64,000 bases of DNA, taken from positions 207,000 to 270,999 of the forward strand of contig NW_018406963.1 of NCBI RefSeq assembly GCF_002113885.1, in the 5' to 3' direction. The notes below the pieces were generated by a model. The model saw only the letters and a program-made list of their open reading frames with translations. It was not told the origin of the DNA and did no database searches. Below, one piece after another: positions 1 through 64,000 of the stretch. The first letter of the stretch is position 1; every line of letters starts with the position of its first letter. Position numbers and translations under genes: made by a program. The DNA comes from Mizuhopecten yessoensis. Its lineage: Eukaryota.

Positions 1-481
1 GGTACATGTGAGGCATTTTCAGTCAGATCTACATTTTTTGTCATGAAAAAAGATTTTTATTTTGTATTTATTAAATTAAATATTAAATTTAAAAAAAAAA
101 GGGGGTTTAACCCTTGATCCAGCTCTACTTGTCCCCTTCCATATATCAAGCACTTGAAGGAGTTGAAGAATTAAAAAATCTGATAAGTTACAACCTATTG
201 GTATATTATCAAGAATTACTCACTTTTGAAAGAAAAAAGATACTTGCAGTACGGTACTTAAAATGAAAAAACATTATGAAATCAAATTGCAGTAAAAATT
301 TCCATGAAACTGAAATATTGTTTTAACATAGTCAGCTATGTCCAACATGTTTATACCAGTAAATCTCAATTTCTTCCCCTACACTCCATGTAAGACTGAC
401 TGTACCTGCCTGACAATGGTACTTTTTGCCTGTGTTGCACCTTCGGTTGATTTTTGCTTTTGTTACCAATGATTCTGATAG

Positions 482-16368
<15,887 letters not shown>

Positions 16369-17217
16369 ACGTGAGGAAGTGAGGAGAGATTGAACCGCAG
16401 TGTATGTAGGCTGGAATAGACAGCATTCGAGTTTGGAAGAGATCACAGACGAAAAAAAATATCGACTGATTTACAATTGTCGGGGAGACGAATGACTGAC
16501 AACGTATTAATGATACCTTTATAAACTATTGTGGTCTGGATACGAAAGTTGCTGCCACAATTTGTGCATTTCCTATGACGGAATAAATTTGTTCGTTCTG
16601 TACTGAAGAAAAAGAGCAATTATTGAAAATAGGAACTGGCTATTCTGTTCTGTCGGGTATGACTGGGACAATATGTAGTGTAACTTATTTTTATGTATCA
16701 AGTTATGTCAACATAGATTTGTCCGTTTCCTCTTTTCTTAAAAAAAAAAGTTTGTAACGACAAGTGATGTTTATGAGAAAGGAATTATTTTCTTCTTTTA
16801 TTTATTGTCATATGTTTCTGTGATGAGGTATATTTTTTAAACAAAATTCTGTGATGTCTAAATATAGTGCGATACATTTTAGCGCATTATAGCCAAACAG
16901 TTTCTTCCATTTCCTCGATACATGATTACAAGTACTAGCAAAGAAAACGAAACATATATTAATTGTTGATTTATGAAAATTGACGGTATAAGAAAGAGTG
17001 GCTTACATATCAAAACAACATGGTAGTTTACCTTGCAATTGAATTCAAACCAGTAAGGTTACTGAATATAGTATATGTGAATCTGTCTTTCTGCCTTGCT
17101 CATGAGACAGACGCAGTTTATCTATACAGATACAATCTTATTTTACAGTAATATAGCCAAATTTAGATTAAGTATTTTTACTTGCTTTTGATGCCAAATT
17201 CATAAGTTCCGCTATCA

Positions 17218-17435
17218 GGGGGCCACAGTGACAAAGTGGTTAAGGTGTCTGACCCTCAATGATAACTAGGCCTCCACCACTGGGTCGCAGGTTAGAGGCC
17301 TACGTGGGGTAATCGCCAGGTACTGGCCACAGGTCAGAGGTTTTTCTCCGGGAAATCCGGCTTTCTTCCACCACCAAAACCTGACACGTCCTTAAATGAC
17401 CATAGGTGTTAATAGGACGTAAAACACAAACAAAT
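17218..17435 (+). mobile_element. Full-length tRNA-derived SINE (V-domain-like)
   Basis: A/B-box-like head, body tttttctccgggaaatccggctttcttccacca, (AAAC) tail; 12-bp TSD gttccgctatca at 17206-17217 and 17436-17447. Confidence 0.85.
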
Positions 17436-19194
17436 GTTCCGCTATCATATTTTGTGCAAAACTAACACCTAAAAGGAACTGTCTGCTATAGGCCTCTAAA
17501 AGATCTGTAAGATCCTGCAAATGCATTGATAGACATTTCAGCAATAGCAGACTCTACATTATTAGTCTCTAATGTGAAAAGTGGTGGAATGCAGATGTTA
17601 TTTTATACTGTAAACCAGATTTAGGCTTTTAAAGAACAGTTTGATGATATCTGCAGTAAGGAGGGTAAAGTCGAGGTGGAAGGAGAAAAAATTGAGGAAA
17701 GAATAGACTGAATTGTGTGCTGGGGAGAAATCTTCAGGAGGGAAGAAATTGGGGGCAGGGGGGGATTTTTAGGGATGGCAATGGTTCAAATGGAATTCAA
17801 GGGACAATTTAAGTTTTTGGGGAATTAATATTGTGTTTGGAAATTGGAAAAAAACTTGTAAGTAAAGCAAAAAAAAATTATGGCAGGAATGTAAGTGTAG
17901 AGAAGCTGTCACTGGCCAAACATCTGTGATATTAATTGACCACTGTCCAAATTCATACAGATTTAGCATTATTTATTGTGTTTATGTTCATGTTATTGAT
18001 TTTTATCCACATTGTGCCTTGTTGTTGATTTTCCAAATGAAGATTTTAGGTTATTTTATCATAATTCTATTCGAAGAATTTAAATGAAGAGTTGATTGTT
18101 AATTTTTCATAAATCGTGTTATTAAGTTTATGTTGAATCATAAATTATTGCACCAACCTGATACAACATCTTTGTTTTCTAATATGAATAAATGTTTGAA
18201 AGAAAAGTACATTGACTGACGAGTGTAACGACTGCCAACTCTCAAACGTCGGTACTCAGTGGACTGAAAACAAGCTGAAAGAGTTTTTTGCTTCACTGAT
18301 TCACCCCTGATGACACATTTGAACTCTTCAAATTCAAAGGTTGGAGGAGTTCATTATGAAATTTCAGGGGTGAATGAGTTAAATATCATCAGAAATCACT
18401 TAAAATAGCTATGTTTTCAAAACAATTGAACTCTCTGCAGGCAACATGTGTGTTGTTTCCTGTCTCTATCTTTTTTGTACATATTTATTTGTAATTGTTG
18501 TATATATATGTAAATATATTTAAAAAAGAAGCATTATATTTATCAATGATGGCCAACTTTTAGATTATATAGAACAATATTAATATCTATTTCAAGTATT
18601 CAACCTCTGGAAAAAGGGGTTACATTTTGTGATAACAAACGTGTCAAAGCTGGTCTGTATAAACATCTATATACCTGACTTTTTGTTAGAGGTGACACAC
18701 CCAATGCCTTAACCAGGTACCAATGTAATCATACATGTTTTGCCAAATCATTTTCAATTGGTGATGTCTTTTTGGCAATAAATCGTTTAATATGTAACAT
18801 TGTTTTGACTCATTTTTGTGCTGGAAAAAACGAATATATTATTCTTTTATAAATTGATTCCTGTACCAGACAGACCACAGACCATTGCCGTAGGACGTTG
18901 GATCTCCTTTCCAGATAATTGTGTTGGTTTCCAACATTTGTATTCCACTTTTTCTTTTATAAATTGTTCATCTGAAGATGTAAGCGTTCATATTTTAGCC
19001 GTATTCTTATTTTAGCCGTATTCTAATTTTAGCGTGTTAAGCGCTTTAAATATTATGCTAATTTATTTCACTGCGCTAGTTGAAGTTCCAGTACATATAT
19101 ATATTTCTATTGCTAACTCTTTAATGCGCTAATCAGTTAAAATTTAGTAATATGCCACAATTTAAGTCCGCTAAAATAAATGAAATAAAATACT

Positions 19195-19830
19195 AGTTGC
19201 AGAAGGACTTGCATGAACGGAAGAGGCTTTAAGATTCGAAACATAAAGGTCGGATGTGCCCCTATCATAATTGCAGCCCAATTCGATTTGTAGTTGCAGT
19301 AAGACCTACATGCACGGAAGAAGCTAAGTCGCAAAAAGATGGTCTGTGCCCCTATCATGAAACCGGCACAATTACACTTGCATGAGCGGAAGAGGTTTGA
19401 ACATTTGTTGCATAAATGTTGGCTGTGGTCCTATTATGAATCCGGCACAATTACATTGTGTGGTTGCAGAAAGAATTGCATGAACGTAAGAGGCTTGAGG
19501 ATTCATCGCTTGAAGGTGGGCAGTGCCCCTATCATAACTTCAGCACAATTACACTAGTTGCAGAAAGACTTGCATGAATGTTATAATGAATGTGCCCCTA
19601 TCATGAATTCAGCATACTTCAATTGTGTAGTTGTAGAAAGACGTTGCATGAACTGAAGAGGTTTGAAGATTCGTCGCATGAAGATTTGTTGTGCCCTCAA
19701 ACATGAATCCAACACAACTACAAGTTGTTAGTTGCAGAAAGACTAGAGTTTCGTGAAATAGACTTGAAAATAGCCTTGAAGATTTACCGCATAAAGATTG
19801 GTTGTGCCACTATGACGAATCTGGTGCGAT
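19195..19830 (+). repeat. Degenerate ~110-120 bp tandem repeat
   Basis: Recurring gttgcagaaagacttgcatgaac...gtgcccctatcat motifs, about 6 copies. Confidence 0.7.
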
Positions 19831-20507
19831 GTGCCGGATAACCAGGTGAGAATTCATCGACCACAGTGACCACAGTCTGGGATGGAAATGTGACCGATGT
19901 CGGTCTGGGGAATTAGTACTCAAGTCCGTTTCCAGTTCATTTCTTTATTGTTGCCAACTTCCAGTTCCTACTTCTGCATACCATTGCTAGCACCTTCTAT
20001 CTTAGCTCACTTTCAATCCTGATCTAATCTGGCTCACTTTCCATCTCCCAACTCTGACTCTGTTCTGCCTCTCTGTACTTCCGTCTGCCTTCTCTCTCCC
20101 TCAGTCTGCCTTCCCCTTCACTATCTTTCTGTATCTCTCCCTTATACTAAAAACTAAGAAGTGTCTAATATGCAAATTAGTTAACTAACATTTATATTGG
20201 TCAACTGTAGATGGACAGCCATCAGGTGGTCAATAGAGGTTCCCAGGGCTCCAGTCTGTACCTTCAATTATCACTACTTGACCAGATCTCCATTCCTCTT
20301 TAGATGACTGACCAGTTAGCTTCCTGTCCTTTCATCAACCACACCACCATTCATATTTTGTTTCACAATAACTCCTTGTTCTCAACACTCTGTCTTAAGT
20401 TCTTTCACTTTCATGTGACATCTATTTAATTCTGTTCTCACGATTACCATTTCTAATTACATAACACACTGTCCTCAAATCTTCCTATTTCACACTGTCA
20501 TAGAAAC

Positions 20508-20850
20508 AAGAAACAAGTGTTGAGGTGGTAGAGGATGTTTAGTCGTTGATGGAGGGAGGGAACCAGTGCAAGAAGGAGAAAGTCAAGTGGTCTGCATGCT
20601 CTGAAAAGACAGGCTGGCATTTAATTGATAAAAGATTCAGCAAGGACCAGGAAAGGACTTCCAATGAGGAGATTATTACAGTCATGGATGGAGAAAAGAA
20701 ACAAGTATTAAGGGGGTAGAGGATGTGTAGCTGTTGAACGAGGGAGGGAGAGAGGGAGGGAGATAATGCAAGGAAGAAAAAGTCAAATGGCCTGCATGCA
20801 CTGAAACAACATGCCGGCACGTAACTTGATAAAGATTTAACAAGGACCCA
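20508..20850 (+). repeat. Old ~190-bp tandem duplication
   Basis: aagaaacaagt...ggtagaggatgt...aagtcaa.tggtctgcatgc...tgataaa.gatt..caaggacc at ~20508 and ~20696. Confidence 0.6.
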
Positions 20851-23767
20851 ATGAGGAGAGATAGTTTATTGCATATATGCATCAGAAACTGGAACTTTTC
20901 AAAGATAATATTGGTAATAGATGCCGATGTGGGTGAGTTAGGGGCGTCGTTTTGAGCAGCTACATTGTAAGAGGCTAAAGACACCAAGGAGAATGTTAAT
21001 AAGCAGAGTCGTAAGGAAATGTAGCAGGGAATACTACGTTGCAATTTGTGTTCTTTGGTTGCTATGAAGAAACTGACATATTTGTTGTTTTAACAGTAAT
21101 TTATTCAATAATACATATATACATACTATGTCAGAAGGGTGGAAAAATAAGCTTAGATCTTGCAATAATTCCTCTCTGAAGATTAAAGCTAGAAGGCCCC
21201 GAAAGAAGAGTGGAAACAGATTGTGAAAATTGCTTGATTGTTATGGAGTTTCCAGGGAAAAGTCTCCAAACCAAAGCAGTGAAAAGATTTAATAAAATTC
21301 ACCCATTATTTCACACAACTTTCAAAAATGTTATGAAAAGTTTAAATGTAATCAAGTCCTACAAAATTTCACATCGCCTTTCACAGATTTTATGGAAAGT
21401 TAAAATGTAATCAAATCCAACAAAATTCCACATCGCCTTTCACAGGTTCTATGGAAAGAGAAAACGCAACTCGGTGTTACGGCTGTAAACTATAATGTAT
21501 ATAGCTTCGGTAAAGTATTCAGTTGTCATAGCAACGGCCAATACCCGGCAGATTGATTCCAAAGACCGAACAAAACCCTCTTCAAGAACTGACTCGGTAA
21601 TTAAAGAGAAAACTATAATGTGCAGCAAAAAGCCCAAACAGTACAAGACATTCTATTTTGACGGGAAGATTCAATAAACGACCCCGTAACCGTATATCAG
21701 GTAGCCAAATTGAGAGAAAAAATACTAATGCACTAATAGTTCTTTTCTCATTCGCGAATGGTACATCTGCGCAGACAAAGCTCTGTTCAATAATCTTGCA
21801 TTGGTACCAGACTCCATTCAAACATCAAATCCCTTTGCTTGTTGAAGTTGGATATTTTTTATTTTTATTTTTGAAAATCCGCTAACCCGACACCCGGGGA
21901 AACCAGATTTTTAGCTTATAGGCCAGTGAAATTTAGAGGCTGACTAGGCCGGGGCTAGTGACTTTTTATGATGTTATAAATGGCAAAGATCCTTCTTTTC
22001 AACTATTCTGTTGGAATTAATCACTATTCACAACATAAACAGCATTAGAAGAAGTCTATGCTAACCACCAACATGACTAATTTTGACATAAGCACGCTTA
22101 CGTGGGCTACAGAAATAAAGTTAGTCTCTCCAAAAGTCGGCAAGTCGGCCAATGTTACCTTACACTCTTTTCACCACGGAAAGTATCTGTTCAGATGGAG
22201 AGCATGCTTCGACCAATAATGCATTGCGGACGGCTTCTGTGAGGACACCATTTACTTTGCACCAACGCATTCAAAAGACAACATCGATAATTTTCGGAGA
22301 AATGAACGCCAATAGAGGACCCAATCACATTACATTACAGTTCACATTATCTTTGTTTACACTCTATGTGAAACATGTGACCATCCAGTAATTTCCTACG
22401 CCCGTCTCTGTTCTTGTGGTGGCTGTTTCTTGACTTTTCAATGAATTCCTTCCCAGTTATCTTACCTTGTATGAACCGTTCTTCTACAGTTGCACGTGAC
22501 TTTCCACGTTTGCAATTCCCCATTTGACTGCCGTCATGGACATGGCGATCTCGCTCGATTTTTAGAACGTATATCAAGAGCGACTTCCCTACTACGTTTG
22601 CAAAGGTGTAAAGGAGCAATCTGACTATGACAAAGGTATGAAACAAGAGGCCTTATATTAACATAATTGTTCATATCTTAAGATAACTGAAAACAGGTTC
22701 TTTAAATAAAAGTTGCAGTACAATTCAATTGCAGACAGATTTAATTCAAGAAAGCTACAATTATATTGAAGATATCTTCAGACGCTTGAAATTAACTTAC
22801 TTCAACCGAATTGAATATGTCGTCAAATGAAATGAACCTAGCTATGTATAAATACTATACATCTTCAAATGAGTTGAAAAGATATCTCGATTCAATTGAA
22901 GATAGGTTCAACAGAATTAAGACAAGTTGAATTTGTCGTATTTCAAATTATTTTCGATCAAATAAATTGGAGATATCTCACCCAATTCACTTGAAAACAT
23001 TTACAATTGAATTGTACCTACCTATCTTCAATAAGTTTTAATCAGGATGTCTTCCCATTAAACTGTATATTTTTGCCTCGAGCATCCCAGCTTACAGCGC
23101 ATTTTCGCTTTGTTGCAACATCACAATATAAAACGGCTCTGTCTTGCATTTTCATAAGGTCGCTTCGACAAAGCAGAAAGGCGAAAAATGAAAAGTGGTT
23201 CTTAACAACCTCGATGTGAGAACAAAAAGCACTGGGCTTTATATTTAAGAGATGCATGGTGGCGATACTATGGACATGTTCAATGGTCGTCATCATTAAC
23301 TCATTTCGTGGAATATTGCATTTCCTTGTGCGATATGAATACAGATGTTTGCCAAAACTTTGTTCTGTCTTAAATAATTTGGATTTCAATGAGATTTTTG
23401 CGACGGTTACTGACAATGAACAAGAAAACGCTGGTTCTAAATGACCTTTTTTCATTTTTATTTTATTTACAATTCCGACATTTTTTTTTATTTAAATCTT
23501 AAAACATATTCATGAAATTGGTTTTTTTTCTTCATCGAAGTACTTATATAACTGCCATTGAGCTTCCTTTGAAAAAAAATGTGAACTCAAAACTGTAGTA
23601 GTTATGTGACGCTCAAATTGCATCAAAAAAGAAAAGAATATAAAATCATTAAAAGAATAGTTTGAGGTAATTTATTAGTGTTTTGTAGTCTGATTGTGCT
23701 GCGATGTTAATTGAAAAAGATGGTAATATCAGCAAATAGTCGAATATGGCTTTTTAGTGATTTTGGT

Positions 23768-23789
23768 CAGGGATGTGTACACATCCCTG
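23768..23789. mobile_element. 22-bp perfect palindrome with 7-bp target-site duplication
   Basis: ttttggt-CAGGGATGTGTACACATCCCTG-ttttggt. Confidence 0.6.
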
Positions 23790-23807
23790 TTTTGGTAGAT
23801 CGTTTAT

Positions 23808-23880
23808 TTACATAAGAAATAAGCATGAGTCTAGGACAGAACCTTGAGGCACACTAGACGAAACTGGGCATGTAACTCGA
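23808..23880 (-). mobile_element. Tiny LINE reverse-transcriptase remnant
   Basis: VSSSVPQGSVLDSCLFL resembles the RT GVPQGSVLGP motif. Confidence 0.5.
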
Positions 23881-25028
23881 TTTAATATTTTCAACAAGAA
23901 TTTAATTCTTTTTGCTACGATTTTGAAGAAAGCTTTTTTTTTCATCCAGTTGATAATATGGGTGTTAATAATTAAAATAAGTCTTTTTCTTTGCAATAGA
24001 CTTTGCTTACGTTTAGTATTGTAGCCTTGAATAATACTTGATGTTGCTTGTGTAAATTAAAGTTAAAGTTTGGTAATGCCTATATTTCTGTCGATTTTTA
24101 CGTCAAAACTTTTATTCTCAGATACACAAGATACAAGAAACTTGGTAATTTGTGTTGTTGACTCTAGACATTGTATACATATAACATGAAACATCAGCTC
24201 CGAAGAGCTAGATCCTATGACAAATATCACAATAACACAAAACATACAATAACAAACAAAACGCATAATAAAACTGAAACTAAAAATATACATATTACTA
24301 GAAATATAAATAATATTCTTGAAATAAGAGTTTTATCATAATGTTAAAATGTTTAAGACACCACTATTTTTATACGTAGCTGTATGATATATTAGTCCAA
24401 GGGCCAATGGGTCAGACGTGGTATGTCTTTTACTCTACCACGATGTTCAGGCATCCTTATTTAAGACTTAACTTATCATTTCGACATTTGTATTTTAGGC
24501 TCCTCCATTCGGGAAAACATGCCACAACTACCGTGTTTTTTTCTTATATTAGAATATGGGGAAAACATTGAGTTGACCATGGGTTAATTAAGCGCTTGAT
24601 TTCTACTTTCGATTTGTGTTGTGTTTCCGTTGTTGTTCGTGGATTTTGCATATTATTATTTTTGTCAATGTAGGCATCGATGTATTGGTAAGGGACTTAA
24701 ACTAGTATGTATTGGAAATGTTATTGATTGGCGGTTGATCGGAACTGATCGACGTCATCGCGAAATATTTACTTACATTTGTGTACATGTACAGTCACAT
24801 TGGTGTGCAATACGTATATAATCTACCACAAATTAATTTTACACTTTAATCTATATATCTTTCAGTTCCTATACACTAAAGATCATTCGTACTGATTTTC
24901 TTACATGTTATACGTCGATAACTTTCCTTTTTTCCACGGATATTTATTGAGTAATCATGAATTATATAAAAAGACTTTACCTTTATAACTCGATTTTGTT
25001 TTTTGGATGAAAAAAATGTCTCTTTAAT

Positions 25029-25067
25029 CAGAGACGTATAAAGCCATATGTGTTTTATACGTCTCTG
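25029..25067. mobile_element. 39-bp hairpin mini-MITE with 7-bp TSD
   Basis: ctttaat-CAGAGACGTATAAA gccatatgtgt TTTATACGTCTCTG-ctttaat. Confidence 0.65.
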
Positions 25068-25197
25068 CTTTAATGGTGTATTCAGTTCATAAGATTATAA
25101 ACTGATTATGTTATCGATCAACAACCGGTTTACTTCTTCCGATTACAAAATGATTATCAATAATGATTTTTAGCCGATTGCCAATCACCACATTAAC

Positions 25198-25314
25198 TAA
25201 CCCGAGTTTCCTCTGGCCCTGACGCCAGACTTACACATTTTGACAGATGGATGTCTGGTGTTTTTCTGTCAAAATGTGTAAGTCCAGTGTCGGGGCCAGA
25301 GGAAACTCGGGCTA
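25198..25314. mobile_element. Foldback MITE with 9-bp TSD (Mutator-like)
   Basis: ~50-bp inverted arms taacccgagtttcctctggccc...gggccagaggaaactcgggcta; flanks cacattaac / tacattaac. Confidence 0.7.
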
Positions 25315-25598
25315 TACATTAACTTGGTACTGATATTAGTTCCTGGCCTCCTCTGCCCTGCAATATATAAATAAACTGTCTTGTCATCAGAAGCTATGTA
25401 ACCACAGCTATATATTAACTGTATATTTACTTTTGAGAACAATAAGGCTTCCAGAATTATTATATTTATTGTGATGAATGTGGGAAATTGATTAATCAGG
25501 GCTCCACTGTACATTTCACAGTGATTGATATCTTATTATTTTCTTTATGACAGATTTTGTCTGCTTTTCAACTTAAATCTGAACCAAACGAAGGACAG

Positions 25599-27480
25599 AT
25601 GGCTGAGAGAGGTACTGAGCCACAAAACTGGAGGGATGGTAGGACACTAACACAGTGTAATCGCTACATGCTGGAGCAGGAAATCAGCTGTGATGTGCAC
25701 TTCATAGTCGGACCAAACGACGACCAACAGCGTATTGGCGCTCACAAATACATGCTAATGACCAGGAGTGATGTGTTTTTCGCCATGTTTGAGGGTCTTA
25801 TGGCTGAGGAAAACAGCTTGGTCACAATTCCTGACATTGACCCAACTACCTTCAAGAAAATGTTATTGTAAGTGCTATCAGATATCATTAGATCAGGCAA
25901 ATTTTAATTTTTTGATGATATAAGTGAGGTTTAATACCATTTGTCATTCTATAATATGGGTAATTTCAGTATGAGTCCATATTATGTGTTAGTTTAGTAT
26001 AAATGAGACTATTTTATGGGTTTGTTCAGTAAAAAAATACAAAAAAAAACAGTTCCGTGTAAACAAATTTATATTATAATATGGGCTAAATCATTATGTA
26101 AATGATTCTATCCCAAAGTCGCACCTAAAACCAATTTGAATTTCTAATTCTACTGTATAATGTATATCAAATAATCAAAAGTAAAGAGTAAGTCAGTCCT
26201 GAATCGAGATTTCTGTAACTGCAGGGATTCCAGCGTAGCTTATCTTGTCTTTTATTTTTATTTTTACAACAGGATTGCATCCGTATACCACTGGGTATCC
26301 TCCTGAAACTGAGACATGGGATGTAAACATTCTTGTACACTTATACAACGTTTGTTCACATTATCCATCTACAGAATGTTGTTACATTTAATAGTGGCCA
26401 TTTTAAGCATAATAATAAACATGTTATTTATTATCATCTTACAGGTACATTTACTGTGATGATACAGGAGTAGATACAGACGAAGCCTTTCCTCTGCTGT
26501 ATGCCGCCCAGAAGTACAACATACAGGGCCTGGTAAACCGGTGCGGCCAGCGAATGCGGACGGGAATCTCCAGGGAGAATGTATGCCATATTCTGATAAA
26601 CACATTCCTGTGGCATGAAGAAGAAACAAAACAGGCCTGTGTGCAGTACATCAACCTCCATGCATCGGATGTGTTTTCAACAGAAGGGTTCACAGATTTG
26701 CCAGAAGAATCTCTGATCGAGCTACTGCAACATCACAAGTTAAATATACAAGAAGAGAGAATATTCGAGGCAGTTATAAAATGGGCAGATGAAAAAATCA
26801 AGAGACAAAATTTAAGGGTCGATGCTACCAACAGGCGCAACGCCCTGAACAAAATTCTGCCGCACATTCGTTTTGCAAGAATGGACGTGGCTTACTTCTC
26901 CGATAAGGTCACCCATAAAGGTATTCTGACTACTTCAGAGATTGTTAAGTACTTTCAATTCTTGACCACAAAAAAGGCTGACCCTCCAGAACCTCAGAGA
27001 GAACAGAGACTTGTGTTTGAAAGATTTAAGGGGGTCTTAAGTGGTAAAGGTTATTTCCGTGGCAACACAGACGCTATCTCCTTCATGCTCTCTGAAGATG
27101 CCAAGCTACACGAGGTTTTGGTCTATGGCAGCTGCATGAATCAAGCTTTGTATAAGATGAACCTGAGAGTTCTAGAAGATGGTGGTGCTGAATTGCATTT
27201 GAAGGTATTTGATTTGAGGACTGATGGCTCTACGAAAACCTATCCACTTGGGATAGTGCCTCCTGTTCTGGTGAAAAAAGAAGTCTGCTACTCGTTAGTA
27301 ATGGAAATCACAGGCCCAGCTAGCTACTACGGACAAGATGGAGTTGAAAGTTTGACCAAGGAGGAAGTGACAATAACTTTCTGTACCAATAAAGAAGGAC
27401 TGAATGGCACAAATATCAAACAAGGACAATTCCATAGCTTAGTCTTTGAAAAGATACAGTCAATAATGACTTACAGTTAA
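25599..27480 (+). CDS. BTB/POZ-BACK-PHR protein (BTBD2/3/6-like), paralog 1, 434 aa
   Basis: Exons 25599-25867 and 26445-27480 (phase-2 intron, ORF intact). BTB: CDVHFIVG...IGAHKYMLMTRSDVFFAMFEG; BACK: IQEERIFEAVIKWA...ILPHIRF; PHR: DAISF...GTNIKQGQFHSLVF. Probable 5'UTR exon donor at 24687. Confidence 0.9.
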
Positions 27481-27873
27481 ACCTAGATATAATGCCCCCC
27501 ATTTCATTTACCGCCAACATATCTCTGTCCCTTTTTCTCGTTTTCTTAAGAACCACTTTATACATTTCCCTCAATTTATCGCCAATCCCCTTTATAACGC
27601 CAAAATTGCTCTGGACAAATGGTGGCAGTATAATGAGGTTTTACTGTATTGAGAACATGTACAGTAAAACATGTTTGTAACAAAACCAAGGGTAATTAGT
27701 TTTATTATAGATATAATGCCTTATATGTTTGAAGTCCATGAGAAATTCCTGCTATGGGACATGATTTGCATAACTGTGTTCATCCTAATAGTATTTAAGA
27801 GGTCCATCCTTTATAAGTGACATAAATCCTGGTGTAAAGCCAAGGAAATAGCGAGGTGGTTGGGTGGGTGGGT

Positions 27874-27971
27874 NNNNNNNNNNNNNNNNNNNNNNNNNNN
27901 NNNNNNNNNNNNNNNNNNNNNNNNNNNNNNNNNNNNNNNNNNNNNNNNNNNNNNNNNNNNNNNNNNNNNNN
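27874..27971. other. Assembly gap (N run) at a G-rich tract
   Basis: 98 N characters. Confidence 0.99.
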
Positions 27972-29539
27972 GGGGGGGGATACAGTAGCTTTTCCAGTGA
28001 TTCTGTAAAACCTGTGGATTTGCTAAATAGTTCAGCAGTGAAGCACATGGCTGGATGGGTGTGTGCTTGCTAGTTACTTTTTTGTGGATGAGTGTCCCAT
28101 CCCACCATAATTTAACAACTAACCTGAAAAGTGTAGATTTTGGCTAGTTTTTGAGATATAATATCCGGGAAGTTCTGGAATTGTTCATTTTCTTCCGAAT
28201 CCCTGGGTGCTTTTTACGTCAAATGCATTACGCATGTTCATTATGATTATGTTTTACTGTACATGCTGTGTACAAGGTTTACTATAGAAGGGGAGGGGTT
28301 ATGTTACCCTGGTAAAATACTAGCTGCTTCCTACTGTGGTGGCTAGGGAGGATTTCTCTTAAGCTTATTCAGTAGAGCACCAGTTAAGTAAACCAGAGGG
28401 TCAGTGAGTTTGACTCGTAGCAGAGGCGTTATATTGAAAAATATGACCTCTTTTACAGAAGTGTGTACATAAAAGTGTTGATGATACTTAAAATTATCAT
28501 GATGTTTTTGTAGACTAGTACATTTAGTATTATTATACCTCATCTTTATAACAGCATGTCTGATTGGAGGATATTGATCACATGACGGGGCAATACAAAA
28601 TCATGTTACCTTCACACCCTTAAGTTTCCCCCGATCATATTTCCCTTATTCGGAGTCTCTCTAGAGAAAATAGGCAAGTCACTGTAACTGGTCATGAGTT
28701 CCGAACGATTCAGCAACTTGATAATCTTTACTAACGAATATTTTGTATAATTTCCGCATAATAGAATATTTATTCCCCTTGTGGTAGAGAAACGTGATTC
28801 TTTGTTACTCCTTTATATTATGATATACTAGTGTTATATATTTTGAAGAACATGCAATACTAACCATTAGTGTTGTATATTGTTTTCTATTTTAATCTTT
28901 TTATGCTCGTAGATTAGATATATATACAATAAATATATATTTCCTTACAAATATTTAAATAAGGTGTGTGTGTTTGCCCTTAGCACTATGCAAGTTGTCT
29001 CCCTTGTATGAGAAATTAGTGATAATTTCTGGGCATGTGGAACATTTTTTTATTCCCATAAGGAGCAGTCCAGAAAAACAACAGATTGTTGACTGTAATG
29101 TGACAAACTATGATGAATTGTCAAGTTTGCATATAGGCTTCCAGAAAAAATGTCTGTTTTTCACGTTTGATATAATAAAGTAAAGTGTCTAAATTGGAGA
29201 AAAAGTATCTGGATTCCATTTAAGCTACATGTTTACAGTAAAATGCCACATAACCCTATAGGTCGGGGATTAAGATAAGAGTTTACCTGCTATTACCCAC
29301 TGCATGATCGTAAGAGGCGACTAATGTGGGAACCTCTACCTAATATAGAATTTGAATTGTGCCTTCAAGTAGAGGATACAAAAGCAACAAAAATATATCT
29401 GCTGCAATATTTGGGATTTTTATATTTCTATCTTCTTCTCACTGACGTTTGAGCAATATTTGGGATTTTTATACTTCTATCTTCTTCTCACTGACGTTTG
29501 ATTCCTAGAACCTTGCTTTGGGATACCTCAATTTTGGCA

Positions 29540-30045
29540 GTGGGTTCTGCCCTCATGCCGGGAAACACCAAAGTCCTTAAAAAACGGTAGTTGGTTGTTC
29601 GCTACTTAACGCTCAGCAATTGGGGGAAATGACACGATGTGACCATGCAGATTTCTTCGTATGGTATTTCAGTGAGACAGCACTATAATATCGGCATCAC
29701 ATCCGCGCTATCGCTTCTTAGGTAATTACGCCAATAACTCTGCCGCCATCCAACATACATAAATGCACGCATACATGACACACATGAAGGTATTCCGTCT
29801 TTGCGTATTGCAGAGTTATCTTCCCTTGTGAGCAGGTATTGATTGTACGTCATTGGTTTGTGTGAGAAAATTACGTCGTTTTCTCAAAAATTGATGACGT
29901 TCCTCTCACAAACCAATGACGTAACAATCAATACCTGCTTACAAGAGAAGATAACTCTGCAATACGCAAAGACGGAATATTTGTACGTTCTTTAATGACC
30001 TTGTCTGTTGTTTGGACTTTAAACTATATAAAACCAAACCAAATT
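29540..30045 (+). mobile_element. Meta-domain-like SINE interrupted by a MITE
   Basis: aaaaacggtagttggttgttcgctacttaacgctcagca body; tail acgttctttaatgacc...taaaaccaaaccaaa; a minus-strand relative lies at 59646-59990. Confidence 0.5.
29791..29979. mobile_element. Foldback MITE with ~85-bp TIRs and TA ends
   Basis: tattccgtctttgcgtattgcagagttatc...gataactctgcaatacgcaaagacggaata; one-arm copy at 34429-34538. Confidence 0.8.
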
Positions 30046-32352
30046 ATATATTATACAGCTTCATAGTGTATCTTGATACAATGTCCCTTGTTAACCATTT
30101 TTAGCACTTGGCCATAAGGGCCACGTGAGTTTATGCCATTGCGCCGCAACCGTCAATCCATCTTTTATCTAAAGCGCTACTAGTCCAAAATTGCAAAATG
30201 CAGTTTAACAAAAAATTCTGGAACATCCTTGGATCAACTCCACAGTGTATGAACTGAGATTGTAACTGGGAGCAGAAAAGTGGGGCAAACATGTGAAATG
30301 TTGATAAATCTTTAAAAATCTGCTTATTGTTTAAGGCAAAATGGATTTAAACACAATAATGTAATTTGAAGCATCCGGGGCTTGGTCCAATTAAGATCGG
30401 TGTTGAATAAACGGAGAGTAAGGCCCTCCCAATTAACAGAGCGTGGGTACAGGGCCAAATATTGGAAATATAGGTAAATATTCAGAATCCTATTCCTTAT
30501 GTGCGGAGAAATGTAAGGTATTTCATTCATTTTCCAGCAAGCAAGTCATGATCGATACTGACAACGACTATTATTGATGAAGGCGGTTTTCAAACAAAAA
30601 CTATAACACGAAACAATTAATGTATATAATAATTTATTGATCACATGATTACTTATCACAGAAGACCAATATATACATTTACTGAATAGCCAAAATTTTG
30701 CAATTTCACAAAAGATGATCATCTCTACGAATTGACAAAACATCAGACCACTGACGGAAATAGAACTGACCTGAATCGATATGATTGTTAAAAAATATAT
30801 GAAAAATCATATCTATCATCATCAATATTCTCAACATTCTCCTCGGAAGCCGGAACAAACAATCTGTAAAGAGAAAAATAAAGAGAAAAAAGGTTTATTT
30901 TTTCGTTCTGCGCTTAAGGCCTTACAGAATTTGCTGTATTTTGTTAAATGATTAAAATTACTGTATTATATTTCATAAGTGCTTTAAATCAGTTAATCGT
31001 TAATAGTAAGACTACTAGGAGGTATGGACGGTCGGGGGAGGGACGCATACATTCCGAGCATCAATGGATCTAAAAGTAAGACAGCTAAATAGAAACTACA
31101 CACGAGAGTGTAGCATGGATTCCCCTAAAAATGAGTGTATTACGTCATCACTTCTGGGCCTTTTCCAGACGTACACGTAGGTTGGAACTTGAAGACGGCG
31201 AGCTACACGTAAGTATTAACATGTGGAATATTTATATTAGATTCCATAGTTTATGAATGAAACAACTATTTGTATAAAGTGTTATGATGGTGAGTCTTAT
31301 TGAAAACTATAAACGAGCAATATTTACGTGGGAAATTTGCATTTGAAATAAGGCGCCAATATACACGTAACAGAATCGTCTAGTCATCAGTTTCCGCGCG
31401 TTATGTATTTCCGCGCAGCCATTTTGTCAAGCTATATCTCGTAACTACGTGACCTGCTGGACACAACACAGGGATATTTTAGACGTTTGGCCATCGTCTG
31501 TAAACTGACACAAAAATTACCGGAAGTTCGTTTGGAAAACATAAGAATTAATCACTGATTAAAAAACACGTATGCATATGCAGTTTTGCTTAGTGCACTT
31601 TTTATCTTGCTCAAAATGAGCCCATACCTAAAACAACAGTGATATATTTCATTCATGAACCGGTCTTTTTTGTTGTCTGACAAACGTACGAAAATGTCGT
31701 ATGCAAATGAAGCCACATTTCCTCGCCGATTTTTTTTCCACTTCCGAAGAGCCAATGAGACATTCTTATATCGATAAAATGTAGTTTCAATGAAACGTAA
31801 ACTTTGTAATGCAATGAACTTCCAATTTTCACCAATTTTAAACAGAACAAAATGAGAAATAATTTACCATCAACCAAAACCGATATAAGACTGCAGAAAA
31901 AGAAAAATAATAAATAAATATAAAAAATTACATGAATACATTCCATTTGACATCTTGAAAAATCTATTAAAATGTGAAAAAAAGTTGTTTTGAAAATTAA
32001 TTTGACGAACAAAGGTATGGGTGGGTTTTTTTTAATTTCAAACGAAGCTTTTGTTCTTGCAGGTCACTGTAGAGAGTTTCTATTTAGTGTATTCGAGTTA
32101 TCTTTCTTTGAACACTAAATCAAAATAGACACACGGAATACTTCCGACGGGAGAAATTTGTTAAAAAATGTTTGTTCTGATTTTTTAAAAATACATTTTT
32201 ATTTTGCTAGTTTTTTGTTTCCATTAGTAGATTGTAAACATGTTTATGACAGTCATCCGTAATTTCAACAGTTTCCTGCCGATATGAGTACGAAATCGCG
32301 GATGCTTCTTAAGTGCGCGGAAACCGGTAACCCGAAGATACAATGTCGGTAG

Positions 32353-32542
32353 TGACACAGGGACCTGATAATTTGTTACAGCTATGTTTGATCAAGATCG
32401 ACTTCCGAAATGCCTCCTCTAATGAATAACATAATATACTACATATAACATTATCATACAATCATTGGGGGTGGCGTTTTACCGAAAGTTGATATACGCC
32501 CCTAAAACGTGTAAAATTACAAATAATCAGGTCCCTGTGTCA
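32353..32542. mobile_element. MITE with ~23-bp TIRs
   Basis: tgacacagggacctgataatttg ... caaataatcaggtccctgtgtca. Confidence 0.6.
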
Positions 32543-32835
32543 TTAATATGTACTCATGAAATTTAGTTGGCGTTACTTACAAGTACTCGCACCAACCGTA
32601 AGGTTGATAAACCTCTTTAAAGACAAATATTATTTCATACCAAAGATTTAATATACTGAACGTTATGCGGAAAATATGTGAATACATCAAATCAAACATT
32701 TCCCATTTCAGTCTTAAGAACGGCAAAATTAATGTTTTGCTTTGGTTTAAAATCAATTAATTATTTTAAACGAATATTTTTGTGCTTAAATGGCCGTTTT
32801 CAAAGACTGATTTTTTGCCCCAACAGATTACCTAC

Positions 32836-34686
32836 CTAGCGAGGGACGGGGTACCAGTAGTTGATCTGACGCTGGATGCACAGTGGGAACAGAACCATAT
32901 GTTTCTCCTCAAATTGATCACAGAATCTCCTCTCCCAGTACAGGTCATCCAGTGGCAGCTCCATGGTCAGTTCAAAGGAAAACGCTAGTCCGTAGTTAAA
33001 CAACATCATGGCCTTTGACCGCTCCGCGAAATTGGCTTTGTCCCTCTTACGAGATTTGGATGGCTTCCATAAGCATCTTCTTTTGACCTGACACGGGGCA
33101 GTTCCGCAGTGGCGGCAGATGGAAGGACCTGTGTGTTACGTCAGAGGGAATTGGCTGTACATGTAAATATGTATGCTAGGACAGAAAGAAGGGCCTTTAC
33201 ACTACCAACTAAAAATCAGCATTTAAGGGGAAACTACGAGGTATTACTAACCTATATATGTAATCAATGAAGAAAAGAAAAATGAGAATGCGTAACAATA
33301 ATAAGAAGAAACATTGAGGTGGTCAAGAGACGGAAACGTCTATTAACAGACCGAAACCAGGTAGAATGAGAAAATATGTAATGCATTCCAAAACGCTTCA
33401 AAAGCTGCGATAAGCGGACAAAACGAAAAAGGATTTTTTTTAAGACGGTATTTAAAGACAAAGAATAGCAGAACATATTTTTTCTTCATGCAAACAGCTT
33501 ACTCCATGAAACCATTTGTATATATATATGATACGTGTATCGTCAATAGCAGATACATATTTTGTTGAATTCATTTAATAAGCAACTAGTTTGAAAGGGA
33601 TAGAAGATAATTGCAATCTTTAGGCTGATGAAATATTTGACTGTGAATGGTTGTATTGCCAACAAAAATCCTTAAAAGGAAAAAGTATGTGATGTCAAAT
33701 GCATAACCAGATTAATTATTCAGGAGATACATAATGGTAAATTTTAGTTTTTGCCATATTGGCATATATGTACATTAGACTGAAACGTCTCTTACATTAA
33801 TTTATGTGCTGCATGAGCTTGATGTTTGCATGACCTTTAATCTTTCCGTGCTATTTTACTTTGTATTCAACTATCTGTGATGCATACTACCTTTGTGATA
33901 TTTTGTTGTTTCTATTAATTTTGATTGTTATATGTAGTCGTAAGAATAGCTCTACTGAGCTAATGTTGCATTGTTACAAACACGACTGTAACTAAAAGTT
34001 CTTGTATCTTGTAGGTCTGTATATAACTTACGAGCTCTCCATTCTTGGAACATTGACCATTTCTCTTTGGCGCTTTTCACAATCGACGGCGCAAAGCCAA
34101 ACAGCAGGGCTAGAAGCACACACAGCAGGGTACAAAATACTTCATTTCCAAGTCGCTGAAAGAAATTGAATTAAAATGAGAACTGTATGTTTAACATAAA
34201 TGGAAATTAACGATGTTGCAGATTCACGAGTTCAATCGGGTTTTACATTCCTTATACCAGGCCGAAAAGGTCATACACGGATAAAATGGTATCCTTACCC
34301 ATGTTAGGGTGACAGGCGTTGGACAAACTTTCTCGGCCTGGTTATATCCTGGCTCGGGCTCCACGCTACAGAAAAAAAATGCAAAGTTCAAATTAAATAT
34401 TTCTAGACTTTTACTGACACTATAACAGTATTCCGTCTTTGCGCATTGCAGAGTTATCTGCTCTTGTGAGCAGGTATTGATTATTTCGTCATTTGTTTGT
34501 GAGAGTAACGTCATCAATTTTTGAGAAAACGACGTAACATTATTAACATTAACATGAGCTCCGTTCTGTATAAGTGTAATGTCAAAAAACTACCCAAACT
34601 TACCACGTAAGGTTCCGATATACAGCAGGACCTTGCTGCATGGCGCTCAGCATTACCACCACATATATCAAGAATAACATATTCAT
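32836..34686 (-). CDS. Uncharacterized 188-aa type I membrane protein with a Cys-rich cytoplasmic domain
   Basis: Four GT-AG exons with matching phases (2,0,1): 34686-34604, 34365-34299, 34155-34032, 33128-32836 (TAG). Translation: MNMLFLIYVVVMLSAMQQGPAVYRNLTCVEPEPGYNQAEKVCPTPVTLTWRLGNEVFCTLLCVLLALLFGFAPSIVKSAKEKWSMFQEWRARPSICRHCGTAPCQVKRRCLWKPSKSRKRDKANFAERSKAMMLFNYGLAFSFELTMELPLDDLYWERRFCDQFEEKHMVLFPLCIQRQINYWYPVPR. Confidence 0.8.
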
Positions 34687-34782
34687 TGTGGACAACCTAC
34701 AGTTAATAAAAGATATAAATTTTAGGGGAGAGACTGATCATTTCCGCCTTACCAGTTGCTAAGTAGTTTAGCAACAAGTATG

Positions 34783-34824
34783 TGACGTCACAAATGGCTT
34801 CATTGCTTTACCATCATGACGTCA
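34783..34824. promoter_or_regulatory. Two perfect CRE/ATF palindromes upstream of the minus-strand membrane-protein gene
   Basis: TGACGTCA at 34783-34790 and 34817-34824, ~100-140 bp upstream of the ATG. Confidence 0.35.
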
Positions 34825-35144
34825 TGCTAAGTTTTTGTCACAACGTCAAAAGTTGAATCGAAGACACCTACGCCGAATACTGTTCTCAATTTTTCATTTG
34901 ACCGTTTGATTGTTTTACACGATTTAGATGAGACACAAGAAAGTTTGTTTGAGTATATAATCCATGCTTGAGCAGAAGAACGTCCTTTAACACCCGGAAA
35001 ACTATTATATCGTACGGACCGTTTTTAATGTTAGACAAGACATGACATCACTGGTCATTTCGATAAAATATGATTGAGAAATGCTTTTTTATATTTGATA
35101 GGTTAATCCCTTTATCTCACCAGTTTAGTAGAGACAGCCTCTTC

Positions 35145-35660
35145 CGTTTGAGATACTTCTATATACCCATAGGGACATGTCACAGATCCCCAACCCCACG
35201 GGCTGTATATGCGGACCGTGTGGTTATGAATCTGTGTCACGTCCCTTTATATATGAACATATAGCCTTGTCGGGTCTATTTCTTGGAACATCATTCCACA
35301 GTGGTTTCGACAGAGTCGTTCATACATGTACTTTCCATCATCAGAATGTTCGTCATCTTTCTTCTTTTATTGGGAGATTCCCCCTAATTGTTATAGCGGA
35401 GGAGTGACCGGGGTTCGTAACAGGGACCTACGAACTCTACACGGACGCCTGAAGCAATTGAACTATTTCATCGCCCGCGATCTACCAAGTCCAGTTTCGC
35501 TTAATTCATTTCTCACTCCTTTATCACAGAGTCTTTGCCCTTGGAAATAACATTATGTGCACTGTCTTCGTAAAAACACTGTAACAGAAGAAGAGAAATG
35601 CACAGCCACACCGGGATTCGGTCCCGGGACCTCCGAACTCTAGACGGACGCTAGCGCTCT
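35145..35660 (-). mobile_element. Interspersed repeat containing two tandem pseudo-tRNA units
   Basis: Minus-strand A/B-box-like units at 35407-35465 (tagttcaattg...gttacgaaccccggt) and 35608-35660 (...ggaccgaatcccggtgtg). Confidence 0.5.
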
Positions 35661-35867
35661 AGGTACCTACATTGCTAAGGAAATCCACCATGTTGTTTCC
35701 TAATGCGCTCCTTGTTGTTTGATATGTTTTGTCGTTCTTTCCTGTACATGTCTGCTTACTGTTGTATTGGTGGAGGTGTCTGGATGGTTAGTATAAGCTT
35801 GTCTTGTGATTCGGTGATGAAGAGTATGTCGTCAGGTTCTGAGCCTGTCAGAGTCGTACGGGAAGCG

Positions 35868-36122
35868 TTAGATGACGTCACGGTCGTCGAAAGTGACGTC
35901 ACTATCATCGATTGATATCGGAGTATCAAAAGCTTTTTGTATCCGCTTTAACTCAGACACGAATGGCACAGAGGTTAGAACGTTAGGCCCTAGTGCAGGG
36001 GGGAGGGGGGGGGGGGGGGGGGGGCGGTTGCGTGTTCGATGCGCGTCGATGTCGTGGTATTTTTCCATGATAGAATCCTTCATACTATCATCGGAATGTT
36101 TTCTATACACTTTTTTTTTCAA
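35868..36122 (-). pseudogene. Polinton accessory ORF remnant, poly-proline containing
   Basis: MKKKVYRK...RPPPPPPLPPALGPNVLTSVPFVSELKRIQKAF; co-oriented with and downstream of the capsid module. Confidence 0.4.
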
Positions 36123-36169
36123 GGGTTGTATTTGAAACTTTATTTTTATAGATAGATCGATAAATGAAT

Positions 36170-36499
36170 CTATATGAAAGGTTGTATTTTGAGACTAATC
36201 TTATTCAAGATATATAAACAAGTACGAAATAATCTTTTTTGATGTAAAGATATGCAGATGTTGCTGATTCTGTATTGTATTTTATCCTTATTTGTCCACA
36301 TTTGTCCACTTTTTGTCAACATTTTGTCCACTATTTTTCCACATTTGTCCTTTTTTGTCCACTATTTGTCCACATTGGTCCGCATTTGTCAACTATTTGT
36401 CCTTATTTGTCCTCTTTTTGTACACATTTGTCCACTTTTTGTCCGCTTTTGTCCATATTTGTCCACTATTTGTCCTCATTCGTCATCATGAATCTCCAT
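36170..36499 (-). pseudogene. Polinton accessory ORF remnant with 7-aa repeats (tttgtccac tandem repeat, 36285-36480)
   Basis: 110 codons from ATG to TAG in one frame with 3 internal stops: GQIVDKY/GQKRTKS/GQMCTKR/GQIRTNS... Confidence 0.45.
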
Positions 36500-36756
36500 T
36501 TTGACAGTATCTTGCTAGTCAAGCTAAGGCAGTCAGCAAATCAATAAAGATCATTGCTACGGGTCCCCCTTTTTTTTTCTTTTTTTTTGGGGGGGGGGGG
36601 GGGTCGCCCCATATTATCCGATCATATTCGGGGGTATCATCAGCGACCAGCTGACTTTCTGTTGCCGGTTTAATTTGTCTTTTTGTATGTTTTTTGTTTT
36701 GTTTTGTTTTTTGTTTTTGTGTTTGTTTTTATTTTATGCATTGATTGATGATCATT

Positions 36757-37256
36757 TTCATAAGCAACACTCCCGTCAGTCATCTCATTGATGTGTCGAC
36801 AAACGAAGACATCATGAAACGAGCGATTAATCGAAGTCGTCTACGAAATACGTGTTGGCATGAAAGTCATTTTTTAATAAAGACGTTATGTCAGGACATC
36901 GTTTTACCTTTACATCTCTGAACTATATAGAAAATGCAATGTTGCCCGCATACTATTGATTGGAAGTGTTGTAATCTAACGTCGTTTTACGTCCAACTTC
37001 GGCACTGTCTGTCCATGAAATCAGTAATTACTTTATTCGTCGTGGGAAATCCGAAAGGATCGTAATATTCTCCTTAGCCTTTACAGTATATGTGCACTGC
37101 AATCAAGTGTTTACACCCAAGTGTATCGGGATCTGTGTTACACACGAGTGAACACGGCACGTTTAAATGTCTCGGCAATCTGTTTCTGGCGTACACGCCT
37201 TTAAAATGAGGACAGTTTTTTTTTAAGATGGAATCTATTTGAATGGTATTCATCAT
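36757..37256 (-). pseudogene. Adenain-like cysteine maturation protease (Polinton PRO), disabled
   Basis: FKGVYARNRLP...NTDP...GCKHLIAV (His), GEYYDPFG (Asp), LQHFQSIVCGQHC (oxyanion Gln and catalytic Cys); in-frame stops and frameshifts; ATG overlaps the capsid stop (ATGA). Confidence 0.88.
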
Positions 37257-38503
37257 GCGCTGTAATCGAATTAAAACTGTCTGTTGTGGTCGATTTCTAT
37301 GATGTTGTCAAACTCTGTATACACTATGACGTTGACCGTCGCTGTTAAAATCGCATTGAAATGAAGTTGTAGACTCATGTTTCCGCTTTTTATGAGATGA
37401 AATGTGCCCATCTCCGACAGGTCGGGCGTGAGGTCAAATCCGAACAGGGTGTATCCTTTCCCGAATTCATCTCGAGGCACATTGTTTCCCTCGTCGTTGT
37501 AAATTTTACCCGTGCTCGTATAGAGATTCATGTAAATGCGTACGTACTGACCGTTCGTGAAGTCCGGCTGTAATGGCTTGGCGGGAATTTGTTTCCCGTC
37601 CACATTAAGACACACGTAATCGACATTGTAGTGTTTGAAATTGAAAGGATTTTTGGTGGCGGTACCGTCAAACGCGTCCGTATCGACCAAGCCCAGGACG
37701 ATCTTCTCGGGCATCTGTCCTATGAACAGGTTGTCCTTGGTAAAGTCAATGTTACCTCGAGGCACGGACGTCACTTTCATTTCTATTCTCCGTATTGGAT
37801 ACTTAGCGGGAGTTTTTTTCCATGGCTCTTGCTTGAGCAACGCAAACGGTCGGATTCAAACGCACTTTCCTTGAGTACAGACAGATATCTTGCACGACCG
37901 CTTCAAACGTGTCGCCTGCTGAACGCGTCCTTACTGCGTGACATGTTTATTTCCACGTCGACGTTGTTGACTAAGTATCGTTCCTTTGTAAACACGTCCG
38001 AATGGATTTTCCCAATCAAATCGACGGTGCGACTTCGTCATCGCTTTCTTCGCAACGTATCCCAAGTTTTCGGCGCCCTGAGTGTCCATTTCACCTGCGG
38101 TGTCGTTGTACCACATGGCGCCTGTCAGTTGAGAGTCTTTAGCTGCGGGCCCGTATAACTTAACAGGGTTTCGATGTACGCTCTGTACGGATAGGCATTG
38201 TCGGGCGGAGACACCAGCTTTTCGTTTAGACTGACACTCACGTTATTGAACAGCAAATGAAGGATTAAATTCGACGGAGCTACGTTCGAATCATCCTCTA
38301 GGGCGGCACCGTCGGCTTTCTTTACTAACTGTACTTTCACGAACAGGTTTGTGTCCCCATGTCTAAGTAATCTTCTCCGGATCCAGATATCTGAAACGTG
38401 TACGGATCTCCGTCGTTGACACTCGTCTGGGTGGGAGGTACGTCAAACAGATAAAATTCGGATTTCGCGCATTCGTACACGAATTCGGATGAACTTACGA
38501 CAT
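37253..38503 (-). pseudogene. Polinton major capsid protein (double jelly-roll, hexon/PY), disabled
   Basis: N-terminus MS*VHPNSC/ECAKSEFYLFDVPPTQTSV; internal YPYRAYIETLLSY; C-terminal half AKYPIRRIEMK...KNPFNFKHY...GYTLFGFDLTPDL...EFDNIIEIDHNRQ; multiple frameshifts and stops. Confidence 0.92.
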
Positions 38504-38589
38504 GACTTATGTCTTGCGAAGTTTAATCGCGGACGAACGAAAAATCGCTATATTTTGTTTCTATTTATACACTTTTCTGCCCTAATCGT

Positions 38590-38886
38590 CTAAAAAGTCG
38601 CACTTCCGGCGTTGCGAGCCCTAGACAACGCTGCAGTTTTGATATTCTTGCCGTCTATGACGTCGCCTGGCATTGCCATACCCGTTTTTAGAGCCTGTGT
38701 TCCTAATGACTTCGCACCTCTTTTTAACAATGGGGCTGCAGCCTTAAATAAACCGCTGAATATCGAACCCAGATCTTGACCTCTCGGCATTCGACTTCCG
38801 GCGAAAACGTTGTTTCCGCTTCCGGCTTGATCGAGATAATACCGATCGAACACGTAAGGATCGCTTCTGTGTGGAGGATGTCTCAT
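38590..38886 (-). pseudogene. Polinton small core / membrane-active protein (adenovirus pX/pVI-like position)
   Basis: YYLDQAGSG...FAGSRMPRGQDLGSIFSGLFKAAAPLLKRGAKSLGTQALKTG...DVIDGKNIK; lies between penton and major capsid. Confidence 0.7.
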
Positions 38887-38971
38887 CTTGAAGTTATTGA
38901 AATATTGTCGTAGATGTTCGCGGATCACTGCAGATTGCTGTTGATTACTGTCGTTTCGACTCGTATAATTT

Positions 38972-39256
38972 TTAGGGAAAGTCTAAGGGTCTTCTTTCGA
39001 AATGTAGCGTCATCACTACTTTGCCAGTCCCGAACGACACGGCTGCGCCCGTTTCGTCTTTCAGCGTGAGTTTCACCACTTGAAATTGATGTTGTTGTAA
39101 AGGGTACGTAGTGTACGGGATCGAACACTTTACACACCGTGTCTCCAGGTTTTCCTTCTATCGGAACGATGAGTAATAGCGGAGCTCTCGTATCTAAAGA
39201 CCATTCTCGCTTCGACGAGAGGACAGTAAGTGTACAGAGAATAAAATCCTCCTCTA
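38972..39256 (-). pseudogene. C-terminal fragment of the Polinton minor capsid protein (penton/PX)
   Basis: Across two frameshifts: GGFYSLYTYCPLVEARMV/DTRAPLLLIVPIEGKPGDTVCKVFDPVHYVP/LQQHQFQVVKLTLKDETGAAVSFGTGKVVMTLHFERR. Confidence 0.85.
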
Positions 39257-39572
39257 AAGAGTGGATGGGGGAGGAAGTACTCTAAAGAGCGGATGGGGAG
39301 GAAGTCCTCTAAGGAGAGGAGGTGGAAGAAGTCCTCTAAGATGCGGTTGGGAGAGAAAGTCATCTAAGGTGCGGATTGGGGAGGAGGTCTTCTAAAGAGC
39401 GGGTGGGGGAGGATGTCCTCTAAAGAGCGGATGGGGGAGAAAGTCCTCTAAAGAGCGGATGGGGGAGGAAGTCCTCTAAAGAGCGAATGGGGAGAAAGTC
39501 TTCTTAAGAGCGGATGGGGAAGGAAGTCCTCTAAAGAGCGGATGGGGGAGAAAATCCTCTAAGATGCGGATG
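39248..39572 (-). repeat. 29-30 bp satellite, ~11 copies, inverted relative to 40315-41445
   Basis: Unit GAGGAAGTCCTCTAAAGAGCGGATGGGG. Confidence 0.9.
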
Positions 39573-40029
39573 TGATTTCGTTAGGGAATTAATACGGAAT
39601 TCAGTGTATCTCTGTGTGGGAATTAAGTATGTTTTTGTCCAAGGTGAGCGAGACTATATTGTTGAATAAATGTTTGTTCTGTAGTGACTGAGATTTTACG
39701 ACATTCAATTACACCGATAACCTAAGACCATGCAGTGAGTATTCTCATTTACCTACCTTATCCGACGTATCCGTTGGGTCAAAGATTCTCGATGACTGTC
39801 CGATGATCAACTGTGAACTCAAAGGACACATCCGATATTTTAAACTCTGTCACACATACACAAAATATAAACACAATGATTAATTAAAGTATGTCCCAAA
39901 ACAGCGTGCCTACTCTCTGACGTTCCCCCCAAGGCTGGCTACAAATCAAAAGATTAAGGTGCTTGTTATTACTTTCTGGTATTTTAAGATATAACGTCAT
40001 ATCTATTTCTATATTCACCGGACGAAACA

Positions 40030-40314
40030 GATGAATGTATGCAAATTAGGATAGCGCATCCGGTTTAGCCTGGCAGACTTGGGTTTTTCCTGAAGGTCAC
40101 ACGTTATTCAAATGCAAATTTGGGTTTTTTCCGTGATGTCACCTCATACGGTTTTTCCAATGACGTAACACTCTATTCGAGGATTGTTTTTTCCCCATAT
40201 CTCATTAATAAGCATATAACCACGTCCCTCATATGCAAATTAGGCCAGGCTTATCCTGCTTTTCCACCCAGGCGCAACTAGACATGTGCCTCCTGTACGT
40301 ACTATACTACTACT
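40030..40314. repeat. Polinton terminal repeat core ending in ACTACTACT (5'-AGTAGTAGT on the minus strand)
   Basis: Partial direct copies at 41446-41569 and ~41697-41744, inverted copy at 41776-41900; short tandem-trinucleotide end typical of protein-primed replicons. Confidence 0.7.
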
Positions 40315-41445
40315 TCCTCCCAATCCGCTCCTTAGCGGACTTCCTCCCCCATCCGTTCCTAAGAGATTTTCCCCATCCACACGTTAAAGGACTTCCTCCA
40401 CCTCTACTCCTTAGAGGATTTCCTCCCCATCCACACCTGAGAGGACTTCCTCCAACTCTGCTCCATAGAGGACTTCCTTCCCCATCCGCACCTTAGAGGA
40501 CTTCATCCACCTCCACTCCTTAGAGGACTACCTCGCCATCCAAACTTCAGAGGACTTCATCCACCTCCCCTCCGTATAGGACTTCCTCCCCATCCGCAAC
40601 TTAGAGGACTTCCTTTCCAATCCGCTCTTTGGAGGACTTCCTCTCCTATCCGCACCTTAGAGGTTTTCCTCCCAATCCGCATATTAGAGGACTTTCTCCA
40701 CCTCCGCTCCTTAAAGGACTTCCTCTCTCATCCGCTCTTTGGAGGACTTCCTCTCCATCCGCACATTAGAGGACTTCCTCCCCCATCCGCACCTTAGAGG
40801 ACTTCTTTCACCTCCACTCCTTAGGGGACTTCCTCCTCAATCCGCACCTTAGAGGACTTCTTCTCCCATCCGCAACTTAGAGGACTTCCTCTACTATCCG
40901 CACCTCAGAGGTTTTTCTCCCCATCCGCATTTTAGAGGACTTCCTCCAACTCCGGTCCTTAGAGGACTTCCTCCAACTCCGCACATTAGAGGACTTCCTC
41001 CACATCCGCTCCTTAGAGGACTTCCTCCCCCATCCGCACCTTAGAGGACTTCCTTTCCCATCCGCACCTTAGATGACTTCCTCCCCATCTGCACCTTAGA
41101 GGACTTTCTCCAACTTCGCACCTTAGAGGACTTCCTTTCCCATCCGCACCTTAGAGGACTCCTCTCCTATCCGCACCTTAGAGGTTTTCCTCCCCATCTG
41201 CACATTAGAGGACTTCCTCCACCTTCGCTCATTAGAGGACTTCCTCCCCCATCCGCAACTTAGAAGACTTCCTCTCCCATCCGCACCTTAGAGGACAACT
41301 CCCATCTGTACCTTAGAGGACTTCATCCAACTCCGCTCCTTAGAGTACTTCCTCCCCATCCGCACAATATAGGACCTCCTCCCCCATCTGCACCTTAGAT
41401 GACTTCCTCCCCCATCTGCACCTTAGAGGACTTCCTCCCCCATCC
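40315..41445 (+). repeat. 29-30 bp satellite, ~38 copies
   Basis: Unit CCCCATCCGCACCTTAGAGGACTTCCT(C). Confidence 0.95.
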
Positions 41446-42803
41446 ACACGTCATTCAAGTTTAAATTTGGTTTTTTTCCGTGATGTCACCTCTTACGGTT
41501 TTCCAATGACGTTACATTCTATTCTAGGATTGGTTTTTCCCATATCTCATAAGTAAGCATATAACCACGATTCTCCAAAACGATTCCGAATATATTCAAC
41601 TAACGTTTAGATAGCAACAGAACACGCAATATTTTATTTTTAGACTATACGACGTCCCTTCATTGAAATTGCCGTTACGTCACAAATCTTGGGGATTTTC
41701 CACGACACCCCGGCGCAGCTAGACATGTGACTCCTGTGCGTACAATGCGGTTATAGACACTGTGTACATGATGTCCATTGGAAAAACTGTATGAGGTGAC
41801 ATCACGGAAAAAACCCAAATTTGCATTTGAATGACGTGTGACCTCAAGGAAAAACCCAAGTCTGCCAGGCTGAGCCGGCTGCGCTACCCTAATTTGCATA
41901 AGAATGATATGATGTTATGATGTACGTAGAAATAGACAGCGCTGTACGTATACAGCGCGCAGGTATAGAAAGCGACTAGGGTATTCCGAGTGATACGCTC
42001 GAGTTCGGTATTGTACATGTCTGGCTAACTAACGTCACACTGACAGTTCATTATGACTGTATACCAGTCTAACACATTTATTAATTGATATAATAACTGT
42101 AGTTGATATTGAACATGTCCAAACACGTTAGCTTTGCAGGTCACGGTGTGTATGGACACGTACACAGTGTCTATTACCGCAGTGTTTTTATTAATGTCTA
42201 TTTTTAGACATATGTTTTGTACTGAGTTGTAACAGTATACGAATAAGTTATAGAGCTGTGTAGGGCCGGCTGTGTATTCTATACAAAGTATCTGCAGCTT
42301 GACGAATACTAATATTATCTTTTTAACAGTTCAAATTTTCGTATTTACTGTAAGATTCTGAATACCTAACGTCCCGAAAAACAAAACGAGTCAAGCCTCC
42401 TTCGATCGATTTGGTATCGATGACCCATCAGTAAGCACAAGTGTGGACTACGAACAGACACACATAAACCCTAAATAAAACAAAACAAATCAAGCCTCGC
42501 CCGATCGGATTGAAGCAGTGGTATTGGTGACTCCTCAGTACACACATCAACACACACATGAACCTTAAAATCCTACACTATGAACATTTATTATTGATTA
42601 TAGTCTATCAGAGTTGTGTTGCTATTTTTACGTGTACAATCACAGTACGCCCATATTCAATGTATAGTCAACTTTATAAATACACGTATACTCTCAAAAA
42701 CTATCATTCGATATTACGTTGTGTAAAGATTTTTTCTTATGATAAACTGTTTTTCAATATATATTTTATTTCATTCTTATATTTTTTCTCAACTCCTCCA
42801 CAG

Positions 42804-43305
42804 ATGGCTACACACATATGTTCTTCCTGTCAGGAAATCTTCCATTCCAGCTCTGAAGAGAGACCACTAGATGAAATACATCGCGAATAAGACTTCCTAA
42901 ATGGAAAGGTAGAAATATGTTGTCACATACTACTACGATATACTGTTAATATGTACAAAAATGCTATTTAATTTGCATCTAAAAAGCGTATTGTCGTACT
43001 TTGAACTAAAATAACACAATCCTTTCGGTATGCATTTTGATTGTGTGCGATATAGAGAAGTCTATTTTATATCGTTTACCTTACCCTAAGTGTTGTGTTA
43101 CCGTTTACTTTTTACAACAAAAAGTAAACTTTTATTATCATAATACATTAGTTATTAGTTCTACCGATCAGTCATGTAAACTTTCTCTACGTAGGTTTCA
43201 TAATTCAAAAGGATATGTCTGATATTGAATAATTATTTTCAGGTTTTCCTCTGTTCCACATGCCATCCATCCGAAGGGAATAAATCACAAAAAGGAGCAA
43301 ATCAT
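42804..43305 (+). pseudogene. Possible decayed spliced zinc-finger fragment
   Basis: Exon-like 42804-42908 (MATHICSSCQEIFHS...EIHRE*DFLNGK) followed by 43243 onward (VFLCSTCH...H); one in-frame stop. Confidence 0.25.
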
Positions 43306-45915
43306 GTTTTTCTTTCATACAATAGAACAGAATGGGGGATACGTAATTTTCAATAAAAGGATGAAATTGTATGAATGTTTAACTTCAAATTTATCTCACA
43401 AAAACATCCGTTTTATCATTGCTTTACTGGCAAAATCATTTGTAAATCGGACAAAACCTGTGCACAAAATAAAGATTTTCGTTGTTCAGAATCATGGACC
43501 ATTTTTTCAGTGTTGAGGCAAAATTGCATGAGATGGAATTTTCACCCTCAGAGCTTGGACACATTTATACACTTATCTCACCAAAATTATCATTTCCAAT
43601 AAGTTCTGCACACATACATTGGATATAAAATGAGTGTAAGCATTTGCTTGTCCTTTTTCAAATTACATGTTACAGAAATAGGTAAATTATTTATTGTGGA
43701 CATAAGTTAACACCAAATCGGCACAATTGGTCAAATTAGATGGTTGATATTTTTTTTTATGTAAATGTACCATTTTTCGTGCATTAATTTTGATAAAATG
43801 TGATGTTTTAAGAAGGTAGATATAGACTCATATGGTCACTGAGATTAAGTAATTAGTATTTTCTGAATTCAAATAGAAAACTAGCCAATATTGTCAAGCT
43901 CAAAATGCTTTTAAGCCATATTATCATAGTTCAATACTTTTTCAATGCAAGACCTCTGCTGTAACATTTTGGGTAAATCTGTACTATATATATTTCAGTT
44001 GGTCTTGCTATACGGTTAATCTTATATATATATATATATATATATCCAGTATTGTAAAAAAGGGTAGATATTACACTTCAAAAGTGGTCAGATATGTGAT
44101 TTTCCTTATTTTCTTGATCCTATAGAAGGCCTTTTTCTTTTTTAACAAAGTTTGATTCCAGAAGATTTTTTTCCTGTTAAAATACTGATAGTCTAGCATT
44201 CCAAAAAAAATATTTAAAAAACCTGTTGCAATTAGTTTGAGGTTTGGGCTGATTTAGCGTAAGGTGACTAGACTATACATTCAACAAGTTATAAAACATG
44301 AAGATTGTTTTATGAAGAGCTTCAAGGATACACTTCCTGTAACCCCACTGGACGTCTACTTCGAATTCCGGACGGAAAAAAAATAGTCAACAAGTAGCAA
44401 GGGGGGCAACTCTGTTTACGCCTTCGACGCCCGAGAGCTACGCTCTTATTGTTTGTGTTTATTATTTTTAAGTGCTATTTCAGATATTTTTTAATAGACG
44501 AAACTCTTATCATAAAAGAACTAAAATGTCACAAACCCAAACGAGGAATGTAATCCGGATTTTTTGTACAAAGCCATTTCGTAACTTACAATCTTAAATA
44601 CATTTCCGTTTTATTCTACTTTCGTTTTTTCAATGATACGTGGGTAAGTAAACCATCGTAATTTACTATGCTAATGAGTCGTTTACCAATACAGTTTACC
44701 ATACATATAACTTTATATTAATTGCGTCTTAGGCTAGCACAGATGTTTGCCCGAAGGGCTATCTTTGGCGGATGGAAGATTATTGGAAGGAGGAAATGTG
44801 GTTCCATGTAGAACAATGATAGCTGGCCCCGAGACCAGACTGTTGTCAAATGTCTAAGTCTAGTGTCAGGCAGGGCCAGAGAAATTTTGGGCCAGGTACC
44901 ATGTGCATGTTATCAATGCTCAAACAACTAGCAGATTTTAGGGACTTGGAAATTTCTTGGAATTATATCTATAATACTTTTAGTGGCGCTACACATTATG
45001 TGTTGCTTTTATGATGAATGTCTGCTACTTTCTAGTTCTAAGCTGGCTATGGGAACCGTAGCCCAATGCTTGATCAGTTTATTTCATTTTGAATTTACAA
45101 TAACAGGTCCGACAATGTTAAATTTCAAAATAAACTAGAAAGTAATGACGGGCTTTTCACGGTTACATGATATGCTTGCCCACTTTTAAAATTTCCATAT
45201 GGGAGATTACACCTACTCAGATGTAAAACCATAAATAAAATGTGTGTATGTACACCCCAGGGAAAAATAATTCTTTTAAATGGCATCTTTTGAGATATTC
45301 TTTCAGATGAAATTATCAGATTTTAGAAAATAGGAATAGTTTTAAAAAAATACTGGTTAAAAATGCTTAATGTGAGAGTTTCAAATTTGGGACTCTCCCT
45401 TCTATATAGGGAGAGTTGGTAAGTATGTGACTTGGACTGATTTTGTCTTTGATCACAAACTTTTGTTTAAACCTCCTGGTCTCTACCTCTATGAAGAACA
45501 GGTTAATATAAACAATAGTACTGAAAGTATGCTTTGTTTCTGGTTCAATATAAATCAAAGTATTAATAGTAAGGATACAATGCAAAAATTGTCCAAATTT
45601 GAAGATGGATTTTGGCAGTCATTGTTCAAATCACATTCAAGATATGTCAAGGTCATTCATTGAAACAGCGTTATTGTCCTTCATTCAGGAATGCTCCTTG
45701 TCAAATATCATGGACCCAGGCCTCTTCCTTATTTGGGAGAGGTTGTTTAAACATTTAGTGGAAAGCCCTAAATATCCAAAATTTCAAGGGAAAATAAAAT
45801 AAATCGGACACTTGAGCTATGTTACAGCAGCTAGTTTGTATCCATCTATGCTAGCTAATGCATGCACACATTTTGTATTTATGTTACCAGATTCAATCTT
45901 CACACCTGAAGAAAA

Positions 45916-48900
45916 ATGGCTTCGGGAGGAGATGAGCCTCAGGACTGGAGAGATAATAAGAGTTTGGTACAATGCAACCGCTACATCTTGGAACAGGAAA
46001 TTGGCTGTGATGTTCGTTTTGAGGTCGGAGAGGGAGATAACCAAAAAAGTATGGCGGCTCACAAGTCCCATTTAATGGCAAGAAGTGATGTGTTCTTTGC
46101 CATGTTTGAGGGACCCATGGCTGAACCAAATAGCATGATACAAATACCGGATATTGAGCCAGTCACCTTCAAGTTGATGTTACAGTAAGTATATCTGCAT
46201 TTTGTTTTCAGAAAGAAAAACAAAAACATGCATCAATGTCATTCATGACGTAACAGGACTATAGCAATATTTACTGCCTCGAGTATTTAATTAAATAATG
46301 GACATTTCGACAAAATCCCTTAATAAGTTTATTAGGTAAAACTACAACTTGAAATCCTACCTTAGAATGACATTTCAATTCGCCTCTGGAGTGCAGAGTA
46401 AGTGAAATAGGTCAAAGATACCTATACTTTGATATTTGACCTTAACCTCTGTCAAAGTCTGTCTGCATATCTTCTATACTATTTCACATGGAGTAACCAG
46501 ATGAGGTACATATATGCAGGTACATCTTGGGATCGCAGAGTGCAGAATATGAGTAGTAGGTCACTGACCTTTGACCTTAACCTTTAAAAAGGATTGTCCT
46601 CAGCATATCTTTTATTTTATTTCACAAAGATTAACCAAATTCAGTGTGCATGTAATCCATGTATCTTATGGTGGTGGAGTGCAGTGTATGAAAAGTACAG
46701 TAGTTCACTGTAATCTATGTTTTGACCTCTAACCTCAGTCAGTAATTTAAACAGTTTATACAGAGCATATCTCATCAAAAATGATTTCACCTGGAGTATT
46801 AAACCAGATTTGGTATGCAACTACATCTTGGGATTTCAACAGATGGAGTGCAGAATATGAGAAGTAGGTTACTGTGACCTGTGCTTTGGCCTTTGATCCT
46901 ACCCTTTGTGCATTTTTTTCGCAAGCATGTCACTTTAATCTATTTCACCAGGATAAACCAAATTTAGTATGCAGTTACAGTAAATCTTGAAATGGGGGAG
47001 TACAGTTTAGGAAAAGTAGGTGACTGTAATTACTGTCAAAAACTTCAAACTACTTCTTCTGAAGAACTGAAAGGCCTAGAACCATGATATTTCTTCTGGT
47101 AGCTTCCTAGTTTGGAGTCTTTGTTACAAAGTTTGTTAATATATAAGGCCATTACTTATTTTCAAGATCAAAGTGGCCAACTTATTCTGAAGAACTGAAA
47201 AGCCGATGATTATGAAATTTGACTGGTAGCTCCCTTGAATGGAGCCTGACAATTTAGTTTGCTAACAAAAATGACCTTGAGCTATTTTTGAGGTCACAGG
47301 AATCAAATATGTCAAAAGTTTCAAAACAATTTCTTTTGAAGAACCCATATACTTAATCAAAGTGTATAGTATGCGGCAGGTCTTAACTTAAAATAACAAA
47401 TTCCAGGTGAGCTATTAAGGCCCATTGGCCTCTTGTTAAACGAATATATATTTATTTTCTATATTAAATTTCTTTGAAGTAACAAAATTTGGTATGCAGG
47501 CCAAGTATATCAAAATAAACTGTACCAAAAGCAAGTCACTGTAATATTTAGTTGATACTTTCTTTACATAAGGTTGATACTTCCTTTACATAAGGTTGAT
47601 ACTATCTTTACATTAAGTTGATACTATCTTTACTTAAGGTTGATACTTCCTTTACATAAGGTCGATACTATCTTTACATAAGGTTGATACTATCTTTACA
47701 TTAAGTTGATACTATCTTTACATTAAGTTGATACTTTCTTTACATTAAGTTGATACTATCTTTACATAAGGTTGATACTATCTTTACATTAAGTTGATAC
47801 TATCTTTACATAAGGTTGATACTATCTTTACATAAGGTTGATACTTTCTTTACATACGGTTGAGACTATCTTTACATAAGGTTGATACTATCTTTACATA
47901 AGGTTGATACTATCTTTGTTAACCCTAAGATAGGTGTACTATCTTTGTTAACCCTGAGATAGGTGTACTATCTTTGTAAACCCTGAGATAGGTGTACTAT
48001 CTTTGTTAACCCTGAGATAGGTGTACTATCTTTGTTAACCTTGAGATAGGTGTACTATCTTTGTTAACCCTGAGATAGGTGTACTTTCTTTGTTTACCCT
48101 GAGATAGGTGTACTATCTTTGTAAACCCTGAGATAGGTGTACTATCTTTGTTAACCCTGAGATAGGTGTACTATCTTTGTTAACCCTGAGATAGGTGTAC
48201 AGCTCAGTAAGAAAAGAAATCATTATGGGTTGCCTTGATATACTTTGTGTTAATATTCTTTTTTTTAACGTAAATTTCTTTATTTTTAATAAAAAAATAC
48301 TATTTACTTACAGGTTTATTTACTGTGACGATAACAAAATAGACTTAGTGGATTCCTTTCCTCTCCTGTATGCAGCTCAGAAGTACAACTTAAAAGGCCT
48401 AGCTGTCAAATGTGTCCAGCGCATACGACAGGGAATATCATCGGACAAGGTTTGCTGGATATTCATGCATGGTTGTATTTGGTCCCAGGACGAGGTCAAA
48501 GATCTCTGTATGAAGCACATCATTCACCACTCCTATGCCGTGTTTGGTTCAAAGGGATTCCTCGACATGTCGGAGGAAAGTCTGATTGAGATTCTCAAGA
48601 ACGGGAGGCTCAACATGGAGGAGAAAGACATATTTGAAGCTGTTGTTAAATGGGCCAGAAGAAAATGCAGAACGGAAAACAACCGTGGAAATTTGCGCAA
48701 TGCCTTGGTTAATATTTTGCCACATATTCGATTTGCGAGAATGGAGCTATCATATTTTTCTGAAAAAGTCTCTCACATGGATATCCTGACTCCAGAAAGA
48801 CTTGTCGAAACTTTTCGATTCTTAACCAGCAGGAAGGCAGACCATCCAGATCAACCCAGGGATAGGAGAATCATTTTTGAGAGATTCACAAGAGTGAAGA

Positions 48901-49328
48901 GCGGCAAAGGCTATTTCCGAGGCAATGCGGATGCTATCTCTTTCATGCTTTCAGAAGATGCAAGATTGCATGAGGTGTTGGTCTATGGGAGCTGTCAGTC
49001 TGAAGGTTTATATAAAATAGATATTAAGGTTATAGAAGACGGGGATCGACAGTTGTGTCGGAAGCAGATTGATCTTGAAACAGATGGATTCACGAAGACC
49101 TACCCAATCGAGATAGCGCCCCCGATGATGATGAGCAAAAATATGTGCTACACTTTGTTGATGGTGATGGTAGGGCCAGCCAGTTACTTTGGAGAGAAAG
49201 GGGTGATCGCGAAACAACAGGAAGGGCTTACAATAACTTTTCTACCCAATGAAAAGGGATTGAATGGCACAAACATCAAACAAGGCCAATTCAATAGCTT
49301 AGTATTCAAGAAAACTCGGTCGAGGTAG
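45916..49328 (+). CDS. BTB/POZ-BACK-PHR protein (BTBD2/3/6-like), paralog 2, 427 aa
   Basis: Exons 45916-46184 and 48314-49328; same intron position and phase as paralog 1; intact ORF; probable 5'UTR exon donor at 44643. Confidence 0.9.
47550..48200 (+). repeat. Two abutting minisatellites (22-bp, then 29-bp unit)
   Basis: TAAGGTTGATACTATCTTTACA x~16 (to ~47915), then ACTATCTTTGTTAACCCTGAGATAGGTGT x~10. Confidence 0.93.
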
Positions 49329-49894
49329 ATCTGCTTCGACTTTGATAAAACAAAACAAAAAAAGGTTTCCATACTTTGTACAGATTTAATGCAATGGTTG
49401 GTTTTTCATTTATGTGGGGAGAAAAAGAACCTATGTATGCAGCAATAAAATTTTGGATTCCAGATTGTTAGGACTGTAGTGTTATGGTGATTTCTTGATG
49501 TTCAATAATCTCAGGATGCTTTTACATGACATTCCTTAACCATAACTCATTTACCCCTGAAAGTTCATAATAAGCTATACCAAACTTTGAATTGGAAGAG
49601 TTCAAATGTGTCTTCGGGTGTGAAAGAGTTAAGCTTATGAGGCTGTAGTAATTCGAGTATTATGTAAATATTAACTAAATGCAAGAGACAATCCAGATGT
49701 TATAGTATTCAGAGAAAGCCAGGATTTTTGTGATACATAACGACGATACGCTGTGACGCCATCAAAAGTATCACACATTGGGAAACCAAGTGGAGGGAGA
49801 TCTCCTACACTGGGCTCCTTGGAGGTTTGCAACCCTGACATCACTGTACTTCAAGTACATTGTAGTACAACTTGAGATGCTGGTCATTTGTTAG

Positions 49895-50125
49895 GGCTGC
49901 GGTGGCCAAGTGGTTAAGGCGTCTGACATTCTGCTACCACTAGCCCTCCACCACTGGGTCGTGGGTTTGAACCCTATGTGGGGCAGTCTCCAGGTACTGG
50001 CTGTACAATGTAGGTCGGTGGTGTTTCTCCGGGAACTCCGGCTTTCCTCCACCACCAAGACCAGGCGCGGCCTTAAATGACCATAGCTGTTAATAGGACG
50101 TAAAACACAAACAAACAACCAACAA
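49895..50125 (+). mobile_element. Full-length tRNA-derived SINE (same family as 17218-17435)
   Basis: A/B-box head, tccggctttcctccacca body, (AAAC)n tail; TSD catttgttag at 49885-49894 and 50126-50135. Confidence 0.85.
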
Positions 50126-51453
50126 CATTTGTTAGTCTAATAGTCTTGAAGTCAAATAATAACTAGACATACAAAGAAGAAATTTAAATTGGGGTTTCGA
50201 TAAGATTTCAGGTTGCATGCATCCAACACAAAGTAGGTGTTTTATTTTTGTACATTTTCATAGTACCCCATTACTGTTCTTCTGACTTTTTCATGAAAGT
50301 AGCCGGATAAATATCTATCGTAGGAGGGTATTTTTAACCGGCTACTGGCTTCAAATGAAACCCCTGTGTATATATTCCAGCTAAAAGTTTGCAGCCCACC
50401 TCGGGGTCTGACAGTCCACCAGCAAAGCGAACCACCTTGTGTTGTTAAATAATCACTACGAAAGTACCATTTCAGAAATTAATCATGTTGATGCAGTGCC
50501 AGCCAAACAAATCAAGGATTTTGTACAGCTTTATATGGCCATTTCTTCCATTAAGGACTCACCAGTGGATTCTAAAGGTCAAACGAATTAATGTCTAAAT
50601 AGTTCCGAAGCATATATATATGAAGAAATTCAGGGCAAAGGGGAAAGTGCATACATAACATTTTAGAGTGTTACAAGTTCACAACTTTTTATGCAACAGA
50701 AAATTTATGCTTGAACAAATATTTCGTGTAATAAATGCGAGAACATATTCCAGCTGCAAGGTTATATCCAAATGCTGGGACTGATACTGTTAGTTCACCA
50801 AAAGATCTGTGGGTAATATACTTTCATACACACTATCCTTAGTAAGATAGATTGGGGCAGGTGTTCGTTTGAATACAACCTAAGTCCTTAAAATATCACA
50901 AATTACAGTTTTTATGAGTAAGGATGATTGGTTATGCTGTTTGGTGTTTTTTGCATTTGATTGTACATATATAGCTTACTGTAGATCAGTAGTATTACAC
51001 TACTAATTCCTGCAATTTCTTGATGCGGCAATATTGTCATTGTTTTACTTTAAAAAATGTAATAAATAGCAAATTTAATATTTTTTCCATTAAGTACCAT
51101 ATACATTTCACTCATTTGGCAAAATGTAATCATTTTGCATGTTTAACTCATCTGGCCCAAAGGGTCAAGTGAGATTATTCCATGGGACATTATCCATCAT
51201 CTGTAGTCCATCATTTTGTCCTTCCAAAGCCTACTACTCCTGTACACCTAATCAAATTTTAACCGAATTTGGTCTGAAGAATCATTGAGCTGAGGGGACT
51301 CACTGCTGTATAAACGAAGGGTGTACCTTTAAGTCAATGTTATATAAACAGGAAAAAGAAGTAAATCTTTTTAGATAATTTTTTCTCCAGGTTTTCTAAT
51401 TTTTAATGAATGTGAACAAACAAAGTGTTAATGATTACCTCATGTTCAGTTAT

Positions 51454-51846
51454 TAGGGCTGTCACAATTAATTGGAAAACAGGTATATTGCAATACACGG
51501 GTATAATGTATTGTACATGTACGACAATACAGAGATAAAATATTGCTGTATTGCAATACTTTTTTCAAAAGCTTATTTTTATGTATCTGCTTTGCAAATT
51601 ACTACAAATTCTAACAAATTTCATACTTCAAATTTTGTAATCGGTGGTTGGTTTGACAAAAATCTTAAATCTATGTCATCCATATTATATATGATTAAGT
51701 TTGATAACATTCTGATGACAACTTATTATAAAATTGAGCACATCCTTTCTATGACAATATATCGGGATACGTATCGCAATATATTCATTCTGTATTGTAA
51801 TATATCGTGATACACTCTTGGCGTATTGTGAGTTGTGACACCCCTA
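51454..51846. mobile_element. hAT-type MITE
   Basis: TIR tagggctgtcacaa / ttgtgacaccccta; 8-bp TSD tcagttat; nested in a HINE-like element. Confidence 0.75.
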
Positions 51847-52381
51847 TCAGTTATATTTTTGGCTGATTTGAAATACAATTTTTCTATCTTGGCTTTGATT
51901 AGATAAAATATTTTCTATTTTGCGATTATTAACATGAAACACTTTAACAAATGTTCCTTTTATGGTTCTGACTAAGTGCTTTTATTTTCAAACCTATATT
52001 CACCGTCAAATCTGGCCACCTGTGCATGACGTCTAAATAATTCTCATTTCTACCAGATCAATTTCAAAGAAATCTCATACAGATGTCTCAGTCTTTGCCC
52101 TTACCAAATGTTGTTGTTTTAACTATTTGGCTTAAGAAGAAATCTGAGGTGGTCACCATGGTCTAAAGTTGGAAGGAGTTTTGAAGTCTAGCTTGGATAC
52201 TCGCATGAGAACCATATGAGCGATACAGATCCTATAGGCATCTTGTTTTGTTGATATCATGTAAATCGCTAACATTTTTAATTGTACATATATAGTAAAT
52301 AATAATATTTTATTCTACCACTAACATGTAATTCCTAACCCATCATTTTTGTTACAGTGCATATTTTTATATTACACTTAA

Positions 52382-52775
52382 TAGCGGTGGGCTGATGATT
52401 GATTATAATCGAAACTTGATTGGTTTGCCCTTTTCGATTCCAATTATTGATTACAAATTCCATTATTGATATAATCGGTTCTTGATTAAAAATCGAATGT
52501 TAAATATTTTCAATGTAAAAATGTATTGAAAGTCATATATGCTTATGCAATAAAGCTGCATAAAAATTGCTTGAAATTCATACATTATGGAATAATGAAA
52601 CCTAGTGTATAGTTAACAACTCTGTCTGTTGATGTAACAATAGCGTTCTCACTTTATTTGGGTATTCAGTCCCATTATATTATGAACCGATTATGCAATC
52701 AATCATCGTTCAGTTTTCTACTTCCAAATACGAACCAATTATCGATTATGATTTTGAAATGATTGCCCACCACTA
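52382..52775. mobile_element. Degenerate hAT-type MITE
   Basis: tagcggtgggc...gcccaccacta termini with AATCGATT-like subterminal repeats. Confidence 0.5.
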
Positions 52776-55700
52776 ACACCTACACAAACATGAACATATA
52801 TGACATTGAAGTTAGGAAAAGCACTATATTAATATTTAAATTGATGTGTATTTTTCGCAATTGAACAAATAAATGTAAACTAAATAAAACGAAGGCAGCT
52901 TGGTTATATTTTCTCAAGAATCCACAGACTTACCTGTACTGAAAAATTCTGGACAACTTGAAAATTTCTAAGGTCTGTGGTGTAAACTATACATTTCTCC
53001 TTATTGGCTAAATTTATGAAAGTGACATTTTTAAACAACCATTAATTGGCAATTTAAGTGGCTTGACTCTTTTTTTTATATATAAATAAGGTAAATCATT
53101 ATGAAAATGTAATTAATGAATCTTTTAAAAGTGAAAATGTGATTGAATTTCTGATTGGGTCTTTGTATTTGAAACAATTATTGATTATCAGGATATTGAT
53201 TTAGGTTGATTAAAATGTGGAGTAGAATCGAGCTTAAGTTGCTTTTAGTTCTGCTTCGTGTAGCTTCATTATGTTGTGAATAGAATCAAGATACATGTAT
53301 TAAGGTTAACTCATTCATTCCTTCATTTTTAAACTGGACTTGCCCAGTCATTGATTTGGTAAGGTTCAAATGTGACTTTAGGGGTGAATGGGTTAAGGGT
53401 ACCTGAGTTAAACTATATTACCATTTTCACCATTGGAAACTGATTGTTGAAGCCCTTTTCAAAAGAAGAGTTCCATGTTTATCAAAACAATGTTTCCATG
53501 CTTTATACTGATTACAGTTGTTCAAAACTTGAATGTTTAAAAATAGAAATTAAAAAAATCTGATACGAAAAACAGCAGGAGTCGAACTCAGGACCTCTGC
53601 TACATACAAAGCCTACTCTTTATACAATTTGCCGTCTAGGAATCATTACTGCTAATGATGAAAACTTGGGGCCAACCTATTGGCCTCAAAAGCCCATGAA
53701 AAACTTGACAGGGGAAGTTACTCTAAGTCAAAAAATATCCTTTTGATTGCTTCATCTTCTATATAGAAGGGAGATTACTCAAAGTTTACAAACAAACTCT
53801 TGGTGGAACCCTTTTTTACGAATATAACTAGTGGGTGCCTGTTACTTATATGTTTTTTTTCCAGATATAGTATATATACCGGCTTCATACCTCTCTCGGA
53901 CTCTGTCTCGTCAGAAAACTTGGTTTTACAGACAGTAGGTATATTTTAAGTAAGAGAATTATGAAAATTAAACAGTGAAATATTTTTTAAGAAGATTAAG
54001 TAAATCATTCCTTTGACACATGTCCGTTTTAAATGTATTTATAACACATAAATGTGTTCCCAAACTGGTCAATGCTAACGTAGTTTATTTGAAAGAGAAA
54101 ATGTAGTGGGTTAATTATCACACAGGTCAGTAAATTCAACCGAATACAACATGCGGGTATACAGTCAGACATGTCTATATAACACACACTTTGGACTATC
54201 AATAGTTGACAAATGGTACAGAGTATGCTGTTACTCCCACGGGGGCTAGACACGGACCTACGTCCTTATGAATGCATGTACATTTGTACGTATCTTTGAC
54301 CTTGTCAATTGTCAAATATATTCAGTCGTGGGAAGGATCATAGTCGAGATTTGTTAAATAGTCATCTGCCAATCATTTTATAGTGATGCAGGTCCTTTTA
54401 TTGTCTATTCGAAATTTTACCGCTGTTAATACACATACACAGAATTGAAGGCTTTTCACGTCAACTTGTACATTGAAAGCGAAACCCTTTCGAAAATAGA
54501 CACGTCCTTGTCATCACTGTGTAAAGAAATTAAATAACCCTAGTCCATGGTTCAGACCGCAATTCCCTCTAATATGTTGGTTAACCTGTTAACATGTTAA
54601 TTATAATACATCAAGGAGATATTATGGAGTATATCTGCATTAAAATAAGAAGTGCATTTAAATCATCTTTGTTATGATTTGATATCATTGATAAAAATAA
54701 AATAAATTTTAATTTTGTTTACCAACGAAGCTACATTTGTGTGAAAGGACAATTGTAAGATTTAAAAAAAATAAATGTATGCAGTCACAGCATTGTGTGA
54801 ATAAAGTTTCATCTCAAACAGCTACAGGTTTAGTCAAAGACTTAGACATTCCTGTTACAAATGTTAAGTTTAATATCTGTGTCGTCGGTGCAAACGAGTT
54901 TCCTGGACGTCACCAAAATGTTTGCTTCTGACGATATTCGAGGCGGGAAGTAAAGCTTTAAAAGTGACTCTGAACAATTGCATTCATACGAACGAAATTT
55001 CTTATTATAGAGGAAACTTATAGAGGATCTTGCAGCGGAAATGTATATAAACAAAATTAAAAAATGAAACAAAATGAGACAAGAAAGTATGATCGCTCGT
55101 CAATTATTATTATTATTATATTCTCAACGGCCCATCAACACAAACCAGCTCATTAGGGCCAATACAGTAGCCAAAACATGTTTAAGGGGAAATATCAAAC
55201 TAACGAAAAGGTAAAAGATAAACGTCAACTTGAATACATTGTTAAAGTGGCTATGATTTAGTTATATCTTTCTGAACAGACCGACAGTTTTTAGATAGTT
55301 AAGAATTATAGAGGTACTGTCTTTTTCGAAAAGTGATTTCAGATCTGTTAAACTTGTCAACTGCAAGGACAAAAATGCACTTGTATTGCATTGTACAACT
55401 TTATTTGGTTTATTTTGCTATTAAAAGTATAAAAAATCAAAACACCCATACAATGTAACTATGTATCACATCCTGAAGCGCTTCGATATAATTTTGTATA
55501 GAAAAAGTTGGAAAATAATGTTCGTAATGATCTTTGAAACATGCTATTGATACCACCTAGTGCATAAAGAAAAGAAATTTGATCCATGTGCGACATGTGT
55601 GTGAAAGTGACGATTTGTTTCTTAAATATCAGTTTGAAGAGCGACCCTTATTTCCCGCATGTTATAGGGGGCCGGAGTTCTGACGTTAATCGATGCCAGA

Positions 55701-56413
55701 ACGATATAAAAACAGTCGATAAAACGTCAGAATAATAAGGACTAAGTTTGAGGCTGAGGCTGAAGGCAATCCTTGTTTGTTTCTGATTATTGCCATGCTA
55801 ATTAGTATGTTTTAATTTCCTTTCAAATGTAAAAAGGAAGGTTAATTGTGGTATGAAACACTGCAATGTAATAATGTGGTGACATTTTATATTACATTGT
55901 TCTAAACATGTATGCTTGAATTTATTGGAAGTTATAACAGACCCGGAAACATTTTTTTATTAATTTCATTTTATTTCAATAATCATGATGCAGTGTAAGA
56001 ATTTCTATTTCATTTCACATTTGTATGCAGTATGAGTGAGACAATTTTTGTATTGCTATGTTTAAGTTTTTCACCCTCTCCGGAGGTTTGTGGAAATAAA
56101 GCCATTAAACAGCACAGCTTCGATTTATATAAATAACACGAAACAAATAAACATTACAAAAAGTCCCCTCCACCAGATCCTGATAGGGGATTACACACGA
56201 TTCTAATTTAAATATCTTATCGGATCTAGATGGATGCAAATAAGAAAAACAAACAGCTTCCGGATTTTTTTTTGCCACTTTCGAATTTCTAAAATCATTC
56301 TTTTTTATTTATCTAAAATATTGTGCTCCCCTAAATGTTAACATCTGAAACAGTTATGTTTGTATTCGTCGATACTTTTCCCGATTACTTGGATCGTAAC
56401 AAATTATTTCCTT

Positions 56414-62375
<5,962 letters not shown>

Positions 62376-62450
62376 CGTTAATGCTTTAGACTGCTCCAGG
62401 AGAGTGATGACTACCGCCTATGATTAAACAACTGTGAGTCAAGTTATGTG

Positions 62451-63548
62451 ATAGTTAACTGGCGCTAGGTCAGACATGAACTTGAATACCCTCACCGGGA
62501 AGACATGTACAGATAACAGATATTTTAATGTTGTATTAAGTCACATCGAAACTAGGCCAAACATTTTTGTGAGAATCTAGGTTTTCCAAATGACCGTAAT
62601 ATATAGCAGGGGATTAGACTGACATAATATAGCTTCCTTCATATTTCTTTGTTTTCAAGTATTTACACTCCAAATACGACCCCTTCCCATGAAAATGATG
62701 GGTATGACATCTGTAAATTGGTTTAGATCATATCTGAGTAACAGACATCAGACAGTCAAAATTGACGAAAATGATTTGATTCATAGCCATACAATTACTA
62801 TCCAACCACTTTCGACACCCCCAACCCTCGTCCCTACCCCTAACTAAAGTTATAGTAAAAATCTTGTTTTTCATAAATAAATCAGAAGGTATATAATTCA
62901 AAATTCAGATATCTGTCTCGTTACCTTTCTATAAAATGTCTTTAAAACTTCAGCTTTAAAAGAAGAAAATATTCTCATCAGCTGATAATATTGGGTCAAC
63001 TGACTTTGTGGGGTTTCTGCGGTTACCCCGTTTTCTTCTCACATCAAGACTTTCTGTGTGTTTCTATCCTGGCCAACCAACAACAGCTAGTAATATAAGT
63101 AATATAAAAAATGTCTAAAATTGCAAAATATATAAAGTTTAGATATAAAATAATACCAAAACGATAAACTAGAAGCAGTAGTGCAATGTAAGCCCACGCA
63201 CTGGAATAGTTAACTGACGCTAGGTCAGACATGAACTTGAATATCCTCACCGGGAAGACATATACAGATAACAGATATTTTAATGTTGTCTTAAGTCACA
63301 TCGAAACTAGGCCAAACATTTTTGTGAGAATCTAGGTTTTCCAAATGACCGTAATATATAGCAGGGGATTAGACTGACATAATATAGCTTCCTTCATATT
63401 TCTTTGTTTTCAAGTATTTACACTCCAAATACGACCCCTTCCCATGACCATGACACGCCCTGTGGCAAGTTGAAAATGATGGGTATGACATCTGTAAATT
63501 GGTTTAGATCATATCCGAGTTACAGACATCAGACAGTCAAAATTGACG
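62451..63548 (+). repeat. ~320-bp duplication carrying a decayed SULT exon-1 remnant and the LINE junction
   Basis: 62451-62768 is nearly identical to ~63207-63548. Confidence 0.85.
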
Positions 63549-64000
63549 ACATCTACTCGGACCCAGCTACTATTACGTGTGGGGTACCACAAGGTAGTAT
63601 TTTAGGCCCTCTTTTATTCTTATGCTATGTCAACGATATGGCAATCAGCATTGATGTAGAATGCAAATTACTATTATATGCCGATGACAGTGCTATCCTT
63701 TTCGCACATCAAAGCCCAGAATTAATTTTGGTGCTGTACTTGAATCATGTGCAGAGTGGTTAGTTGATAATAAGCTTTCGTTGCATTTAGGTAAAACAGA
63801 GAGCATGCTATTTGGAACGAAAAGAAAATTAAATCAAATTGATCAATTTGAAATTGTCGCAAACAATCATACCATCAAACCAACAAAATCTGTGAAGTTT
63901 CTTGGAGCTAATATAGATTGTTGTATGTCTGGCGAAGAAATAGTAGAAAACATCGTGAAGAAACTAAATTCTAGACTGAAATTTGTATACAGACAAAGTA
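63447..64000 (+). mobile_element. 5'-truncated LINE (CR1/L2-like) reverse transcriptase fragment, runs off the window
   Basis: NWFRSY...GVPQGSILGPLLFLCYVNDM...LYADDS, then after a frameshift WLVDNKLSLHLGKTESMLFG...VKFLG. Confidence 0.9.

What the first reader, a model, noticed from the sequence alone, without database searches (positions are those of the whole stretch)
32836..34686. Hidden spliced gene: mini-ectodomain type I membrane protein with a P2X7-ballast/KolX-like Cys domain
Seen: four exons with canonical GT-AG sites and matching phases join into an uninterrupted 188-aa ORF. The ORF track misses it apart from one exon fragment. Architecture: hydrophobic signal peptide; ~35-aa ectodomain with an N-glycosylation sequon (NLT) and two Cys; one TM helix (FCTLLCVLLALLFGFAPSIV); basic linker; cytoplasmic CxxC-x3-PC...W...N..R...DDxY.xR...FPxC.....I..WYPxP domain. 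From memory of the families: a CxHC..PC start with a PxC...(I/V)R..(Y/F)P end marks small Zn-binding proteins that travel with invertebrate DNA transposons and resemble the P2X7 C-terminal ballast domain and Kolobok KolX. Inference: a transposon accessory domain domesticated by fusion to a membrane anchor, independently of P2X7, giving a candidate undescribed receptor or adaptor. It sits between two BTB-PHR (Cullin-3 adaptor-type) genes.
Basis: partly seen in the sequence, partly recalled or inferred. Interest (0 to 1): 0.82.

Follow-up and report, generated by a model that had tools for sequence, protein, structure and literature searches.

The report
Scallop-only small membrane protein gene
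This is a real, expressed scallop gene for a small single-pass membrane protein. It is one of about fifty copies of a scallop-only family with a cysteine-rich tail of unknown function, and no test supported kinship of that tail with the P2X7 "ballast" or KolX transposon domain.

Summary
The four-exon, 188-aa ORF on the minus strand (32836-34686) is real. All splice sites are GT-AG, and RNA-seq reads or contigs from three studies cross all three predicted junctions. They also show a non-coding 5' exon.

The gene is not hidden. It matches RefSeq "uncharacterized protein LOC110453329 isoform X1" of Mizuhopecten yessoensis (192 aa, which is MLST plus the model). It is not single-copy either. The tail exon occurs at 67 places in this genome, about 51 of them full length and about 45 intact. 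The copies share the exon layout, but their DNA similarity is confined to exons, and dN/dS is 0.2-0.46. Relatives occur only in scallops (Pecten, Ylistrum, Argopecten), plus one marine-metagenome fragment.

The ballast/KolX inference is unsupported:
- Pfam P2RX7_C gives no hit.
- A profile search of the PDB gives no hit.
- hhalign gives 1.5% probability, no better than column shuffles.

Only a motif-level resemblance remains, and the tail has four invariant Cys, not seven. The BTB-BACK-PHR neighbours are real but incidental. The scan reached the same conclusion on another paralog (s1-514835).

The parts
35671..35770 (-). Exon 0, a 5' non-coding exon. Its 3' end at 35671 is firm. Its 5' end near 35770 is approximate. 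It holds upstream ATGs, and its last two bases (AT) start the RefSeq start codon.
   Evidence: an X1 contig joins 35671 to 34696 (skips 974, GT..AG on the minus strand). There is depth in bin 35626-35776 and none in the next bin; the sequence at the junction.
34604..34696 (-). Exon 1. It has a 10-nt 5' UTR, then the family-conserved ATG at 34686, and encodes the signal peptide (residues 1-27 plus 2 nt).
   Evidence: junction reads on both sides; paralogs start at the equivalent Met.
34428..34537 (.). A copy of a ~110-bp high-copy interspersed repeat inside intron 1. It is not part of the protein.
   Evidence: RNA depth in the thousands, with loose ends at 34428/34429 and 34537; at least 704 first-look candidates genome-wide at 93-97% identity.
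34299..34365 (-). Exon 2, the ectodomain core (VEPEPGY...KVCPTPVTLTW). It is 30 nt shorter than in the paralogs.
   Evidence: 8 and 6 junction reads in X23; alignment with 13 paralogs.
34032..34155 (-). Exon 3: the end of the ectodomain, the TM helix (V56-V76) and the basic juxtamembrane stretch.
   Evidence: hydropathy 2.44; junctions.
32836..33128 (-). Exon 4 (stop included): the 96-aa cytoplasmic Cys domain. C96, C99, C104 and C175 are the family-invariant Cys.
   Evidence: invariant columns; AlphaFold pLDDT 89.7; dN/dS 0.20.
32695..32835 (-). Start of the 3' UTR. Its extent is uncertain.
   Evidence: DNA similarity to the closest paralogs L002 and L004 runs on to about 32695-32706. RNA contig depth in bin 32757-32907.
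26554..27480 (+). Neighbour: the BACK+PHR exon of a BTB-type gene.
   Evidence: PHR 1.4e-21, BACK 1.6e-14.
48195..49328 (+). Neighbour: the BACK+PHR exon of a paralogous BTB-type gene.
   Evidence: PHR 2.5e-19, BACK 2.2e-12.

Best explanation
The locus is a functional, transcribed, five-exon gene with four coding exons. It is already modelled in RefSeq as the uncharacterized LOC110453329 of the Yesso scallop.

It encodes a ~190-aa type I single-pass membrane protein made of:
- a cleavable signal peptide;
- a short ectodomain stub with two conserved Cys, inferred to form a disulfide;
- one TM helix;
- a polybasic juxtamembrane segment;
- a 96-aa cytoplasmic domain.

In the cytoplasmic domain an N-terminal CxxCx4C knuckle and a C-terminal FPxC cysteine are invariant. 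I infer that they hold one zinc ion that clamps a four-helix module.

The gene is one member of a Pectinidae-restricted family that evolves by birth and death, with about 50 full-length copies in this genome. The whole protein is under purifying selection, strongest on the tail.

Most likely mode of action (inference, not shown): a membrane-anchored adaptor or accessory subunit. The conserved stub would contact an extracellular or membrane partner. The zinc-stabilised tail and its polybasic linker would recruit a cytoplasmic partner or the inner leaflet.

The tail is best treated as an uncharacterised domain of its own, not as a demonstrated P2X7-ballast/KolX derivative.
For: Gene model and ORF.

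Splicing and transcription: three independent studies.

Identity with RefSeq: P0040 equals the model plus MLST.

Family size and layout:
- 68 and 67 places in the genome.
- Paralog loci keep the exon 1-4 order with variable introns.
- DNA similarity is limited to exons.

Taxonomic range: only Mizuhopecten, Pecten, Ylistrum and Argopecten, plus one Tara Oceans fragment. This comes from an exhaustive phmmer of 1.84e9 representatives and a profile search of 5.8e9 proteins.

Selection: dN/dS medians are 0.20 (tail), 0.41 (ectodomain exon) and 0.46 (TM exon), with almost no pairs above 1.

Invariant Cys: C4, C7 and C12 of the domain are invariant, and C83 is nearly so.

Structure:
- The confident model has pLDDT 89.7 and pTM 0.81, an N-terminal loop and four helices.
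- It has no neighbour in PDB, BFVD or the ESM Atlas.

Tree: old shared lineages plus species-specific expansions.
Against: - Zinc binding, the disulfide, signal-peptide cleavage and topology are inferred from sequence only. No SignalP or DeepTMHMM was available, and I could not inspect the model coordinates to see whether the four Cys converge.
- The adaptor mechanism has no direct evidence. There is no partner, no tissue pattern (run identities are coded) and no literature on any family member.
- This copy lacks 10 conserved ectodomain residues and 4 juxtamembrane residues, so it could be a functionally drifting member.
- RNA depth in the raw-read runs is low: a few to about ten reads per junction at about 18% sampling.
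Confidence: 0.8

Rival explanations
1. The tail is a strongly reduced descendant of the ballast/ZCD domain (KolX-derived). It would have kept only Cys cluster 2 and the C-terminal PxC...I...(Y/F)P motif and so bind one zinc instead of two. This is the reader's domestication idea, but at the root of a scallop family and not in one gene.
For: - With realignment, hhalign pairs C..CGTAPC with CCGQTPC, and FPLCIQRQINYWYP with PPSCVVARIRWRYP, collinearly.
- By direct count, the spacing from the CG..PC cysteine to the PxC cysteine is 76 residues both here and in the genuine scallop ZCD protein P0056.
- P, C, I and (Y/F)P of ZCD motif 3 fall at identical spacing (motif from PMC7016195).
- PMC9587614 reports piggyBac-borne proteins resembling the KolX C-terminal part that lack most of the seven Cys, so reduced versions exist.
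- Both domains are C-terminal and cytoplasmic.
Against: - Pfam P2RX7_C gives no hit at E up to 10 for this protein or eight relatives.
- Its genome-wide scan finds 37 true ZCD exons, none at a family locus.
- The family profile finds nothing in the PDB at E up to 10, whereas the scallop ZCD protein P0056 finds P2X7 at 8e-8.
- hhalign gives 1.5% probability. The score of 17.0 is matched by 11 of 150 column shuffles, and the C-terminal half alone by 95 of 150.
- The tail has four invariant Cys, against seven or eight in ZCD.
- Motif 1 (PxWCxCx2C) and the Yx(S/T)G tail are absent.
- The model is helices only.
Confidence: 0.13
2. The copies are cargo or genes of a mobile element, so this is an ordinary transposon gene and not a host gene.
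For: There are many dispersed copies (67-68 places on more than 45 contigs). Interspersed repeats lie in and near the gene.
Against: - Copies share only exon sequence, the last ~160 bases of the intron upstream of exon 1, and, for the closest pairs, part of the 3' UTR. Introns differ in length and sequence, and there are no shared termini.
- dS between copies is 0.2-0.7 with dN/dS of 0.2, which means old, selected duplicates and not a recent burst.
- Several copies are local tandem clusters.
- Lineages are shared across genera.
- No transposase-like ORF was detected beside the gene.
Confidence: 0.03
3. Same protein, different mechanism. The tail is released by regulated proteolysis and acts in the nucleus or on nucleic acids, and is not a membrane adaptor.
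For: An NLS-like polybasic run (KRR...RKRDK) follows the zinc knuckle directly. It is conserved across the family. Small Cys4 knuckles often bind nucleic acids (general knowledge).
Against: No DNA- or RNA-binding family matched in Pfam. No structural match to nucleic-acid-binding folds was found. Polybasic juxtamembrane stretches are equally typical of inner-leaflet lipid binding.
Confidence: 0.1

Closest known systems
RefSeq/UniProt 'uncharacterized protein' family of Pectinidae (e.g. LOC110440346, LOC110454337 of Mizuhopecten yessoensis; LOC117328195 of Pecten maximus; LOC132546350 of Ylistrum balloti; Argopecten irradians XP_069122647.1)
   Same: Same exon layout: signal peptide, CVEPEPGY...C ectodomain, TM helix, and CxxCGxxPC...FPLCIQRQINYWYPVPR tail. 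Identity is 55-92% in the tail. The window's product is itself in the database as LOC110453329 isoform X1.
   Different: This copy is 188/192 aa against the usual 202. It has a private 10-aa ectodomain deletion, a 4-aa juxtamembrane deletion and a private NLT sequon.
P2X7 cytoplasmic ballast / Zn-coordinating Cys domain (Pfam PF20478 P2RX7_C; PANTHER PTHR36981; NANOR; Kolobok KolX)
   Same: Both are C-terminal, cytoplasmic and Cys-bearing, of roughly 95-115 aa. There is a motif-level likeness of CGxxPC and PxC(I/V)x3I(R/N)x2(Y/F)P with equal 76-residue spacing.
   Different: No HMM, profile-profile or structural similarity was found. The tail has 4 invariant Cys, not 7-8. The PxWCxCx2C cluster and the Yx(S/T)G end are missing. 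ZCD proteins are reported to lack TM regions outside P2X7 (PMC7016195). The scallop's own ZCD genes split the domain with an intron, whereas here it is one exon.
Generic small single-pass adaptor or accessory subunits with tiny ectodomains (by analogy only, from general knowledge)
   Same: Overall plan: a short disulfide-bearing stub, one TM helix and a conserved cytoplasmic module. The family is multi-copy.
   Different: There is no sequence or fold relationship to any of them. No signalling motif such as ITAM was recognised. This analogy was not tested with tools.

Membership tests
P2X7 ballast / ZCD (PF20478, PTHR36981) | Scores above the Pfam P2RX7_C gathering threshold (23.5 bits) | tested here: not met
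   There was no hit at E up to 10 for exon 4 or for 8 family proteins. The genome-wide PF20478 scan gives 37 matches, none at a family locus.
P2X7 ballast / ZCD (PF20478, PTHR36981) | Cys cluster 1: PxWCxCx2C (PMC7016195) | tested here: not met
   The sequence shows (P/R)SxCRHCGTAPC only. There is no WCxC and no third cluster upstream; the preceding residues are the juxtamembrane stretch.
P2X7 ballast / ZCD (PF20478, PTHR36981) | Cys cluster 2: LCCRx3GxC | tested here: inconclusive
   hhalign pairs HCGTAPC with the scallop ZCD's CCGQTPC over 6 columns. The CC doublet is absent, and the match is not significant.
P2X7 ballast / ZCD (PF20478, PTHR36981) | Cys cluster 3: (L/I/V)PSC(C/S)x3IRx2(F/Y)Px5Y(S/T)G | tested here: inconclusive
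   FPLCIQRQINYWYP shares P, C, I and YP at the same spacing. It has L for S and N for R, and the protein ends 3 residues later without Yx(S/T)G. For the C-terminal half, 95 of 150 column shuffles reach the hhalign score.
P2X7 ballast / ZCD (PF20478, PTHR36981) | Seven or eight conserved Cys coordinating a dinuclear zinc site | tested here: not met
   Only four Cys are invariant or nearly invariant across 38 domain sequences. C18 and C70 of this copy are variable.
P2X7 ballast / ZCD (PF20478, PTHR36981) | Ballast fold | tested here: not met
P2X7 ballast / ZCD (PF20478, PTHR36981) | Guanosine-nucleotide pocket | not tested
   I had no residue list in hand, because the primary structure paper is not held.
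Kolobok KolX (transposon-encoded) | Encoded inside a TIR-bounded Kolobok element next to a DDD/E transposase | tested here: not met
   Copies are intron-bearing and alike only in exons. No transposase domain was found in neighbouring ORFs.
Pectinidae ~200-aa type I membrane protein family (unnamed) | Four coding exons in the order signal / ectodomain / TM / tail | tested here: met
   and for this copy's junctions.
Pectinidae ~200-aa type I membrane protein family (unnamed) | Conserved ectodomain C...VEPEPGY...C-P and tail CxxCx4C...FPxCIQ...WYPxP | tested here: met
   Alignment A2 and alignment A3. E-value to the family profile is 1.1e-85.

The most novel reading that the evidence does not exclude
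The tail is a previously undescribed zinc-clamped four-helix fold that defines a scallop-specific family of membrane adaptors. Alternatively, and more strikingly, it is an extreme mononuclear reduction of the KolX/ballast domain. That would be a second fusion of this transposon-derived module to a membrane protein, independent of vertebrate P2X7.
Probability: 0.13. Interest if true: 0.7.

Novelty: new variant of a known kind. Interest (0 to 1): 0.33.

Why it matters
On its own the locus is an ordinary member of a lineage-specific gene family that RefSeq already models. Two things are worth noting.

Second, the ballast/KolX story (P2X7 arose by capture of a transposon protein) invites a search for other captures. 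This case shows that motif-level resemblance is not enough. It also sets out what test would settle the question.

Tried and rejected
- Pfam on each exon by reference: only sub-threshold noise.
- Pfam on eight relatives: nothing relevant.
- Profile against PDB sequences: blank.
- ESM Atlas by features for the tail and for P0001: no usable hit.
- First AlphaFold run with 19 same-genome paralogs gave pLDDT 54 and was discarded. The second run, with 38 sequences from four genera, gave 89.7.
- Fold searches in PDB (Foldseek, VIA wide, VIA second look), BFVD and the Atlas found no neighbour.
- I tried to widen a ZCD alignment through the search for homologous proteins with the scallop ZCD ORF. It gave one hit only, so the ZCD profile used for hhalign is shallow (9 sequences).
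I redid it from references (between).
- The McCarthy 2019 P2X7 structure paper is not held, so the Zn-ligand and GDP-pocket residues were taken only as summarised in PMC7016195 and PMC9587614.
- A literature search for six family LOC identifiers found no papers.
- Co-location with BTB-PHR genes across the family: rejected. PHR genes and family members share no contig other than the window's own.
- Diversifying selection on the ectodomain: rejected. Omega is 0.41, with 1% of pairs above 1.
- Joined-model searches: I sent no typed or joined model to any search tool. Exons were searched by reference, and the database protein P0040 served as the reference for the whole product.

Full report
**Observation.**
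On the minus strand, exons 34686-34604, 34365-34299, 34155-34032 and 33128-32836 are each bounded by GT and AG. Joined in a script from window.fa, they give 567 nt, or 188 codons plus a stop. The mechanical ORF list shows only a 57-aa fragment of the last exon.

Hydropathy gives a 12-residue N-terminal hydrophobic core and one strong TM peak (KD 2.44 over CTLLCVLLALLFGFAPSIV), followed by basic residues.

**Transcription and splicing.**
I laid two transcriptome-sized contig sets (X1, X2) and two raw RNA-seq runs (X20, X23) on window:31700-36200. All three predicted junctions appear:
- 34032/33128: X1 and X2 contigs, and 10 X23 reads from 6 starts.
- 34299/34155: 8 X23 reads.
- 34604/34365: 6 X23 reads, 1 X20 read, and an X1 contig whose 8 loose letters are the start of exon 2.

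An X1 contig also joins 34696 to 35671.

Reads had to be at least 95% alike, and the nearest paralog is 91% identical in exon-4 DNA, so the reads belong to this locus. One fixed difference (33098 G>A, giving A102V in the CGTAPC knuckle) looks like a strain polymorphism, because V occurs there in paralogs.

**Identity.**
An exhaustive phmmer of the tail exon against 1.84 billion representatives found nine proteins. The named ones are 'uncharacterized' proteins of Mizuhopecten yessoensis, Pecten maximus and Argopecten irradians.

Searching with the 202-aa paralog P0001 returned 43 proteins from those species and Ylistrum balloti, none with a Pfam domain. One of them, P0040 (LOC110453329 isoform X1, 192 aa), is exactly MLST plus my 188-aa model. 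Its start codon is split AT|G across the exon 0/exon 1 junction. The family-conserved start is the ATG at 34686.

The gene is thus annotated, not hidden.

Exons were searched by reference, and P0040 served as the reference for whole-protein steps.

**Copy number and nature of the copies.**
The tail exon matches 68 places in the genome with the single sequence and 67 with the family profile. About 51 are full length and about 45 have no stop. There is a sharp score boundary and no intermediates.

In 19 paralog loci the four coding exons lie in the same order with variable intron lengths. DNA similarity to the window is confined to four places:
- the exons;
- the last ~160 bases of the intron upstream of exon 1;
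- the exon 2 acceptor region;
- the 3' UTR, for the closest copies only.

Nei-Gojobori dN/dS among paralogs has these medians:
- 0.20 for the tail (153 pairs, dS 0.19-0.67);
- 0.41 for the ectodomain exon;
- 0.46 for the TM exon.
About 1% of pairs exceed 1 in each of the ectodomain and TM exons.

A maximum-likelihood tree of 35 proteins shows lineages shared between genera plus species-specific expansions: nine Mizuhopecten, six Ylistrum and three Argopecten. This is a birth-and-death host gene family, not a set of transposon copies.

A profile search of 5.8 billion proteins adds only one outsider, a 142-aa ORF on a 625-bp Tara Oceans metagenome contig.

**The tail domain.**
Across 38 sequences the invariant columns include C4, C7 and C12 (CxxCx4C), R36, L47, F80, P81, I84 and P93. 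C83 is nearly invariant. The His of EEKHM and the other two Cys of this copy are variable.

With this alignment AlphaFold2 gives pLDDT 89.7 and pTM 0.81, with an N-terminal loop and helices at 32-54, 61-67, 74-79 and 82-91. The 19-sequence alignment had given only 54.

I infer a single Cys4 zinc site tying the knuckle to the last helix. I could not inspect the coordinates, so this remains an inference.

No structural neighbour was found:
- Foldseek against PDB: best E 6.3.
- ESM Atlas: TM at most 0.46.
- BFVD: best E 2.8.

**Ballast/KolX test.**
- The ballast Zn-coordinating Cys domain has three Cys clusters. They are PxWCxCx2C, LCCRx3GxC, and (L/I/V)PSC(C/S)x3IRx2(F/Y)Px5Y(S/T)G. It is found in short, TM-less invertebrate proteins (PMC7016195).
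- KolX of Kolobok transposons has the same fold, with seven conserved Cys (PMC9587614).

For this family every test was negative:
- Pfam P2RX7_C gives no hit at E up to 10.
- Its genome-wide scan finds 37 genuine ZCD exons, none at a family locus.
- The family profile finds nothing in PDB sequences, while a genuine scallop ZCD protein finds P2X7 at 8e-8.
- hhalign against a nine-sequence scallop ZCD alignment gives 1.5% probability.
- In a column-shuffle control, 11 of 150 shuffles reach the observed score for the whole domain and 95 of 150 for the C-terminal half.

What remains is a collinear motif likeness, CGxxPC ... PxC(I/V)x3I(R/N)x2(Y/F)P, with the same 76-residue spacing. I read that from the sequences myself, after the fact, and it has no statistical support. 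I give true but very remote kinship about 13%.

**Surroundings.**
ORFs 26554-27480 and 48195-49328 (plus strand) carry BACK and PHR domains, so the neighbour claim holds. Of 32 PHR matches genome-wide, none shares a contig with a family member other than the window's own contig. The juxtaposition is therefore incidental.

**Earlier scan notes.**
A follow-up on another paralog in this genome (s1-514835) reached the same conclusions: a real gene, a family of about 55, and no support for ballast kinship. My tests were run independently and agree. The difference is that this copy is annotated.

**Verdict.**
This is an ordinary member of an uncharacterised, scallop-restricted membrane-protein family whose tail may be a new small zinc-stabilised fold.

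Noticed in passing
window 34428-34537 (intron 1): A ~110-bp interspersed repeat with at least 704 first-look candidates genome-wide at 93-97% identity. At many other loci it abuts an inverted partial copy, which looks foldback/MITE-like. It is very abundant in RNA runs, where reads show 'opposite strands' joints that come from other copies.
   Followed up: partly
window 32355-32390: A second short repeat just downstream of the gene. It shows a sharp RNA depth peak (bin 32304-32454), many loose ends on both sides and a T>G variant at 32369. The reads clearly come from other copies.
   Followed up: no
window 35671-35770 (exon 0): The 5' exon holds two upstream ATGs. The proximal one opens a uORF in another frame that runs into exon 1. 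The RefSeq start codon is split AT|G over the intron, whereas paralogs start at the ATG equivalent to 34686.
   Followed up: partly
window 34299-34365 and 34032-34155: This copy alone lacks 10 conserved ectodomain residues (the ..RLFxYFTAxE.. block) and 4 juxtamembrane residues (SAAV-like). It alone also has the NLT sequon.
   Followed up: yes
window 33098: G>A in all RNA reads of X23 and in an X1 contig. It changes A102 to V in the CGTAPC knuckle, a residue seen in paralogs. It is probably a strain polymorphism.
   Followed up: partly
window 34697-34853: About 160 bases upstream of exon 1 (here the end of intron 0) are conserved at 72-84% in many paralogs. This may be the ancestral proximal promoter or 5' UTR.
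   Followed up: no
ORFs 37271-37840(-), 37589-38158(+) and 38590-38928(-) gave no Pfam hit. I only observed this and went no further.
   Followed up: no
window 36281-36484: A tandem array of a ~10/21/31-bp unit (TTTGTCCAC-like), about 19 copies, between the gene's 5' exon and the putative viral fossil.
   Followed up: no
window 4001-6000 and 40001-42000: Two GC-rich 2-kb bins (0.49 and 0.48 against about 0.36) with strong opposite GC skew (+0.49 and -0.33).
   Followed up: no
L029, L030, L031 (G000 C3828, C5386, C4827): Near-identical ZCD C-terminal exons (LPACAVTxIRNAFPAPDGQYNGFKFE). They look like copies of one mobile element carrying a KolX-like gene.
   Followed up: no
P0008 (ENA contig, 362 aa) and L033/P0009 (Tara Oceans ERZ907774): P0008 is a tandem repeat of a CPSHCETAAWKIPKRCFWNPLKTKK unit that weakly matches the knuckle and polybasic part six times. 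P0009 is the only family-like sequence not labelled as a scallop.
   Followed up: partly
G000 C3636:116926-117054 (same contig, about 90 kb before the window): An isolated fragment matching tail residues 1-43 at 60% identity. It is probably a decayed paralog.
   Followed up: no
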